Part shown: positions 1 through 64,000 of the stretch, one piece after another
Numbering within the stretch: the first letter of the stretch is position 1
Layout: each line of letters starts with the position of its first letter
Assembly: GCA_022561215.1 (NCBI GenBank)
Contig: JADFRQ010000012.1
Location: 3,247 to 67,246 of the forward strand
DNA from: Chloroflexota bacterium
GTDB taxonomy: Bacteria > Chloroflexota > Anaerolineae > Anaerolineales > E44-bin32
DNA length: 64,000 bases
Direction: 5' to 3'
Made by a program: the position numbers and the translations under genes
The notes under the pieces: generated by a model
The model's database searches: none
Seen by the model: only the letters and a program-made list of their open reading frames with translations
What the model was told of the DNA's origin: nothing

Positions 1-1010
1 GGGAGGGTCATCAAAGGATCGCCAATTTCTCTCTCAGCTTCTCCTTGAGGAATCCAATTAAACATCAGGGGTCCTTGTGGATTGGCTGTGAAACCATTTT
101 TGTAACCTGCATCACGAGCCAATTCCACAGAACGGTTGGTGAAGTTACCCCCGGGCCAGATGTAGGCCGTGGGACGATATCCGAAATGACCCATCTGAAT
201 TGGAATGGGTGAGAATAACTCCTCACGGATGATTTGCTCGCTTGTCTCTTTAACAATGTATTCGTGCCTGTATCCATGCGATTGGAAATCGAGGCGGCCA
301 CCTTCGGCGAGAAATTCCATCCAGTTCCAAAGATAGTCCCGCTGATCCTCGATGATCCACGCCAGTGTAAGGGTCCAATCATTTTTCACGAGGTAGGGAA
401 GAAATCTTTCCGTGACTCCTGGTCGTCGATCGTCAAGGATCAAAATCATTGTACGTGGGGGTATTCGTGCATTGCTGCGCAAAAATGCATCAAGTTCTGT
501 GGTTGTGATGGTCTCGAATCCTAATTCTCTGGCGTGGCCAAGAACAGCATCAAAATACTCTTCGGTGATGGAGGTGTCATCGATCAATGGACGTCCAGAT
601 TTTCTAACCGTGTGAAACATTATTGGGGCCACAATTGTCCCTGGAGGGCTGCGATCTGGATCCCAGCGCAAGCGCAGGTACTCGCAGCGATCCTGAACAT
701 ACTGGACGGGTTCAACTCCTGCGTTCAGATCTTCAGGGAAAAATAATTCCCCTTCGAATGGGCTCGGAGTTGGGCGTTCTGCCGGTTCGACAGTTGTTGG
801 AAGGGGTGTTGGCATCGTAGCTGTTGGTTGTGGGACGTTGCTCGCTCGAGGCGTTGAAGATGGTACCCGTGTGGGCGTAGGCAGATCGGATGCAGTGCAG
901 GAGGCAAGCAAGATTCCGGCACCAACAAGAATCAAACGCAACCCTGCTCCAGGCGAACGGACCTCATTCACTCTGTTTGCGATGGAAGACAGGTTCGTAA
1001 TCCATTTCAT
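1..1010 (-). CDS. Polysaccharide deacetylase (CE4/NodB, PgaB/IcaB-like) lipoprotein; runs off the window edge
   Basis: Absent from the ORF track (no stop in window). Manual translation from ATG at 1010: MKWITN...ILLASC (lipobox), T/P linker, PIMFH, ILDDR (motif 1-like), QSHGYRH (motif 2), IWPGG (motif 3). Confidence 0.75.
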   Translation of the reverse strand, partial: MKWITNLSSIANRVNEVRSPGAGLRLILVGAGILLASCTASDLPTPTRVPSSTPRASNVPQPTATMPTPLPTTVEPAERPTPSPFEGELFFPEDLNAGVEPVQYVQDRCEYLRLRWDPDRSPPGTIVAPIMFHTVRKSGRPLIDDTSITEEYFDAVLGHARELGFETITTTELDAFLRSNARIPPRTMILILDDRRPGVTERFLPYLVKNDWTLTLAWIIEDQRDYLWNWMEFLAEGGRLDFQSHGYRHEYIVKETSEQIIREELFSPIPIQMGHFGYRPTAYIWPGGNFTNRSVELARDAGYKNGFTANPQGPLMFNWIPQGEAEREIGDPLMTL

Positions 1011-1373
1011 CGAAATTTATGATGTCCGCTTCTCTGGCGCTGCGCCGAGGGGAAAAAGCCAGAATGGGCCGCTGCGAGCTATGGGGTGGCTTATAGCAGA
1101 GATGAAGGGCAAATGGATGTTGGTCAACATTAGTTTACCTATGGGCTTTTTCCTCGAAAGATATCCCCGCTTCTTTCTGCAAGGGTTCTTTCACTTGCTC
1201 AGGAGGCACCGATCGCCGTCTAGTTTATCAGGTCTCTCGATGGGATCAATTAACAATCTTCTTGCAAGCTTTCCTTAAAGCGATGCAAATAACCATAGCT
1301 GTTTCTCCACACGATTTCTCCTTTGCGGGAATGCACCTTGCCACCCGATTTGAGCTAGGTTAAAGTATAGTTT

Positions 1374-3377
1374 ATGAAATCGAAAGTTAATTCCTTTGCA
1401 AAAACCCTCGCAATATCATGGAGACTACTGACAGAGGGTGAATTATTTCTGCTTTTCCCCGAGGATGATCCGCGAGATGTGCTCGGCAAGGAAATGACGC
1501 CCGAAATTGGTGATCTTTTTTCAGGGACCGCGCCCGCCTCTCAAGTTGTGATTGGCAAACATACCTGGCGTCTGGCAACGACCAATGGATTCGATCCCAA
1601 GTTTTCCTTGCTCGCATCAGCATTAAGAGATGGTCCCTGGGATGAATTGCTCCATGGCTGGATTTCGCTGCTATCCGACTTCTCAAGAGTGGAAGATATC
1701 GCAAAGGATTTGGTCGTTGAACTCGTAAAGGCCTGGGATCGGTTAAGTTTTCTGTTCGAATTGACGAAAATTGCCGGACGTTCGTCTGGACAGGAAGAGA
1801 TGCTGCATATGATTGTCGATTCCCTTGCCGAAGTAATCGATGCCGGAGACATTATTATTAGCGTCGATTCCGTTGGGGGGAGGACAACCATTCTCTCTTC
1901 CGAAGCAGATTTTTCCATTCCTATGGAATTGTATTTAAAAATCAAACAGGCATCTTCACCCATGAGTTATTCAGATGTGAAGCGGATTTATCCTGAGGCG
2001 GAGAGGATCTACGCCGATGTCGACGATTTGATCATTGCACCGCTCCCGGCGCCTGAAGGTGCATACGGCCTGTTGGGCTTTGTTAAAACGAACAAAGGTG
2101 AATACGATGCCAGCGAAGCGCAGTTGCTTGCCTCGGTTGCAGAACATATCGGCGCGCTGATTGAAGCTTCGCAGGCGCGCCATTCGCGGGAAGATGCAGA
2201 ACGCCTAGAAAGAGAATTGTCCATTGCTGCGGATATTCAAGCCAATCTTCTCCCCGTCAGGCTGCCGGAGGTCGCGGGCTGTGAGTTAAGTGCTCATCTT
2301 CAGCCAGCTCGACGTATCGGCGGCGATTTTTACGATGTAGCACATTTGAGAACTGGCGAACCAATCCTGATGCTGGCAGATGTATCTGGAAAAGGGATGC
2401 CGGCGGCGATCTTGACCGCGGTTGTGCATGCAACATTTCATGGTGAGGCTCCGTATCAACGTGATCCTGCACAGTTGTTATCCGAAATAAATCGCTCCAT
2501 TTACCCCGATCTCGAAAAAGCACAGGCTTTTGTCACAGCTGCAGTTGCCAGGATTGATTCGGACCCGCTAAGGGTGGCCTATTCTTCTGCCGGGCATGTC
2601 GAAGCCGCCATTTGGCGCAAACGACGCCAGTGGATAGAGTTTTTGCCGGCCACAGGTTTACCGCTAGGCGTGCAACGAGTGTTAAGCTGCAGGACAAAGG
2701 AAGTTGCCCTTGATCCAGGCGATGTTCTCCTGCTCTATTCCGATGGGGTCACAGAGGCCGAGAATCGGGACGGCGAAGTGTTTGGGGCCCAAAGGCTATC
2801 GGATATAATGGAAGCCGTTCATCCGGCATCGGCGGCGGATCAGATCCTCAACATATTGAAGGCTGTGGAGACATTCTGCCGAGACCTTCCATTAAGAGAT
2901 GACTTAACAATGGTCCTATTAAGAGCCGAGGATGATGATGCAGATGAAACCATCATTCCCTTTGTTTTCTCAAGCGATTCAAATGCAATCAGTCCATTTG
3001 TGGAATGGGCATGGGGGAAAATATCGCCTTTCGCAACAGCCGGCGGAACACCCGATTTAGTCGATGAATTCACGCTGGCGTTAAGCGAAGTGGTGACCAA
3101 CCAAAGCAAACACGCCTACGATCGCTCGAGTGGTTTGATCATGGGTAGATTAAGTCTTTCGTCGAAAGAGTGGCGGGCTGATCTCTTCGATAGAGGCGAA
3201 GGATTTGACCCTTTTATAGGAGAAGAGTTTGAAATGGACCCTGATGATCCGCCCATGAATGGATATGGACTTCGAATAATTAAATCGGCTCTGGATACAT
3301 ACAAATACGAAAGGCAACGCGATAATCGAAATCATTGGACCTTGACAAAAATATTAATGGGAGAAGAAAGGGAATGA
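1374..3377 (+). CDS. GAF + SpoIIE/RsbU PP2C phosphatase + RsbW-like HATPase (anti-sigma kinase) fusion
   Basis: GGDFYD, ADVSGKG, YSDGVTE and DDLT PP2C motifs; C-terminal EVVTN...H, DRGEGFDP, GYGL. Confidence 0.9.
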   Translation: MKSKVNSFAKTLAISWRLLTEGELFLLFPEDDPRDVLGKEMTPEIGDLFSGTAPASQVVIGKHTWRLATTNGFDPKFSLLASALRDGPWDELLHGWISLLSDFSRVEDIAKDLVVELVKAWDRLSFLFELTKIAGRSSGQEEMLHMIVDSLAEVIDAGDIIISVDSVGGRTTILSSEADFSIPMELYLKIKQASSPMSYSDVKRIYPEAERIYADVDDLIIAPLPAPEGAYGLLGFVKTNKGEYDASEAQLLASVAEHIGALIEASQARHSREDAERLERELSIAADIQANLLPVRLPEVAGCELSAHLQPARRIGGDFYDVAHLRTGEPILMLADVSGKGMPAAILTAVVHATFHGEAPYQRDPAQLLSEINRSIYPDLEKAQAFVTAAVARIDSDPLRVAYSSAGHVEAAIWRKRRQWIEFLPATGLPLGVQRVLSCRTKEVALDPGDVLLLYSDGVTEAENRDGEVFGAQRLSDIMEAVHPASAADQILNILKAVETFCRDLPLRDDLTMVLLRAEDDDADETIIPFVFSSDSNAISPFVEWAWGKISPFATAGGTPDLVDEFTLALSEVVTNQSKHAYDRSSGLIMGRLSLSSKEWRADLFDRGEGFDPFIGEEFEMDPDDPPMNGYGLRIIKSALDTYKYERQRDNRNHWTLTKILMGEERE

Positions 3378-3724
3378 ATATCGAGGTTGAACACCCCAAT
3401 TCTGAAAATGTAATCGTGCGTCCAAAGGGCAGAATTGATGTTGAATCAGCCCCAATATTGAGAGATAATTTAAAATCCATTGCCAATAAATCACCGAAAC
3501 TTGTGGTAGTTGATTTGAGTGAAGTTGAGTTTATCGATAGTTCCGGTTTATCTGCACTGGTCTCCGGGCTTAAAGCATTGCGTCAAGAAGGGGGATCGAT
3601 CAGTTTATGCAGGCCCCATCCTCAAGCCCTAACCGCACTTCGTTTAACCTTGCTTGATCGCGTATTTCCAATATTTCCAAGTGTAGAGGAAGCGCTGGAA
3701 CAAGTTAATCCGCTAATGCCCTAG
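3374..3724 (+). CDS. STAS-domain anti-sigma factor antagonist (RsbV/SpoIIAA-like)
   Basis: GRID...VDLSEVEFIDSSGL with the phospho-Ser; ATGA overlap with the upstream stop. Confidence 0.9.
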   Translation: MNIEVEHPNSENVIVRPKGRIDVESAPILRDNLKSIANKSPKLVVVDLSEVEFIDSSGLSALVSGLKALRQEGGSISLCRPHPQALTALRLTLLDRVFPIFPSVEEALEQVNPLMP

Positions 3725-3733
3725 GTTCTAATA

Positions 3734-4120
3734 GTGAAGCAACGCGTCCTTGTTGTAGATGATGAAATGTATATTTGTCAAATCGTCCGCCTCGTGCTTG
3801 AGGAAGCGGGTTATGAAGTGCTCGAAGCGAATACTGCAGAATCAGGGCTAAGGATTCTTAAGGAAGCAATTCCCGACGCACTAACGGTTGATCTGATTAT
3901 GCCCGGTCTTAAAGAGCCAGAATTTGGAGGGCTCGATTTGCTCGAAGAAATGCAATTGGATCCGAGCATACGTGAAATCCCATCATTGTTGCTGACGGCG
4001 GCAGGGATGCGGGCAGAAAATGAGATTGAACGCGCGCTCGAGATCGGTGCGCGGGCGACGTTACGGAAGCCATTCAGCCAGCGCCAGCTTGTCGAAGCTG
4101 TGCATGGGCTTTTGAATTGA
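3734..4120 (+). CDS. Single-domain response regulator (CheY-like receiver)
   Basis: VLVVDD, VDLIMP, LTA, KPF. Confidence 0.9.
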   Translation: MKQRVLVVDDEMYICQIVRLVLEEAGYEVLEANTAESGLRILKEAIPDALTVDLIMPGLKEPEFGGLDLLEEMQLDPSIREIPSLLLTAAGMRAENEIERALEIGARATLRKPFSQRQLVEAVHGLLN

Positions 4121-4489
4121 TCCATGCCCGCCTTCCGCCAATTTAGTGAAGCAACAAGCGAAAAATATGATTCTCTGGCAACCATCCATCATAGCCGGGC
4201 CGTTTTCTATTTTCTCTTTGGGATAAGGCAGGAGCATGCACAGCACGCTGCGGCGCGGGGGTTAGCTTGTTGCGGGGATGAATGGCAAGTAGTATCGGGG
4301 CGGCTGTTCCCTCCTAAGAGCTTTTCCGCGGATAGTGCCCCTCCGATAAAGAGCATTTTGCTGCGAAGTTCTGACTTAATCCCCAGGATGTGAGCTCCGA
4401 CCAGCAAAACTGAAAAATGAAGTCTGTTATTTTTCCTGACCCCCATGAAAATAAGAGAAGACTCGCTAATCTTAAGAAATGCGCGCTAA

Positions 4490-5284
4490 ATGAGTGGTCT
4501 GACAATCGATCAAACGGTCCAAATCATTGCTCTGATCATGCTGATAGGGCTCGTTATATTTGCATGGATGGGTTGGCGCCAAATACAGTCTGCAAGCCGC
4601 TTACCATTTTTTATGCTGCGACGCCGCAGGATCAGCCAGGGATGGCGACTATTGATTGTGGCCTTTTTCTTTGCGTTGTTGGTTTTGTTTACTTCTCTAT
4701 TTGGAAGGCAGGTAGCCTACACGATTATCCCGCCAACACCTTCCATTACCCCAACACCGACGATGACCCTGCTGCCTACTATCACGCTTACGCCGACGAT
4801 AACGCCGATTCCGTCCATTACGCCCACTCCCTCCATCACACCAACACCGACGATCACGGCAACTCCCGCACTGCCGCAGTTCTTTAAAGAGCAAATCGAA
4901 TTTCAGTTGACACCCAATCCGCAATCTGTGTTTAGTGAAATTATTGTCGCTCAACGGATGGGCGAATTTAACCAGCCCATCGAACCCTCCGAATCTTTTA
5001 ATCTTCCACTGGGTCGGCTGTATGGAACCTTTACCTATGACAATTTAGTGGATGGCGTGCAGTGGACGTCGCTCTGGTACAAGGAGGGTGAAATAATTTG
5101 CTCAGAATCCATACCCTGGGATGGGGACACCGGGGGTTTCGGTTTTACAGACTGTGATCCTGAGATGTGGAAAACTGGCGGGTATGAGATTCGCTTATTC
5201 CTGGGAAGTGAGTGGAAGATCTCGGCCCGTTTTCGGATTGAAGAACAAACCACTAGCACGCCCAGCACAACTCCAACACCGTAG
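4490..5284 (+). CDS. Membrane protein with 2 TM segments, Thr/Pro-rich linker and extracellular domain
   Basis: Two hydrophobic segments followed by TPSITPTP-type repeats. Confidence 0.75.
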   Translation: MSGLTIDQTVQIIALIMLIGLVIFAWMGWRQIQSASRLPFFMLRRRRISQGWRLLIVAFFFALLVLFTSLFGRQVAYTIIPPTPSITPTPTMTLLPTITLTPTITPIPSITPTPSITPTPTITATPALPQFFKEQIEFQLTPNPQSVFSEIIVAQRMGEFNQPIEPSESFNLPLGRLYGTFTYDNLVDGVQWTSLWYKEGEIICSESIPWDGDTGGFGFTDCDPEMWKTGGYEIRLFLGSEWKISARFRIEEQTTSTPSTTPTP

Positions 5285-5336
5285 CAGACCTCGGCAAGGC
5301 CAGCGAGGGGCAAGGGTGATTATGGTTATCTCGCCT

Positions 5337-6437
5337 CTAAGTCGATTCGTTTGCGATATCAAATGCAGCGTAAATCAGTGACTGGAGCGAGTTAAATCCT
5401 CGTTCAATCGGGTCAATTTCGATATATTCCTCAAGGCTATGTGCGCCTCCGCCTTTCGTGATGCCAACACAAACTGCGGGAAACCCCATGCTCAATGGGA
5501 TGCTGGCATCTGTAGATCCTGCCTCAAGATAACAGCGCTTTACGCCGACTGCGCGCAGCGAAGATTGCGCGGCAAGGACCAGCGCATGGTCTTGGGGAAG
5601 CCCACCGATCGGACGTTCGCCGATGGTTTTCAGATGCAATTTGATTTCCGCATTTTTGTACATTAAAACAGTGTTCTCAATTTCCTTCGAAAGTTTGGCA
5701 AGGTGATCGGCATCCTCCGATCTTAAGTCAATTTCAAAGTGAGCCCGGCTGGCGATGGTGTTGATGGTTGTGCCTCCATGCAGAATTCCAATGTTTAATG
5801 AGCTTTTCGGCGCATCGCCAAGTGGAATATTGAGAATTGATGCGCCGACCTCGATTAAGGCATGCACAGCAGATGGGCGCCCTTTATGAATCCAGGAATG
5901 ACCGCCGATTCCCTCGGCATCGAGCTGGAAACGGCGGATAGGCAAACCGCGATGGTAAATATGGCCAAACGCCATACCCTCGATAATGATGTATGCGGAT
6001 ACCTTTTTGCCAAATCGGGCGACGACATTTTTCATCCCCACTAGATTTCCTAGTCCTTCCTCACCAATATTCGCCACCAGCCAAATATCCCCTGGAGGTG
6101 AGTTCCCCGAAATTTCAATCGCCAATTCCACCAGGATGGCAATACCAATGGCATTGTCCCCGACACCAGGACCAACCAGTCGGTCGGCAGTTCGGTGAGA
6201 ATCCAGAGGGGCATCAATAGGAAAAACCGAATCCAAGTGAGCGCTCACGATAACCGGATTCTGATTTCCGCCTGGAATTCGAAAGTAAACGTTGCCAATC
6301 GGATCCTGCTCTGCCGTGCCAATGGCAAGGCGGTTAAACTCCTTATGAAGCCACGCCGCACGTGCGCCTTCTGAAAAAGTTGGCGCGGGGATAGCCTGGA
6401 TGATAAGTGCACGTTCCAAAAGGGCTTCGAGATTCAC
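5337..6437 (-). CDS. M20/M25/M40 family metallo-hydrolase
   Basis: SAHLD, DN, GEEG, GGHS, AHSLEE. Confidence 0.85.
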   Translation of the reverse strand: MNLEALLERALIIQAIPAPTFSEGARAAWLHKEFNRLAIGTAEQDPIGNVYFRIPGGNQNPVIVSAHLDSVFPIDAPLDSHRTADRLVGPGVGDNAIGIAILVELAIEISGNSPPGDIWLVANIGEEGLGNLVGMKNVVARFGKKVSAYIIIEGMAFGHIYHRGLPIRRFQLDAEGIGGHSWIHKGRPSAVHALIEVGASILNIPLGDAPKSSLNIGILHGGTTINTIASRAHFEIDLRSEDADHLAKLSKEIENTVLMYKNAEIKLHLKTIGERPIGGLPQDHALVLAAQSSLRAVGVKRCYLEAGSTDASIPLSMGFPAVCVGITKGGGAHSLEEYIEIDPIERGFNSLQSLIYAAFDIANEST

Positions 6438-6439
6438 GC

Positions 6440-7450
6440 TTATATTTCTCGAACCGCGGGGCGTAATACCGAAAGCCTGGCCTCGGCGAGCTCGGGTAGG
6501 GCTTCGAGCGGATAAAGAGGCCCGATTCCTTCAATTGTCATCGAGGCCGATACCGATCCCCGGAGCGCGGCCTCAACCGGATCATGGGTGAGATCGAATC
6601 CCACGAGAAAACCTCCGCAAAACGAGTCGCCAGCGCCGGTAACGTCTATCATCCGGGCGGGATAAGCGGGAATATGCCAGCGACGCTTCGAATCATTATC
6701 CCAAATATATTGGCCGCGGGCACCATTTTTGATTATTGCGAATCGACATCCCATCGCGGTAAATGCTTCGGCCATTTCCCAAATATCATAATTCATCTTG
6801 TTGAAAAATGATTGCGCCTCATCATGGCTTGGCAAAAACGCATCCAGGCCATGCAGGAGCAAGGGCAGGTCGTCATGAAAATCTGGCACCATATAACGTG
6901 CAGAAGGATCCAGGATAATGAATGGATTTCCCCTTTCCTTGATCGATTGCGGGAGCACTGCGTGGGTAACAAAATGAGCAGGCGCCATATGAACGGCTTG
7001 CAGTCGATCAAGATTTGCAGGCAGGTCCTCGGCTCGGATCGTCAGCGGGGTAAAATTTCTGCGATCATCCTGATCCTCTGTTGAAGAGTGATAGTCGAGT
7101 AAAAACTTGGGCAAGGGATGGTTAATGCGCAGGAAATGGGATGCCGGATTCGTATCGACTCTCTTTTCCTCTGAAAGGTAGGCATAAAAAGTGCGCGTAT
7201 CGAGATGCTGGGGAAGAATATGGATCCCCTGCGTTTCAATCCCGTTACGTTCTATTTTTTTCAACCAAACATCAGGGTAATTTGAACCCACGCGACTGAT
7301 AATTCCTACGGATTCTGACCACAATCTTGCACCGGCCGCGGCAAAAACTGCATTGCCGCCCAGAACACCGAGGTGCACCTGACCATCGTGAGTGATAAAA
7401 TAATCTTCCCGCATTCCCCCAATAAATAGATATTTGCTCAAATTGGTCAC
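6440..7450 (-). CDS. PfkB family carbohydrate kinase
   Basis: GGNA N-terminal signature; DVTGAGDSFCGGF. Confidence 0.9.
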   Translation of the reverse strand: MTNLSKYLFIGGMREDYFITHDGQVHLGVLGGNAVFAAAGARLWSESVGIISRVGSNYPDVWLKKIERNGIETQGIHILPQHLDTRTFYAYLSEEKRVDTNPASHFLRINHPLPKFLLDYHSSTEDQDDRRNFTPLTIRAEDLPANLDRLQAVHMAPAHFVTHAVLPQSIKERGNPFIILDPSARYMVPDFHDDLPLLLHGLDAFLPSHDEAQSFFNKMNYDIWEMAEAFTAMGCRFAIIKNGARGQYIWDNDSKRRWHIPAYPARMIDVTGAGDSFCGGFLVGFDLTHDPVEAALRGSVSASMTIEGIGPLYPLEALPELAEARLSVLRPAVREI

Positions 7451-7492
7451 CCTTGAAAAGGATTATAACGATCGAGATAAGGAGGAGCAATT

Positions 7493-8596
7493 ATGATTAA
7501 CTCACTTACCCAACAAATTGATCGCGCGCCTGATTACCTGGCTGCTGCCTGGCCAGCGGCTTACCAAGCCGCGTGTGCACTCCCGAAGTATAGGCTAGAA
7601 GGTTTGGATGAAATTCTACTATTGGGCTCCGGTGATTCCTATCACGCAGCTCTTGCCATTGAGATGGCAATTGCCCACTGGACTTCGAACAGGGTGCGGG
7701 CTGCTCCAGCCATGTTTGCCGGTCGTTATTTGCTGCCCCGTATGCGCGCGCGCGGCGTGCAAGGCTTGGTGGTGGGAATTAGCGCTTCAGGGGAGGTGGC
7801 TAGGACGATTGAGGCGCTAGAACTTGCCAATGATGGGGGTTTTCAGACCCTGGCCGTGACTTCGAATTCGAGGAGTACGCTCGCCATGACGGCAAACAGG
7901 ATAATCAAGATTTCGGTTCCAGAAATGGAGGTGGTTCCAGGTATTCTCAGCTACCTTGCATCCTTGCTGATGGGGTTTGCATTATGTGCGGTTTTGGCGA
8001 GTGAGCCGGCAGACGAGGAAATTACCGCGGGCATTACGCTCCTTCCTCAAATTTTGGACGATTGGGGAACTGCTCAACTCGAAAAAGTATCCCGGTTTGG
8101 AGAGAAAATAATCGGCCGGGAGCCGATCGTTTTCCTGGGCGCGGGGCCGGCCTATGGCTCTGCCTTATTTGCTGCGGCGAAAGTTGTGGAAGCAACAGGT
8201 GTGCAAGCATGGGGTCAGGAGCTTGAAGAATGGGCGCATCTTGAATATTTTTGTGAACCCGCGGCCATGCCAACATGGTTTCTGAGCTCTGGGGGCAGGG
8301 CAAACAGTCGAGAAAACGAGCTGCTTACCGCGGCGAAGGAGATCGGCCGAAAAGTCATCATTAACCGCTGGGCGATTAAGGCCGATTTACCTCGTAGCAC
8401 GATGGAGGTTCTTTCCCCATTCGGGCTTTGGCTAGGCCCCTCACTGTTCGCGGCTACATTAAGTGACCAGCTGGAGGAATCTCCCTTTCGAGGTTTTGGT
8501 GGCGGCCGCAGTGCACGGGAAGGAGGTGGGCCCAGTCGAATTCGATCAAGCGCCAGGGTAAAAAATTTTCAAGAATTAATGGAGCAGCATAAATGA
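7493..8596 (+). CDS. Double SIS-domain protein (GlmS C-terminal/FrlB-like sugar-phosphate isomerase or deglycase)
   Basis: LGSGDSY, GISASG, GAGP...AAKVVE, EEWAH. Confidence 0.8.
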   Translation: MINSLTQQIDRAPDYLAAAWPAAYQAACALPKYRLEGLDEILLLGSGDSYHAALAIEMAIAHWTSNRVRAAPAMFAGRYLLPRMRARGVQGLVVGISASGEVARTIEALELANDGGFQTLAVTSNSRSTLAMTANRIIKISVPEMEVVPGILSYLASLLMGFALCAVLASEPADEEITAGITLLPQILDDWGTAQLEKVSRFGEKIIGREPIVFLGAGPAYGSALFAAAKVVEATGVQAWGQELEEWAHLEYFCEPAAMPTWFLSSGGRANSRENELLTAAKEIGRKVIINRWAIKADLPRSTMEVLSPFGLWLGPSLFAATLSDQLEESPFRGFGGGRSAREGGGPSRIRSSARVKNFQELMEQHK

Positions 8597-8701
8597 CAAT
8601 ACATATTTATGAAGAAGCATCCTCGTTTAAAAAATTTGAATGTTAATGCAAAGGCATTTAATGTTTTAAGGTAATTGAGAAGGGATTTATTGGCAACAAT
8701 C

Positions 8702-8730
8702 TTTGCAGAGGCATTGAAAAGCGATATAAT
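8702..8730 (+). promoter_or_regulatory. Sigma70-like promoter upstream of the response regulator
   Basis: TTGCAG-like -35 at about 8703 and perfect TATAAT at 8725-8730. Confidence 0.5.
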
Positions 8731-8792
8731 GCAATTTGGCGGCAGCGAAGAATCCCTTTTGCTGCCAATTTTTTACCGCTGGGGTCTGCTGA

Positions 8793-9458
8793 ATGACGAT
8801 TGCCAATGTGTTACTAATTGAAAGCGGCAGAACCAGCGTTCCCTCCTTTGCGCCAGCACTTGAAAAAAAAGGCTACTCCGTAAGCATTCATCATAAGTTA
8901 GATCGTGCGCTCAAAGCCGCAGCAAAGAAATCTCCTGATATCGTCGTTCTAGACGCAGCCTCGATGAGAACATCAGGAACGCGCATGAGCCGCATTGTGC
9001 GATCTCAATTAAATGGATTGCCCATCATCCTGGTTTCTCCGGCGGGATCCAATCCCGATCCTGGAAACGGCGCAAGTATGACATTGATTCATCCATTTAC
9101 CCCACGCAAGTTGCTCAATCGTATTGCTCGTCTCCTTCCCGGCGATGATAGTTATATGATAGAAGTGGGACCCATCCGATTAAATTTGGCCCAACGTAAA
9201 GTATTTTCCTATGATAAAGAAGCGAGATTAACCCCTAAAGAAGCCAAGTTGCTTGAAGTTTTTATCCTCAACCCGGGTCGCTTGTTGACGCGTAAGGCTC
9301 TCATTCGCGAGGTGTGGCATACCGACTACACTGGCGATACCAGGACCCTGGATGTTCATATGAGTTGGCTCAGACAGGCGATTGAGCCGGATTCTACGCG
9401 GCCCATATTTTTGAAAACCATTCGAGGTATGGGTTACCGTTTCGATCTCCCCGATTAA
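8793..9458 (+). CDS. OmpR/PhoB family response regulator with atypical receiver
   Basis: wHTH LTPKE...LL, RTLDVH, LR, TIRGMGY; receiver has IES, VLD and HPF in place of KPF. Confidence 0.85.
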   Translation: MTIANVLLIESGRTSVPSFAPALEKKGYSVSIHHKLDRALKAAAKKSPDIVVLDAASMRTSGTRMSRIVRSQLNGLPIILVSPAGSNPDPGNGASMTLIHPFTPRKLLNRIARLLPGDDSYMIEVGPIRLNLAQRKVFSYDKEARLTPKEAKLLEVFILNPGRLLTRKALIREVWHTDYTGDTRTLDVHMSWLRQAIEPDSTRPIFLKTIRGMGYRFDLPD

Positions 9459-9623
9459 ATTGAACTAGTTTTATCCCCTATACCAGCGTGCGGCGCCCTT
9501 TGATGATTCCAACCGAGGTCCTGCATTAAATCTGGGTATGCATTAACGTGGAGGACGAGGACAGCTTTAGACAACGGGTTGCGCAGAGAAGAGCGCCGGC
9601 GCCCATTTCTGGTATTGCAACCA

Positions 9624-10952
9624 CTATTCAATTAGAACATCGAACTCGAGGGTACCGCTGGATCCTTCTTGATCGGAGCAGCGAACAACGACTTGATAGG
9701 CGCCCGTTTTTTCGTACGTGTGCGAGAGCGTCATCTTAAGATCATCGTCCCTCCAGCCGCGCACACTTTGATCTTGGCTGGAAAAGATCTGTCCGTCAAA
9801 ATTCCAATCAACTTCAATTATATTTATACATTCTGGAAAGGGAATTATCGTTCCCCCGCGGATGCCTTTCAAAAGGATCGTTGCACTTTTACCGACAATC
9901 TGCAGATCAGCTTCTGGGTGGAAAGTATTGTTCGTTGGGTATGCGCTTGTTTGGTAGAGCTCGATTTCAGGGCGTTTGTCCATCAGCAGCAATCTGCGGT
10001 AAGCAGTCATGATAGCCAGGGGAACGGAATCACACCCGATCCATTTTCTTCCGTGGCGTTGTGCCACGCTTAATGTTGTACCTGACCCGCAGAAAAAATC
10101 GCCAATTAAATCACCAGGATTGCTTGACGCCAGAATAATGCGCTCCATGAGCGCCTCTGGTTTTTGAGTAGGGTATCCGGTTCGTTCGTTGTGCAGCCGG
10201 GCGACAACCGGGAAATACCACCAATCTTCTGGCACCTTGCCCTGCTCTAAATTGGGAACTTTTCCAAATCCTGCCTTCGTCGACGAGGCAAAGGTTTTAA
10301 GTGTCGAAGGGCTGTACGGGATTCTCACGTCATCGACATTAAACGTATATTCACTTGACTTCGTATAGACGAGGATGGTGTCATGTTTGCGGTTGAACGC
10401 AGATCTTATGGGAGAAGGACCATGATAAACCCATATGATTTCATTCAGCAATCGATCGCGACCAAATACCTCATCAAGCAGCACGCGCGCATACGCGGAG
10501 GCATGCCAATCCAGGTGCAAATACAAGGTACCCGTCGGGGCGAGAAGATGATGCATTATTTTTAATCGGGGATAAAGCATATCCAGATAGTCGGCGCCAT
10601 CACGCCAAGTATCTTGATAGACACGTTTGACAGCCCATTTTTCGGGACGGCGCGAGTCTTCATTTCTGCCGATGCGGGCACGGTATTGTTTTCCTGTAAG
10701 AAAAGGCGGATCTATGTATATCAGATCAAACTTTGTTTCGTATTCGGCGAGCAAATTGGAGAAAATTTCCAGGTTATCGCCCAAGATGAGCTTGTTCCGC
10801 TCCTTGGATGGTTTCCCAAATCCGCTTAAAATCGACGTTTTGATCAGATGCCCTGCTTTGCTGACCGCCTGCTCACTGCGCGAATCCCATTGCAGGCGAG
10901 CAAAGCTCTTGTTCATCGAATCCGTTTCCCTTTTCGACTTTCGTGTAGTCAT
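9624..10952 (-). CDS. Site-specific DNA methyltransferase (N6A/N4C, beta class)
   Basis: IYIDPPF (motif IV) precedes YPTQKP and DFFCGSGTT (motif I). Confidence 0.9.
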   Translation of the reverse strand: MTTRKSKRETDSMNKSFARLQWDSRSEQAVSKAGHLIKTSILSGFGKPSKERNKLILGDNLEIFSNLLAEYETKFDLIYIDPPFLTGKQYRARIGRNEDSRRPEKWAVKRVYQDTWRDGADYLDMLYPRLKIMHHLLAPTGTLYLHLDWHASAYARVLLDEVFGRDRLLNEIIWVYHGPSPIRSAFNRKHDTILVYTKSSEYTFNVDDVRIPYSPSTLKTFASSTKAGFGKVPNLEQGKVPEDWWYFPVVARLHNERTGYPTQKPEALMERIILASSNPGDLIGDFFCGSGTTLSVAQRHGRKWIGCDSVPLAIMTAYRRLLLMDKRPEIELYQTSAYPTNNTFHPEADLQIVGKSATILLKGIRGGTIIPFPECINIIEVDWNFDGQIFSSQDQSVRGWRDDDLKMTLSHTYEKTGAYQVVVRCSDQEGSSGTLEFDVLIE

Positions 10953-11029
10953 CGATAACCTGTGTTCATTTGAGAAATTTGGTCAGCCGGCGAAGATAAA
11001 ATCGCACGTTAGCAAAAAAGCTATTGACC

Positions 11030-12802
11030 TTACATTACGTCTGGCGCCTGAATGCCCAGAAGGGCCAAGGAATTTTTCAATGTTTGTCGCGCCGCAGCTG
11101 TCAGACGCAAACGGAAGTTGCGCATGTTTTCATCCGCCCGCAGAACAGGGCAGCGTTGATAGAAATTGGTGAACTCTCTGGCCAAATCGTATACATAGTT
11201 CGCCAGGTGGAGAGGCTTATAGTCTTGCGCTGCACGTTGTACGGTCTCCGGAAGGCGAGAAAGTCGATCCAAGAGCGTAATTTCTGCCGCTTCAAGTGTG
11301 TATGCGGGCGATACCGGAGCAGGAATATCGCCAGCGCGCGCGAGGATGCTGTTCGCCCGCACATGTGCATATTGAATATAGGGAGATGCCTGTCCTTCGA
11401 AATTAAGTGCGCTTTCCCAGTCGAAAGTCGCAACCTTATTGGTATCCACAGCCAAGAGTGGGTACTTTAACCCACCCAGGGCAACGCTCAAAGCGACTTT
11501 TGCCTTGAGATCCTCGCTGAGCCCAGGATTTTTCTGCTGCACAATGTCCCGCGCGCGTTTTACTGCTTCCTGCAGAAGGTCATCAAACATAACTACCGTG
11601 CCTTCTCTTGAAGACATGGTGACGTCACCGGGGAGGTTGACGATCTCATAAGCCAGATGAAAACAATTCAGCGACTGCTTGAATCCCATTATCTCCAGGG
11701 TTTTAAATATCTGCTTCATGTACAGCGACTGGCGCACATCGATCACGTAGATGGATCGATCAATATTCCACTCATCAAATTTTTTGATTGCCAAATGAAG
11801 ATCTTTTGTTGCATAAAGCGAAGAGCCATCGCTTCGTAGGACTACGAGTACACGAAACGTTTCCTTATCCAAGCCCAACAGCTCATCTAATTTGATTGCT
11901 ACGGTGCCACCATTTGGACGATCGTCCACGGCTATATTGCGCGTAATAAGTTCTTCTACCAATTTTTTCCCTGGTTCTTCGACTTCGCTTTCAAAGAAAA
12001 AGACATCAAAGTGTTCACCGAGAACTTCGTAAATTTGCATGATGCCTTCGATACTCCACGATCTTGTCCGTTCCCACAATGCGATTAACTCGGGATCACG
12101 CGCATCCCATCGCTTATAGAGTTTTCTTGCCTCTTCTTCCATTTCGGGTTGATCTTCAACCAGCTGAGTCGCCTGCGAATAAATTTCCTGCATCCAGCGC
12201 GTGCGATCTCCTTGAGGTTCCTCGTCCTTATGAAATCGAAGATAACACCAAAGCCATTTGATCACGTGCCAGCCAATGTCGCCCCAATAATTAGCACGCA
12301 CGGTTTCATATCCTGCAAACTCAAAGATGTTCGCCATTGCGCCACCAAGGATGACATTCCGCAAATGGCCAACATGGAAGGCCTTGTGGGTATTGGGGGC
12401 GGAATATTCCACCATTACCTTTTCAGTTTTTGCATCGCCCCGGGCAAAATTTTCGCCGTCTGCAAGAATCGTGTCGACCACGCGACGAGCATAGACTTGC
12501 GGATCGATGGAAAGGTTAATATAGCCTCGGACAGCCTCAACACTCACAAAACCGGCCGGGGCGCCAATTGCCTTTACGAGAGCTTGCGCTATTTCCTGGG
12601 CGCGTTGAGGGATGTTTTTTACCCCGGAATCTTTTGCCGCAGCGTCCTTTGCCGCGGCTTGGAATCCGATGGCTGTTCCGAAGCCCCACTCGCCAGAAAA
12701 AGGTGTGGACGACCACACAATTTCTGCATCCCATTCAATTTTGAGCGATTTTAGTGTGCGAAGGATGATGGTTTCTACAGGATTAAGTTCTTCTTTAAAC
12801 AT
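11030..12802 (-). CDS. argS: Arginine--tRNA ligase
   Basis: EYSAPN, HVGHLRN (HIGH), MSSR, YIQYAHVR; ATG at 12802 preferred as start. Confidence 0.95.
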   Translation of the reverse strand: MFKEELNPVETIILRTLKSLKIEWDAEIVWSSTPFSGEWGFGTAIGFQAAAKDAAAKDSGVKNIPQRAQEIAQALVKAIGAPAGFVSVEAVRGYINLSIDPQVYARRVVDTILADGENFARGDAKTEKVMVEYSAPNTHKAFHVGHLRNVILGGAMANIFEFAGYETVRANYWGDIGWHVIKWLWCYLRFHKDEEPQGDRTRWMQEIYSQATQLVEDQPEMEEEARKLYKRWDARDPELIALWERTRSWSIEGIMQIYEVLGEHFDVFFFESEVEEPGKKLVEELITRNIAVDDRPNGGTVAIKLDELLGLDKETFRVLVVLRSDGSSLYATKDLHLAIKKFDEWNIDRSIYVIDVRQSLYMKQIFKTLEIMGFKQSLNCFHLAYEIVNLPGDVTMSSREGTVVMFDDLLQEAVKRARDIVQQKNPGLSEDLKAKVALSVALGGLKYPLLAVDTNKVATFDWESALNFEGQASPYIQYAHVRANSILARAGDIPAPVSPAYTLEAAEITLLDRLSRLPETVQRAAQDYKPLHLANYVYDLAREFTNFYQRCPVLRADENMRNFRLRLTAAARQTLKNSLALLGIQAPDVM

Positions 12803-12851
12803 ACGCTTTTCTGGCGGACACGGGCGATTATAGCATGGCTGCCTTGCAGTT

Positions 12852-12886
12852 AAAAGAAAAGACACACGCGGACGTGTGTCTTTTCT
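12852..12886 (-). terminator. Intrinsic terminator after rpsT
   Basis: AGAAAAGACACACG-cgga-CGTGTGTCTTTTCT perfect hairpin with A/T tracts on both sides. Confidence 0.75.
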
Positions 12887-12915
12887 ATGGCCTCGAACAA
12901 TTGCTTATTTCTTGC

Positions 12916-13188
12916 TCAAGATTTGTTTTTTAATGAATGGTAGCGGGCCAAAAGGCGGCTTTTTCGGCGGGCGCCATTGTTGGGGTGAAGCACACCCTTG
13001 GAAACGGCGCGATCAAGCGAACTGATGGCCCTCATCACTGCCTCTTCCGCCTTAGGTACATCTGCATTTTCAATACTCTGTCTGGCAATTTTAATATTTG
13101 TGCGCATGCGCGTAGTAATTCTTCGGTTTCTTGACCTGCGCTTTAAATTCTGTCGAATTCGCTTCTTAGCCGACATCGATGTAGCCAA
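12916..13188 (-). CDS. rpsT: 30S ribosomal protein S20
   Basis: SAKKRIRQ...LDRAVSKGVLHPNNGARRKSRL; GGAGG 5 nt before TTG at 13188. Confidence 0.95.
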   Translation of the reverse strand: MATSMSAKKRIRQNLKRRSRNRRITTRMRTNIKIARQSIENADVPKAEEAVMRAISSLDRAVSKGVLHPNNGARRKSRLLARYHSLKNKS

Positions 13189-13407
13189 CATTTCCTCCAA
13201 TAAGAACGGTACAAAAGCGAATTCTAACGTACCCGAGACCGTCTGTCTAGATAGATATTATTGCCGATTGAAACAGGAACCCAACAATCGTGGCCGCTTT
13301 GAATTTTGCGCGCCGACGAATGGTAGGCAACGCATTCATCTGTAGTTATTACGATAAAATCCCAAATCGACGGCAGCCGCGATGAAAACTCACCATTTAT
13401 TGATAAG

Positions 13408-15153
13408 TTACAGGTGGGGGACGGGATACCAGATAATCCTTAGACGTAGCAATTCGGATGAAGCCTTCATCCGTCGCTCCTCGGATACACCCTGCAACGC
13501 GTAGACGCGTTGCCAACTTACAATGGCGGCGAAGAAATCTGCAGGATCTTTATTCTCAAAATATTCGGCTTGCAAGGCATAGGCATCCGCTTGTAAATCA
13601 GGATTCTGCGAAATGAGAATAGCTTCCTCGATCGATTCTAATGCCAATTCGGCGTCTCCGAGATTAAAATAAAGCTTCGCGAAAGTTATCGCAACTCGAT
13701 CTGATTGCGGGTCGACCTCCTTTGCAATTTCCAGGTCGATCTGTGCTTCCCCGAAATTGCCGCGCTCCAAATACAGTAGACTGCGGTTAAAGAGGGCCTC
13801 AAAGTTGCGTTCTTCAAACTGCAGCAGCTGTGAATAGGCTGCGAGCGCTCCGTCAATATCGCCAACGTTAAAGGTCGCCTGCGCTAACGATAGCAAAGCC
13901 GCAACCTCATCTGGGACGTACACAAGATAGGTGTTCAGGGGCGCGATGGCTTCATCATAACGCCCCAGCGCGATCAGAATTTGTCCTTGTACGATATAGG
14001 CCTGTAGGATAGCAGGGTCGCCAGAAGTTCCGATAAGGACGTTATTTAACGCGCGATCATACTGCCCGGAATTGTATTGGGCGTTCGCAAGATGAACATA
14101 GATCAAAGGCGTAATTACGCCGGACTGCATCGCCGCATTTGCCGTAAGCGTCAGGGCCTCCCACTGTTGCTGGGCAGCATAAAAATCCATTACCTCCAAA
14201 TAGGCGGGCATGAGAAAAGGATCAAGAGCAATTGCCTCATCGAAGGCTGAAGGCAAACTATCGGGATTATTTTGAATCTGAATCTTGCCGATTCCGAGAT
14301 GCGCGGCAGCCATAAGCGGATTTAGTTCCAGGGCCCTGAGGTATTCAACTTCCGCCTCCTCCAATAATCCCAGTTGGCGATATGCTTCGCCGCGCACAAA
14401 GTACACATCGGGAATAAGTGGATCGGAAATAATCACCTGGTCCATGAGTTGAATGCTCGATTGAAATTTACCTTCCTTAAGCGCGCTCACAGAAGAAGAA
14501 TACGCTTCGTAGCCAGAATTAGGCGTGATTCCCCAATACGGAGTTTTGGTGGGTAAAACACCAACCAGTAGCGGCAAAGGGGTGCTGGCTGCATTTACAG
14601 GAACAGCGGTCCTATCGAGAACGCTCTCCACAGGAACTGGCGTGTGGGTGGCTGTTGCCGCGGGGGTGGGGCTTGGGGTACGGGTTGGCGCCCGCAAAGT
14701 TGGTGCGATCGAGGTTTCTCTGGGGCGGAAAACGAAATTGCCTACAATTACCAGGCCAACCAATGCCAGAGCGGGAATAAGAATGAGGCTTAATCGATTG
14801 CCGCCGGGAATATTTAATGCGGACCCTCTTCTTGGAGGGATAATTTTTCGATGCGGAATGTCAACGACGGCGGATAGTTCTGTTTTGCTGGGCGCATGTG
14901 CTCCCAGAATGGTTAAACCACGCAGAGCCGCTCGGTTCGTGGGATCATTCTTCAGCACAGATTTGAGGCAATAAATTCGCTCGCGTTCGGTTTCGACAAC
15001 CGTGCTCATCCACAACCAGTACTCAGGATTCGATGAATCGACGCGCACGAGCTGCGTGAGCAATTCCCTCGCATGGGAATTATCTCCTGATCTCACTGCT
15101 GCAATCGCTTCAGTGAGCATGGAATCGTCGGAATTCGGCAAATCCTTCTTCAC
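13408..15153 (-). CDS. Membrane-anchored tetratricopeptide repeat protein
   Basis: N-terminal TPR (YWLWMS), TM helix, T/P linker, many TPR-like repeats. Confidence 0.85.
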   Translation of the reverse strand: MKKDLPNSDDSMLTEAIAAVRSGDNSHARELLTQLVRVDSSNPEYWLWMSTVVETERERIYCLKSVLKNDPTNRAALRGLTILGAHAPSKTELSAVVDIPHRKIIPPRRGSALNIPGGNRLSLILIPALALVGLVIVGNFVFRPRETSIAPTLRAPTRTPSPTPAATATHTPVPVESVLDRTAVPVNAASTPLPLLVGVLPTKTPYWGITPNSGYEAYSSSVSALKEGKFQSSIQLMDQVIISDPLIPDVYFVRGEAYRQLGLLEEAEVEYLRALELNPLMAAAHLGIGKIQIQNNPDSLPSAFDEAIALDPFLMPAYLEVMDFYAAQQQWEALTLTANAAMQSGVITPLIYVHLANAQYNSGQYDRALNNVLIGTSGDPAILQAYIVQGQILIALGRYDEAIAPLNTYLVYVPDEVAALLSLAQATFNVGDIDGALAAYSQLLQFEERNFEALFNRSLLYLERGNFGEAQIDLEIAKEVDPQSDRVAITFAKLYFNLGDAELALESIEEAILISQNPDLQADAYALQAEYFENKDPADFFAAIVSWQRVYALQGVSEERRMKASSELLRLRIIWYPVPHL

Positions 15154-15211
15154 TATCTCATGCCCCAGGTCAGGAGGGTGAAGTATAGACTGAGGTATTC
15201 GTCAACGCCAT

Positions 15212-16219
15212 TTGCTCTTTGGTATAATGCGCTCTGCTTTGAATAAATTGAGCCAGTTGCTTTGGATTGTATGCTCTATTATGGTTCTTTCGCGCTGCAC
15301 TACGTCGCAGATCCAGCAGCCAATCATCCCGACGGCCACCCTTTTCGCCTACGCATCCATTATCCCTTCACAGATCGCTTCACCGATTGTCATTCCACAA
15401 TCAACAGAAATTAGCCTCCGTCCATCTCCGACCCCCTTTGCCCACATTGTCGAAGCGGAGGACACATTGCTGGGAATTGCCATTCGTTATGGCCTCAATC
15501 TTGAAGAACTATTGGCCGCCAATCCTGGGATCGATCCGCGAATATTGAGCATTGATCAACAAATCCTAATTCCTAATCCTGAGGGCGGGCCTGCAGGTAG
15601 CCTCCTTTCGACTGCTACTCCAATTCCGATCGCCCTATCAGCGGTTGCATGTTACCGTACGGGCGTTGATGATTTATGGTGTTTGGCGAAGGCCACCAAC
15701 GACAAGGGGAAGGCGATGGAAGGAATTGCCGCGGTCATTTCGCTTATCGCTGAGGATGGCCGCGTTCTGAACGCCAAGGAAGCTTTTGGTCCACTTAATC
15801 TACTACCATCCGGCAAGAGCATGCCTCTAGGTGTCTTGTTCTCTGCGCCTCCCGAAAACTTTTCATGGGCGACTGTTGCCGTTACAAGCTCTTTCGTCGC
15901 AGAGGATCCCGCAGAACGCTATTTCGAACTCGAAGTCGCCGCTGAAAGCGAAAGTGCCGGCGGATCCGGAAAAACTTGGCGCGTGAATGGCAGCATTACA
16001 CTTTCTCCTGAAAGCCCGAGCGGATTGAATATTTTCTCGCTCCTTCTTGTTGCACTGGATGCCGATGAAAATGTGGTTGGATTTCGAAAAATACTTCTTG
16101 AATCTCGGTTGGAACCAGGTGAGACCTATACATTCGCCACTGATGTATTCAGCTTGGGGCCTGCCATTGAGAAAATTGACATTCTGGCGGAAGCGATTCG
16201 GCCCGCGGAGGCGCAGTAG
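15212..16219 (+). CDS. LysM peptidoglycan-binding secreted protein or lipoprotein
   Basis: HIVEAEDTLLGIAIRYGL...LLAANP...QQILIP; start uncertain (15212, 15227 or 15239). Confidence 0.85.
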   Translation: MLFGIMRSALNKLSQLLWIVCSIMVLSRCTTSQIQQPIIPTATLFAYASIIPSQIASPIVIPQSTEISLRPSPTPFAHIVEAEDTLLGIAIRYGLNLEELLAANPGIDPRILSIDQQILIPNPEGGPAGSLLSTATPIPIALSAVACYRTGVDDLWCLAKATNDKGKAMEGIAAVISLIAEDGRVLNAKEAFGPLNLLPSGKSMPLGVLFSAPPENFSWATVAVTSSFVAEDPAERYFELEVAAESESAGGSGKTWRVNGSITLSPESPSGLNIFSLLLVALDADENVVGFRKILLESRLEPGETYTFATDVFSLGPAIEKIDILAEAIRPAEAQ

Positions 16220-16372
16220 CGAACGGAAGCGCAGTCGGGCAAGGACGCCCAACAAAGCCGCCGAAAAGGTTAACCGCCGGCAAGAAAGATTGAGATTGCG
16301 AATGAGAGAAATGCATTTCTCCGATTCAATTCTGGGCTTAAGAAGAATTGTTGACCTTTATCTCGGTTGCCG

Positions 16373-17104
16373 ATGAATCAAGTTAAATTGGTCGAACGTG
16401 GCGAGCGAGATCAATTAATATCGCTGTTCAATTTGCGAGCAGCAAGTGACGCCATGCTCGCCTACTACGCATTGGAACATCCCATTCAAAGGGTGAAGAT
16501 ATTCGTCAATTATTCTGAAAGTGGTCATCCTAGCGGATTTATTGTCGTGGCTCAAACTGGCCTTGATCTTTTTCGACCCCTGGTGCTGCCATATGTCACT
16601 GCCGAAGAAACATTGGGCAGGTTGCTTCGTGAAGCCCTTAATCCATCGCAGCCAATCTTGCTTTTTCTTCCTCTTGAACAGCGCGGCTGGGCTGAAAAAT
16701 ATTTGGAAATATCCCTTTCAGCTGTTAGCGAATTATTGCGTTTAGAGGCTAATTCCTTTAATCCCCTTCTCAACGTTCTGGTAATGCCGAAGAAGGCCGC
16801 CGATGGCCTTATGCGATTCGATATTAATGCACAATCAGGCGCCCACGCCGCAGCCGGAATCAATTGGCAGGGAAAATCATTCGCCGAAGTCTATGTTGAA
16901 ACAGATCACGAATCAGCCCGCAGGAAATTTGCCGACTCAGTTCTATCGGCACTCTGCAGCTATTTGCTTGAGAGAAAATTGCTGCCGTTAATTCGATACG
17001 ATGAATCTGCTGCCATTAAATATGATGCCCTGCATGAAATAGGCTTTATCAGTACCGGTTCCCGATTTTTATTTGGACAAGCAAAAAGAAAAGAGGTCGC
17101 CTGA
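16373..17104 (+). CDS. Hypothetical protein, possible C-terminal GNAT-like fold
   Basis: AEVYVET...ARRKFA...LHEIGF resembles GNAT motifs. Confidence 0.6.
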   Translation: MNQVKLVERGERDQLISLFNLRAASDAMLAYYALEHPIQRVKIFVNYSESGHPSGFIVVAQTGLDLFRPLVLPYVTAEETLGRLLREALNPSQPILLFLPLEQRGWAEKYLEISLSAVSELLRLEANSFNPLLNVLVMPKKAADGLMRFDINAQSGAHAAAGINWQGKSFAEVYVETDHESARRKFADSVLSALCSYLLERKLLPLIRYDESAAIKYDALHEIGFISTGSRFLFGQAKRKEVA

Positions 17105-17124
17105 GGGATAGCCAGGCATTGTAG

Positions 17125-18477
17125 ATGATTGCAGCCAAACTCAATTTCCCCAAGGGTTTTTTATGGGGAACAGCAACCTCAGCCCATCAAGTAGAAGGTG
17201 GCAACACCAACAATGATTGGTGGCTATGGGAACAGCAACCAGGAAGAATTTCTGACGCCACGCGCTCTGGAAATGCATGCGAATGGTGGGATGGCAGGTG
17301 GAAAGAGGATTTTGATCGCGCCAGTTCCGGCGGACAAAACGCGCATCGGCTATCGATTGAGTGGAGCCGTGTTGAACCGACCCCTGGTGTGTGGGACGGA
17401 GAGGCGCTCATTCAGTACAGGGAAATAATAAAAGGTGCGATAAAGCGCGGCCTCACACCTATGGTCACATTTCATCATTTCACCAATCCCGCATGGATTG
17501 CCGAACTCGGTGGTTGGGCCAACAACGAAACTGTAGCCTATTTCGAACGTTATGTGCGCAAAGCAGCCAGCAGCTTAAATGACCTTGTTAATCATTGGGT
17601 AACTTTCAATGAACCAAATACCTACCTTTACAACGCCTACATTCGAGGGACCTTCCCGCCGGCAAATCTCGATACACTTCAAGCGATTCAGGCTGCTCAG
17701 AATCTTGCCCTAGGGCATGCGGCTGCATATCATACACTGCATGAGCTGCAAGCGGAGGCATCTGTCGGCATTGCGCACACTTACTCTGATATGCAGCCTG
17801 CACACCCTGCCAATCCCATCGAACGCCGCCTCGCGAAAATGAGGGGCAATCGCTTCAACGGGCTCTTCCCCAGGCTGCTGCACGACGGCCAGCTTCGCCT
17901 TCTTGGAAAACGCATCACGCTACGAAAAGTCATGGACACCCAGGATTTTTTTGGTTTAAGTTATTTCTCCACTGAAAACGTAACCTTCGATTTACGGAAT
18001 GTTAAAGAATCCTTCAGCAAGGGAATCCCTGAGGACCCGCAGGCGTGGATCGTGGAACAGGATAAACCCGGGGGAATTTTCCGTGCATTGGATTTTGCCC
18101 GATCTTTCAAGCTACCAATCTTCATCACGGCGAATGGTGTCGATGATGCCAGCGATGAACTGCGCAGGGTGGCATTGGCCAAAAACCTGCAGGGCGTATG
18201 GAAGGCGGCCAGTTTCAATTGGAAATTGCAAGGTTACTTTCATTGGTCGCTGGTCGATCATTTTAGTTGGCAGCATGGTTGGGCAAAACACTTCGGCCTA
18301 TGGGCGGTTGACCCCGAAACCCAAGCAAGAACGAAACGACCTAGCGCCGATTTCTATGCAGATATCTGCCGATCAAACAGCCTGACCTCTGAGATGGTAG
18401 CCTTGCATTCGCCAACGATTAGCGATGCACTTTTTCCTGCCGATCAGCGAAGGGAGTTCGTTGATGGTCTTTCTTGA
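17125..18477 (+). CDS. Glycoside hydrolase family 1 protein lacking the catalytic nucleophile
   Basis: FPKGFLWGTATSAHQVEG, RLSIEWSR, HHF and TFNEP present; ITANG in place of ITENG. Confidence 0.9.
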   Translation: MIAAKLNFPKGFLWGTATSAHQVEGGNTNNDWWLWEQQPGRISDATRSGNACEWWDGRWKEDFDRASSGGQNAHRLSIEWSRVEPTPGVWDGEALIQYREIIKGAIKRGLTPMVTFHHFTNPAWIAELGGWANNETVAYFERYVRKAASSLNDLVNHWVTFNEPNTYLYNAYIRGTFPPANLDTLQAIQAAQNLALGHAAAYHTLHELQAEASVGIAHTYSDMQPAHPANPIERRLAKMRGNRFNGLFPRLLHDGQLRLLGKRITLRKVMDTQDFFGLSYFSTENVTFDLRNVKESFSKGIPEDPQAWIVEQDKPGGIFRALDFARSFKLPIFITANGVDDASDELRRVALAKNLQGVWKAASFNWKLQGYFHWSLVDHFSWQHGWAKHFGLWAVDPETQARTKRPSADFYADICRSNSLTSEMVALHSPTISDALFPADQRREFVDGLS

Positions 18478-18555
18478 TTCATCCATTCGACAAAGCGTAT
18501 AATGGTTCCCACCCGTCGGAGTGATTTGGCTCCCAAAATATCGGCAAGATTAGAT

Positions 18556-18642
18556 GGAGAGGTTGCGTAGTCTGGCCTAACGCGCGCGCCTGGAGAGCGC
18601 GTGAGCCGCAAGGTTCCGTGGGTTCGAATCCCACCCTCTCCG
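18556..18642 (+). tRNA. tRNA-Ser(GGA)
   Basis: GGAGAGG/CCTCTCC acceptor; CGCGC-ctGGAga-GCGCG anticodon arm; long variable arm; GGTTCGAATCC. Confidence 0.95.
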
Positions 18643-18723
18643 CCTGAGACAGCACGCTCGTGCTGTCTTTGCTTATCGGCAAGTGGGTTGACACTCTCTG
18701 TTACGGAAAGTATCCTCCTCGAC

Positions 18724-18833
18724 GGCGCTCAGGTGGGCCCGGCGCGGCGTAGGCCTCCGAACTCCGTCAGGTCCGAAAGGAAGCAGCGGTAAGGGGGACC
18801 TACGGGTGATGTCGGGGTACCGACCTGGGCGCT
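18724..18833 (+). ncRNA. ffs: Signal recognition particle RNA (small bacterial type)
   Basis: Conserved TCAGGTCCGAAAGGAAGCAGC domain IV within a long hairpin (GGCGCTCAGGT...ACCTGGGCGCT). Confidence 0.9.
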
Positions 18834-18998
18834 ATTCTCGAATCGTCAATCGCCATTCACGTTATTCCACGGGATGATGGTGGATTCGAATCGATCGCAA
18901 CCGGCAATGTCCCATAAGAACCGCTCTTTGCTTTGTGGATCTACCGAAAATACTTGTGTACGTATTATCCAAAATCCCTTTGGTATACTGACGCTCAA

Positions 18999-20402
18999 AT
19001 GAAATTTGGCTTAAATATTCCGAGAACCATGCTAGGAGCGTTGGGGATAAGTGGTCTAATCCTGGGATTAGGGCTAACTTATTCAAGCTTCGCAGCGCCT
19101 CTTCTTATCCTGATTGATGGCCAGGAACGGGTTGTACGCACACATTCGCGCACAGTAGAGAAAGCGCTGTTGGATGCCAGGATCCAAATCCAGGATGGTG
19201 ATCAAGTTTTTCCCGCACTTGACCAACCAATCGATGATATCGAGGTTATTGAAATCCGGCGAGCAAGACAACTGCTACTTGTTATGGATGATCAACGGGT
19301 CGAAATTAATAGCGCGGCCAGCACGCTTGCGGATATCTTGAATGATGGCGGAGTCAGCCTGTTCCCAAGCGACCGCATCTGGGTAAATGGAATCCCCGCA
19401 TCTGATCTCACCCAACAACTCCCGTTTTTCCCAAGACAAATTCGTTTGCTGCAGGGCCATGCGATTACCCTCGAAATTGATGGCGATGTTACCTTAATCC
19501 GCTCCTCTGCCCCAACGCTGGGGGAAGCACTCGCCGAAGCAGGTATTTACCTTTTCGAGGGCGACATTCTTCGACCGGAGGCATCCACTCCATTTGCGGG
19601 GATACAGACGGTGAGTCTGGTGCGCAGCAGAGATACAACAATCAGGATTGGATTGCAACAAATCAGAACAAGACTGGCGGCAAATTCCATTGGCGAAGCG
19701 CTCGCCGAAGTAGATCTAGCTTTGCTCGGAGCCGATTACTCAATCCCCTCGGCCTCCAGCCCGCTTCCCGAGGATGGAATGATTGAAGTAATCCGTGTCT
19801 CTGAAGAAGTCATCCTCGAGCAAACTCCGATAGCATTCGAAACCGTCTATTATCCTAATCCTGAGCTGGAGATCGATTCACAGTCGGTCGTTGAAGGAGG
19901 AAGTTTTGGGGTCTTGGCAAGCAGGGTTCGCATCCGCAAGGAACAGGGCGTTGAGGTGGCACGCGTAGTTGAAGACGAATGGGAAATGCGCAGCCCAGAA
20001 CCTCGAAGGATCGGATACGGTACGGTTATTACCATCCGCAGCATCAATACGTCAGATGGCCCCCTTGAGTATTGGAGAGCGGTCCGAATGTATGCCACAT
20101 CCTATTCTCCCTCGCGTGCTGGTGTTCCTGATGATTACGAATATTTCGGCATTACGGCATGCGGCAAACAGCTTGTAAAAGGACTGGTGGCCATCGACAG
20201 GCGTTACATACCCTTCTATACACGGATGTACGTTCCCGGATACGGCTATGCGGAGGCTTGTGATACAGGAGGCGGTGTAAAGGGACGCTGGATCGATTTG
20301 GGGTATGACGACAGCAATTATGAACCTTGGCACCAGTACGTCATGGTCTATTTCCTTACTCCGGTGCCACCCCTGGATACCATCGCATGGGTTTTTCCAT
20401 GA
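18999..20402 (+). CDS. YabE/RpfB-like cell wall protein (DUF348 ubiquitin-like repeats + G5 + 3D domain)
   Basis: TVEKAL...D-x-V-x-P repeats; G5 region; 3D motifs ATSY, VAID, DTGG, IDL; lies upstream of rsmA. Confidence 0.85.
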   Translation: MKFGLNIPRTMLGALGISGLILGLGLTYSSFAAPLLILIDGQERVVRTHSRTVEKALLDARIQIQDGDQVFPALDQPIDDIEVIEIRRARQLLLVMDDQRVEINSAASTLADILNDGGVSLFPSDRIWVNGIPASDLTQQLPFFPRQIRLLQGHAITLEIDGDVTLIRSSAPTLGEALAEAGIYLFEGDILRPEASTPFAGIQTVSLVRSRDTTIRIGLQQIRTRLAANSIGEALAEVDLALLGADYSIPSASSPLPEDGMIEVIRVSEEVILEQTPIAFETVYYPNPELEIDSQSVVEGGSFGVLASRVRIRKEQGVEVARVVEDEWEMRSPEPRRIGYGTVITIRSINTSDGPLEYWRAVRMYATSYSPSRAGVPDDYEYFGITACGKQLVKGLVAIDRRYIPFYTRMYVPGYGYAEACDTGGGVKGRWIDLGYDDSNYEPWHQYVMVYFLTPVPPLDTIAWVFP

Positions 20403-21262
20403 TCGAGCCTACCCAAATAAAAACCAATGCTTTTAAAAGTATTCACCCCAGAAAGCTCCTGGTGCGTTATGGACTCAAGCCCGATAAGAGCCTCGGTCAA
20501 AATTTCTTGTTTGATCGAAGTGCATTGCAAAAAATCATTCGCGCGGCGAAGCTTTCGGGCGATGAAACGGTTCTAGAAGTAGGCGCTGGATTAGGTTCAT
20601 TGACGCGCCACTTGGCATCGGCTTCGGGCGAAGTAATTGCCGTCGAATTCGACCGGCGTCTCATTCCAGCTTTGCAATTTATCACGGAAGATCTGCACAA
20701 TGTATCCATTATTGAAGGGGATATTCTTAAGCTGAACATAGGTGATCTCGTTAAAGGGAAACCCTATCTCGTGGTCGCCAATATTCCCTATAATCTCACA
20801 TCAAAGTTGATCCGGCTGCTTCTCGAAACTCCCAGTCCAGCCGAGAACATCATCTTAACCATTCAAAAAGAGGTCGCGGAACGAATTGTTCCCCGCAAGC
20901 GTGATCTTAGTTTGCTGTCGCTTAGCGTGAGTTTATATGCAATTTCTACTATTAGGGGGAGTATTGCTGCAGGTTCGTTCTACCCGAAACCCTCGATAGA
21001 TTCCCGTATTCTGGAAATCACACCATACAAAGAACCAATCGTAGATGAGGATCTTATCCCAACCTTGTTTAAAATGGCACGCGCGGCGTTCAACCAAAAA
21101 AGGAAGCAAATTAAAAACTCGCTCTGTACGGGATTAGGTGTGGAAGCGCATGTTGTAGAGCAATGGTTGCTGGCATCAGGCATCGAACCCAGCCAACGTC
21201 CGCAGACGGTTCAGCTTGAGCAATGGGCGAGCCTCGCAGGCCAAATGCGGGCCAGCACTTGA
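20399..21262 (+). CDS. rsmA: 16S rRNA m6,2A dimethyltransferase
   Basis: KSLGQNFL, EVGAGLG, VANIPY, QKEVAER, FNQKRK. Confidence 0.95.
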   Translation: MIEPTQIKTNAFKSIHPRKLLVRYGLKPDKSLGQNFLFDRSALQKIIRAAKLSGDETVLEVGAGLGSLTRHLASASGEVIAVEFDRRLIPALQFITEDLHNVSIIEGDILKLNIGDLVKGKPYLVVANIPYNLTSKLIRLLLETPSPAENIILTIQKEVAERIVPRKRDLSLLSLSVSLYAISTIRGSIAAGSFYPKPSIDSRILEITPYKEPIVDEDLIPTLFKMARAAFNQKRKQIKNSLCTGLGVEAHVVEQWLLASGIEPSQRPQTVQLEQWASLAGQMRAST

Positions 21263-21278
21263 TTCGTTTCCCAGGAAA

Positions 21279-22010
21279 TCATATTAAGGCTTCCAATCCG
21301 CGGTGAAGATATAATATTTGCCAAACGCGGAAGGCGGCTTCGAGCTGAATGCGCAAGGTCATCTTCGATTGGCCACTGCGGCGATCTTCAAAGTAGATTG
21401 GGCTCTCTATGATTTTAAAGCCCAATCGATGGGCGACAAACACCATCTCGATTTGAAATACATAACCCTCCGAACGTATAACCTCGAGGGGCATTTTTTC
21501 CAAGACATCGTTGCGCCACACGCGAAATCCGCCGGTGCAATCATGAATGGGTAACTTTAAGATAGCCCGCGCATAGGAATTCCCAAATCTGGAAAGGAGT
21601 TTGCGACCCATCCCCCAGCGATCATCCAAACTACCACCTTCAATATAACGTGATCCGATAACAAGTTCATTTCTTGTAATATGTTCTAAGAAACCAGGCA
21701 GGTAACTTGGCGAATGGGAAAAATCGCTATCCATTTGGACAATTATTTCGGCATTTTGCTGAAAAGCGAATTTAAATCCAGCGATATACGCGGATCCTAA
21801 CCCGAGCTTTTTCTGGCGATGAATTACATCCATTTTGCCAGGATTGCGAGCCGAAATCTGCTCGGCAAGCTCGCCCGTTCCATCAGGGGAGCCATCATCA
21901 ACAATAACAATATTTAAATCCGAGAATGAAAGCGACCACAATTCCGTGGTTATTTGGGTCAGGTTTTCGACCTCGTTGTACGTGGGGAGTATGACGGTAA
22001 TGCGGGTCAT
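21279..22010 (-). CDS. Polyprenol monophosphomannose synthase (GT2, DPM1-like)
   Basis: PTYNE, DDGSPDGT, GLGSAY, MDSDFSH, GSRY, DCTGGFR, GYVFQIE. Confidence 0.9.
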   Translation of the reverse strand: MTRITVILPTYNEVENLTQITTELWSLSFSDLNIVIVDDGSPDGTGELAEQISARNPGKMDVIHRQKKLGLGSAYIAGFKFAFQQNAEIIVQMDSDFSHSPSYLPGFLEHITRNELVIGSRYIEGGSLDDRWGMGRKLLSRFGNSYARAILKLPIHDCTGGFRVWRNDVLEKMPLEVIRSEGYVFQIEMVFVAHRLGFKIIESPIYFEDRRSGQSKMTLRIQLEAAFRVWQILYLHRGLEALI

Positions 22011-22183
22011 GGATTCTTATCGAAGCGCGCCATAGTGTGCACCACAACATAACGCGGCGCGAGCGAAAAAAATCTAAACTTTCTTGGATTGGGACCGTAT
22101 ACCTTCTTCAAGTTTTTGATGGGGAAAAGCATCTTTAATTCGAGGGTGTGGCTAGCGCGAAGCGTACCTTGGAAACATGCGGA

Positions 22184-22555
22184 TTAAATCATCGCCGTAA
22201 GATCATCTGTTGTTCGATGCATATCTAAGAAAAGCAGACCAAGTTTCGCCTGTTTTCTTGCCAGCACAGTTAACACTGCTTCGCTGCCAATGGACATCAA
22301 GATTACGAACCCACTTTCGCCGCGGATATACACTTGATCAAGTTGGCCTCTTCCCAATTCTGATGCGATACGCTCGCCAAGCGAAAGCATTGCTGCGGAC
22401 ATTGCCGAAACGCGGTCTTCCTCAACATCTGCAGGCAATGCGGAGGCCATCGTTAACCCATCAACACTTATCACCGCCGACGCCTCGACATCGGGAGAGG
22501 ATGATTGCAAATCCCGCAGACGATCCACCATAAGTTCAGTGCGCGATTTTGTCAA
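22184..22555 (-). CDS. Roadblock/LC7 domain protein (MglB-like)
   Basis: SVDGL...EDRVSAM...ELGRG...KLGL; GGAGGAG before TTG at 22555. Confidence 0.9.
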   Translation of the reverse strand: MTKSRTELMVDRLRDLQSSSPDVEASAVISVDGLTMASALPADVEEDRVSAMSAAMLSLGERIASELGRGQLDQVYIRGESGFVILMSIGSEAVLTVLARKQAKLGLLFLDMHRTTDDLTAMI

Positions 22556-22728
22556 ATCTGTGCTCCTCCGCAATAGTGTTTTCCAAACTTATTTGACTGA
22601 CGCTAAGAAGCATAGCGATTTTTCTCTGACAGGCAAGCATGGGAGACCTCGATATTTTGCGCTATAATGCTCGATCGCCGGGAGGCAGCGGGCCTTCCGA
22701 AACCACTATTTGATACTTGGAGAAGCAT

Positions 22729-23391
22729 ATGCCAGAGTGGCTTGAGACGGAAATTATTTCTATTCTTACCGACCTTTTTCAGACGATAGGTTGGGGAGGT
22801 GTTCTCGGTATCATGGCACTTGAAAGCGCCAATATTCCCATCCCCAGCGAAGTCACCATGCCGTTGGCGGGTTGGTTACTGGTGGAAGATGTCGGCGGAA
22901 CGGCGCTGCAGTCGATTTGGTTGGGGGGTCTGTGGGGTGGAATTGGATGCACCGTGGGATCACTCGCCTCGTACGCGCTCGGTGCCAGGGGTGGCCGTCC
23001 ATTCCTCGCAAAGTATGGAAAATATTTAATGATCAGCCCACACGATCTTGAGCTCGCCGATAGATGGTTTGCAAAATACGGTGATCGGACGGCATTTTTC
23101 TCGCGCTTGCTTCCAATTGTTCGAACTTTTATCTCATTTCCGGCAGGGGTTGCAAGAATCCCCTTGAGGCCATTTCTTATTTATACCTTCATAGGATCTT
23201 TTATTTGGACCGCGGGGCTTTCGTATGGAGGTTTTGTTTTTGGCTCGCGCTGGGAGGAACTAAGAGCAGTAATGCGCCCCTTTGATATCCCCATTGCAAT
23301 CGTCATTCTCATCGGGCTTAGTTTTTATATCTATCATCACGTGCGCCGAGGAATTCAATCCAAAGCAGAGGATGCAACCCCTCGGTCTTGA
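22729..23391 (+). CDS. DedA family membrane protein
   Basis: ESANIPIPSE, RLLPIVRTFISFPAG. Confidence 0.9.
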   Translation: MPEWLETEIISILTDLFQTIGWGGVLGIMALESANIPIPSEVTMPLAGWLLVEDVGGTALQSIWLGGLWGGIGCTVGSLASYALGARGGRPFLAKYGKYLMISPHDLELADRWFAKYGDRTAFFSRLLPIVRTFISFPAGVARIPLRPFLIYTFIGSFIWTAGLSYGGFVFGSRWEELRAVMRPFDIPIAIVILIGLSFYIYHHVRRGIQSKAEDATPRS

Positions 23392-24563
23392 ACCTCCAGC
23401 ACCCGAGGGCTTAATCTTTTTGCGATGCGGGGCAGTGCGAAGATGGCGATGATGACCATCCCCACAATTGCGATTGGCAATGCGTTTTCTAGCAGCCGAT
23501 AGGCCTGCGTAACAGAATCTTCCACTTTGGCGCCTTCAAGAATCGCAAGGCTGATCGCAATCGCATTCCACAGTCCATGAAAAGCGACAGCAAGAAAATA
23601 ACCTAATCCCAGACGACTCCAACGTTTGCGAACGATCCCCTCTGCCAACCCCCAAGTGGCTATACCTGTTGTAAAAGCATGCATTAAGGTTGCCCCTGCG
23701 CGGGCAACCATGACGGCAAGCCAGGCATCTGTCTGTTGGGAAAGCAGAATTCCCTCGATCAATCCGTAGGAAGCGCCGCCAATCACGCCACTTAAGAAGG
23801 CTTCTGCCGGGGACAATCCGCGTCGTAACAGTGGCCAAATTACCATTGTTTTAAGCGCTTCTTCCAGCAGTGGCACAAGCAGCGAAACAAAGCCGAAGAT
23901 CAGCGCAAGCACCCAGGGCATTGCCATCAGCAGTTCGGTAACCTCTGTGATCTCTGAAGAGGATAGATTTGCGAGCAGATCCAAGAGCGCACGACCCTCA
24001 ATCGAGCCCGATGCTCCCAACACGAAGAGCAGCAGCACGGGGATCAATAAAATAATCTCACTGAAAAACGCAAAAAAGGGGACCGCCCACAGACCGACGG
24101 TAAATTGGCCCCACAACCTGCGTTTCGAAAGGGCAGGACTATGTTTTCGGACGAGCAATATTGCAAAGGTGCTCGATCCACAAGCGCCCAAAATTTGTGC
24201 TGCCGGTCCCAGGATATTGGGAAATAGGCCTGCATTGAAGCCGATAAAGCCCAAACCAAGCGCAATGGGGAAAACCGTGACGGGAATTAGCGCTGCCGCT
24301 CTGGATATTGGCCGCCGCGCATCCCGCATGCCCCGCAGACTGCGAAATCCAAATAGAACTGCCGGGACGCCGGCAAGTGACAGAAAGATAAAAATTACAA
24401 ACCATGTTGCAGTTTGAGAGGTGAGCTCAGGATTTCCCATAAGCAACGAGATCACTGAAAATGCCCCACTTAACATGGCGATTCCCAGGGTGATCATGCT
24501 CCCGGCTATGGCAAAGATGAAGAACCACAAATCGGAGGATCTGGCTTTTCGCGGAATAGTCAT
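23355..24563 (-). CDS. PrsW family glutamic-type intramembrane protease
   Basis: Multi-TM; EEALK, GLIEG, HAF, HGLWN. Confidence 0.8.
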   Translation of the reverse strand: MTIPRKARSSDLWFFIFAIAGSMITLGIAMLSGAFSVISLLMGNPELTSQTATWFVIFIFLSLAGVPAVLFGFRSLRGMRDARRPISRAAALIPVTVFPIALGLGFIGFNAGLFPNILGPAAQILGACGSSTFAILLVRKHSPALSKRRLWGQFTVGLWAVPFFAFFSEIILLIPVLLLFVLGASGSIEGRALLDLLANLSSSEITEVTELLMAMPWVLALIFGFVSLLVPLLEEALKTMVIWPLLRRGLSPAEAFLSGVIGGASYGLIEGILLSQQTDAWLAVMVARAGATLMHAFTTGIATWGLAEGIVRKRWSRLGLGYFLAVAFHGLWNAIAISLAILEGAKVEDSVTQAYRLLENALPIAIVGMVIIAIFALPRIAKRLSPRVLEVQDRGVASSALD

Positions 24564-25831
24564 CGAGACTCGACGCTCACAGTTTTGATGAATGCCTGAG
24601 GAGGTTCGAGAATATCGTCAAGTGGATCACGTTTTTCCAGGGAGGAAAGCAGTTCAAGGCCATCAATCACTCGTCCAAAAATTGTGTGCTGGCCGTCAAG
24701 TTCCGGCAACGGACGGAGTGTGATAAAAAACTTGCTTCCATTTGAATCCGATCCGCTGTTGGTGATTGCCACCATGCCAACTTCGCCAAAATCTAATCGC
24801 GGGTCGATTTCCAACTGGTAATGATATCCGGGATCACCAAAGCCGGTTCCACTTGGATCTCCCGTTTCTGCCAATACATCTTCAATAACCCTTATGAATC
24901 CATTCCCGTCAAACCAACCCTCATTCTGCAGGAACAGAAAACTGTTTACTGCAAGAGGCGCAGAATCGGGGTAAAGTTGAATGACGATCTCTCCGATATT
25001 GAGGTGAAGTCTGACAATCAAATCACTTCCGGCGGAAAGCTTCATTGGAGGATAAGCAGCAAATTGACGATTTTCATGGATTTCGAGGCGCACAAATGCT
25101 TCGAGAACAGGCAATTCAGGAGCCAGCGGAAATAGCTCATCATTTAGGAAAATGGCCGGTGTTCCGGTGAGACCCGAACTCAATGCTGCGGTGAAGGCTT
25201 CTTCCATCAATGCTGAATAACGCCCAACCGCGAGATCATCATTAAATTTATCGATGTCGAGATCAAGCTCAATAGCGGCGATGGATAACCACCCTCTAAA
25301 CGCGTCCGGGGAAAGGTCTACCCACTCATCCCATCTTTCAAACAAGATATCGTACATGGGCCAAAACTTGCCCTGCGCGCCGGCAGCTTCGGAGGCCTGC
25401 CCTGCCAACGAGGCTTTGTCGTGGATGGATAGAAGGGGAAAATGGCGGAAAATGACACGCAGATCATCTGGATGAAGCGCTTCGAGCTGCGCCAGCACGG
25501 GCGCAAATTGAGCACAAAATGGTCATTGAAAATCCGAGTAAAACACGAGAGAAACTTGGGCGCTTGAGGGACCCTTACTCCACTCATTGGCGCTGATGGC
25601 TGGTATGGGAGCAGCAGTGGGAAGAGAACTTGCGGGCGGTAGGGTCGCCGTTGGGGGAAGTTGGGTCGCGGTGGGCCCGAGAACTACCGGGCTTCTGGAA
25701 ATCGTCGCTGTGGTAGCCGCAGGAGTTTGTGGACTCGGCGAACACCCATAGATGAAAATTGCGATGCCCAGTGCAATGCACGACCGGGGCAATTTTCTCA
25801 ATTTTGACTTTGGATCAATCGTCATAGACAT
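24560..25831 (-). CDS. Predicted selenoprotein: lipoprotein DsbA-like thioredoxin (UPFC) fused to cyclophilin-type PPIase, 423 aa with Sec103
   Basis: ORFs 25523-25831 and 24560-25498 are in frame. The junction reads YSDFQ-TGA-PFCAQFAP, followed by FRHFPL and GTP (DsbA), then FIRVI, GDPSGTG, NGSKFFI and HTIFG (cyclophilin). Lipobox IYGC. Confidence 0.88.
25488..25505 (-). promoter_or_regulatory. Candidate bacterial SECIS hairpin
   Basis: mRNA UGCGCC-CGUGCU-GGCGCA; apical loop begins 23 nt after the UGA, with G at loop position 2. Confidence 0.7.
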
Positions 25832-26208
25832 CTCGTCGATGGGATTCGGACGTATCTTGTGATCTCATTCTAAATTTCTACCAATTGGCCAAAATTTACC
25901 CCAAATGAAAGTGGTTTCCATCAAAGCATGCTCCATGAGATTAGGCGAAGAGGAGCACACTTTTACCCTCCTGGGATGCGCTGCCTGCCCAAGCGTTGCG
26001 TGCTGGTGTAGGTTTTAGCATTCGCGAGCTACCCATTATCTGGATAAATCTTAGACGTGATAGGACAAAACGCGGTTTAATCCTGCAGCGGATTCGGAGT
26101 GAATCTCGCGGAATTGTAGCAGGTTTTATTGCGCTGCGTAGTTATACAGCTCCAGCAAAAGTGCAAACCTTGTCACCTCCATATGCATGCGGTATGCTTT
26201 GATCCTAT

Positions 26209-26302
26209 GGGGGTGGTTGGGTCCCGGTGGGCTCCACGGTCTTCAAAATCGCTGGCGGGTCGCACAGCGGGCCGCGGTGGGTTCGACTCCCACCCACTCC
26301 CG
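26209..26302 (+). tRNA. selC: tRNA-Sec (anticodon TCA)
   Basis: 8-bp acceptor GGGGGTGG/CCACTCCC; 6-bp D stem with 4-nt loop; loop CTTCAAA; long variable arm; GGTTCGACTCC; G discriminator. Confidence 0.92.
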
Positions 26303-26323
26303 CTTGAGTAATTTGGGGCAAAT

Positions 26324-27550
26324 ATGCAACAAGATTCTCCACAATTGAATATTCAGCAATCCGAAGATCAACTCCTACGATCCGTGCGCGCGGTTATGCG
26401 GGTGGAGGAAGTGACCCACGGAAGTCCAGGCGATGACTTTGTTGTTCGCTTTCGAGGAAAAATATTGGGGGATTCGGAAGCTGCTTATGAGCGCTTGAAC
26501 CCGGTTTTCTCTAAGCAGGGGATGACGCTGCTATTCCGTGAAGAGGATAGTGAGCATTTTGTGCAAGGAATTCCTGAGCTTGAGAAGCCCAAGCCTTCAA
26601 ACCCATCGATAAACGTCCTTCTCTTTATCTTGACCTTATTTAGTGTCTTGACGGCAGGTGTCCTTTATTCACTCGAGGATATCGCCATAATCGAGGAAAG
26701 GGGCCTGATCCTGGGCATTCTTTCGCAGATCCCGATCGGCATTCCATTCGCTTTTAGCCTCTTGTCAATCCTTTTGGCGCATGAATTCGGCCATTACCTC
26801 GCCGCACGTTATCACAAGGTCCCGGTCTCGCTACCCTACTTTCTTCCTTTCCCGGTAAGTTTATTCGGAACCCTGGGTGCATTCATCAAGCTCAAGGCGC
26901 CGCCAAGAAATCGTAATGCAATTCTCGATATCGGCATTGCCGGTCCGCTGGCGGGAATGGCAGTCGCCATTCCAATTCTTTTCTTGGGGCTGGTACTTTC
27001 GGAGGTTAAGCCACTTCCGCCGACAGCCTTTGCAATGCAAGGTACCACCCTCGAGGGAAACTCGCTTCTTTACCTGGGAGCAAAATTCATCGTTACCGGG
27101 CAGTTGCTGCCGGCCCCCGCCGATTACGCCGGCCTGAACCCGGTGTTGTATTGGATTCGTTACTTTTTTCTCGGGCTTCCCACACCAATCGGCGGCACCG
27201 ACATTTTGCTGCACCCTATCGCCTGGGCGGGTTGGGCAGGATTGTTAGTGACGGCACTTAATCTTATTCCGGCCGGGCAGCTGGATGGGGGCCATGTGAT
27301 GTATGTGCTTCTAGGGCAAAAAGTTCGCCGGACATGGCCGTTCATTGTGGTTTTGCTGATCGGGCTGGGGGTTGTCTGGTCTGGATGGTACCTCTGGGCG
27401 GCAATGATATTCTTTATGGGCCGAACCCATGTGCAGCCTCTTAACGAGATAACGCCGCTGGACAATCGAAGAAAATGGATTGCCATTTTTGGATTGTTGG
27501 TCTTTATCCTCGTCTTTACACCGGTCCCTTTGAGAAGTTTCCTTAATTAA
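26324..27550 (+). CDS. Site-2 protease (peptidase M50)
   Basis: HEFGH, IAGP, NLIPAGQLDGG. Confidence 0.9.
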   Translation: MQQDSPQLNIQQSEDQLLRSVRAVMRVEEVTHGSPGDDFVVRFRGKILGDSEAAYERLNPVFSKQGMTLLFREEDSEHFVQGIPELEKPKPSNPSINVLLFILTLFSVLTAGVLYSLEDIAIIEERGLILGILSQIPIGIPFAFSLLSILLAHEFGHYLAARYHKVPVSLPYFLPFPVSLFGTLGAFIKLKAPPRNRNAILDIGIAGPLAGMAVAIPILFLGLVLSEVKPLPPTAFAMQGTTLEGNSLLYLGAKFIVTGQLLPAPADYAGLNPVLYWIRYFFLGLPTPIGGTDILLHPIAWAGWAGLLVTALNLIPAGQLDGGHVMYVLLGQKVRRTWPFIVVLLIGLGVVWSGWYLWAAMIFFMGRTHVQPLNEITPLDNRRKWIAIFGLLVFILVFTPVPLRSFLN

Positions 27551-27687
27551 GTGTTCTTACTACAATCCTTTGCTTGCGCTAAATAATGACGATGGTTGGG
27601 GAAACACCTCCTCGGCGGATGTCTCACCCACATTTCGCATGTTGAAAAGCACACAGCTGGAATGAAAAAGCGAAGCGAGGATGTGTG

Positions 27688-28164
27688 TTACGCCGCGAAT
27701 TCCCCGTTTAATTTCTCTAGAACTTCCTTGCTGTGACCTTTTGGGCTAACTTTTTCGAAAACAGACTCAATGATCCCTTGTTTGTCGATAATGTAAGTCG
27801 TTCGTTTGATGCCCATGAATTCGCGTCCGAAAAATTTCTTTTCCACCCAAACGCCATACAGTTCACTGACCGCGTGATTCGAATCGGCAAGGAGAGTGAA
27901 GGGTAAATTGTACTTCTTGATAAATTTGGCCTCATCTTGCACGTTATCATGACTGACCCCTATTATTACGGCCTCTCGATCGACATACAAGCGATGGTCA
28001 TCTCGAAATTCACATGCTTCTACAATACATCCAGGTGTGTCGGCACGCGGAAAAAAGTAGAGCACAATTTGTTTGCCAAGATAGTCCGATAACCGAACGT
28101 TATCTCCTGCTTGATTTTGCAGTTCAAATTCGGGTGCGATCGTGCCGACTTCAAGGATCGTCAT
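27688..28164 (-). CDS. bcp: BCP/PrxQ peroxiredoxin
   Basis: YFFPRADTPGCIVEAC. Confidence 0.9.
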   Translation of the reverse strand: MTILEVGTIAPEFELQNQAGDNVRLSDYLGKQIVLYFFPRADTPGCIVEACEFRDDHRLYVDREAVIIGVSHDNVQDEAKFIKKYNLPFTLLADSNHAVSELYGVWVEKKFFGREFMGIKRTTYIIDKQGIIESVFEKVSPKGHSKEVLEKLNGEFAA

Positions 28165-28200
28165 AGTAGTGGGACTCCAGCGAATTATTTTTGAGGGATG

Positions 28201-30180
28201 TTAAGAGAAAGAAGCAACAAGCTTGCCCATTTCACGCGTATCATAGCCAGGAATGGCATGGACCTCCTCACGAAATTGCAGCGACGCTAAAAGGTCAAAC
28301 AAGGGAGTTAATAGGGTCGAGTCGGAGAATTCATTCGGTATGATAAGGTCATAACGTTCCTCAAAAAGAGGAATAAAATCGAGGGCAAGCGCATTGGCGG
28401 CGGCCAGAATTCCCAAACCACAATCTGCTCTTCCTGAGGCAACTGCCGCTGCCAGCGTCATGTGTGTATATTCTTCCCAGGCATATCCATTGATTTCTTC
28501 TCCATTGATGCCCAATTCCGCCAGATGAAAGTCGAGCAACAGACGAGTTCCCGAACCTCGTTGCCGGTTGACGATATGAATTTCAGGATCGCGAAGATCG
28601 TCCAGCGACTTTATTTTTCTGGGATTACCCTGGGGAATAATCAGGCCTTGCTGGCGATAAACCAGCGTGATCACATCCAACGCAGTGCCGGGGAGATATT
28701 TTTTCACGTAGCTCAAATTGTATTCGCCGGTTTCTGGATCCAAGAGATGGCTCCCGGCAGCATGTGCTTCCTTGCGCTGCAGCGCAATTAGACCTCCCAT
28801 GCTTCCTATATTCGCGGAAGAAACACGAACGTTGCGCCGTGCAAGGTGCTGTGCAATCAAATCGATTGTCAGATCATGTGAGCCGAGAAAAACGATGGTC
28901 CGATCAATCTCCTCCGGTGTTCGGTATAGATAAACAGTCACTAGCTCCCCGGCCTGCATTCCCTGCACCCCACTGGGGATGCGAACAATTCCATCGGCGC
29001 GTACCAGCGACGTGATCGTGCCCGCCCCGCGAGACAATGGCGAAACAACCGTCCGTCCACCGACTTTCCCGACCGTCACCCTCAAATATTCATCATCTCC
29101 CATTTTGGAGTGAACCTTTCGGGTAAGGTTGGCTTTAAGCGTTTGTTTTTGATGCGCAGGTCGCCCCAACCATTTCGCCAGCAGAGGCTCTACGAAAATT
29201 TCGCCCGTCAACGCAGCCGAGACCGGATAGCCGGGAACACCGATTACGGGGATGCTTCCCCTGCCAGATTCTTCACTCGCTGATTGAAAATTTACCCTCA
29301 GCATACCCAAGATCACCGGGTGACCGGGGCGTATGGCAACTCCGTGGACCAGAAGCTTGCCTAAGCTGGCAACCACTTGGGATGTGAAATCTTCTGAACC
29401 TGCAGAAGAGCCAGCATTAATCAGCAGCAGATCAAAATTCTGCAGGTTTTCCTCAATCACACTTGAAATTTGGTTGAAATTGTCCGGGACGATCGGCAAG
29501 CGAGTCGATCTTCCGCCCCATTCTTCAATCTGCGCGCTTAAAACCAGCGAGTTGTATTCGATAATATCTCCAGGATTTGGATCGCTGCCGGGGGGTACAA
29601 GTTCTGACCCTGTGGGGAGTATGGCGACGCGCGGCTGTCGGCAAACATTAACAGTCGCGTGCCCGCTTCCCGCCAAGGCACCCAGGTCGACCGGGCGTAT
29701 CCTATGGCCGGCGGGAAGCAAAAGCTCCGTGGCCACGATGTCTTCACCTAGCGGACGTACATGGCTCCACGGTGCAACGGCCGACCGCAGTTGAAAAGCC
29801 TTCCATTCCGAGCGTTTTTCTTCCGGTTCCAGGGGTTCGACGTGTTCAATTGGGATCACGGCATCGGCCCAATCGGGGATGGGATCGCCGGTATCGACAT
29901 AGACGCATTGTGCCCCTATTGCAATCATTTGCGGCGAGTTTTCCGAAGCGCCTGCTGTTGTGGAAGATGGCAGCGCAAAGCCATCCATCGCTGCGCTGTG
30001 GTAGTGAGGGGAGCTAATTTTGGCCCAGATAGCTTTCGCCGTGATGCGGCCGTTGGCATGCTCCAGTGGAATTTCTTCACCTTCCAGCGCATGCCACAAT
30101 CCGGCCATTTTTAGCTCATCAACAAAGAGAGACCACGCTTCGGAAAAGGGCACATCGTGAAGGTAAATTGACTCACTCAT
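28201..30180 (-). CDS. moeA: Molybdopterin biosynthesis protein MoeA fused to a C-terminal PBP (LysR-substrate-like) domain
   Basis: SAAMDGF, TGSEL, RPGHP, PGYPVS; C-terminal GSHD, NRQRGSGTR. Confidence 0.9.
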   Translation of the reverse strand: MSESIYLHDVPFSEAWSLFVDELKMAGLWHALEGEEIPLEHANGRITAKAIWAKISSPHYHSAAMDGFALPSSTTAGASENSPQMIAIGAQCVYVDTGDPIPDWADAVIPIEHVEPLEPEEKRSEWKAFQLRSAVAPWSHVRPLGEDIVATELLLPAGHRIRPVDLGALAGSGHATVNVCRQPRVAILPTGSELVPPGSDPNPGDIIEYNSLVLSAQIEEWGGRSTRLPIVPDNFNQISSVIEENLQNFDLLLINAGSSAGSEDFTSQVVASLGKLLVHGVAIRPGHPVILGMLRVNFQSASEESGRGSIPVIGVPGYPVSAALTGEIFVEPLLAKWLGRPAHQKQTLKANLTRKVHSKMGDDEYLRVTVGKVGGRTVVSPLSRGAGTITSLVRADGIVRIPSGVQGMQAGELVTVYLYRTPEEIDRTIVFLGSHDLTIDLIAQHLARRNVRVSSANIGSMGGLIALQRKEAHAAGSHLLDPETGEYNLSYVKKYLPGTALDVITLVYRQQGLIIPQGNPRKIKSLDDLRDPEIHIVNRQRGSGTRLLLDFHLAELGINGEEINGYAWEEYTHMTLAAAVASGRADCGLGILAAANALALDFIPLFEERYDLIIPNEFSDSTLLTPLFDLLASLQFREEVHAIPGYDTREMGKLVASFS

Positions 30181-30184
30181 CGTG

Positions 30185-31426
30185 CTAAAAGAGCTCCACC
30201 ACTACGTCGGATCCCGCGGGAAGGCCCGTAACCTGGGGCGGGATCCGAATTAATCCCCCGGCACGAACAAGCGTAAAGATTAAATTCGATCGACCAAATA
30301 CCGGCTCAGCGATCCAATGATCATCTTCTCGAACGAGGTTGACAGGAATATAATCTTCCCGCCCGGCTTGTGAGTTGAGATTAATGCTTAGTTTGGCGAT
30401 CAATTGTGCTTCCGGAGCAGCCCCCTCAATTCCAAGCAGATGTTGAATTAACGGACTTACGAAGATTTTCGCGATCAGCAGCGCGCTGACTGGATTTCCT
30501 GGCAATCCAATGATCGGAATTCCATCGGCAACGGCCAGGATTGTGGGCCTGCCCGGCTTAATCGCCACGCCGTGAACCAGGACCCCGGGTTCCCCCAGTT
30601 TCTCGATGACATTCGATGTGAGATCATGTACACTCACTGATGATCCCGCAGTAATGATAACCACCTCATCTTCCAGGTGGGCTTTTTTTGCAACTCCGAG
30701 CAGTGCCTCGAAATTATCGGGCACAATTCCCCAGCGATGAGGCTCTCCTCCGGCTTTTTCAATCAAGGAGGAAAGTGTATAGGAATTTACATCGCGAACC
30801 TGGCCCAATTGCGGATCTACTTCAGGATGTACAACTTCGTTTCCTGTGGAAAGGATGCCTATGCGGGGTTTTTTAACGACCTCTACATCGACAAATCCAA
30901 GCGCCATTAACCCTCCAATTTCTTGCGCGCGAAGAATAGACCCAGAATGTATCACCACATCCCCCTGGTTTACATCCTCTCCCTTCAGCAGGACGTTCTC
31001 GCCCGGAGCAACGGCCTTTAACACTTCAACCTCGTTTTCGCTTATTCTTTGCGTATCCTCAATCATCACGACTGCATCGGCCTCATTGGGGAGCATTCCA
31101 CCGGTATGAATGACGATTGATTTTGTTGGCATAAGGCTTGGCGGAGGTTTGCGGCTTCCCATCTCGATCTCGCCGATGAGATTTAGATAGACAGGAAGTG
31201 TAGATGATGCGCCAAAGGTGTCTTTCGCCAATACCGCAAACCCGTCTACCGTCGATCTCTTAAAGGGTGGCAATGGGATAGGAGCTTTAATTGCCTTTGC
31301 TAATACTCTTCCCAGCGCCGAAGCAGTCGCGATCATTTCTGCATCGCGCGTTTTTCTTTTTGGAAGGGCATCGAACAATATAGATTTTGCTCGATGCGGA
31401 GGGATGAGTTTTAGAAATTCAGGCAA
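30185..31426 (-). CDS. moeA: Molybdopterin molybdotransferase (gephyrin-like MoeA)
   Basis: STVDGFAV, TGGMLP, STGNE, KPGRP, PGNPVS. Confidence 0.9.
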   Translation of the reverse strand: MPEFLKLIPPHRAKSILFDALPKRKTRDAEMIATASALGRVLAKAIKAPIPLPPFKRSTVDGFAVLAKDTFGASSTLPVYLNLIGEIEMGSRKPPPSLMPTKSIVIHTGGMLPNEADAVVMIEDTQRISENEVEVLKAVAPGENVLLKGEDVNQGDVVIHSGSILRAQEIGGLMALGFVDVEVVKKPRIGILSTGNEVVHPEVDPQLGQVRDVNSYTLSSLIEKAGGEPHRWGIVPDNFEALLGVAKKAHLEDEVVIITAGSSVSVHDLTSNVIEKLGEPGVLVHGVAIKPGRPTILAVADGIPIIGLPGNPVSALLIAKIFVSPLIQHLLGIEGAAPEAQLIAKLSINLNSQAGREDYIPVNLVREDDHWIAEPVFGRSNLIFTLVRAGGLIRIPPQVTGLPAGSDVVVELF

Positions 31427-31428
31427 GG

Positions 31429-32349
31429 TTATTGCACCACAAACCCAATGATTTGCAAATATGTTGTCAGACCAAATAATGCCAATCCACTAAACGTAAT
31501 TGTACGCCAGCGTGGTTTGTAGCCCTTTCGGATGCGGGATATTTGCCATACTTGGGCAACTGCCAACGGCAATGTTATGGTCATCCCGATCACCACGCGC
31601 TGCGGTAAGCCAAACAGGAATGCGGCAAGCACACTGCCAGCGGCAAAGAGGATCGCAAAATCATGCAATCGCATTGCCGTAGACCATCCAATGCGCACGA
31701 GAAGTGTTTGTTTGTCGAATTTCAGATCGTTGGAGTAGTCGGGGAGTTCGAAAACAATCATCATCGCAAAATGAAGCGCGATGAGCGGTGTACTCGACAT
31801 GATCAAGAGGCGGTGGAACTCCCCCGTCTGCAGAACGAAGGCAAAAATTGGAAGCAGGCCGGCAACCAGAACCGAAGTGGAAACTTCCCCGTAGCCTGAC
31901 GTAATCAACTTTATGGGCGGAATGTTGTAAAGAAATGCTCCTAAGAATATGAGCATAAGAATCATCCACGCTAAGACGGGAACCGATCCATTTATCAACA
32001 TAAGGATTGCAATCGTGGCAGCGATTGCCAGCGAAAATGCGGCAGCGTAGAGAGCAATTCTATAGGGTAGTCCGCCGGGGCCAAGCACGCCACTGCCTCC
32101 TGTAATTGGCGTGCGGCTATCATTCGCACGATCGGCATCCGCGTCGAAGTATTCATTGAGGTAATGGGTCATTAGTTGAATGAAGGTGACCGCAAGTTGA
32201 CCGAGCAGATACAATTCTGGGTCAATGGGAATATCGAGAAAGATCAGGATCGCCGCGCCCAGGCCGTACAGAAGAAAACCCCCGAGCAAAAAGAATGGTC
32301 TACTCAGCCGAAGGAAAAGGCCCACATTGTGCATCGAGAGATTATTCAT
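31429..32349 (-). CDS. UbiA/MenA family prenyltransferase (DHNA prenyltransferase-like)
   Basis: RP N-terminus, NEYFD, GGSG, GYGE, PDYSND...KQTL. Confidence 0.8.
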   Translation of the reverse strand: MNNLSMHNVGLFLRLSRPFFLLGGFLLYGLGAAILIFLDIPIDPELYLLGQLAVTFIQLMTHYLNEYFDADADRANDSRTPITGGSGVLGPGGLPYRIALYAAAFSLAIAATIAILMLINGSVPVLAWMILMLIFLGAFLYNIPPIKLITSGYGEVSTSVLVAGLLPIFAFVLQTGEFHRLLIMSSTPLIALHFAMMIVFELPDYSNDLKFDKQTLLVRIGWSTAMRLHDFAILFAAGSVLAAFLFGLPQRVVIGMTITLPLAVAQVWQISRIRKGYKPRWRTITFSGLALFGLTTYLQIIGFVVQ

Positions 32350-32758
32350 TCTTTTCCCATCGATAACTTTGGTCATCGTTGTCGATATGAGTTGCCAGAC
32401 GCACGAGTGTAACTTCTTGACTTATGGCACGATAACCAAAGGCGACCCCAAATGGTACCAGCATCATAAGTGGCGAGGAAGTCAAATACTCGAATTTATC
32501 TTGATAGGTTGGGGAATTGGCGCGTTTATCCTGCCAATGGAATGATGCTTCCCCTTGTATCATTGTCCACACTTCATCGGCGATATCGCGCACGCGCATA
32601 ATAAATTCCGATCGTGGAGAAATTGTTAAGTACTCGACGGCTTTAAGATCGCGAAGAAGATGATCTTCGTACTGATAAACCGTCAGGCGGAAGGTAGCGT
32701 CGTGATCAACGGCACGGATTTTACGCAAGTACAGATCATGGATCGAAGTCTCTATCAT
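32342..32758 (-). CDS. RmlC-like cupin protein
   Basis: WQDKRANSPT and LVPFGVAFGY resemble dTDP-sugar epimerase motifs. Confidence 0.6.
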   Translation of the reverse strand: MIETSIHDLYLRKIRAVDHDATFRLTVYQYEDHLLRDLKAVEYLTISPRSEFIMRVRDIADEVWTMIQGEASFHWQDKRANSPTYQDKFEYLTSSPLMMLVPFGVAFGYRAISQEVTLVRLATHIDNDDQSYRWEKNE

Positions 32759-33250
32759 TTACTTGTGCAGCGCTTCCTGGATGTCCTGGGCATGTTCCAG
32801 TCTGTGGGAGGCAATACGCCGAAGAAAACCTTCGATTGTTAGAATATCGCCGCTGGAATGCCGACCGCTTGTATCCAGGGATGGATCCTCGAGACCATCT
32901 AAAAATTCGAGGATTTCCCTATGTGTTTTCAAAATCTGCTCACAAAAGCCGGCAATTGTATTTCTCTCGCTCTTGCGTGCGACACTGCGGTTCCAACGTT
33001 CAAGATCAAAATCCTCGGGAACGGTCATTTTCCCTTGTGAGGCCCTGCGTGCTTGCCCTAACATTCCACTCTCGGCATCCGCAAGATGAGAGACTACATT
33101 CTGTACTGTCCAATGGTAGTCATCTGGCGCATAGACGATCTTTTCGCGATCCTCATCCGTGAGGATTGCGAGAATAGGCCAGGACTGCGCATGTTGCGCG
33201 GCAATAAAGTCATACAAATCAGCTTTTCGATTGCCGGTGCCCTCTTTCAT
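32759..33250 (-). CDS. DinB family protein
   Basis: WTVQNVVSHL...HRLEH. Confidence 0.8.
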   Translation of the reverse strand: MKEGTGNRKADLYDFIAAQHAQSWPILAILTDEDREKIVYAPDDYHWTVQNVVSHLADAESGMLGQARRASQGKMTVPEDFDLERWNRSVARKSERNTIAGFCEQILKTHREILEFLDGLEDPSLDTSGRHSSGDILTIEGFLRRIASHRLEHAQDIQEALHK

Positions 33251-33413
33251 CCCCCGTTCCTCCTCAATTTAATTGCGAATACGGAATGCTCTTGGCACCC
33301 GGTAGCAGGCTTTGATGATCTACTCAGAAGATATTGATGTTGCCTCTACCTGACATTACCCTTCAGGCGCTGCGCCAGCGTTGCCTATCGCTCGCCAGTA
33401 GACTCCAGCGATC

Positions 33414-34148
33414 TCATTCAACCAGCGACATTCCTCCATCGATTACAAGAATTTCACCCGTGATGTAGTCATTTTTTAGCAAAAATAGCAGCGCATCTGA
33501 AAGTTGATTTGCGCCATCGCGCATATTTAATAACGCTTTTTTGGAATAATTATCCCATCTCTCTATAGAAAGGCCCTCGGGTCGTAGGATGGGGCCAGGA
33601 GCGATGGCATTTACGCGGATTTCGGGCGCCAATGCTATTGCCGCAATTTTGGTTATCATTTCCAATCCTGCTTTACTGACGCTATGGATGGGAAATCGCG
33701 CATGTGGTTTATGTCCGATAATGTCGGAGATGTTAATGATGACCCCGCCACTAGATGATTTCATACGCACGGCCGCCTGCTGCAAACAGAAAAAGGCAGC
33801 CTTCATGTTCAGATTAATTGTACCGTCCCAATCGGATTCATTTACGTCAAGAAGGTCAATCGGTTGCAGGATTGCGGCGGAGTTGACCAGGATATCGATC
33901 GGGCCGAGAGCCTTATCGATCCGCTTGAATAGATCATCAATCTCTTTTAGATTGGTAAGATCGGCCTGCAATGCGATCGCCTCGACGTTCATATTGCGCA
34001 GGGATTGCAGGGTGGTGTGCGCCTTTTCTGCAGACCGGTTGTAGTGAATGACAACACGACAGCCTTGCTCGGCGACTGCGTGAGCTAATTCCTTTCCCAC
34101 ACGATGTGCAGAACCAGTGACCAAGGCTACTTTATTCTCAAGCTCCAT
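33414..34148 (-). CDS. SDR oxidoreductase (pteridine reductase/FolM-like)
   Basis: TGSAHRVG, IHY, NSA, VNAIAPG, DGG; HxxxK in place of YxxxK. Confidence 0.85.
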   Translation of the reverse strand: MELENKVALVTGSAHRVGKELAHAVAEQGCRVVIHYNRSAEKAHTTLQSLRNMNVEAIALQADLTNLKEIDDLFKRIDKALGPIDILVNSAAILQPIDLLDVNESDWDGTINLNMKAAFFCLQQAAVRMKSSSGGVIINISDIIGHKPHARFPIHSVSKAGLEMITKIAAIALAPEIRVNAIAPGPILRPEGLSIERWDNYSKKALLNMRDGANQLSDALLFLLKNDYITGEILVIDGGMSLVE

Positions 34149-34589
34149 AGTAAATCCCTATAAGGCTGGCCCATCTTGCAACCGGACCGCGACTCAAGAC
34201 GTGGCCTGCCGAAAACGCTCCATCTTATCGAAAACCAGACGCAAAAGCGAAGCGAGATGAAGCTTGCTGCCGGTTGCCCACAAGCATGATGACAATGCAA
34301 AGGCGAAACGAGTGGATGGTGGAATGAAGCGACATGTTCATTGGAGATTGGCTAGGCAACTGGGAGTTGCCCTGTTCCTCCCAAGCTACCAGGCGAATGC
34401 CTGATAGCCAAATGCATCGCCCGTACACGGATCGAGAATTTCGTTGATATGAAGGCGACGTGAGCTGAAGCTCGATACCAGTCGCCCCTGCACCAATGAG
34501 CAGAGCGCGGCAGTGTTGTAGATACCGAATTGCTACCATCAATAGGAGGGTGCTTGCCCTTTCGGGATTACCTCGCAAAACCAGATTCG

Positions 34590-35543
34590 CTACCTGCGCA
34601 CCAAATTGGATAGAAAAAACCAAAGATTGGCGGGTCTTTCAGCGAGTCTGCGGACAAAGTAAGGGTACCACTGTGTTCCATAAGGAATATAAATGCGCAC
34701 AGGGTAGCCCTCGTTTGCCATTTTGACCTGCAGGTTCGGCCGGATGCCATAGAGAAATTGAAATTCCAGCTGCGATTTAGTCAGCCCCAATTCCCGAGCG
34801 TGATCCCGGGCAATAATTATGCGCTTCTCATCATGTGTGGCGATCACCGTCGTGGGAGGAATTTTTCCATCACCAGGTGAGCTGCTATTCAAAGCCGCAT
34901 AATCGATCATATGTCTTACAAGCAAATCGAAGTTTGCATCAACATCCCTTTTTCGTGAATAGGCAATGTTTGCAGGTTCTCGATAGGCGCCCTTAACCAT
35001 TCGAATATTCGCGCCAATGTCGAGCAGATCAAGAACGTCCTGTTCGCTCCGTTTGAGATAAGATTGAATCACAACCCCAACATTCTGGTTGCCCATTGCG
35101 CGAACACGTTTGAAAATTCTAAGCGTATTTTCCAGCAGAGCAGATTCTTCCATATCGATGCGCACAAAATTATTACACGCGGAAGCAACTTCGAGGATGT
35201 GGATTAGATTTTCCTGACAGAGATCGTAATCAAAGCCCAGACCCAATTGCGTTAATTTTAGGGAGATTCCGGCCTTGATGTTTTCGTTTTCAAGGGCATG
35301 CAGTACGGCCGAATACGCTTCGGCGCTTGCGATCGCACCTTCGCGGTTGTCGACATTTTCTCCCAGCAGGTCCAGCGTTCCCCAGAAGCCTTTGGCATTC
35401 AGCTGCATGGTGGCGGAGAGCGCCTCCTTTAATGTATCTCCGGCGACAAAACGTGAAGCTGCCGCCCTAGTAAAACGCCACTGGGTAACCATCTTGCGCG
35501 CCCAGTTTGCTTGGGAGAGATAGATCAGTAATGTACGTAGCAT
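34590..35543 (-). CDS. Monofunctional proline dehydrogenase
   Basis: RFVAG, LGEN, SLKLTQLG, IDME, RMVKGAY, ATHD, YFVRRLAER. Confidence 0.92.
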   Translation of the reverse strand: MLRTLLIYLSQANWARKMVTQWRFTRAAASRFVAGDTLKEALSATMQLNAKGFWGTLDLLGENVDNREGAIASAEAYSAVLHALENENIKAGISLKLTQLGLGFDYDLCQENLIHILEVASACNNFVRIDMEESALLENTLRIFKRVRAMGNQNVGVVIQSYLKRSEQDVLDLLDIGANIRMVKGAYREPANIAYSRKRDVDANFDLLVRHMIDYAALNSSSPGDGKIPPTTVIATHDEKRIIIARDHARELGLTKSQLEFQFLYGIRPNLQVKMANEGYPVRIYIPYGTQWYPYFVRRLAERPANLWFFLSNLVRR

Positions 35544-36724
35544 GCGGGCCTACACCTTAGAGGCTAGCTGCGGAGCGACGGTTGCGCCCAACGGTAACGC
35601 AGAACTCCGCAAGCCTGCTCCTTTTATGGGAAAGTGCCTGAATAATTCGTAACACGCTCCGGGGTTGCTGACGAACCCGCAGTTTGCCGTGGCGAAAGAT
35701 AACATGCCGGGGTTTTTAGGGAGGATGCCCCCGTGCTTGTTTTTCCGCAAATGCCAGCCATCCGCTGAAGATGCCCACTCGTTGTTATTCGGAATCTTCA
35801 CTTCTGGAATAAGCTCGCCTGGGCGCGCATCGGAGTTGGTCGGCGGCGCGTTCAATCTTTTGCAATCCATTGGCAATTAAGCTGCTCCGTTAGAAAAAGT
35901 CGACCCTCTGTGGAATGTGATCTTGAACGTGCTGCTATCTCGATCTATGGTTGTGCTCAGCGTTTGCTGAATCGGCGGGATGAGATCAAACGATCGCAGC
36001 GAAGACGCACTGAATCGAAACCACCATTTAAGAAAGTTGCACATGCGCGTGTTCGGTCGAGATTCATGCATCGAATTCTAGCAACAAACATCGAAAAATT
36101 CGAATAGGGTGCGGGCTGGAGAAAATATCGAATTCAGGTTCCAAAATGGGGATACATTGTCCTTGAGCATTCGCATCTTTGCAGCCGACGGTATCGGCCG
36201 AAAAACATTGGGGAAATTCCGCAACAATTCAGCTAAACATAAACATTGCGCGCCATTTCGATTTCTGCGCTTGTGCTCCGGAATGCGCGTTAATGTGTGC
36301 GCGTTCAAATGGCTCTTATCCGCGCACATGCCGTCCTATCGCCCGACCATGCGCTCGCACTTTCTTTAATCCCTCTGACACGATTCTACAGCGTTTGATA
36401 TCCGTGTTGTCATGCGTAAGTAATTCACCTGTCAAATGGCCGCGACGACGAATAAAAGCCGTGGAGGAAAGCGAATAAATTTTGTAAGGTCTATGCAAGC
36501 CATCTGTAAGGCCGATGTCAGGGCAACCAACGCTAAGATGATTAGGCGAGCACGGGCAGTGTGTGGGACCTGCCCGATTTCGAATAGGTTTCGTGGTTGG
36601 TTTCTCGCGGTGCCCGAGGCCGGCACCGAGGAAATGCAAGCATATTTTGTTGGCCATCCGTGTAAGGAAGAAAAATCCGCTGCGCGATTCCATTCTTCCA
36701 ATTCAAGCAAACCCGGAGATATTG

Positions 36725-38269
36725 ATGGACCTGTCTGGTAAGCAAGAGCAATCCAATTCCAATCTGAGAGAACGCGGGCAGATGATGGTGTTGTTGGCCG
36801 CGGGGATGATCGGCATTATCGGCTTCATTGGTCTGGCTGTCGACGCCGGTATTCTGTTTGCCCATGTTGGCCATCTGCGCCGGGGTGTTGACTCAGCGGC
36901 GTTATCCGCAGCCAACCAGATCCGAGAGGGCAATAGCACGAGCATGATTCAAAACTCGGCGAAGGAATTAATTCTGCTGAATCTGCCCGGGACGGATTTA
37001 ACCCTTGATGTAACGGTTGATACTTGCAGCACCGATCCATCAATTGAAGGCTGCTCATCTGGCCCACGGAAGCTCGCCAGAGTAGAAGCGAATCTAAATG
37101 TTACCCTCTCGTTTTTGCCAATCCTGGGGTTTGGCGAAATTCTTGTCACTGCCGAAGCAATTTCCGAAGCAGCTTCAGTCGACCTGATTTTGGTGCTGGA
37201 TAACTCAACCTCCATGGCCTATGACACGGCGGGAATTGCCGGCCCTGGAATTACAGATTCGGAACTGACAATCTGCAATGGCAATGCTGGCAATTCATCG
37301 ACCGGTTGCCAGCCCTTTGAGGACATGCGCGCTGCAGCCAAGGGATTGGTCGACAGTATGTATCTTTCCTATGATCGCGTAGCCCTGGTCAATTTCAGCC
37401 GTTTCGCCGGTCAGGTAAGCGGCACCATTGGCGCATCGGACGAAGCGCCCCTGCATATCGCCGATCTCTCACTTACCTCGACGGAGGCCACCATCGATGC
37501 GGCACTCGACGCAATGCGCGTGTACCCCAATCTTGTTGCCAGCAGCATTTGCCCGGATTGGACACTACGCGCGGACGGCAACCCGGACGACCCACGCGCC
37601 TGTATGCGCACAAACATCGCTGCAGGTCTGGCAGTTGGTGGAAATGAACTGCAGACAAATGGGCGGGAGGATTCAGTCTGGGTCGTGATTTTGCTCTCGG
37701 ATGGGGTTTCCAATGCGGCATACCAAATTCCCTCCGACTTTTCTTCGCTAAGTGCCGATGCCGTCGACTGGTACTGTCCCACGGATTTCTGGCGTGCGGA
37801 TACGACAGATAACCGTGTCGTTGATCTCTACGCGGGGCCATGGTGTGTTGATGGAAATCCTTATTCGGGGTACACACATCCTTCCCTGTCTGGCGATCCT
37901 GATCCCGAAGATCTCACACGCTTGTATGCCGATTGGGTCGGATGTTACCCATTGGGGATCAACAATGATTGTTCAACCGATGGACTTGGGGCAGTAATTT
38001 TTAGTATTGGACTCGGCAATGCTGTTACGAACAACCAGAACGGCGTCGAGTACCCGTGGTTTGGGGAGCAGGTTATGCGCTATATCGCGCGCGTTGGCTA
38101 CGATGGTGACCCAGCCTCCGATTCCAGCAGTGATCCATGCTGGGATTTTGATGATTCCAGCGGGAGAGGCCAGGATTGCGGCAATTATTATTATTCACCC
38201 GATGGAAGTGGTCTAACGACTATTTTCAACACCATTGGAGACAGAATCTATACCCGGCTCACACATTAG
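36725..38269 (+). CDS. TadG-like pilus-associated protein with vWA domain
   Basis: RGQ + hydrophobic segment + VD...DSAAL; MIDAS LDNSTSM, TN, LSDG. Confidence 0.8.
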   Translation: MDLSGKQEQSNSNLRERGQMMVLLAAGMIGIIGFIGLAVDAGILFAHVGHLRRGVDSAALSAANQIREGNSTSMIQNSAKELILLNLPGTDLTLDVTVDTCSTDPSIEGCSSGPRKLARVEANLNVTLSFLPILGFGEILVTAEAISEAASVDLILVLDNSTSMAYDTAGIAGPGITDSELTICNGNAGNSSTGCQPFEDMRAAAKGLVDSMYLSYDRVALVNFSRFAGQVSGTIGASDEAPLHIADLSLTSTEATIDAALDAMRVYPNLVASSICPDWTLRADGNPDDPRACMRTNIAAGLAVGGNELQTNGREDSVWVVILLSDGVSNAAYQIPSDFSSLSADAVDWYCPTDFWRADTTDNRVVDLYAGPWCVDGNPYSGYTHPSLSGDPDPEDLTRLYADWVGCYPLGINNDCSTDGLGAVIFSIGLGNAVTNNQNGVEYPWFGEQVMRYIARVGYDGDPASDSSSDPCWDFDDSSGRGQDCGNYYYSPDGSGLTTIFNTIGDRIYTRLTH

Positions 38270-38299
38270 GGGAGGCCGCGAAAGACGAAAGGAAATGGT

Positions 38300-39661
38300 A
38301 TGGCAATCATTAAGAAATTCGGCAAACTAATGAAAAAACGAGAGAATGGGCGGACACTCGGGCAGGGAATGGTTGAATTTAGCATCATCCTGCCGATTGT
38401 GCTCACATCCTTCTTTACGATAATCGAGCTTGCGCGCCTTTACCATGCCTGGGTCGCCGTTGAAAACGGGGCACGATTTGGTGTGCGGTATGCCATAACA
38501 GGCGAGTTGGATACGACAAACTGCTCCGGAGGAACTTGTACGAATGAGGCCGAGGAAGACGCCGCACGCGTGGCCACAATTAAGGATGTAATTTGGGGAG
38601 GTTCGGAATCAATCCTGCGCAAAGACGAGGGGATTGGGATCAATTCGGACTCAGGCTTCTTCAATACCACAATTTGTGATCCGGATAATCTTGTGGGCCC
38701 TGCGTCGCAATATGATACCTATACTTGTACCAATGGCGAAGACGCCGGCGAACCCGGCGACCAGGTGGTCGTGATCGTGGAATACAACCATCCCATCATC
38801 GTGCCCATCATCAGCAATATTATTCCCCAAATCAGACTTACGGCCGAAAGACAATCGATCGTGGAAACATTTCGCGTTGTGAAATCAGATTCGGCGCCAG
38901 GATATAGCCCGCCTCCTCCGCCTCCGGCGATGACGCCTCCGCCAACGAGCACACCCGCGCCGACCGAATCCGCAGCCTACGATTACTGCGCGAATATCGT
39001 CTATGATGGCGATAATGAGTATGCGGATGTGATTTTCTGGGATCAATCCGAAACCTACGATAAAATGTGGAAATTCGCTTTCCTGGTTTTCAACAATAAC
39101 GAAATGTCCATGTATTTGACCGATTACTTCGTCGACTGGACTGGAGATGTAGATCTGCTCTACATCAGGTATGGCTCAGATTGTCCTCCCAGTTGGTGCT
39201 CGTACAAGCTATCTGCTAAAAACATAGCGAACGGGCCGGTGTATTGCTGGACATCGACCTCGAAAACCAGGCATTGCGGCTCCAACTCCAATGTCGAGTT
39301 CGTCTCCCGGCCTGGATGTCCTTCGGATTGTTATCCCACAGAAATTTACAACATGTTCTGTGGAGACGGAGGGCCATGTACCTACAATGAACCATGGAGT
39401 TCAAATGCTAATCCTGTAATCACTGGCAGTAGCTACACTTTCGAGGCGCAAGCAACCTGGACCTTTTATGCTAGCGATACTGGTGAAGCTGAAGATATTG
39501 AATGTGTAAAAACGTGGGACGTCAGCGGCAACGCCAAGGACCACTCTGGTGGGGGCAGCTCGAGCTGGCCAGATCCCACTCCAGCAGAATCAGGTGGGGG
39601 CGGTGGCGGCGGTGGCGGCGGTGGGAGCCCAACGCCTGATCCCAGCAGCCCGGATGATTAA
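38300..39661 (+). CDS. TadE family pseudopilin with large Cys-rich C-terminal extension
   Basis: GQGMVEF...LP, ARFGVRYA; Pro linker; Gly-rich tail. Confidence 0.8.
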   Translation: MAIIKKFGKLMKKRENGRTLGQGMVEFSIILPIVLTSFFTIIELARLYHAWVAVENGARFGVRYAITGELDTTNCSGGTCTNEAEEDAARVATIKDVIWGGSESILRKDEGIGINSDSGFFNTTICDPDNLVGPASQYDTYTCTNGEDAGEPGDQVVVIVEYNHPIIVPIISNIIPQIRLTAERQSIVETFRVVKSDSAPGYSPPPPPPAMTPPPTSTPAPTESAAYDYCANIVYDGDNEYADVIFWDQSETYDKMWKFAFLVFNNNEMSMYLTDYFVDWTGDVDLLYIRYGSDCPPSWCSYKLSAKNIANGPVYCWTSTSKTRHCGSNSNVEFVSRPGCPSDCYPTEIYNMFCGDGGPCTYNEPWSSNANPVITGSSYTFEAQATWTFYASDTGEAEDIECVKTWDVSGNAKDHSGGGSSSWPDPTPAESGGGGGGGGGGGSPTPDPSSPDD

Positions 39662-39688
39662 GCTTGGTTGAACACAATAACGTGCTAA

Positions 39689-39718
39689 CGGCCCCGCGAA
39701 AGTGGGGCCGGTCTTTTT
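39689..39718 (+). terminator. Intrinsic terminator
   Basis: CGGCCCCGC-GAAA-GTGGGGCCG followed by a T tract. Confidence 0.75.
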
Positions 39719-40321
39719 AAAGGTTTGCGACAATCCGGTCGAGGGAATGCTCCCGAACTTTGCGGAGTGCGCAACCTGAGCGAAGCTTGGCTCTCGACAT
39801 TCACCGCCGGTCCGCAGGACAAGCCCACCCCATAGCTTCGGCACTCTAGAGCGGGAGAAATTCCTGGCGCCTAATCCCTTCGGAAGCAAGAGGGGGCATG
39901 GTAACGGGCTATCGCTTGTGTTGCCTACTGCCTTTCAACACTTCTCATTTCGCGTGTGCAGCGCGGGGATCCGTATGGGCAACCGGCCATGTTTGACCCG
40001 AATGGATAAGGTAGTATTGGCAGCTGACCCTTCCCCGAGAAAAACGTACGCGTGTTTGACAATGTGCTTCAGCACGTGTTAGGCCCACTCGAAAAGATGG
40101 ATAACATCCAGCCCGTCGAAAATGCCGTGCGTGGCTTATGTCTGCAAGTGGGGAAACCATCACGAACAACCCTTCCACAAATTCATACTCCCCGGCATAT
40201 TCGCGCAAGAGTAATATAGGAAACTGAGCAAGAACATGAGTGGGTACAATTAGATAAGATTCGCCGCGTGCGTGAAAAAATCACGCGGTTCGCCATTCGA
40301 GTAGAAAGTGATGATTCATTG

Positions 40322-41491
40322 ATGTCCGGAAACCTGATGTTTAGTCTCGTCAAATTCGGGCGGCTTCTTCGCCGTGAGGGATTGGATATCCATAATGGAC
40401 GGATTGTAGACCTCCCCAAGGCCATTGAAACAATCGATATCGGAAATAGGGATGATTTTTATTATGTATGCCGCATCCTGCTCATTCACCGTCATGAGGA
40501 TATTGCTCTCTTCGACCAGCTCTTCCATCAATTTTGGCGCAAAAATGCGGCCCTCGAGAACAGACAGAATATAGTTCGTTACCATGATTTGCTCGCCCAT
40601 CCAGGATCTGATTCTCCTGCGCCTCAAGATCGCGACTACAGACACGGAAAAATTGAGGATCGGGAGGCAGATCGCGAACTTCCCAAAACCCTCGAACTGA
40701 CGTCAACCTATAGCGCCCGCGAAGCGCTTCGCCGCAAAGATTTCGCAGAATTGACCGGCGAGGAAATCGACGACGTCAAACAGTTGATTGCTGCACTTGT
40801 TTGGAAGTTGGGAGAAAAGCGAACTCGCCGTCACCTGCCCGGCTCCGGTCCGCGGCTTGATATGCGACGAACGTTCCGAAATAATTTGCGCTACGGAGGA
40901 GAAATAATGGAGTGGCAACGCCGGAGCCCAAAATTCAAACCTCGCCCACTCGTCATCCTTGCTGATATAAGCGGATCGATGGAACGCTATACGCGCATGT
41001 TCCTGCATTTTATGTACAGCTTGAGCTGGGGATTATCGCAGCGTGTTGAAGTTTTCGTCTTCAGTACTCGTTTGTCACGTATTACGCGTCAATTACGCAA
41101 TCGCAACCTGGAGCTGGCGTTAAAAGACATCGCCCAGCATGTCCCTGACTGGGCAGGGGGGACGCGAATCGGTGCCGCCCTAAAGACCTTCAACTTTGAT
41201 TGGGCGCGACGAGTGGTAAGGAGTAGGGCGGTGGTGCTTTTTATTAGTGATGGCTGGGATCGCGGGGACCCGCTGCAAATGGGCTTGGAAATGGCCCGAT
41301 TGCAACGCAGCTGCCATCGCCTCATTTGGCTCAACCCTCTCTTGGGTTCTCGTGATTTCGAGCCGCGCACACGCGGCACCCAGGCAGCGCTTGGCTACGT
41401 GGATGATTTCCTCCCCGTACATAACCTTTCGAGTTTGGAAAATTTGGCTAATTACCTGGCACTCTTAACTCCGAAACCCTCTAGACGATAG
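40322..41491 (+). CDS. CoxE-like VWA domain protein
   Basis: ADISGSM, FSTRL, GGTRIG, ISDGWD, WLNP. Confidence 0.88.
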   Translation: MSGNLMFSLVKFGRLLRREGLDIHNGRIVDLPKAIETIDIGNRDDFYYVCRILLIHRHEDIALFDQLFHQFWRKNAALENRQNIVRYHDLLAHPGSDSPAPQDRDYRHGKIEDREADRELPKTLELTSTYSAREALRRKDFAELTGEEIDDVKQLIAALVWKLGEKRTRRHLPGSGPRLDMRRTFRNNLRYGGEIMEWQRRSPKFKPRPLVILADISGSMERYTRMFLHFMYSLSWGLSQRVEVFVFSTRLSRITRQLRNRNLELALKDIAQHVPDWAGGTRIGAALKTFNFDWARRVVRSRAVVLFISDGWDRGDPLQMGLEMARLQRSCHRLIWLNPLLGSRDFEPRTRGTQAALGYVDDFLPVHNLSSLENLANYLALLTPKPSRR

Positions 41492-41824
41492 TGGAAGTTT
41501 GTTTCACTTTAAGTGATAAAGATTCGGCGTCTGATTTTAAGGGTACTGGGTTATGGAGATCGCAAGTGCCGCTCACAATATGGAGATTGATTCGAGTTAA
41601 CGTTTTGCGGGAAGTAGCAATGTCGAATTTTGTCATTGGCTCCCGTGGAGCAGGTATAGATCATCCTATCTCGCGATTCCAGACATGATCAGATTATTAA
41701 GGCGCCGGAAGGAGGCTAGAATCAATCCCCCAAATTTGCTTCAAAGTTAAGCGCAGTCCAATGCGCTGATTGCATAATCCTGGTTTAATTTACACTATAA
41801 TTTTTCCAATAGCCATTTTCTGGG

Positions 41825-42886
41825 ATGTTGAAGAAGGCGGAAGTGGGGCGTATGGCTGCTATCGTCGTCAACTCTCGTTATGAGAGTCGGCCAATCACGG
41901 GTGTTGAGCGCTATGCCAGGGAAGTAATTAAGCGCCTCGGCCCAAAAGTGAGCATAATTAAACCACGTCGAAGGCTTCGTGGAATTCAAGGTCATCTTTG
42001 GGAGCAAATCGAACTGCCGCGACAACTTGAAGGTGGCGAAGTTTTGTGGTCGCCGGCAAACACGGGGCCGTTAAAAATCGAGCACCAAGTTGTCACCATC
42101 CACGATATCAGTCCGCTAGATCATCCTGAATGGTATGCCCCGGCATTTGTCGCCTGGTATCGTTTCTTGATGCCTCGATTGGCAAAACGCGTGAGAAAAG
42201 TCATTACCGATTCGCAATTTTCAAAAGGACGTATTATTGAGCGTTTGGCGATCGATGAGAAAAAAGTAATCTCGATACCCTGCGGGGTTGATCAAGCCAA
42301 GTTTCACCCCTATAAGAAAGATGAAGCCGCTCAAATTCGGGAAAAATACGCACTCCGCGAGCCCTATCTCCTGGCAGTTGGTTCCCTTAACCCGCGTAAG
42401 AACCTCAATACGCTATTTCGGGCGTGGAGGAAAATCGGGTATTCGCTCGACGGGATGATGTTGGTGATTGTGGGGTCCGCTGGGCGAGCCTTCAAATCGC
42501 TTGAGCTTGACAATCTGCCGAAGCAGGTAAGATTCTTGGGCTACATCAATGATGATGATTTGCCTTTGTTGTATGCCTCCGCGCGCTGTTTTATCTTCCC
42601 AAGTTACTATGAGGGTTTTGGGTTGCCCATCCTGGAAGCCATGGCGTGCGGAGTTCCCGTGATCGCCTCCAAGGCGACAGCATTGCCGGAGGTTTTGGGA
42701 GACGCTGGAATTCAATTTGATCCCACGGATGTTGATGAGCTTGCAGCGGATATCAGGCATGTAATCGATGACGAAATGCTTTCCCGCGATCTAGTGCAGA
42801 GGGGACTGCAACGTGCAAAAGAGTACTCGTGGGAGCAGACGCGTGATCAAATTTGGGCTGTATTGAACGAACCATGGGCGGACTAA
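41825..42886 (+). CDS. Glycosyltransferase family 4
   Basis: TGVERY, TIHD, PRKN, EGFGLPILEAMACG; alternative start at 41852. Confidence 0.9.
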   Translation: MLKKAEVGRMAAIVVNSRYESRPITGVERYAREVIKRLGPKVSIIKPRRRLRGIQGHLWEQIELPRQLEGGEVLWSPANTGPLKIEHQVVTIHDISPLDHPEWYAPAFVAWYRFLMPRLAKRVRKVITDSQFSKGRIIERLAIDEKKVISIPCGVDQAKFHPYKKDEAAQIREKYALREPYLLAVGSLNPRKNLNTLFRAWRKIGYSLDGMMLVIVGSAGRAFKSLELDNLPKQVRFLGYINDDDLPLLYASARCFIFPSYYEGFGLPILEAMACGVPVIASKATALPEVLGDAGIQFDPTDVDELAADIRHVIDDEMLSRDLVQRGLQRAKEYSWEQTRDQIWAVLNEPWAD

Positions 42887-42890
42887 GAGC

Positions 42891-44063
42891 ATGATCCATA
42901 ATAATTTCTCGCTGGCATTTATCCATGATTGGTTGACGATAAAGGGTGGATCCGAGAAAGTGCTTCAGGTGCTGCTCCATATGTACCCGAAAGCGCCAGT
43001 TTATACTCTCGTTTATGCAGCTAATGTATTTGCCAATCACCCCGTTACGGATCACGAAATAACGACCTCCTTCATCAACAAACTCCCTCGAGCTCAAACC
43101 AAATATCGAAGTTATCTGCCCCTCATGCCGTTGGCGATTGAGCAATTTGATCTCCAGGATTATCAGGTGCTCCTATCATCGAGTCACGCGGTGGCCCACG
43201 GAATTCTTCCGGCTGCGGATCAGCTCCATATAAACTATATCTATACGCCTGTACGTTACGCTTGGCGGCTTTATCATGATTATATTATTGAGGCCAATCT
43301 GAATTCCGGGATTCGGGGAGCCATGGCGAAGGTCATTCTTCATTATTTGCGCCTGTGGGATCTCGCCGCTTCGCAGCGCGTGGATAAATTTATTTCGATT
43401 TCTCATTGGGTCTCGAAAAATGTGTGGCGCGCTTATCGGCGCAAAAGCAAGGTTATCTACCCACCCGTTGATGTTGATCTTTTTCGACCTCAGCATCCTC
43501 GAGCAGACTACTACATAACCGTTTCTAGACTGGTTCCCAACAAGAAAATTGCCATGATCATTGACGTGTTTTCAAAATTGGATTACCCCCTGATGGTTAT
43601 TGGCGATGGACCGGAACTCGAAAACCTGTCATCCCTGGCTACGCCAAATATTGATATTTTAGGTTGGCAATCCGATGAGGTTGTGCGCGAGATGCTGGGA
43701 AGGGCCAAGGCATTTATCCAGGTGGCCGAAGAGGATTTTGGCATCGCCTCCGTAGAGGCACAAGCGTCGGGATGTCCCGTCATCGCATTTGGCCGCGGTG
43801 GAGTTCTCGAAACTGTCATACCTGGGAAAACCGGAGTTTTTTTTGATGAACAGATCCCAGCGAGTCTTCAAAAAGTTGTACAGGATTTTGAATCCGGCGC
43901 CTATAAATTTAAAACCACCGATCTCCTGGCCAACGTCGAGCGATTTCGTAGAGAACGATTTGAACTCGAATTCGGCGATTTTGTGGATCGTGCGTGGGAA
44001 GAGTTTGTGATCGATCCTCAATTTACGACGGAGCATGGTTCAAACGCTGAAGCGCGGCCTTGA
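42891..44063 (+). CDS. Glycosyltransferase family 4 (mannosyltransferase-like)
   Basis: HDWL...GGSEKV, EDFGIASVEAQASG. Confidence 0.9.
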   Translation: MIHNNFSLAFIHDWLTIKGGSEKVLQVLLHMYPKAPVYTLVYAANVFANHPVTDHEITTSFINKLPRAQTKYRSYLPLMPLAIEQFDLQDYQVLLSSSHAVAHGILPAADQLHINYIYTPVRYAWRLYHDYIIEANLNSGIRGAMAKVILHYLRLWDLAASQRVDKFISISHWVSKNVWRAYRRKSKVIYPPVDVDLFRPQHPRADYYITVSRLVPNKKIAMIIDVFSKLDYPLMVIGDGPELENLSSLATPNIDILGWQSDEVVREMLGRAKAFIQVAEEDFGIASVEAQASGCPVIAFGRGGVLETVIPGKTGVFFDEQIPASLQKVVQDFESGAYKFKTTDLLANVERFRRERFELEFGDFVDRAWEEFVIDPQFTTEHGSNAEARP

Positions 44064-44205
44064 ATACTTTGGGTTTACGTTTGAATAGGAGCATATTCTG
44101 ACCACGCATAAGGGAATAATTGTTAATTGGAAGCTCCCCCTACCATCCCGACAGGATCGATCATCAGTTTTCAAAGCCCTCGCTCTTGGATCCTTTTCGG
44201 CTACC

Positions 44206-45495
44206 TTGATTTTTATACCTTTTCGTCTTTTTTTTCTTCTCCAAGCACGTCCGTTGGATGGGATTTATAGCGGGTACACAGATTTTCAGTTCTTTGTCAG
44301 CGATGGCTTCGGATTGTTAACACTGGCTTTTTGGGGAATTAGCCGATTCCTTCATCGTCAAAAACTGTCGAAAGGTCCCATCTTCCTGACGATACCCATC
44401 ATTGGCCTCACGCTGTTGGCTTTGCTAAGCGCACCGGGTTCCTTAGATCCAGGCCTCTCGATCTACCACGGGCTCCGTCTCATCTTGCTAGCCCTTCTCT
44501 ATTTGTATGTGTTGAATGAAATTACCCATCTTCATCAGGTAGTTTTCCCCCTGGTGGTCCAGATATTGATCCAGAGTGTTATCGCGATTGGCCAAATATT
44601 CAACCAACGCTCCTTGGGATTAAGTGTGATCGGCGAGGTGGAGCTTGAGCCGCTGTGGCCAGGCATAAGTATTGTGTTGTCAGAGGCACGATTGTCGCTG
44701 CGAGCCTACGGATTGAGTGATCATCCGAATATCCTGGGAGGAAGCTTGGCCTTTAGTCTATTACTCATAATTGCTTGGTATATTCAGAAGAATAAGTTGC
44801 GCAGGGCAGCATGGGTCGCCATCATGATCTTGGGCAGCGTGGCCTTGTTTCTCACCTACTCGAGATCCGCGTGGCTTGCTTTCCTGGCCGGCTCAATCGC
44901 AACCGCCTTTCTACTTTACCGCAAGAAGTTAAACAAATCGCTCCGGCGCTGGCTATTTATAACTCTCACGCTTTCGATTGCACTTTTGCCCATCCTGTGG
45001 ATGAATGCTGATTTCCTGGCGGCTCGCTTGGGCCTGAAAAATTCGTTTCGACTGTTGCGGACCGAGTCGACCTCGCTATATCAACGAGAAGTATTATTTC
45101 GTGCTGCGGCTGAGGTATTCATTGAAAATAGTATCTCCGGAGTGGGGTTGGGAACGATGCCCCAGGCCATTCAACTTAATAACCCGCAGTTTAGATTCTT
45201 TTCCCAGCCGGCACACTTTGCCCTGCTGGACGTCGCCGGAGAGATCGGCTTGTTGGGTGCGTTTTTTTATGCCGTGATATTAATCGGCCCTTGGCTGCGC
45301 CTGGGAATAAATTCTCGCGTGGTCCTGTCTAAAGACTTAATTGCAACATCGGCGGTTTTGTTGGCGATTACGGTTGTTGGCCTATTCGATTACTACCCCT
45401 GGTTATTGGCTCCGGGCCGTCTGTGGCAATGGATCATTTGGGGGTTGTGGGCCAGAACTTATCTAGATTCCCAGAGAGGGCAATCGATTGTTTGA
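44206..45495 (+). CDS. O-antigen ligase/polymerase (Wzy_C) family membrane protein
   Basis: RAYG...HPN, TYSRSAW, GVGLG, PAH; the frame is open upstream to 44089. Confidence 0.85.
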   Translation: MIFIPFRLFFLLQARPLDGIYSGYTDFQFFVSDGFGLLTLAFWGISRFLHRQKLSKGPIFLTIPIIGLTLLALLSAPGSLDPGLSIYHGLRLILLALLYLYVLNEITHLHQVVFPLVVQILIQSVIAIGQIFNQRSLGLSVIGEVELEPLWPGISIVLSEARLSLRAYGLSDHPNILGGSLAFSLLLIIAWYIQKNKLRRAAWVAIMILGSVALFLTYSRSAWLAFLAGSIATAFLLYRKKLNKSLRRWLFITLTLSIALLPILWMNADFLAARLGLKNSFRLLRTESTSLYQREVLFRAAAEVFIENSISGVGLGTMPQAIQLNNPQFRFFSQPAHFALLDVAGEIGLLGAFFYAVILIGPWLRLGINSRVVLSKDLIATSAVLLAITVVGLFDYYPWLLAPGRLWQWIIWGLWARTYLDSQRGQSIV

Positions 45496-46987
45496 CTACA
45501 TTCTCATCCCCGCTGCGATCCTTTACCTATCGGTCGTAGGATCCCTATTTCTCTACGGGCTCAATTTTTATTATTTGACGTATCTATCGATTAAGCAAAA
45601 GAGTTTCCCGCCTCTGGGGTCGCAGTCAAGTCGAAAATGGCCCAAGGTGACCGTGCAACTACCCATCTATAATGAAATGTATGTAGCAACGCGTTTGATC
45701 GATGCGGCGGCAGCCCTTGATTATCCGCGGCAGAAACTTGAAATCCAGGTCCTGGATGATTCGACCGATGAAACTTTTCATATCGCGGCAAATGTCGTCA
45801 GACATTGGAAGAATAAGGGTTTGAATATCGTCCACTTGCACCGCACGAACCGGGATGGTTTCAAAGCAGGGGCATTGCGGGAAGGGCTGAAATGTGCATT
45901 GGGGGAGTTTACGGCGATTTTCGATGCAGATTTTATTCCCCCACAAGATTTTCTCAAAAAAACCATTCCTTACTTTGATTCTCTTGATGTTGCCTTTGTA
46001 CAGACACGCTGGGAACACGTCAACAAAGCTTATTCCACTCTTACACTCTTGCAATCGCTTTCACTTGATGCGCATTTCATCGTTGAGCAATATTCGCGTA
46101 GTCAGGCAGGTTATTGGTTTAATTTTAATGGCACCGCGGGTGTGTGGCGCAAGGCGGCCATTGAAGATGCGGGTGGCTGGATGGCAAGGACACTCACCGA
46201 AGATTTAGATTTGTCTTACCGCGCCTTTTTGAAAGGGTGGCGCGCGGTATATCTCCCCAATGTAAGAGTCCCGGCTGAATTGCCGGTGACCTTCAGCGCT
46301 TATCGCCAACAGCAACAGCGCTGGGCGCAAGGAAGTCTCGCATGCGCGGCATTACTGCTGCCCAGGATATGGCGCAAGCACATCCCCTTGCGAGTGAAGA
46401 TCCAAAGCACTTTTCATCTTACCGGATATTTGGTGCACTTGCTGCTTTTTGCGTACTGCATCCTCTACCCCCTTCTAATTGTGGTTTCGTTGAATTATGC
46501 CGGCCTCATTTCAATTTTTGGGATTGCTTTGTTTTTCAACGTTACTTCACTCGCGCCAACGGCCCTATTCCTTGTGGCGCAATACAGATTGGGGAGTCGC
46601 TGGTGGAAGATCTTTCCCATGGTGCTGCTATTTTCAGCATTTGGTGGCGGGATGATGTTGAACACCGTTCGTGCTGTTATTCAGTTATTAAGACATGAAA
46701 AAAAGGTTTTTGAGCGGACTCCCAAATTGGGAATTGTTCGCAAAGGTGAGACATTCTCCAATAAAAACTATCAGCTAAAGTTGGATCGCCTCGTTTATGC
46801 AGAGGCATTATTTGGTGTGATGAATCTCTTTACGGCAGCCCTGGCACTACAATTTCATCATTGGTTAATCGCCGTGTACGCAGCGCTGTTTGGATTCGGG
46901 TTGTTATTTGTTTCTGGCACCTCCATTATCCAGCACGTCCGTATTTACGTGGATCGACGTCGCGTCTCCTCGTTGAGCAAAACATGA
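45488..46987 (+). CDS. Processive GT2 (cellulose synthase-like) glycosyltransferase
   Basis: QLPIYNE, DDS, KAG, DAD, TED, QQRW. Confidence 0.9.
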   Translation: MFDYILIPAAILYLSVVGSLFLYGLNFYYLTYLSIKQKSFPPLGSQSSRKWPKVTVQLPIYNEMYVATRLIDAAAALDYPRQKLEIQVLDDSTDETFHIAANVVRHWKNKGLNIVHLHRTNRDGFKAGALREGLKCALGEFTAIFDADFIPPQDFLKKTIPYFDSLDVAFVQTRWEHVNKAYSTLTLLQSLSLDAHFIVEQYSRSQAGYWFNFNGTAGVWRKAAIEDAGGWMARTLTEDLDLSYRAFLKGWRAVYLPNVRVPAELPVTFSAYRQQQQRWAQGSLACAALLLPRIWRKHIPLRVKIQSTFHLTGYLVHLLLFAYCILYPLLIVVSLNYAGLISIFGIALFFNVTSLAPTALFLVAQYRLGSRWWKIFPMVLLFSAFGGGMMLNTVRAVIQLLRHEKKVFERTPKLGIVRKGETFSNKNYQLKLDRLVYAEALFGVMNLFTAALALQFHHWLIAVYAALFGFGLLFVSGTSIIQHVRIYVDRRRVSSLSKT

Positions 46988-47910
46988 CCAGTATGCAATA
47001 TGCAAGATCGACGAGCACTTATTCCATTCCTTCATCTTCCATTGTGGAGGATGCCATACGCAGCACCCTAATCTATGCCGATGTGTTTGATTTTCCCCTA
47101 ACTGTGGATGAAATATATCGCTATTTGATCGGTCTCGACGCTTCCAGGAATGAAATAAAAGCGCAGCTGAATGAACGGTTGTTGCCGGGGGGACGAGTGA
47201 TGCGCAGAGGGGGTTACTTCATGTTGCCGGGAAGGGGGATTATTGGGGATCGGCGAGAGAGTAGGGAATACGCTGCCAAACAAATGCAGGGGCGGGCTAT
47301 TCGGTTTGGTAGGTGGATCTCGCATCTGCCATTTATCCGAATGGTGGCTCTTACAGGATCATTGGCTGCGCTCAATCATCGATCGAAGGAGGATTTTGAC
47401 TACTTCATCATTACCGAGCAAGGCTACTTGTGGCTGGCGCGCGGATTTATTCTGCTGCTAAATCGATTCGTTTCCAATGGTCGATCTAACCTATGCCCGA
47501 ATTACCTCATCAGCGAAAATAATTTGGCGCTGGCCGAGCGTGATCTCTATACGGCACAAGAACTTGTGCGTATGATCCTCATTTCCGGGGAGGAAACCTA
47601 TGCGCGTTTGAGGGATGAAAATCGCTGGGCTGATAAATTTTTGCCGAATGCTTCCGGCCCCCCTCAAGCACCGTTGCGCTCAAATTCTCGCAGGAAGCCA
47701 TTGCAGATTCTTCTCGAGCCACTGCTTAAATCGCCTATTGGCCGTCGAATGGAAGCATGGGAGATGCAGCGTAAAATTGCAAAACTAAGCGAATTAGATA
47801 ACTTTGGCGATGAGGTCGGTCTGAGTGCAGATCAATGCAAGGGTCATTTTGATGGCCATCGCGCCCGGACAATGGAAGCGTACGCAAAAAAATTAGCCGA
47901 TTACGTTTGA
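46984..47910 (+). CDS. Pol-beta-superfamily nucleotidyltransferase-like protein
   Basis: ALTGS...EDFDYFII (GS...DxD), LCPNY; ATGA overlap. Confidence 0.65.
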   Translation: MTSMQYARSTSTYSIPSSSIVEDAIRSTLIYADVFDFPLTVDEIYRYLIGLDASRNEIKAQLNERLLPGGRVMRRGGYFMLPGRGIIGDRRESREYAAKQMQGRAIRFGRWISHLPFIRMVALTGSLAALNHRSKEDFDYFIITEQGYLWLARGFILLLNRFVSNGRSNLCPNYLISENNLALAERDLYTAQELVRMILISGEETYARLRDENRWADKFLPNASGPPQAPLRSNSRRKPLQILLEPLLKSPIGRRMEAWEMQRKIAKLSELDNFGDEVGLSADQCKGHFDGHRARTMEAYAKKLADYV

Positions 47911-47917
47911 AACATCT

Positions 47918-49435
47918 ATGATAGATATCTTGTTCGGTCAATCCTACTTTCTCAAGTTTGACCCCAAACTCTGGGAGGCCATGCAGCCTTATCCCCCGCT
48001 TGGTACATTGTATGCCGCCAGCTATCTTCGCCAGGGTGGCTACAGCGTGGCATTATTCGATGCCATGCTGGCAGGATCCGAGGCTGAGTGGGCAGAAAGC
48101 CTGGATTCGCAGAAGCCGACGTACGCAGTAATTTACGAGGATAATTTCAATTATTTAACCAAAATGTGCCTCTTGCGCATGCGCAGTGCGGCCTTCTTAA
48201 TGTGCGCGATGGCCAAGCAACGCGGTTGTATCGTGATTGTTGCCGGATCGGACGCGACCGATCATTTCGAGAATTATCTATCACACGGCGCAGATTTTGT
48301 CTTGATTGGGGAGGGAGAGGAAACGCTGCATGAGCTCCTGAGCGCGTTGTCCGGTAAAGCTGAGAAGCCTCTTAATACAATTCAAGGGCTCGCATATTCT
48401 GAGGGGGAGGTTGTTGTAAAAACTACCCGCCGTCCCGATATTCGAGATTTAGATGCTCTGCCTTTTCCGGCATGGGATTTGGTGGATATCGAGGCCTATC
48501 GGGATATTTGGCTAAAACGGCACGGCTACTTTTCAATGAATATGGTGACCACGAGAGGCTGTCCCTTTCATTGCAATTGGTGTGCAAAACCCATTTGGGG
48601 CCAGCGCTATAATGCTCGCAGTCCACAGAATGTGGTGGACGAGATGATTTGGCTAAAAGAGAACTTCCAACCCGATCATCTTTGGTTTGTCGACGATATC
48701 TTCGGATTGAAGCCTGATTGGACCAGGCAATTCGCCCATCGATTACGGGCGGTTCAATTCCGCATTCCCTTCAAGTGCCTCCATCGCGCCGACCTGCTGC
48801 TGCGCGAAGGTGAAGTTGAGGCGCTCAGGGATTCAGGCTGCACTATTGTCTGGATAGGTGCTGAATCTGGATCCCAAAAAATCCTGAATGCCATGGAGAA
48901 GGGCACCAAGATAGAGCAGATTTACGAAGTCACCCGGCGCTTGCACGCGGCGCATATCCAGGTGGGTTTCTTTCTACAATTTGGCTATCCCGGCGAAAGC
49001 ATGGCGGATATAAGAAGGACCCTACAAATGGTACGCATCGCTAAGCCGGATGATATCGGAATATCTGTCTCCTATCCGCTTCCGGGAACAAAATTTTTTG
49101 ATGCGGTGAAAGATCAATTGGGGGCAAAACAAAATTGGATCGTCTCGGATGATCTCGAGATGATGTACCAGGGGCCGTTTTCCACCTTGTTCTACAGGGT
49201 ATTGCATACCATTGTGCACAAGGAATTTCGTTCGCGTCTATTTATTGCCCGAATGAGGGCTGGAAAAGGCATTCGTCTGCGTGCAATTCTCAGGTACTTT
49301 TATTATCAATTCACATTGCCATTGGGGAGGTGGAGGTTGAACAGGCTGGCCAAAAGTCATCATCTAGGGATGATGAGCACATCAACAAATTCAAGCTGGA
49401 AATCTGCTTCCACTCCCACTCCCCAAAATGAGTAA
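47918..49435 (+). CDS. B12-binding domain radical SAM protein
   Basis: YPPLG, GEGE, RGCPFHCNWC, DD, GAESG. Confidence 0.92.
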   Translation: MIDILFGQSYFLKFDPKLWEAMQPYPPLGTLYAASYLRQGGYSVALFDAMLAGSEAEWAESLDSQKPTYAVIYEDNFNYLTKMCLLRMRSAAFLMCAMAKQRGCIVIVAGSDATDHFENYLSHGADFVLIGEGEETLHELLSALSGKAEKPLNTIQGLAYSEGEVVVKTTRRPDIRDLDALPFPAWDLVDIEAYRDIWLKRHGYFSMNMVTTRGCPFHCNWCAKPIWGQRYNARSPQNVVDEMIWLKENFQPDHLWFVDDIFGLKPDWTRQFAHRLRAVQFRIPFKCLHRADLLLREGEVEALRDSGCTIVWIGAESGSQKILNAMEKGTKIEQIYEVTRRLHAAHIQVGFFLQFGYPGESMADIRRTLQMVRIAKPDDIGISVSYPLPGTKFFDAVKDQLGAKQNWIVSDDLEMMYQGPFSTLFYRVLHTIVHKEFRSRLFIARMRAGKGIRLRAILRYFYYQFTLPLGRWRLNRLAKSHHLGMMSTSTNSSWKSASTPTPQNE

Positions 49436-50234
49436 AGAGTTCGCTACTGTAGCGGAGGCTTTTTCCAAGAAAGCCCTGGTTTATGATCGCTTTGGCGAAA
49501 ATCATCCCAACTTAACGCGCATGCGCGAGATCGTGTACAAACATGTATTATCCCTTATCGAACCAGGATCCAAGATGCTTGAAATTAACGCCGGAACCGG
49601 GACCGATGCAAGTGCCTTCGCCTCGCAAGGTTTTCGAATCCACGCAACCGACATTTCGAGAGAAATGGTGAACAATATCGATGAAAAGATCAGGGTGCAC
49701 GGCCTTGATTCGAATTTGAGCTCACAACAGATTTCCTTTACCGAGCTCCATCGAGTGAATCATCAACCTTTTCAATACATTCTCTCCAATTTGGGCGGGT
49801 TGAACTGCATCTCGAGTCTCGATGAGGTTGTTGAGGGGATTTCATCGATTTTGACTCCGGGTGGCATTGTGACCGTTGTAATCATGCCCCCCATTTGTCC
49901 CTGGGAGTGGTTTGCGCTGCTGCGCGGTGATACCAAAACGGCCACCCGCAGGTTGCACGCCGATGGTGTACTTGCCAATATCGAGGGGGTTCAATTTATG
50001 ACCTACTACCATACACCTGGGCAAGTGCGTGAATCCTTCGGAAGTGATTATGTACCGCTCAAACGCAGCGCTCTTTCTTTGTTTTCCCCGCCGGCCGACA
50101 ATAAGAAATTCCCCCGCAAACACCCAAACTTGTACCGAATTCTGGTTAAGCTAGACCAGCTATTGGGCCACCATCCACCCTTTAACAATTGGGGGGATTT
50201 TTTCATCGCTTCCTATAAATTTCAGCCGAAATGA
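49428..50234 (+). CDS. Class I SAM-dependent methyltransferase
   Basis: LEINAGTG, TDIS, SNLGGLNC. Confidence 0.88.
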   Translation: MSKEFATVAEAFSKKALVYDRFGENHPNLTRMREIVYKHVLSLIEPGSKMLEINAGTGTDASAFASQGFRIHATDISREMVNNIDEKIRVHGLDSNLSSQQISFTELHRVNHQPFQYILSNLGGLNCISSLDEVVEGISSILTPGGIVTVVIMPPICPWEWFALLRGDTKTATRRLHADGVLANIEGVQFMTYYHTPGQVRESFGSDYVPLKRSALSLFSPPADNKKFPRKHPNLYRILVKLDQLLGHHPPFNNWGDFFIASYKFQPK

Positions 50235-51184
50235 GTGCACCAGAATTCGTTTGTCCGCTCTGTAAATCCTCTCTGGTCGCAATTCATGATGCATTATTGC
50301 GCTGCACGACTGATGGTCTGGAATATAGAAAAGAAAACTCCATTTGGCATTTTATTCCAGCCGTCCGGCTTGCGCGTTACGAACGTTTCATTGACGAATA
50401 TGAAATGATCCGGGTGGCAGAAGGCCGCGGTTCCAATGACGCGGATTATTATCGGTCGCTGCCATTCCAGGACACAAGCAAAAAATTTGAAAAACAGTGG
50501 GCGATCCGAGCAAAAAGTTTCCAGTCCCTGGTCAAACAATTTATCATCCCGATGGAAGCCGAACGAGACGAGCCCTTACGCATCCTCGATTTAGGTGCAG
50601 GCAATAGCTGGTTGGCCAACCGGCTGGCCTTGCGGGCGAATCATGTCACGGCGGTTGATTTGTTATTAAATTCTTATGATGGCTTGGGGGCACGCGTTTA
50701 TTACGAAACAGAATTTACATCGGTTCAAGCTGAATTTGATTATTTGCCTTTCGGAGAGAACTCCTTCGACCTATCGATTTACAATTCTTCACTACATTAT
50801 TCAACTAGCTATCATGACACGTTAAAGGAGGCCGTACGCGTCCTGAAACCAGAAGGCCAGATTGTGATCATCGATTCGCCGCTCTATAAAAATGAGCAAA
50901 GCGGGATTCAAATGCTCTCGGAACGTGAAGAATATTTCTTGGCTACTTTTGGAATTAAATCAAATGCCATGCAGAGCAAAGGTTTCTTGACCTATTCCAA
51001 ATTGGAACAATTGGCTGATCAATTATCCCTGGAGATCGATTTTATTACCCCGAATTACGGCCTTGCGTGGAGCATGCGACCCTTCATCGCCAGGATTCGC
51101 AGAACCCGCGAACCGGCGACATTTTCACTCATCCGCGCGCAAACCCGTGCCGGAGCTACTCCTTCCCCTCGAATTTCGCCCTAG
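50231..51184 (+). CDS. Class I SAM-dependent methyltransferase with N-terminal CPxC element
   Basis: CPLC; LDLGAG; LKPEG. Confidence 0.88.
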   Translation: MSAPEFVCPLCKSSLVAIHDALLRCTTDGLEYRKENSIWHFIPAVRLARYERFIDEYEMIRVAEGRGSNDADYYRSLPFQDTSKKFEKQWAIRAKSFQSLVKQFIIPMEAERDEPLRILDLGAGNSWLANRLALRANHVTAVDLLLNSYDGLGARVYYETEFTSVQAEFDYLPFGENSFDLSIYNSSLHYSTSYHDTLKEAVRVLKPEGQIVIIDSPLYKNEQSGIQMLSEREEYFLATFGIKSNAMQSKGFLTYSKLEQLADQLSLEIDFITPNYGLAWSMRPFIARIRRTREPATFSLIRAQTRAGATPSPRISP

Positions 51185-52465
51185 ATGACTTTTGATCCCC
51201 GTGCGATCGCGGTCCGCCTGGCGCGTAACAGCGGCTGGCTCCTGTTCTCCAGATTAATCAGCCAGGGGTTGGCGGTCCTATTTACGGTTCTTGTCGCCCG
51301 CAGTTTGGGAAATGCGGGATTGGGACAGTTCGCGTTGATTAGTTCCATTATCCTCTTCGGGAATATTCTTACGACGTTCGGGCTGGATACCCATTTGATC
51401 CGCAGCATCGCCGGCAAACAGAGCACCAACCCCGAGACTCTTTCTGGAGTGGTTTGGATTCAACTGATACTCACTACTGGATTTATCCTACTGCTCGTTA
51501 TTTTTTCAGCCTCTCTTCCTCAGGTCCTCGCCAATACGCGGACTGCTCTTTTGTTGTACAGCTTTTCTCTTGTGCCCTCGGCCTTTTACACAGTTTATAG
51601 CGCTGCATTTAGAGCCTATGAACGAATGGATCTGTTTGCAGGCGGAAGCTTGCTCTTAATCGGCCTGCAAACGGCCGGTGCTGCCGTCCTATTTTTTTCC
51701 GGTGGCAGCTTACTGCAACTCATCGCCGTCGTCGTTTTCTCACAATTTATGGCCGCCTTTTATGGACGCCTGATGAGTACCAAACATCTTCCCGCGTTCA
51801 AGATACGGATATTTGCTTCCTCGAGTGTGCTGAAAGAACTGCTGAGACTGGGATGGCCGTTGGCGTTGCTTTCCGGGCTAGGATTCCTTACGCAGCGTAC
51901 GGGCATCTTTTTGTTATCCCTGCTTGTCGATGAAGGGACGACGGGTTTGTACGCTGCGGCTCTGAAGGTCGCCGAATCATTCAAAATAATTCCCTATGCG
52001 TTGCTGGGTTCACTGTTCCCCGTGATAGCTACTTTTTCCCAGGGGAGGAGCAGACGTCAACCCGAATCCCGGGCTGCAATAGCCTATTTGAGGCGTATCA
52101 CTGTACTGCTGATAACACTCGGGATCGCATTCTCGATTCTTGTAAGCATTTTTGCAATGCCCATAATCGAGTTACTCTTTGGGGATGAATTCATCCCGGC
52201 AATTCCGGCGTTGCGAATTCTCATTTGGATGGTTGTTCCTTATGTTTACAACGCCAGAGTAACCCTCGACCTTGTTGTACAAGGAAAGGAACGATTAGCC
52301 ACTTTCGTAACGGGGCTTTCATTGCTTCTTTCGTACATTATTTACTACCTGCTGATTTCCACTTTTGGTTTAGTGGGTGCCGCCGTGGCGACGCTTGTCG
52401 TCGAAATTCTTCAGGCACTTTTCTTCCTGCTGCTCCGTCGAAATCGGGCCCTCTTGCATAGCTGA
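51185..52465 (+). CDS. Wzx-type polysaccharide flippase
   Basis: ARNSGW...ARSLG...G, FG, GLYAAA, GLVGAA; about 12 TM segments. Confidence 0.88.
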   Translation: MTFDPRAIAVRLARNSGWLLFSRLISQGLAVLFTVLVARSLGNAGLGQFALISSIILFGNILTTFGLDTHLIRSIAGKQSTNPETLSGVVWIQLILTTGFILLLVIFSASLPQVLANTRTALLLYSFSLVPSAFYTVYSAAFRAYERMDLFAGGSLLLIGLQTAGAAVLFFSGGSLLQLIAVVVFSQFMAAFYGRLMSTKHLPAFKIRIFASSSVLKELLRLGWPLALLSGLGFLTQRTGIFLLSLLVDEGTTGLYAAALKVAESFKIIPYALLGSLFPVIATFSQGRSRRQPESRAAIAYLRRITVLLITLGIAFSILVSIFAMPIIELLFGDEFIPAIPALRILIWMVVPYVYNARVTLDLVVQGKERLATFVTGLSLLLSYIIYYLLISTFGLVGAAVATLVVEILQALFFLLLRRNRALLHS

Positions 52466-52471
52466 TATAAT
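52463..52471 (+). promoter_or_regulatory. Extended -10 element (TGaTATAAT) 9 nt upstream of the nucleoside phosphorylase ATG
   Basis: Perfect TG-n-TATAAT; no SD before ATG 52481. Confidence 0.5.
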
Positions 52472-52480
52472 CGCTGCGCA

Positions 52481-53257
52481 ATGCCTTTTCCCAATACTCC
52501 AGAGAAAATATCCTTCCAATCCACGCTTAATGCCAAACAGGTGTTCGCCGCGCGCATGCAGAGCAAGAAAATCGGCACAATAAATTCACCGCAGGGGGTG
52601 ATATTCCTTTACCAGAACAGCCTCATTAAGCACATTAAGAAAAAACACAAACTTTCAAGGAAAAGTTCAATTTTCTTTGGGGACTACTACACGCTCACGG
52701 GGATTAACGGTGGGGTGGGCTTGATCTCCAATTTTGGAATTGGATCCCCGGTTACAGCCGTACTAGTGGAAGAATTGGCGGCCTGGGGAGTGAAAAATTT
52801 TATCCTGGTCGGTTTGGCCGGCGCATTGGACGAAAGGCTGCCGAGCGCTGCCCTTGTCGTTTGTGACCGGACCATCCGTGATGAAGGCACATCACACCAT
52901 TATTTGCCCCCAGGCAGATTGGCAAACCCCTCGCCTCATTTGACAAAAAAACTATCCAAGAATCTCACCGCGATGGGGATCAAACACAAAATTGGTGGGA
53001 GCTGGACAACCGATGCTCCCTACAGAGAAACGCATGAAGAGATTTTGGCGTATAGACGGGAAGGAATTCTCACGGTGGAGATGGAAGCTGCCGCGTTATT
53101 CGCGGTTTCCCAAACCCTGGGCTTAAACTCTGCGGCGGCATTCGCAATTGGCGATGCCTATAACGGCCAATCATGGACCATCGATTTTGATCACGCTAAA
53201 ATAACGGGTAGTCTTTTGCAATTGTTCGACGCTGCGTTACGGTCTCTCCCATCTTGA
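52481..53257 (+). CDS. Nucleoside (uridine/purine) phosphorylase, PNP_UDP_1 family
   Basis: GIGSP, RDEGTS, WTTDAPYRET, VEMEAA. Confidence 0.88.
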   Translation: MPFPNTPEKISFQSTLNAKQVFAARMQSKKIGTINSPQGVIFLYQNSLIKHIKKKHKLSRKSSIFFGDYYTLTGINGGVGLISNFGIGSPVTAVLVEELAAWGVKNFILVGLAGALDERLPSAALVVCDRTIRDEGTSHHYLPPGRLANPSPHLTKKLSKNLTAMGIKHKIGGSWTTDAPYRETHEEILAYRREGILTVEMEAAALFAVSQTLGLNSAAAFAIGDAYNGQSWTIDFDHAKITGSLLQLFDAALRSLPS

Positions 53258-54420
53258 TCGCGCCGGCAATCGTCATATCCGCATATTCCAGACCTGATGC
53301 ATTAGGCAGGTTGCTTAGCTCCCTCGAAAATTCAAGATATCCACCCGACGCAAATGTCAAGTTAATCATATCCATCGATAAGGGTGAGGCTGTCGCAGTT
53401 GATAATGTGGCCAAGGACTTTCAATGGAACCATGGCGAGGTGGAAATTATCCTGCATGATCGGCATCTGGGACTGTTCGACCAGTTCCTCTTCTGCGGTG
53501 ACCTCAGTGCGCGGCATGGCCAGGTCCTTCTTCTTGAAGACGACCTGATCGTCTCGCCCTTTTTTTACACCTACGCTACAGCTGCTCTATCGGCGTTTGC
53601 TGAAGTAGGTAAAATCGCCGGCATCTCTCTTTATGCCATCTGGTTCAACGGGTATACGCATCATCCCTTTCAGCCGATTGCGGATGGCGGAGATAACTTT
53701 TTCCTGCAGATTCCCATTTCGCATGGCATGGCGATTTCAGCGGCTCAATGGACGCGCTGGCGTGAATGGTTGAGAGCAAACTCGCCTGAGGTCAGTGTAG
53801 ATGACCCGATCCATGAAATGTTCGCAAAATTTGAAGCAGATGAGTGGTTCCCCTCCATGACGCATTATCTCGCGGCAACGGATCAATATTTCGTCTATCC
53901 GCGTCGATCTTTATCCACCAATATGGGTGAGACCGGCACTCATTTTTCATCATCGACAAACTACTTTCAAGTCCCGCTGCAAATGGCTGAACGCACATAT
54001 GCCTTTCGTTCCTTTGATGATGCGCTTGCCGTATACGATTCGTTTTACGAAATCTTGCCCTCGAGGCTAGACAGGCTGACCGATAAATTTCGTGATTACG
54101 AATACCAAGTGGATCTAAATGGCACGAAATCAGGATCGAAATTAACCGCGCCCTATGTACTCTCGACCAGGCCCTCCAGGAAAAACATCTTTAGCTTCGG
54201 AAAATCAATGCGGCCATTGGAAGCCAATAGCATCCATGATATCGAAGGGGAAGGAATTACCTTTAGCAGGCGAGAGGATTTGCGCTGGGGCTGGTTTGCC
54301 GAACTGTCTATGAAGGAGAGCAACTACGCTTACTTCACACGTGGACTGCGACCTTCATTCTTCACGCTGCTGGCGTATCGGCTGCTTAATAAGGCAAGAC
54401 ATCTTCTGCGTAGGTCGTAA
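53254..54420 (+). CDS. Glycosyltransferase, GT-A fold
   Basis: AYSRP...L, ISID, LEDD. Confidence 0.75.
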   Translation: MIAPAIVISAYSRPDALGRLLSSLENSRYPPDANVKLIISIDKGEAVAVDNVAKDFQWNHGEVEIILHDRHLGLFDQFLFCGDLSARHGQVLLLEDDLIVSPFFYTYATAALSAFAEVGKIAGISLYAIWFNGYTHHPFQPIADGGDNFFLQIPISHGMAISAAQWTRWREWLRANSPEVSVDDPIHEMFAKFEADEWFPSMTHYLAATDQYFVYPRRSLSTNMGETGTHFSSSTNYFQVPLQMAERTYAFRSFDDALAVYDSFYEILPSRLDRLTDKFRDYEYQVDLNGTKSGSKLTAPYVLSTRPSRKNIFSFGKSMRPLEANSIHDIEGEGITFSRREDLRWGWFAELSMKESNYAYFTRGLRPSFFTLLAYRLLNKARHLLRRS

Positions 54421-54533
54421 TACATTTGTAAGCGAGGGGAGGTGGGTCTCGTTGGTCCGATAGATCTTGACAATTGAGAAAGACCATTGGGGAGCCGGGA
54501 AAAAATTATTCTCGTGTGTAAAAGTGGCCATGA

Positions 54534-54574
54534 GCCCCGCTAGCGCAATTGGCAGAGCAACTGACTCTTAATCA
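54534..54574 (+). pseudogene. 5' half of a tRNA-Lys(CTT)
   Basis: CCCGCTAGCGCAATTGGCAGAGCAACTGACTCTTAATCA nearly matches the 5' half of the 60133 tRNA, then breaks off. Confidence 0.8.
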
Positions 54575-54586
54575 TAGCGGCGCATA

Positions 54587-54662
54587 GGCCCCATAGCTCA
54601 ATTGGCAGAGCACGCGACTCTTAATCGTTAGGTTCCAGGTTCGAGTCCTGGTGGGGTCACCA
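54587..54662 (+). tRNA. tRNA-Lys(CTT)
   Basis: GGCCCCA/TGGGGTC acceptor; loop CTCTTAA; GGTTCGAGTCC; encoded CCA; one mismatch in the anticodon stem. Confidence 0.88.
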
Positions 54663-54854
54663 AAGTCTGTATAAACTTCTGCCGGTCCTGAGACAGGAAA
54701 GAGAAAAGAGCTTACTTAATTAGCAAGCTCCTCTCTTTGCTCGAATTCGCTGGTATCTATGGAACTGATTGCATCCCGTTGTAAGCGCGGACAATAATAA
54801 TTCGCATTACTTGAATAACTACGTTTTGGATAGCGTGTAATCCGCTAGACAGAA

Positions 54855-55400
54855 TTATTGATCGACTGGCGGAAAATCGAGCATTTCCTCCACATTCCAA
54901 GAAACTGCAATTCCAAACCATTTCTCAAATAGTGATTGCCACGTCCCATCGGCGATCATTTCGCGTAGTACACTGTTAACCTCATCGCGAAGATCTTCAT
55001 CTCCCAGCGGAAATGCAACGCCCATCGGACCGAGTAGGGAATTGTCCGTTAAAAGCGTCATCATATCCGGGTCCATAAAGCTCGCCAATTGAACCCAATC
55101 GAGATAAAGCGCCGCAGCGTGTCTAAATCCATTATTAAGTCCAATTCCGCCGAGTGCTTCATCCATGTCCGAATAGCCAATTACATCAAACGTGAAACCA
55201 AGCGCATCCGCCACTTCGTTTAACCCGTCCGCCATAAAAACGAGTGTTGCAATGGTTTCACCATCTAAATCTGAAATGGAGCTAAAACCTTCACCCTAGT
55301 GTGTGAGAAAACTATCCCCTCATAACAAGTAGCCACCCTAAAATAACGCAGGTTCCTCGCGAGAAGCGGTGTGCATCACCGCGCGCACAAACATGTCAAC
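54855..55400 (-). pseudogene. Truncated paralog of the amino-acid ABC substrate-binding protein at 60875-61771
   Basis: VDMFVRA...ALF*GGYLL*GDSFLTH*GEGFSS...WQSLFEKWFG; three in-frame stops; 5' part missing. Confidence 0.85.
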
Positions 55401-55549
55401 TCAGAGTCAAACAAAGCCACACCAGGGAGCTCTGTTCAAGTCACAAGATAAAGGGGCTTTCTATCCGAAATACCGCTCTTATCGAACGCAGTCATCCATA
55501 TTCCCTTTTCCCTGAGATATCTGCTCTGAAGAGTACCACCCTACCTAAA

Positions 55550-56272
55550 CTAATCATAACCGCGGAACAGCTCATAGCGGATGTGTTCGGAAGAGATGCC
55601 GATGGCAGTGAGTGTCTGCAATATGTTCTTGACCATATTTGGTGGACCGGCCACATAGTAGATAGCATCGGATCGTGTAGAGGCAACTTCGCGCAAAAGG
55701 TCTTCATCAATGCGCCCAACGCGATAATCCCACAGAGGAGTTGACGGCGGGTTGTTGATGACGTATAAGATTTCCAGCGCGGGGTTTGCTTCCGAGAGCG
55801 TATCAAGTTGCTGCTTAAAGGGAATATCTTCAATGCTATTATTACCATACAAAAGCATCACCTGCGTCTTAAGACCTTCATCCGCGATGAAATCGGTCAT
55901 ACTTGTAAAGGGCGTGATCCCAATTCCGCCTGCAATAAAGACTGCCGCTTTATCCGCTTCAAGTAAAAATTTCCCTTTCGGTCCAATCAAATTGATGTGA
56001 TCGCCCTTTTGCAACGAGAGGAAAGTTTTCTTGAAATCGCTATCGGACCGGCGAGTAGCCCATTGCAGATAATCTCGGGAGGGCGAGCTAGCAATCGACA
56101 TAGCGTGTCTTTGAGGGCCGTAATCTTTTTCAATCATGAGAAGAACTGACTGGCTTGCTAAGAAGGAAAAGCCATCAGGCTTAGCAACTTTGATTGAGTA
56201 GGTCGAAGCCGTCAATTGCTTAGTTTCCAAAACTTCCGCTAACATTGGTTCGGGTCTTTTGTCTTTTAACAT
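55550..56272 (-). CDS. Ferredoxin-NADP reductase-family FAD/NAD(P) oxidoreductase
   Basis: SIASSP, GPKG, AGGIGITP, AGPP. Confidence 0.85.
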   Translation of the reverse strand: MLKDKRPEPMLAEVLETKQLTASTYSIKVAKPDGFSFLASQSVLLMIEKDYGPQRHAMSIASSPSRDYLQWATRRSDSDFKKTFLSLQKGDHINLIGPKGKFLLEADKAAVFIAGGIGITPFTSMTDFIADEGLKTQVMLLYGNNSIEDIPFKQQLDTLSEANPALEILYVINNPPSTPLWDYRVGRIDEDLLREVASTRSDAIYYVAGPPNMVKNILQTLTAIGISSEHIRYELFRGYD

Positions 56273-56310
56273 AGTGGTTTTTCCATTTGATATTGTGTGT
56301 GGATGTCGTT

Positions 56311-56772
56311 TTACTTTTCGCGCCCCAACCTGGTCAGTACCCCAATAATCAACGCACTAGCGGGAAAGTGCATCAGGCTTAGGCCAATTTTAGTTGAATT
56401 GGCGACATTCGACGGCAGGGAGAGTGGGAGAGTAAACGAACTTGCGAACACTACAACCGAAATAATCCAAAACACTCGAAAGGGTCGAGATAGAAATCTG
56501 CCAAGAATGGCCAAGAGTATCGTTGCTCCAATAGCGGGAACAACATTAAAGATGATAATCACCGCCGCCGGGAGTGCTCGCAATGCGCCGCTAGGACCTC
56601 CCATTGGTATGATGTATGGAATATCAAACGCAGCCTTGGTAACCCAGAAGTAAACAAGATTGAAACTAGCTGCGCCAACTGCCGCAATCAGCCCAACCCG
56701 CCACAGTTTATTAATCGGGACGACTCCTTCATTTTGGGTAAAAATGCTTGCCTTATTTGTTGAGGTTGACAA
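56311..56772 (-). CDS. Small 4-TM membrane protein (DUF6069-like)
   Basis: Four hydrophobic segments, LSLMH; AGGAGG before TTG at 56772. Confidence 0.65.
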   Translation of the reverse strand: MSTSTNKASIFTQNEGVVPINKLWRVGLIAAVGAASFNLVYFWVTKAAFDIPYIIPMGGPSGALRALPAAVIIIFNVVPAIGATILLAILGRFLSRPFRVFWIISVVVFASSFTLPLSLPSNVANSTKIGLSLMHFPASALIIGVLTRLGREK

Positions 56773-56912
56773 AATTTTCCTCCTTAAGCATTGTTGTATT
56801 GGCAATTATTCACGAGCAATTACTTCTGCAAGATACGAGGATTTGGCAATTAACTCCTTTGAGAATAAACACGGTAATTTCTGAAGAACTAAGCAAGTCC
56901 TTGTTGTTTCAC

Positions 56913-57075
56913 TTAGGATGCTGGTGGAGGTGGTTCCTCCAGATCCACTTCATAAAAATAACACCAGTCCCAATTTTCGCCCGGTTCGGCCGATTGAATA
57001 ATCGCGTGTTTTGTCTCGCTAAAATGCTGGCGCGTGGCGATGGGGGGACGAGTCACAACATCCCACAGATCCCCT
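56913..57075 (-). pseudogene. UBP-type zinc finger protein remnant
   Basis: VGCCDSSPHRHA, a frameshift, then QHFSETKHAIIQSAEPGENWDWCY; N-terminus missing. Confidence 0.7.
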
Positions 57076-57234
57076 TCTACAATTTCTTTTCTCAATGTTT
57101 CTTAGCAATATTAAGAACAAACCAAGTTCGGTTCTCGATTTTCCAAGTCAATGTTTATCTCTTTCTGTTTGGTTACCTCTGCTTCTCACTTGGAATTGAT
57201 TATTATAGGCACTGAATACTCAGGCGGCTTATAT

Positions 57235-57246
57235 TTAGCCGGCTAA
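57235..57246. promoter_or_regulatory. Palindromic candidate MarR operator
   Basis: TTAGCCGGCTAA perfect palindrome; related to 57731-57744. Confidence 0.5.
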
Positions 57247-57291
57247 GTTACCAAGAAAAAAACAACACTACTATTCATGGGGAAGGGTCTA

Positions 57292-57711
57292 TTATAATTG
57301 GTTACAAAAACGTCTATGTACACCTTTTTTCTCGAGTATAAAGTTAGCGAGGGCACATTACTCAAGCTGTTCCCACGCTTGTTTTGCAGCGGCCTTAATG
57401 TCACCAGCTTTTTGGGTGAGTTGGACGAGCTAGAAACGGCCATCCTGTTTATCTCCCCAACTAGTTACCCATACGGCCCTTCCAATACGCTGAATCATCC
57501 ATTTGCCCTTTACCAACTTTATGCGCAGGCCATTAGCCAGCTCCGATTACGTTAATTTGTCTTCTTGCCACAGGAATTGCAGCAACATTTCCTGGCTGGC
57601 GTGCAACCGAACATCCATCAACAACCTGTTCGAACAAGGACGATGTCCTACTCCAACTCGCGCAAGTGCGAAGCTGATCATCTCAGAAATTGGCTAAGGA
57701 GTAATGTACAT
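57292..57711 (-). pseudogene. MarR family regulator pseudogene
   Basis: LHASQEMLLQFLWQEDKLT*SELA...DKQDGRF*LVQLT...AWEQLE*; four in-frame stops. Confidence 0.75.
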
Positions 57712-57730
57712 ATTGTCGCGCTCATTTTTA

Positions 57731-57744
57731 CTTAGCCGACTAAG
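57731..57744. promoter_or_regulatory. Palindromic candidate MarR operator
   Basis: CTTAGCCGACTAAG about 20 nt upstream of the marR start. Confidence 0.5.
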
Positions 57745-58607
57745 ATATTTATCAGATAAATACTATCCTGTCAACCTATTTTTTAGCTCCAAGTAAATTG
57801 TCCAACGTTTCGATGGAAACGTAGCCTCTCACTTGATATCAAGATCAGGTATTGAGAGCAGCGGATATCCTCCCAGCAAATATCAAATTGACTCAAGATT
57901 ATCAAGGGGATCCTGAAATAGCTGCTCATAGCACTACATCTCGATTACGGCCGACTCTAAATTTTCTTTTTTCTCTCTGGATTTATTCGAAACATATTCA
58001 ACATGGATCTTTACAGCTTCCCCCATGCGAGAAGCTCTCTTTTGAGGCAACTCTTCATATATGAATCCGATAGAAACCATCCGATTTTTCTCCCACTATT
58101 TATTACACATCCCGCAATATTGCTGTGTTTCTCTGTTTATCCTCGATATCAATACGAATCTGCCTCGCAAATCGTATGGTAACTTGGAATGACTACTCCT
58201 ATATAAAACCATCTTGTGGCCTGCGAATGACAGATGATTTCTCAGCAGAGGAAGAGGTTTTTAGGATTAGGGAAATGCGCTCATAATCAGTTGATGAGTT
58301 CGCTTTTGTCATCGAGACGGGAGACCCGATGCTCATACAGGCGCCACTTTTGGATGATGACTGGCATAAATCCTGTGTCCTCGTAGAGATCATTATTGAA
58401 GAGTTGGGCTCGTTTTATTTCGACTTCTTCACCGGCTACTTCGATGATGCCGCCCTCGAAGCTCGACGCGACTTACTACCTTAAAATGAAAAAGTCTGCG
58501 TCTTCAGTCCTTATGGGACGCTTTTCGGTGTCAGGTAGAGTGGGATCTCTAATGTTGAGAAACAAGAAAGGCTTTCCGGTTAAAATGTAGTTAATAAGTT
58601 AAAGTAG

Positions 58608-59606
58608 ATGCTGGTTATGTTTTTGAGGAAACTCATCATACTGTTTGTTCTCGGGATAAGTGCGTCGATAGTTTCTTGCAGGCTTACCCAGGAAGAAATG
58701 GATGCCACCGCCACTCAGGTTACTGCAGATGTCTATTTACATCTAACAGCGTACGCACCAACTATTACGCTTACACCTTTCCCTACATCGATGTCAACTC
58801 CCACACCCACCCCCACACCCAGTCCCACCCCAATACCTGCTGTTCCTGTCCTGCTGCGCGCGCACTCCCATAACGACTTTCAACATGGACGGCCCTTATA
58901 CCATGCGCTGGGACAAGGTTTTATTAGCATAGAGTTCGACATTATTCTTGGAGTCGACCGGTTATGGGTGGGCCATGATAGCTCCAATCTGCGCTCGGAC
59001 CGGACACTACGATCCCTTTACCTTGATCCGCTGCGCGAAAGGATCGGGCAGATCGGTGGGAGCGTATATCCATCCGGGGCTCAGTTGACATTGCTAATCG
59101 ATATCAAGTCAAAAGCAGAACCAACGTACGAACTCCTTCGAGAGATTCTGAAAGATTACAAAGACATACTGACCACCTTCGGGCCCAATGATGAGGTGAC
59201 GAAAGGACCAATCTTGGTAATAATTTCAGGAAATCGGCCGCGCGATCTGATGGAACGCGAGGCTGTTCGGTATGCGGCCTACGACGGCAGACTTGATGAT
59301 ATCGGATCTGGAGTCCCGTCAGCCTTCATCCCATTGATTAGCGCTAATTGGACCAGGCATTTCACCTGGAATGGTGATGGGCCGATGCCGGAGGAAGAAC
59401 GCCAAAAACTAAGGACTATTGTGGAAGTGGCACACCTGAATGGCCAGAAGGTACGATTCTGGGCTACCCCGGATGATCCATTACCTGCGCGCGAGATCGT
59501 CTGGCAGGAGCTAATCGCGGCAGGTGTAGAATTGATTAGCACGGACGATTTACTGGGCTTACGACAGTATCTTCTTGAGAACGACCCATGGTTGCTAGAA
59601 GATTGA
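58608..59606 (+). CDS. PI-PLC/GDPD-like phosphodiesterase lipoprotein
   Basis: Lipobox IVSC, T/P linker, AHSHND, SIEFD, GHD, LLIDIK, RFWATPD, STDD. Confidence 0.8.
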   Translation: MLVMFLRKLIILFVLGISASIVSCRLTQEEMDATATQVTADVYLHLTAYAPTITLTPFPTSMSTPTPTPTPSPTPIPAVPVLLRAHSHNDFQHGRPLYHALGQGFISIEFDIILGVDRLWVGHDSSNLRSDRTLRSLYLDPLRERIGQIGGSVYPSGAQLTLLIDIKSKAEPTYELLREILKDYKDILTTFGPNDEVTKGPILVIISGNRPRDLMEREAVRYAAYDGRLDDIGSGVPSAFIPLISANWTRHFTWNGDGPMPEEERQKLRTIVEVAHLNGQKVRFWATPDDPLPAREIVWQELIAAGVELISTDDLLGLRQYLLENDPWLLED

Positions 59607-60132
59607 TATCCGCATTATCGCTAATCGCCCCGTATCCCTGTCAAAGGATGTGTGCAATGAGAATATTCTTGATGTTTCGATCGGCCGCGACCCTAATGGC
59701 TTCCTCAGCTCGGCAATCTTCTGGGGCAATTCGTCAAAGATGTCGTTTAGTCTTGGGTAAGCAGACTGGTGTTCCGCGAATGGTGCCCGGATGATGGCTT
59801 TGGTGACAACCTCATTGCGTTATCCCCGCTTTTGTTCGCTGACTCAGAACCGCCTCTTGATGCCTCCCTGATCATCAAGGAAATACCCAGCTTTCAATTG
59901 TGGAAAATCAGAAATTTGTGGCGCTGAATTGCTGCCCACGAGGATATTAACCTTCATTCATCAAATTGATGACGTTTTGGTTGCTCAACAAACTCAGACG
60001 GCTTCTGAATGAGATGCAATACTCATGTCTGTGAGCGGAAAAAGGATAATGGGGTTCTATTGCTCTGCACCTTTGATGGAGATGATTTGATACCCTGGAA
60101 AAAATCATTCTCTGGTGTAAAATTGGCCACGA

Positions 60133-60205
<73 letters not shown>

Positions 60206-60206
60206 C

Positions 60207-60238
60207 AAAAAAATACCAGGGTTGACCTGGTTTTTTTT
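60207..60238 (+). terminator. Terminator after tRNA-Lys
   Basis: ACCAGG-gttga-CCTGGT flanked by A and T tracts. Confidence 0.7.
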
Positions 60239-60305
60239 ATGATCATCTAATGATCGAATGGAGTTTTGCGAAGCAAAATCTCCTTGGTGACACGCAGGGT
60301 CACAC

Positions 60306-60326
60306 CGAGTCCTATGCGGGTCACCA
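60306..60326 (+). repeat. Duplicated tRNA-Lys 3' end including CCA (att-like)
   Basis: CGAGTCCTATGCGGGTCAC is identical to 60188-60206 and is followed by CA. Confidence 0.8.
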
Positions 60327-60447
60327 ATATCTTTGGTGACATCCGACGGGGTTGAAGTAGCAAAGAGAAAGTGGCAGTTTAGGAAGCAGTTAAATTCCTA
60401 ATGAACCGGCTCGGCCGGTAATTCGGCCTTGAGTGGATTATTTCCTT

Positions 60448-60644
60448 GTTCCCACGCGGGAGCGTGGGAACCAGAGGAAGGGAGCACTCTTGTGTGATAG
60501 GAGTTCTCTCATACCCACTTTTCTGCGTGGGTACGCCAATTCCCTAGTTCCCACGCGGGAGCGTGGGAACAAGAGGATGTGCACTGAAGGGAGTTCTCTT
60601 AGCTGATAGGAGTTCTCTCGTACTCACGCTCCTGCGTGGGCACG
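60448..60644. repeat. REP-like palindrome cluster (tandem unit of about 100 bp)
   Basis: GTTCCCACGCGGGAGCGTGGGAAC at 60448 and 60547, alternating with degenerate CTC-TACYCAC..CTGCGTGGG palindromes. Confidence 0.8.
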
Positions 60645-60874
60645 GGAGGAATGTCCGCGAGTTGTACACGGTCAGTTGGATGTACACATGGGATAAAATT
60701 GTCGGACATCTTTTGAGAAGTTAACAATGACAGATCTGGGAAAGCCCTTTTCGGATGGCCCATTATCCACCAACACTTTCAGCAGACTGCAGGGCGCCCT
60801 TCGCGCCTGGATAAAGGTAATTCAAGTTGCTTGAATTCCCGCAACTCGAATAAAGTTTACTCCGCCAGAGGGAA

Positions 60875-61771
60875 TTATTGATCGACAGCCGGCCAAGCGA
60901 ACATTTCCTCCACATTCCAGGGAACTTCAATTCCAAACCATTTGTCAAACAGTGATTGCCACGTTCCGTCGGCGATCATATCGCTGAGTACGCCATTAAC
61001 CTCGTCACGAAAATCTTCCTCGCCTAAGGGAAATGCAATACCTATAGGTCCTAAGAAGGATCCGTCCACGATTAGCGCCTGGACGGCCGGGTCCATAAAA
61101 CCTATCAGGAAAACCCAATCGTCAAATATTGCATGAGCCCTTCCAAGTGCGGAGGTAAGTTCCTCAAAAACCCGCGCATTAAACGTGTAGCCATGCGCAT
61201 CCGCTACCTCGATTAAGCGATCCACCATATGTGGGCGCAGGCCAATATTTTTCCCATCTAAATCTTCTACAGAGCTAAAACCTGCATCCTTAAATACGAG
61301 AAAACTATTCCCCGATAATAAGTAACCACCCGAAAATAAAGCTTGTTCTTCGCGAGATACCGTGTGCAATGTGGCGCGCACCAGCATGTCTATCCGCCCC
61401 GTAGCCAAGGATGAGAATCTATCTGGGGCTTCGATTGGCACCCATTCAATTTGAGCATCGGCTCCACGAAGTCGAGCAATAATTTCGGTGGCTAGTTCAA
61501 TTTCGAAACCGCTGTATGTATCCCCATCAGTGATTGTCAAGGGGGGGACCGATCCTCCATATACACCCACGCGCATCGGCCCCTTGGGCTCGCTCTCTGT
61601 GGCCGCTGGCTCGCTGGTTGGATCTGCAGAGGACGCCGACTCAATCTCCGTAGGGGCCAACTCAATCGCGTTAGTCGCAGATGGTGCAGATTCCGGAGCA
61701 TCGGAGCCACATCCAGCGATGAATAAGCCTAGTGAGAAGAACAGGACGAAAAAGCGCATGTGTGATTTCAT
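60875..61771 (-). CDS. Amino acid ABC transporter substrate-binding lipoprotein (SBP_bac_3)
   Basis: Lipobox IAGC; GFEIELA, GRIDM, T..RE, DGTWQSLFDKWFG; GGAG before ATG 61771. Confidence 0.88.
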   Translation of the reverse strand: MKSHMRFFVLFFSLGLFIAGCGSDAPESAPSATNAIELAPTEIESASSADPTSEPAATESEPKGPMRVGVYGGSVPPLTITDGDTYSGFEIELATEIIARLRGADAQIEWVPIEAPDRFSSLATGRIDMLVRATLHTVSREEQALFSGGYLLSGNSFLVFKDAGFSSVEDLDGKNIGLRPHMVDRLIEVADAHGYTFNARVFEELTSALGRAHAIFDDWVFLIGFMDPAVQALIVDGSFLGPIGIAFPLGEEDFRDEVNGVLSDMIADGTWQSLFDKWFGIEVPWNVEEMFAWPAVDQ

Positions 61772-61984
61772 TATTGCTCCTTTGGAGTGAAAGCCGTATA
61801 GATGAATATGTAGAGTAACCGACCTTATGGCTTTAATTACAGCTGAAAAATTATACATGGGAGCGTGAATTCTTTATCATATGAAGCCTTATGGAAGAAC
61901 AATAAGATTCTACATGCGCAGCTCATCTGCAGGGGAAGTCTTCACAGACAGTGGTTTCGAGATATATTCCGCGATCAGCTCACT

Positions 61985-62172
61985 GGTGTAAGGGCGACTG
62001 GCCCGAGCTTCAGCTCGCGTCGCCCCCACGTGTTGTTTTCGATGAGGGAGCATCACAGGAGGGCAATACTTTTTCAATTTGAGTTTAGAAAACCGAATTC
62101 TTTCTTTATGCCGTGATTTGATCATAGGTGTAAGGGCGACAAGCAACGAGCATTGGCTCGCGTCGCCCCTAC
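61985..62172. repeat. Two GTA(G/A)GGGCGAC...GTCGCCCCYAC REP-like hairpins
   Basis: Copies at 61985-62029 and 62127-62172. Confidence 0.75.
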
Positions 62173-62490
62173 GCCTGGTCTTTGATAAGGGAGCATTACA
62201 AAGCCACATTTCTGGGACAGCCCCCTTACCTGAGTTGATCTTATTGAGCTCTGAATTATTTTTTATCCGGGCAATCTCGTTAATGCCAGAGTTTCATTGC
62301 CGCTATCATCAGCACAGCGTTCCGATTGCAAATTAATATTTCCAAGTTCTCCCTTCGGATAAGGCGCAACCTTCAGCGGAATGGCAATTGTTCGAACGAT
62401 CAATATTTAGTAGTTGGTTAATGACGCGCATGCGTCCCCAAGTTCGATTAAAATAGAGAAGGTTAAACTAAAGAAAAGGAACGGAGACGA

Positions 62491-63396
62491 ATGCAAATTT
62501 TAATTCGGAATAAGAGCTTAAGAGCTGCTAAACAAAATCGGATTTCGAGTGCTATCCCGGGCAGAATGATCTACCTGGGATTAATTCTTATCCTGATCCT
62601 GAGCGCCTGTAATGCAGGATCGGCAAATGGATCGAAAGCACTACTTACCCTTGAAGATATCCCGGACGGATTTTCTGGTCCCACAATTATCTCGACAACG
62701 ACCACATCGGCGACGATCAGTTTTGATAGTGGTGTTCCCACGGTGTGCAATGCCCCTTATGGCCTCACAATCGCATACGGCCAGATTGCAACCATTCCCA
62801 TGCTCAGTGGGGCGACGCTCGATCATGTCCTGACATTTGATGATCTTGAACCGGGGATGACCTATCACTACCAGGTGCTCGTCACTGACGAGCTTGGGAA
62901 TGTCTACCAGTCAAATGACTTTACCTTTGTGACTGAAGAAGAAGCAGAGGGTTTTGATGACAAAACCAATTGGTTATCGCTTGACTCGGGAGCAACGGTG
63001 GTTGAAGTCAGCAGCAATTTTGGGGCCGCGGAAAATGACCAGAATTGGGGCGCGAATATGGCGCTCGATACCAAAGTGAGCACTGCGTGGTCATCGGATG
63101 GTGATGGCGATGATGCTTTCATCACCATTCAGCTTGGTGAGCCGGTCGCCATCACTACATTGGCCGTCCAGACCAGATTCATGACCAATGACACCGCGCA
63201 GATTTTCTCTTTCACGGTGACGACAGATACGGGCGAGGAAGTTGGACCGTTCGATCTGCCGGATGGGGACCAGGTGTATGAATTTGAGGTATCCTTTACT
63301 GCCTCCAGCTTGCGTTTTGATGTGGGATCATCCAATGGCGGCAATACAGGATTTGTGTCATTGGCTGCTTATGGAACACCTGCGGGTGCAAATTAG
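62491..63396 (+). CDS. Lipoprotein with FN3-like and discoidin/F5-8C-like domains
   Basis: Lipobox LSAC; LEPGMTYHYQV; MALD...TAWSS. Confidence 0.75.
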   Translation: MQILIRNKSLRAAKQNRISSAIPGRMIYLGLILILILSACNAGSANGSKALLTLEDIPDGFSGPTIISTTTTSATISFDSGVPTVCNAPYGLTIAYGQIATIPMLSGATLDHVLTFDDLEPGMTYHYQVLVTDELGNVYQSNDFTFVTEEEAEGFDDKTNWLSLDSGATVVEVSSNFGAAENDQNWGANMALDTKVSTAWSSDGDGDDAFITIQLGEPVAITTLAVQTRFMTNDTAQIFSFTVTTDTGEEVGPFDLPDGDQVYEFEVSFTASSLRFDVGSSNGGNTGFVSLAAYGTPAGAN

Positions 63397-63620
63397 GGCT
63401 TTCGCGGGCTAAGGGAGCATACTTTGGAGAATGTCATTCCGATGGAGGCTGCTCATTGCCAAGGCGTATCGCTTCGCGATACGGCCGGAATCCCTTTGAC
63501 GAATCTCCTGGAAGGGTTGAGGGAACTATCGCAGCATCGTTTGCGACCTGTAAATTGAGGATATGACCAAAATAGGCTTGCACAGATCTGGGCGAATTAG
63601 TTATTTGCACTCCTGCGGCG

Positions 63621-63836
63621 TTCAGAATGACATTAAGCGTGGGATATTTTTAATGACAGCCTGTCTGGTAAATATTTTCCGCAGGATTTCGTTTTCCGAA
63701 ACGCACGATTCCTTCTGCTGAAAAACGATGATTCTGCCCTTCAGTCCCTGAAGGGTTTCAGAATGACATTAAGTGTCGACCCTTTTTAATCACAGCCAAT
63801 GTAGTTTATTTTTCCCGCGGGATTTCGTTTTCCGGA
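63621..63836 (+). repeat. Imperfect direct repeat with 136-bp period
   Basis: TTCAGAATGACATTAAG...TTTTTAAT.ACAGCC...GGATTTCGTTTTCCG at 63621 and 63757. Confidence 0.7.
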
Positions 63837-64000
63837 ATTGTGGGTTTTGGAGAGTAACTAGCCGTATTTTCTCAGCCTTATTTACACGCTGGTGTAGAAT
63901 TAATTTTGAGGTAAGACAGGAAAATTATAAATGGGTAAACCGAATTTGCCGCTCTCACTAATTTTTGTCTTCATCCAGTTCCTCTTAATAGGGTTGATCT

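Follow-up and report, generated by a model that had tools for sequence, protein, structure and literature searches.

The interval around the tRNA-Sec gene selC, in a stretch of DNA from the order Anaerolineales (Chloroflexota), probably comprises two separate conserved transcription units that abut through family-level gene order only. Unit A codes for a foldase and a PrsW-like protease, and unit B contains selC and an M50 protease. The whole stretch analyzed covers 64 kb and is designated as the window; all positions are its coordinates. Selenium enters solely via the one Sec codon of unit A and the tRNA of unit B. Nothing was found that ties unit A to unit B, the PrsW-like protease to the M50 protease, or the DedA and BCP genes to either unit.

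An earlier, sequence-only reading had described the interval as a candidate selenium-linked locus, and its description of the gene set and gene order is confirmed: DedA, PrsW-like protease, Sec(UxxC)-DsbA-cyclophilin, tRNA-Sec, M50 and BCP peroxiredoxin (Table 1). The tRNA-Sec and selenoprotein genes diverge from a spacer, estimated then at about 380 bp, of 377 bp (25832-26208), and the M50 gene directly follows tRNA-Sec, as had been stated. The two convergent arrangements also hold: the PrsW-like gene converges on DedA, with the ORFs overlapping at 23355-23391, and the M50 gene converges on BCP.

Table 1. Features of the selC interval in window coordinates.
Feature	Position	Strand	Basis or remark
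DedA/VTT-family membrane protein, UptA-like	22717..23391	+	Pfam VTT_dom, 78.6 bits
Polytopic membrane protease of the PrsW family (unit A, second gene)	23355..24563	-	Pfam PrsW-protease (PF13367), 30.6 bits against a cutoff of 23.5 (weak, above cutoff)
Predicted selenoprotein foldase: putative lipoprotein, DsbA-like domain (U103-P-F-C106) in fusion with a cyclophilin PPIase (unit A, first gene)	24560..25831	-	Thioredoxin_4/DSBA and Pro_isomerase domains
Predicted SECIS hairpin, 7-bp stem UUGCGCC/GGCGCAG, loop CGUGCU, starting 17 nt past the UGA	25487..25506	-	Comparison of Sec forms
UGA codon, predicted to be read as selenocysteine	25523..25525	-	In-frame TGA, ortholog alignment
Predicted selC promoter, sigma-70 type, TTGTCA-17-TATGCT, ending 10 nt before the tRNA	26170..26198	+	Consensus scan
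selC, tRNA-Sec gene, anticodon UCA, no CCA encoded	26209..26303	+	ARAGORN tRNA-SeC (tca); Rfam RF01852
selC-M50 spacer, 20 nt, with a GGGG Shine-Dalgarno-like run	26304..26323	+	Too short to hold a promoter or terminator
M50 metalloprotease of the site-2-protease family (unit B, second gene)	26324..27550	+	Pfam, 76 bits against a cutoff of 27.2
BCP/PrxQ-type thiol peroxidase, Cys form	27688..28164	-	Pfam AhpC-TSA, 130 bits

The selenoprotein foldase and its Sec codon

The foldase reading frame contains a single in-frame TGA and is otherwise open; readthrough yields F-Q-U-P-F-C. The residue U103 is aligned with a cysteine in 22 orthologs and with UGA/Sec in nine others. This catalytic position of the DsbA domain is labile: among 51 loci it is U in 10, C in 22, one of S, A, P, G or D in 18, and masked in one. 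The hairpin downstream of the UGA was found in all 10 Sec forms of the foldase, with a stability of about -7 to -13 kcal/mol, and is missing from most Cys/Ser forms. Compensatory changes occur at three predicted pairs, two of them within the hairpin. Since the fold of this region in the window sequence taken singly is no better than that of shuffled sequences (z -0.29), the case for a SECIS element is built on the comparison between sequences. The remaining components of the Sec machinery, selA, selB and selD, are placed on other contigs of the genome and all score over their NCBIfam cutoffs; selD itself carries an in-frame TGA. The window's selC reaches 66.3 bits with the Rfam RF01852 covariance model (gathering score 47). 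The foldase UGA is predicted to be decoded as Sec with the help of the hairpin.

The C-terminal cyclophilin domain (PF00160) scores 112.1 bits against a cutoff of 21.7 and matches 154 PDB sequences at E ≤1e-4, the best at 9.5e-28. At the N-terminus, a K/R-rich start and a hydrophobic stretch precede I-Y-G-C30. This putative lipobox cysteine does not vary among 23 orthologs, most of which read 'AC' at the site.

DsbA-like selenoproteins (UxxC, PF01323; 'DsbA-like protein form 1') were already listed in the Sargasso Sea survey (PMC1088965) and appear in a table of a 2026 review (PMC13188914), in whose main text the terms 'cyclophilin' and 'peptidyl-prolyl' are absent. The window foldase shares with this family the DSBA/Thioredoxin_4 fold, a Sec-x-x-Cys center whose Sec is aligned with the cysteine of homologs, and a predicted SECIS element after the UGA. 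It differs from the known members in its C-terminal cyclophilin PPIase fusion, its predicted lipoprotein anchor and its apparent translational coupling to a PrsW-family gene. The NCBIfam-curated Chloroflexota 'Rcas_1661 family thioredoxin-like (seleno)lipoprotein' is matched below its cutoff (60 bits against 190). The DsbA-cyclophilin fusion as such is common in databases, where it is uncharacterized: among the 30 named-cluster matches listed by the ESM Atlas, 24 have the Pro_isomerase, Thioredoxin_4 and DSBA set, and these three families also occur in one more. Membership of the clusters shown ranges over 63-91, mostly from Chloroflexota.

The PrsW-like gene and unit A

The PrsW-like protein has seven hydrophobic segments, with EEALK at 234, H295 and HGLWN at 329, and its motif residues (EExxK, E, R, H and HxxWN) do not vary among 30 orthologs. 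In the window, the start of its gene overlaps the foldase stop by 4 nt, which suggests that both proteins are made together. Across Anaerolineales, 36 of the 46 evaluable loci have the PrsW-like gene directly 3' of the foldase gene and in the same orientation. Among the 32 loci in which both ORFs could be delimited, 23 again show an overlap of 4 nt. The foldase/PrsW-like coupling claimed earlier is thus real and conserved as a gene pair. Unit A would supply an exported lipoprotein foldase with a Sec-x-x-Cys center, produced together with a PrsW-family membrane protease, and the pair would act on exported or membrane proteins.

The M50 protease

The motifs of the M50 protease (HEFGH at 153 and NLIPAGQLDGGH at 313-324) are invariant in 63 orthologs. 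The AlphaFold model (pLDDT 92.4) has as its best Foldseek matches the site-2 proteases SpoIVFB (8vjl), MjS2P (3b4r) and RseP (7w6x), at probabilities of 0.96-1.00 and weak E values of 1.5e-3 to 3e-2. The TM-scores against solved site-2 proteases are low (0.16-0.30 on the query), and no match to any PDB chain was found at the sequence level. The HExxH and NxxPxxxxDG motifs are common to the window protein and these solved proteases, but the former has no PDZ or CBS domain in a Pfam domain search and carries instead an N-terminal soluble alpha/beta domain of about 85-95 residues. Elsewhere in the same genome, contig C50 encodes a PDZ-bearing M50 of 348 aa, and contig C52 an M50 of the CBS type.

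The selC-M50 pair and its transcription

Among 151 Anaerolineales genomes, 107 have selC, and 100 of these also have an M50 ortholog. In 90 of the 100, the M50 gene immediately follows selC in the same orientation; a contig end truncates one further adjacent case. The same arrangement is found in 69 of the best 80 M50 loci in named GTDB records. The earlier claim that selC and M50 are coupled is well founded at the level of a conserved gene pair. We found no description in the literature of an order-wide selC-M50 unit or of a tRNA-Sec-protease operon.

A conserved promoter-like element precedes selC. In relatives it takes the form TTGyCa-N17-GGTATsCT, or has TATAAT/TACAAT as its second box, and ends mostly 7-14 nt before selC. 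Promoter scores of at least 8 were obtained in 57 of 74 selC loci and in 12 of 198 control windows. On the plus strand, unit B would consist of selC with its own sigma-70-type promoter, followed 20 nt later by the M50 gene, and the M50 mRNA would start at the selC promoter. The tRNA-Sec would then be cut from the 5' end of this mRNA by tRNA-processing enzymes, as in operons of the tufB type. The tufB operon comprises a promoter region, four tRNA genes and then tufB (PMC6134099). Unit B resembles it in having a promoter directly 5' of a tRNA, a protein gene after it and no promoter detected between them. On the other hand, it contains one tRNA, tRNA-Sec, and a membrane protease in place of a translation factor, and its co-transcription is inferred from comparative data. 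The sequencing runs found to contain the stretch are apparently all of DNA and stored as contigs.

The adjacency might also be a frozen accident, with M50 transcribed from a start of its own inside selC or immediately past it, and expressed independently of selC. We regard this as rather unlikely. Rearrangements would seldom break a target as small as a 20-nt spacer, and adjacency can therefore be maintained neutrally. Outside the order, selC and M50 relatives were adjacent in none of about 80 genomes compared by eye. Within the order, some relatives have selC-M50 gaps of 50-330 nt, one family has a HAD-like or DsbA gene inserted between the two, and terminator-like hairpins are found between them in a few relatives (L041, L067 and L091). 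In two genera (in families f12 and f15) both genes are kept yet apart. Against independent expression, most gaps measure 10-35 nt. Of 64 loci from relatives, 42 have no more than 35 nt between the two genes, which leaves no space for a promoter beyond the tRNA gene itself. In the window, the consensus scan gave no promoter-like or terminator-like site between selC and M50 and no promoter-like site inside selC, although such a scan could miss a promoter in either place. The other flank of M50 (MoeA-PBP) serves as a control and is kept within 3 kb in 13 of 94 genomes. In addition, the selC promoter is retained after the decay or loss of selC and then stands directly before M50: in one genus it accompanies a selC pseudogene that carries an internal deletion, and in two other groups a -10 box stands 6-12 nt ahead of the M50 start. 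The Sec trait as a whole seems lost in such lineages, as selA was not found in any of the eight tested genomes that have M50 without selC.

The opposite position, that tRNA-Sec forms a functional 5' leader of the site-2-protease mRNA throughout Anaerolineales, with protease production dependent on the selC promoter and on tRNA processing, appears unlikely. Such dependence would place Sec-decoding capacity and an intramembrane protease under one control point.

It is improbable that unit B is a regulatory coupling in which the position of M50 behind selC ties the protease level to Sec-decoding capacity or selenium status. The order-wide conservation of the unit and its inferred shared promoter are compatible with such a coupling, but the M50 ortholog is retained in 27 of the 44 order genomes that lack selC. 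At the level of the class, 162 of 201 genomes have the ortholog, which outside the order does not neighbor selC. Moreover, the M50 gene has no Sec codon, and no selenium-responsive element was identified.

Relation between the two units

Unit A abuts unit B only in the window's own family, where all 32 evaluable loci preserve the complete arrangement. The DsbA site in these loci is U in 5, C in 13, S/A/P in 13 and masked in one, so the arrangement is kept whichever residue is present. In other families the foldase and selC are juxtaposed in one of 12 evaluable loci and apart in 11. The family arrangement is itself part of a block that is collinear over at least 15 kb and includes unrelated housekeeping genes, among them KsgA, a GT2 glycosyltransferase, Roadblock and MoeA. 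The two units appear to abut because of this family-level gene order. The supposedly shared spacer is interrupted in at least seven relatives, by an SDR gene in six loci and a phosphorylase gene in one. Two genomes of the family lack the foldase and still have the PrsW-like gene, selC and M50.

In L020, which is outside that count, an ORF lies at the same coordinates as the spacer phosphorylase gene.

The flanking genes are neighbors and members of neither unit. DedA matches the NCBIfam UptA model at 133 bits, under the cutoff of 250. A close ortholog (52-72% identity) occupies the same place in about half of the family's loci; elsewhere there is a distant DedA or none. BCP scores 166.9 bits with NCBIfam PRK09437 (cutoff 140) and adjoins M50 in some genomes of the window's family only, being next to it in none of 38 selC loci of other families.

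In the sigma-W signaling of Bacillus subtilis, the substrate RsiW is cleaved by PrsW at site 1 and then by RasP at site 2. The window resembles this system in having PrsW-family and M50-family genes with intact catalytic motifs within 3 kb. It differs in that no ECF sigma/anti-sigma pair is near: the search for a cognate pair gave no Sigma70_r2/r4, zf-HC2 or RskA match in the 63 ORFs of the 64-kb window. The window M50 also lacks the PDZ domain of RseP and RasP, and the two protease genes belong to different, divergently placed units. Co-occurrence across the order is poor. By a hand tally of 151 genomes, both proteases are present in 70, M50 only in 57, the PrsW-like protein only in 10 and neither in 14, so that no PrsW-like match was found in 57 of 127 M50-bearing genomes. 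Some families have M50 and no PrsW-like protein (PrsW-like 0/12 and M50 12/12 in f2, 0/4 and 4/4 in f12, 0/11 and 6/11 in f17). The proposal that the two proteases act in sequence in regulated intramembrane proteolysis is not borne out.

The reading that joins foldase, PrsW-like site-1 protease, M50 site-2 protease and tRNA-Sec in a single co-regulated envelope stress system linked to selenium, with PrsW and then M50 acting on an anti-sigma factor, gains from the adjacency of all parts in the window, from their constancy in the family and from the Bacillus precedent, and is nevertheless very improbable given the separation of the units outside the family, the indifference to the DsbA residue, the persistence of M50 in lineages without selC and selA, and the comparison with sigma-W signaling. 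What stands of it are the two conserved gene pairs; their juxtaposition is a family trait that is independent of whether the DsbA site is U, C or S. A synteny survey across Anaerolineae had been proposed with that reading as its check; the survey of Anaerolineales genomes returned two independent units with neighbors conserved regardless of the Sec trait, which is one half of what had been named as speaking against a single system.

Biological significance

The division into two units reduces a tempting 'selenium stress system' to the parts backed by comparative data, and prevents the over-annotation of PrsW/M50 neighbors as a proteolytic cascade. The fused, putatively lipoprotein-anchored Sec-DsbA-cyclophilin is an addition to the known DsbA-like selenoproteins. 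Sec, Cys, Ser and Ala have replaced one another repeatedly in a single orthologous group, which offers a natural series on the benefit of Sec to an extracytoplasmic oxidoreductase.

For unit B, a very stable tRNA-Sec/protease gene pair is documented across one Chloroflexota order. Independent losses of the Sec trait are marked by decayed selC genes and by promoters that were kept, which is useful for tracing such losses. If tRNA-Sec does act as the 5' leader of the protease mRNA, the lineages that gave up selenocysteine would have had to keep an orphaned selC promoter in order to keep the protease.

Gene content of the locus

The sequence-only reading described the locus correctly at all points checked, namely the tRNA-Sec, foldase, PrsW-like, DedA, M50 and BCP genes. 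The PrsW-like protein gives a weak, above-cutoff match to the Pfam PrsW-protease family and contains the motifs EExxK, H and HxxWN. The M50 metalloprotease carries the motifs HEFGH and NLIPAGQLDGGH, with no PDZ or CBS domain. In an Rfam search of positions 22000-29000 of the window at E of 1 or less, tRNA-Sec is the sole match. The selD, selB and selA genes are sited on other contigs of the same genome, and its SelD is probably a selenoprotein itself. The fused MoeA-PBP form found to the right of the locus is present in 108/151 genomes of the order Anaerolineales. The Pfam scans show one signalling module in the window, a SpoIIE/STAS partner-switch set (1374-3724); at 1374-4120, a SpoIIE phosphatase fused to a HATPase_c_2 kinase-like domain is followed by a STAS protein and then a response-regulator receiver, forming a partner-switching module.

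Features of the window locus and of related loci (L, fetched loci; G, genomes, G000 being the window's own; C, contigs; f, families; g, genera)
Feature	Position	Strand	Description
tRNA-Sec gene (selC)	26209-26303	+	ARAGORN and Rfam agree
Foldase gene	24560-25831	-	Open frame save one TGA at 25523-25525; 423 residues, F-Q-U-P-F-C upon readthrough
Foldase protein			Signal/lipobox-like N-terminus; Thioredoxin_4/DSBA domain; cyclophilin-type PPIase domain
PrsW-like gene	left of foldase gene	-	402-residue polytopic membrane protein; start overlaps foldase stop by 4 nt
M50 gene	ATG at 26324, 20 nt right of the tRNA 3' end	+	408-residue metalloprotease
DedA/VTT gene			PrsW-like gene convergent on it
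BCP/PrxQ peroxiredoxin gene			M50 gene convergent on it
18-nt inverted repeat	25920-25937 and 26186-26203		83% complementary
Tandem MoeA gene pair	28201-31426		First MoeA fused to a PBP-like (molybdate/tungstate-binding type) domain
selD	G000:C72:75817-76746 (L001)		One in-frame TGA
Second DsbA-like frame	G000:C20:665-1240		Part of a 667-aa open frame, with in-frame TGA
Short-chain dehydrogenase genes between foldase and selC	L013:8295-9068, L015:4797-5516, L023:5031-5756, L027:2077-2805, L029:6072-6914, L035:8235-9152	foldase strand
PNP/UDP phosphorylase gene between foldase and selC	L016:8286-9074	foldase strand
HAD-like phosphatase gene between selC and M50 (f9)	L042 12545-13421; L077
Stand-alone membrane-anchored Cys-DsbA gene between selC and M50 (f9)	L078 4491-4928
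selC pseudogene (g25, G068)	L108 ~1880-1960		Internal deletion of ~44 nt removing the anticodon arm
selC remnant (g25, G037)	L101 ~1880-1960		Nearly erased, only tRNA traces left

Selenocysteine in the foldase

The search for orthologs of the fused foldase covered 60 relatives and the window's own genome; 50 relatives contain one, and all 50 matching neighbourhoods were fetched. Counting the window, 51 sequences were compared at U103: 10 have UGA, 22 have Cys, 18 have one of Ser, Ala, Pro, Gly and Asp, and one is masked. The ten UGA forms all share a 7-bp hairpin (UUGCGCC, 6-nt loop CGUGYU, GGCGCAA) starting 17 nt past the UGA, with compensatory changes in three predicted pairs, two of them within this hairpin. 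It is missing from most Cys/Ser forms, and relic-looking hairpins are seen in a few (L043, L049, L031). Because the SECIS region of the window, when folded alone, does no better than shuffles, the case for a SECIS rests on sequence comparison, which indicates that the foldase selenoprotein is real.

A quick maximum-likelihood tree of 47 foldase rows, built without one masked and three truncated rows, requires 6 changes of the U label; well-supported branches force 3 or more of these. Sister pairs with a differing residue occur, e.g., L016 (U) and L020 (C). The tree indicates that the redox centre of the foldase is labile in evolution.

The second DsbA-like frame of the window's genome, on contig C20, may be another Sec-DsbA-type selenoprotein of different architecture, and similar matches are found in two other genomes (G027:C16 and G006:C233). 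Genome G040 (L036, contig C222) combines selA with a foldase gene of the U form, and searches for selC (at 60 bits or more) and for the M50 ortholog gave no match in it; most likely, a single piece with both selC and M50 was left unassembled or unbinned.

Neighbours of the foldase gene

Across the order, the travelling companion of the foldase is the PrsW-like gene, which lies directly 3' of it on the same strand in 36/46 evaluable loci. The 4-nt overlap recurs in 23 of the 32 loci with both open reading frames delimited, and in 30 PrsW-like orthologs the catalytic residues do not vary.

The position of selC is a matter of family. Relatives of the window's own family share a collinear block made of tRNA-Ser, G5/3D protein, KsgA, GT2, Roadblock, (DedA), PrsW-like, foldase, selC, M50, (BCP) and MoeA genes. 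In this family selC is divergent and upstream of the foldase gene in 32/32 evaluable loci (U 5, C 13, S/A/P 13, masked 1), two further loci being too short to evaluate. Of 12 evaluable loci from other families, one has this juxtaposition, at 4.3 kb. The spacer described as shared by the two genes is not conserved, as genes intervene in family relatives: the distance is about 0.8-1.8 kb in ten family loci and 3.3 kb in one more, and the seven intervening reading frames scanned encode six short-chain dehydrogenases and one PNP/UDP phosphorylase. Two family loci, L061 (G009) and L062 (G029), are without the DsbA-cyclophilin gene, and there the PrsW-like gene adjoins selC-M50, with the MoeA genes following at once.

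The right arm of the inverted repeat is the selC -10 region (GGTATGCTTTGAT) and the left arm lies ~90-105 nt upstream of the foldase start. Its role as a shared regulator site was rejected, the motif being upstream of the foldase in 0/47 relatives, and the repeat is probably idiosyncratic to the window.

The selC-M50 unit

The M50 ortholog is directly 3' of selC and on the same strand in 32 of the 38 selC loci sampled from other families (one further locus was too short to evaluate). When an Rfam search and a protein search were crossed over the same 151 order genomes, selC was found in 107 and the M50 ortholog in 100 of these; selC is directly upstream of M50 in 90 of the 100 genomes with both, and within 350 nt of the match start in 85 of those 90. 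The remaining 44 genomes are without selC, 27 of them still have M50, and one scored as selC-less has selC beside M50, cut by the contig end. The arrangement is also present in 69 of 80 named GTDB records (Anaerolineales, Anaerolineae and Chloroflexota MAGs), a sample that overlaps with the 151 genomes. The gene on the other flank of M50 in the window, MoeA-PBP, served as a control: of 94 genomes having both, 13 have it no more than 3 kb from M50.

Outside the order, within the class Anaerolineae, selC is found in 128/151 genomes and M50 relatives in 162/201, and tables compared by eye reveal adjacency in none of about 80 genomes with both placed. Within the order, selC and M50 are apart in genera of families f12 and f15, and insertions separate them in family f9. 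In five loci from families f4, f13 and f17 (L067, L068, L088, L098, L099), selC is flanked on the side away from M50 by a divergent tRNA-Phe/Gly/Cys cluster, and MoeA-PBP comes immediately after M50.

The two genes are closely spaced, with 35 nt or less from the tRNA 3' end to the M50 start in 42/64 loci of relatives. In the window the M50 frame opens just 8 nt past the tRNA, and its ATG is therefore the earliest possible start. In the window, selC is preceded by a sigma-70-type promoter (TTGTCA-17-TATGCT) whose end is 10 nt from the gene; for the same element in relatives the distance is mostly 7-14 nt. Promoter scores of 8 or more of 12 are reached in 57/74 selC loci versus 12/198 control windows placed inside M50 genes, and scores of 9 or more in 31/74 versus 2/198. 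The interval between selC and M50 in the window contains neither promoter-like nor terminator-like sites; a few relatives have longer gaps or terminator-like hairpins. The M50 mRNA would be co-transcribed with selC and released by tRNA processing. Among the sequencing runs found to contain the stretch, none is recorded as RNA. In four "metatranscriptomic WGA" runs from a single study, coverage is low and even across genes and spacers, as with DNA, and the contigs break at selC because selC is common to other organisms.

Lineages without selC

In genus g25, where selA was not found in any of three genomes of 95-100% completeness, selC persists as a pseudogene in one genome and as traces in another, and both retain the upstream promoter (GTGATAGAAT) in front of M50. 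In three of four loci of genus g54 the M50 ATG is preceded, at 6 nt, by a TAGAAT or TAAAAT box, and genus g56 has a GGTATGCTT-type promoter 12 nt upstream of the M50 start; selA was searched for in a single genome of each genus and found in neither. Such promoter retention after the loss of selC is what would be expected if M50 depends on the selC promoter. Two loci of a selC-less genus, L111 (G083) and L119 (G142), have M50 preceded by tRNA-Gly and tRNA-Met genes, after which come a terminator-like hairpin and a promoter of the GGTATGCTT type.

One system or two pairs

The sequence-only reading suggested that the foldase, both proteases and tRNA-Sec may form a single selenium-linked envelope system, which would include a sequential cascade of intramembrane proteolysis from the PrsW-like protease to M50. 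A link between DedA and selenite exists in print; it was set aside for this locus, whose UptA-like DedA has been replaced in many relatives. Neither DedA nor BCP is more than an ordinary neighbour.

The cascade itself is poorly matched by co-occurrence and by the content of the window. Pfam scans of the 63 ORFs covering the 64 kb detect no ECF sigma or anti-sigma domains. The PrsW-like ortholog profile has a match in 80/151 order genomes and in none of those of families f2 (0/12), f12 (0/4) and f17 (0/11), in which the M50 ortholog is found in 12/12, 4/4 and 6/11, respectively. By hand tally, with absences meaning "not found with this query", both genes occur in 70 of the 151 genomes, M50 only in 57, the PrsW-like gene only in 10 and neither in 14. 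Given this patchy co-occurrence, an obligate site-1/site-2 partnership is unlikely. The window's genome has a single PrsW-family gene and four M50 paralogs: a PDZ-bearing RseP/RasP-type (C50), a CBS-type (C52), a short one (C89) and the one adjoining selC. The predicted structure of the latter (pLDDT 92.4) has SpoIVFB, MjS2P and RseP as nearest solved folds, at weak scores, and neither it nor the PrsW-like protein has sequence relatives in the PDB.

What stands of the single system is the conservation of its two pairs, foldase with PrsW-like and selC with M50, both kept across the order; their juxtaposition, on the other hand, is bound to the family and independent of whether the foldase residue is U, C or S/A/P. 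The proposal of the sequence-only reading is supported only in part: the locus consists of two conserved pairs and does not make up a single selenium-linked system of four parts.

For the selC-M50 pair, literature searches of open-access papers and preprints, one of them covering its top-ranked matches, found no description. The tufB operon, given in PMC6134099 as a promoter, four tRNA genes and tufB, is a precedent. DsbA-like UxxC selenoproteins are an already known family (PMC1088965 and PMC13188914), and the DsbA-cyclophilin fusion is widespread yet uncharacterised in Chloroflexota. The foldase is best filed as a new architectural variant of these selenoproteins, coupled to a PrsW-family protease, and selC-M50 as an order-wide unit resembling known tRNA-mRNA operons.
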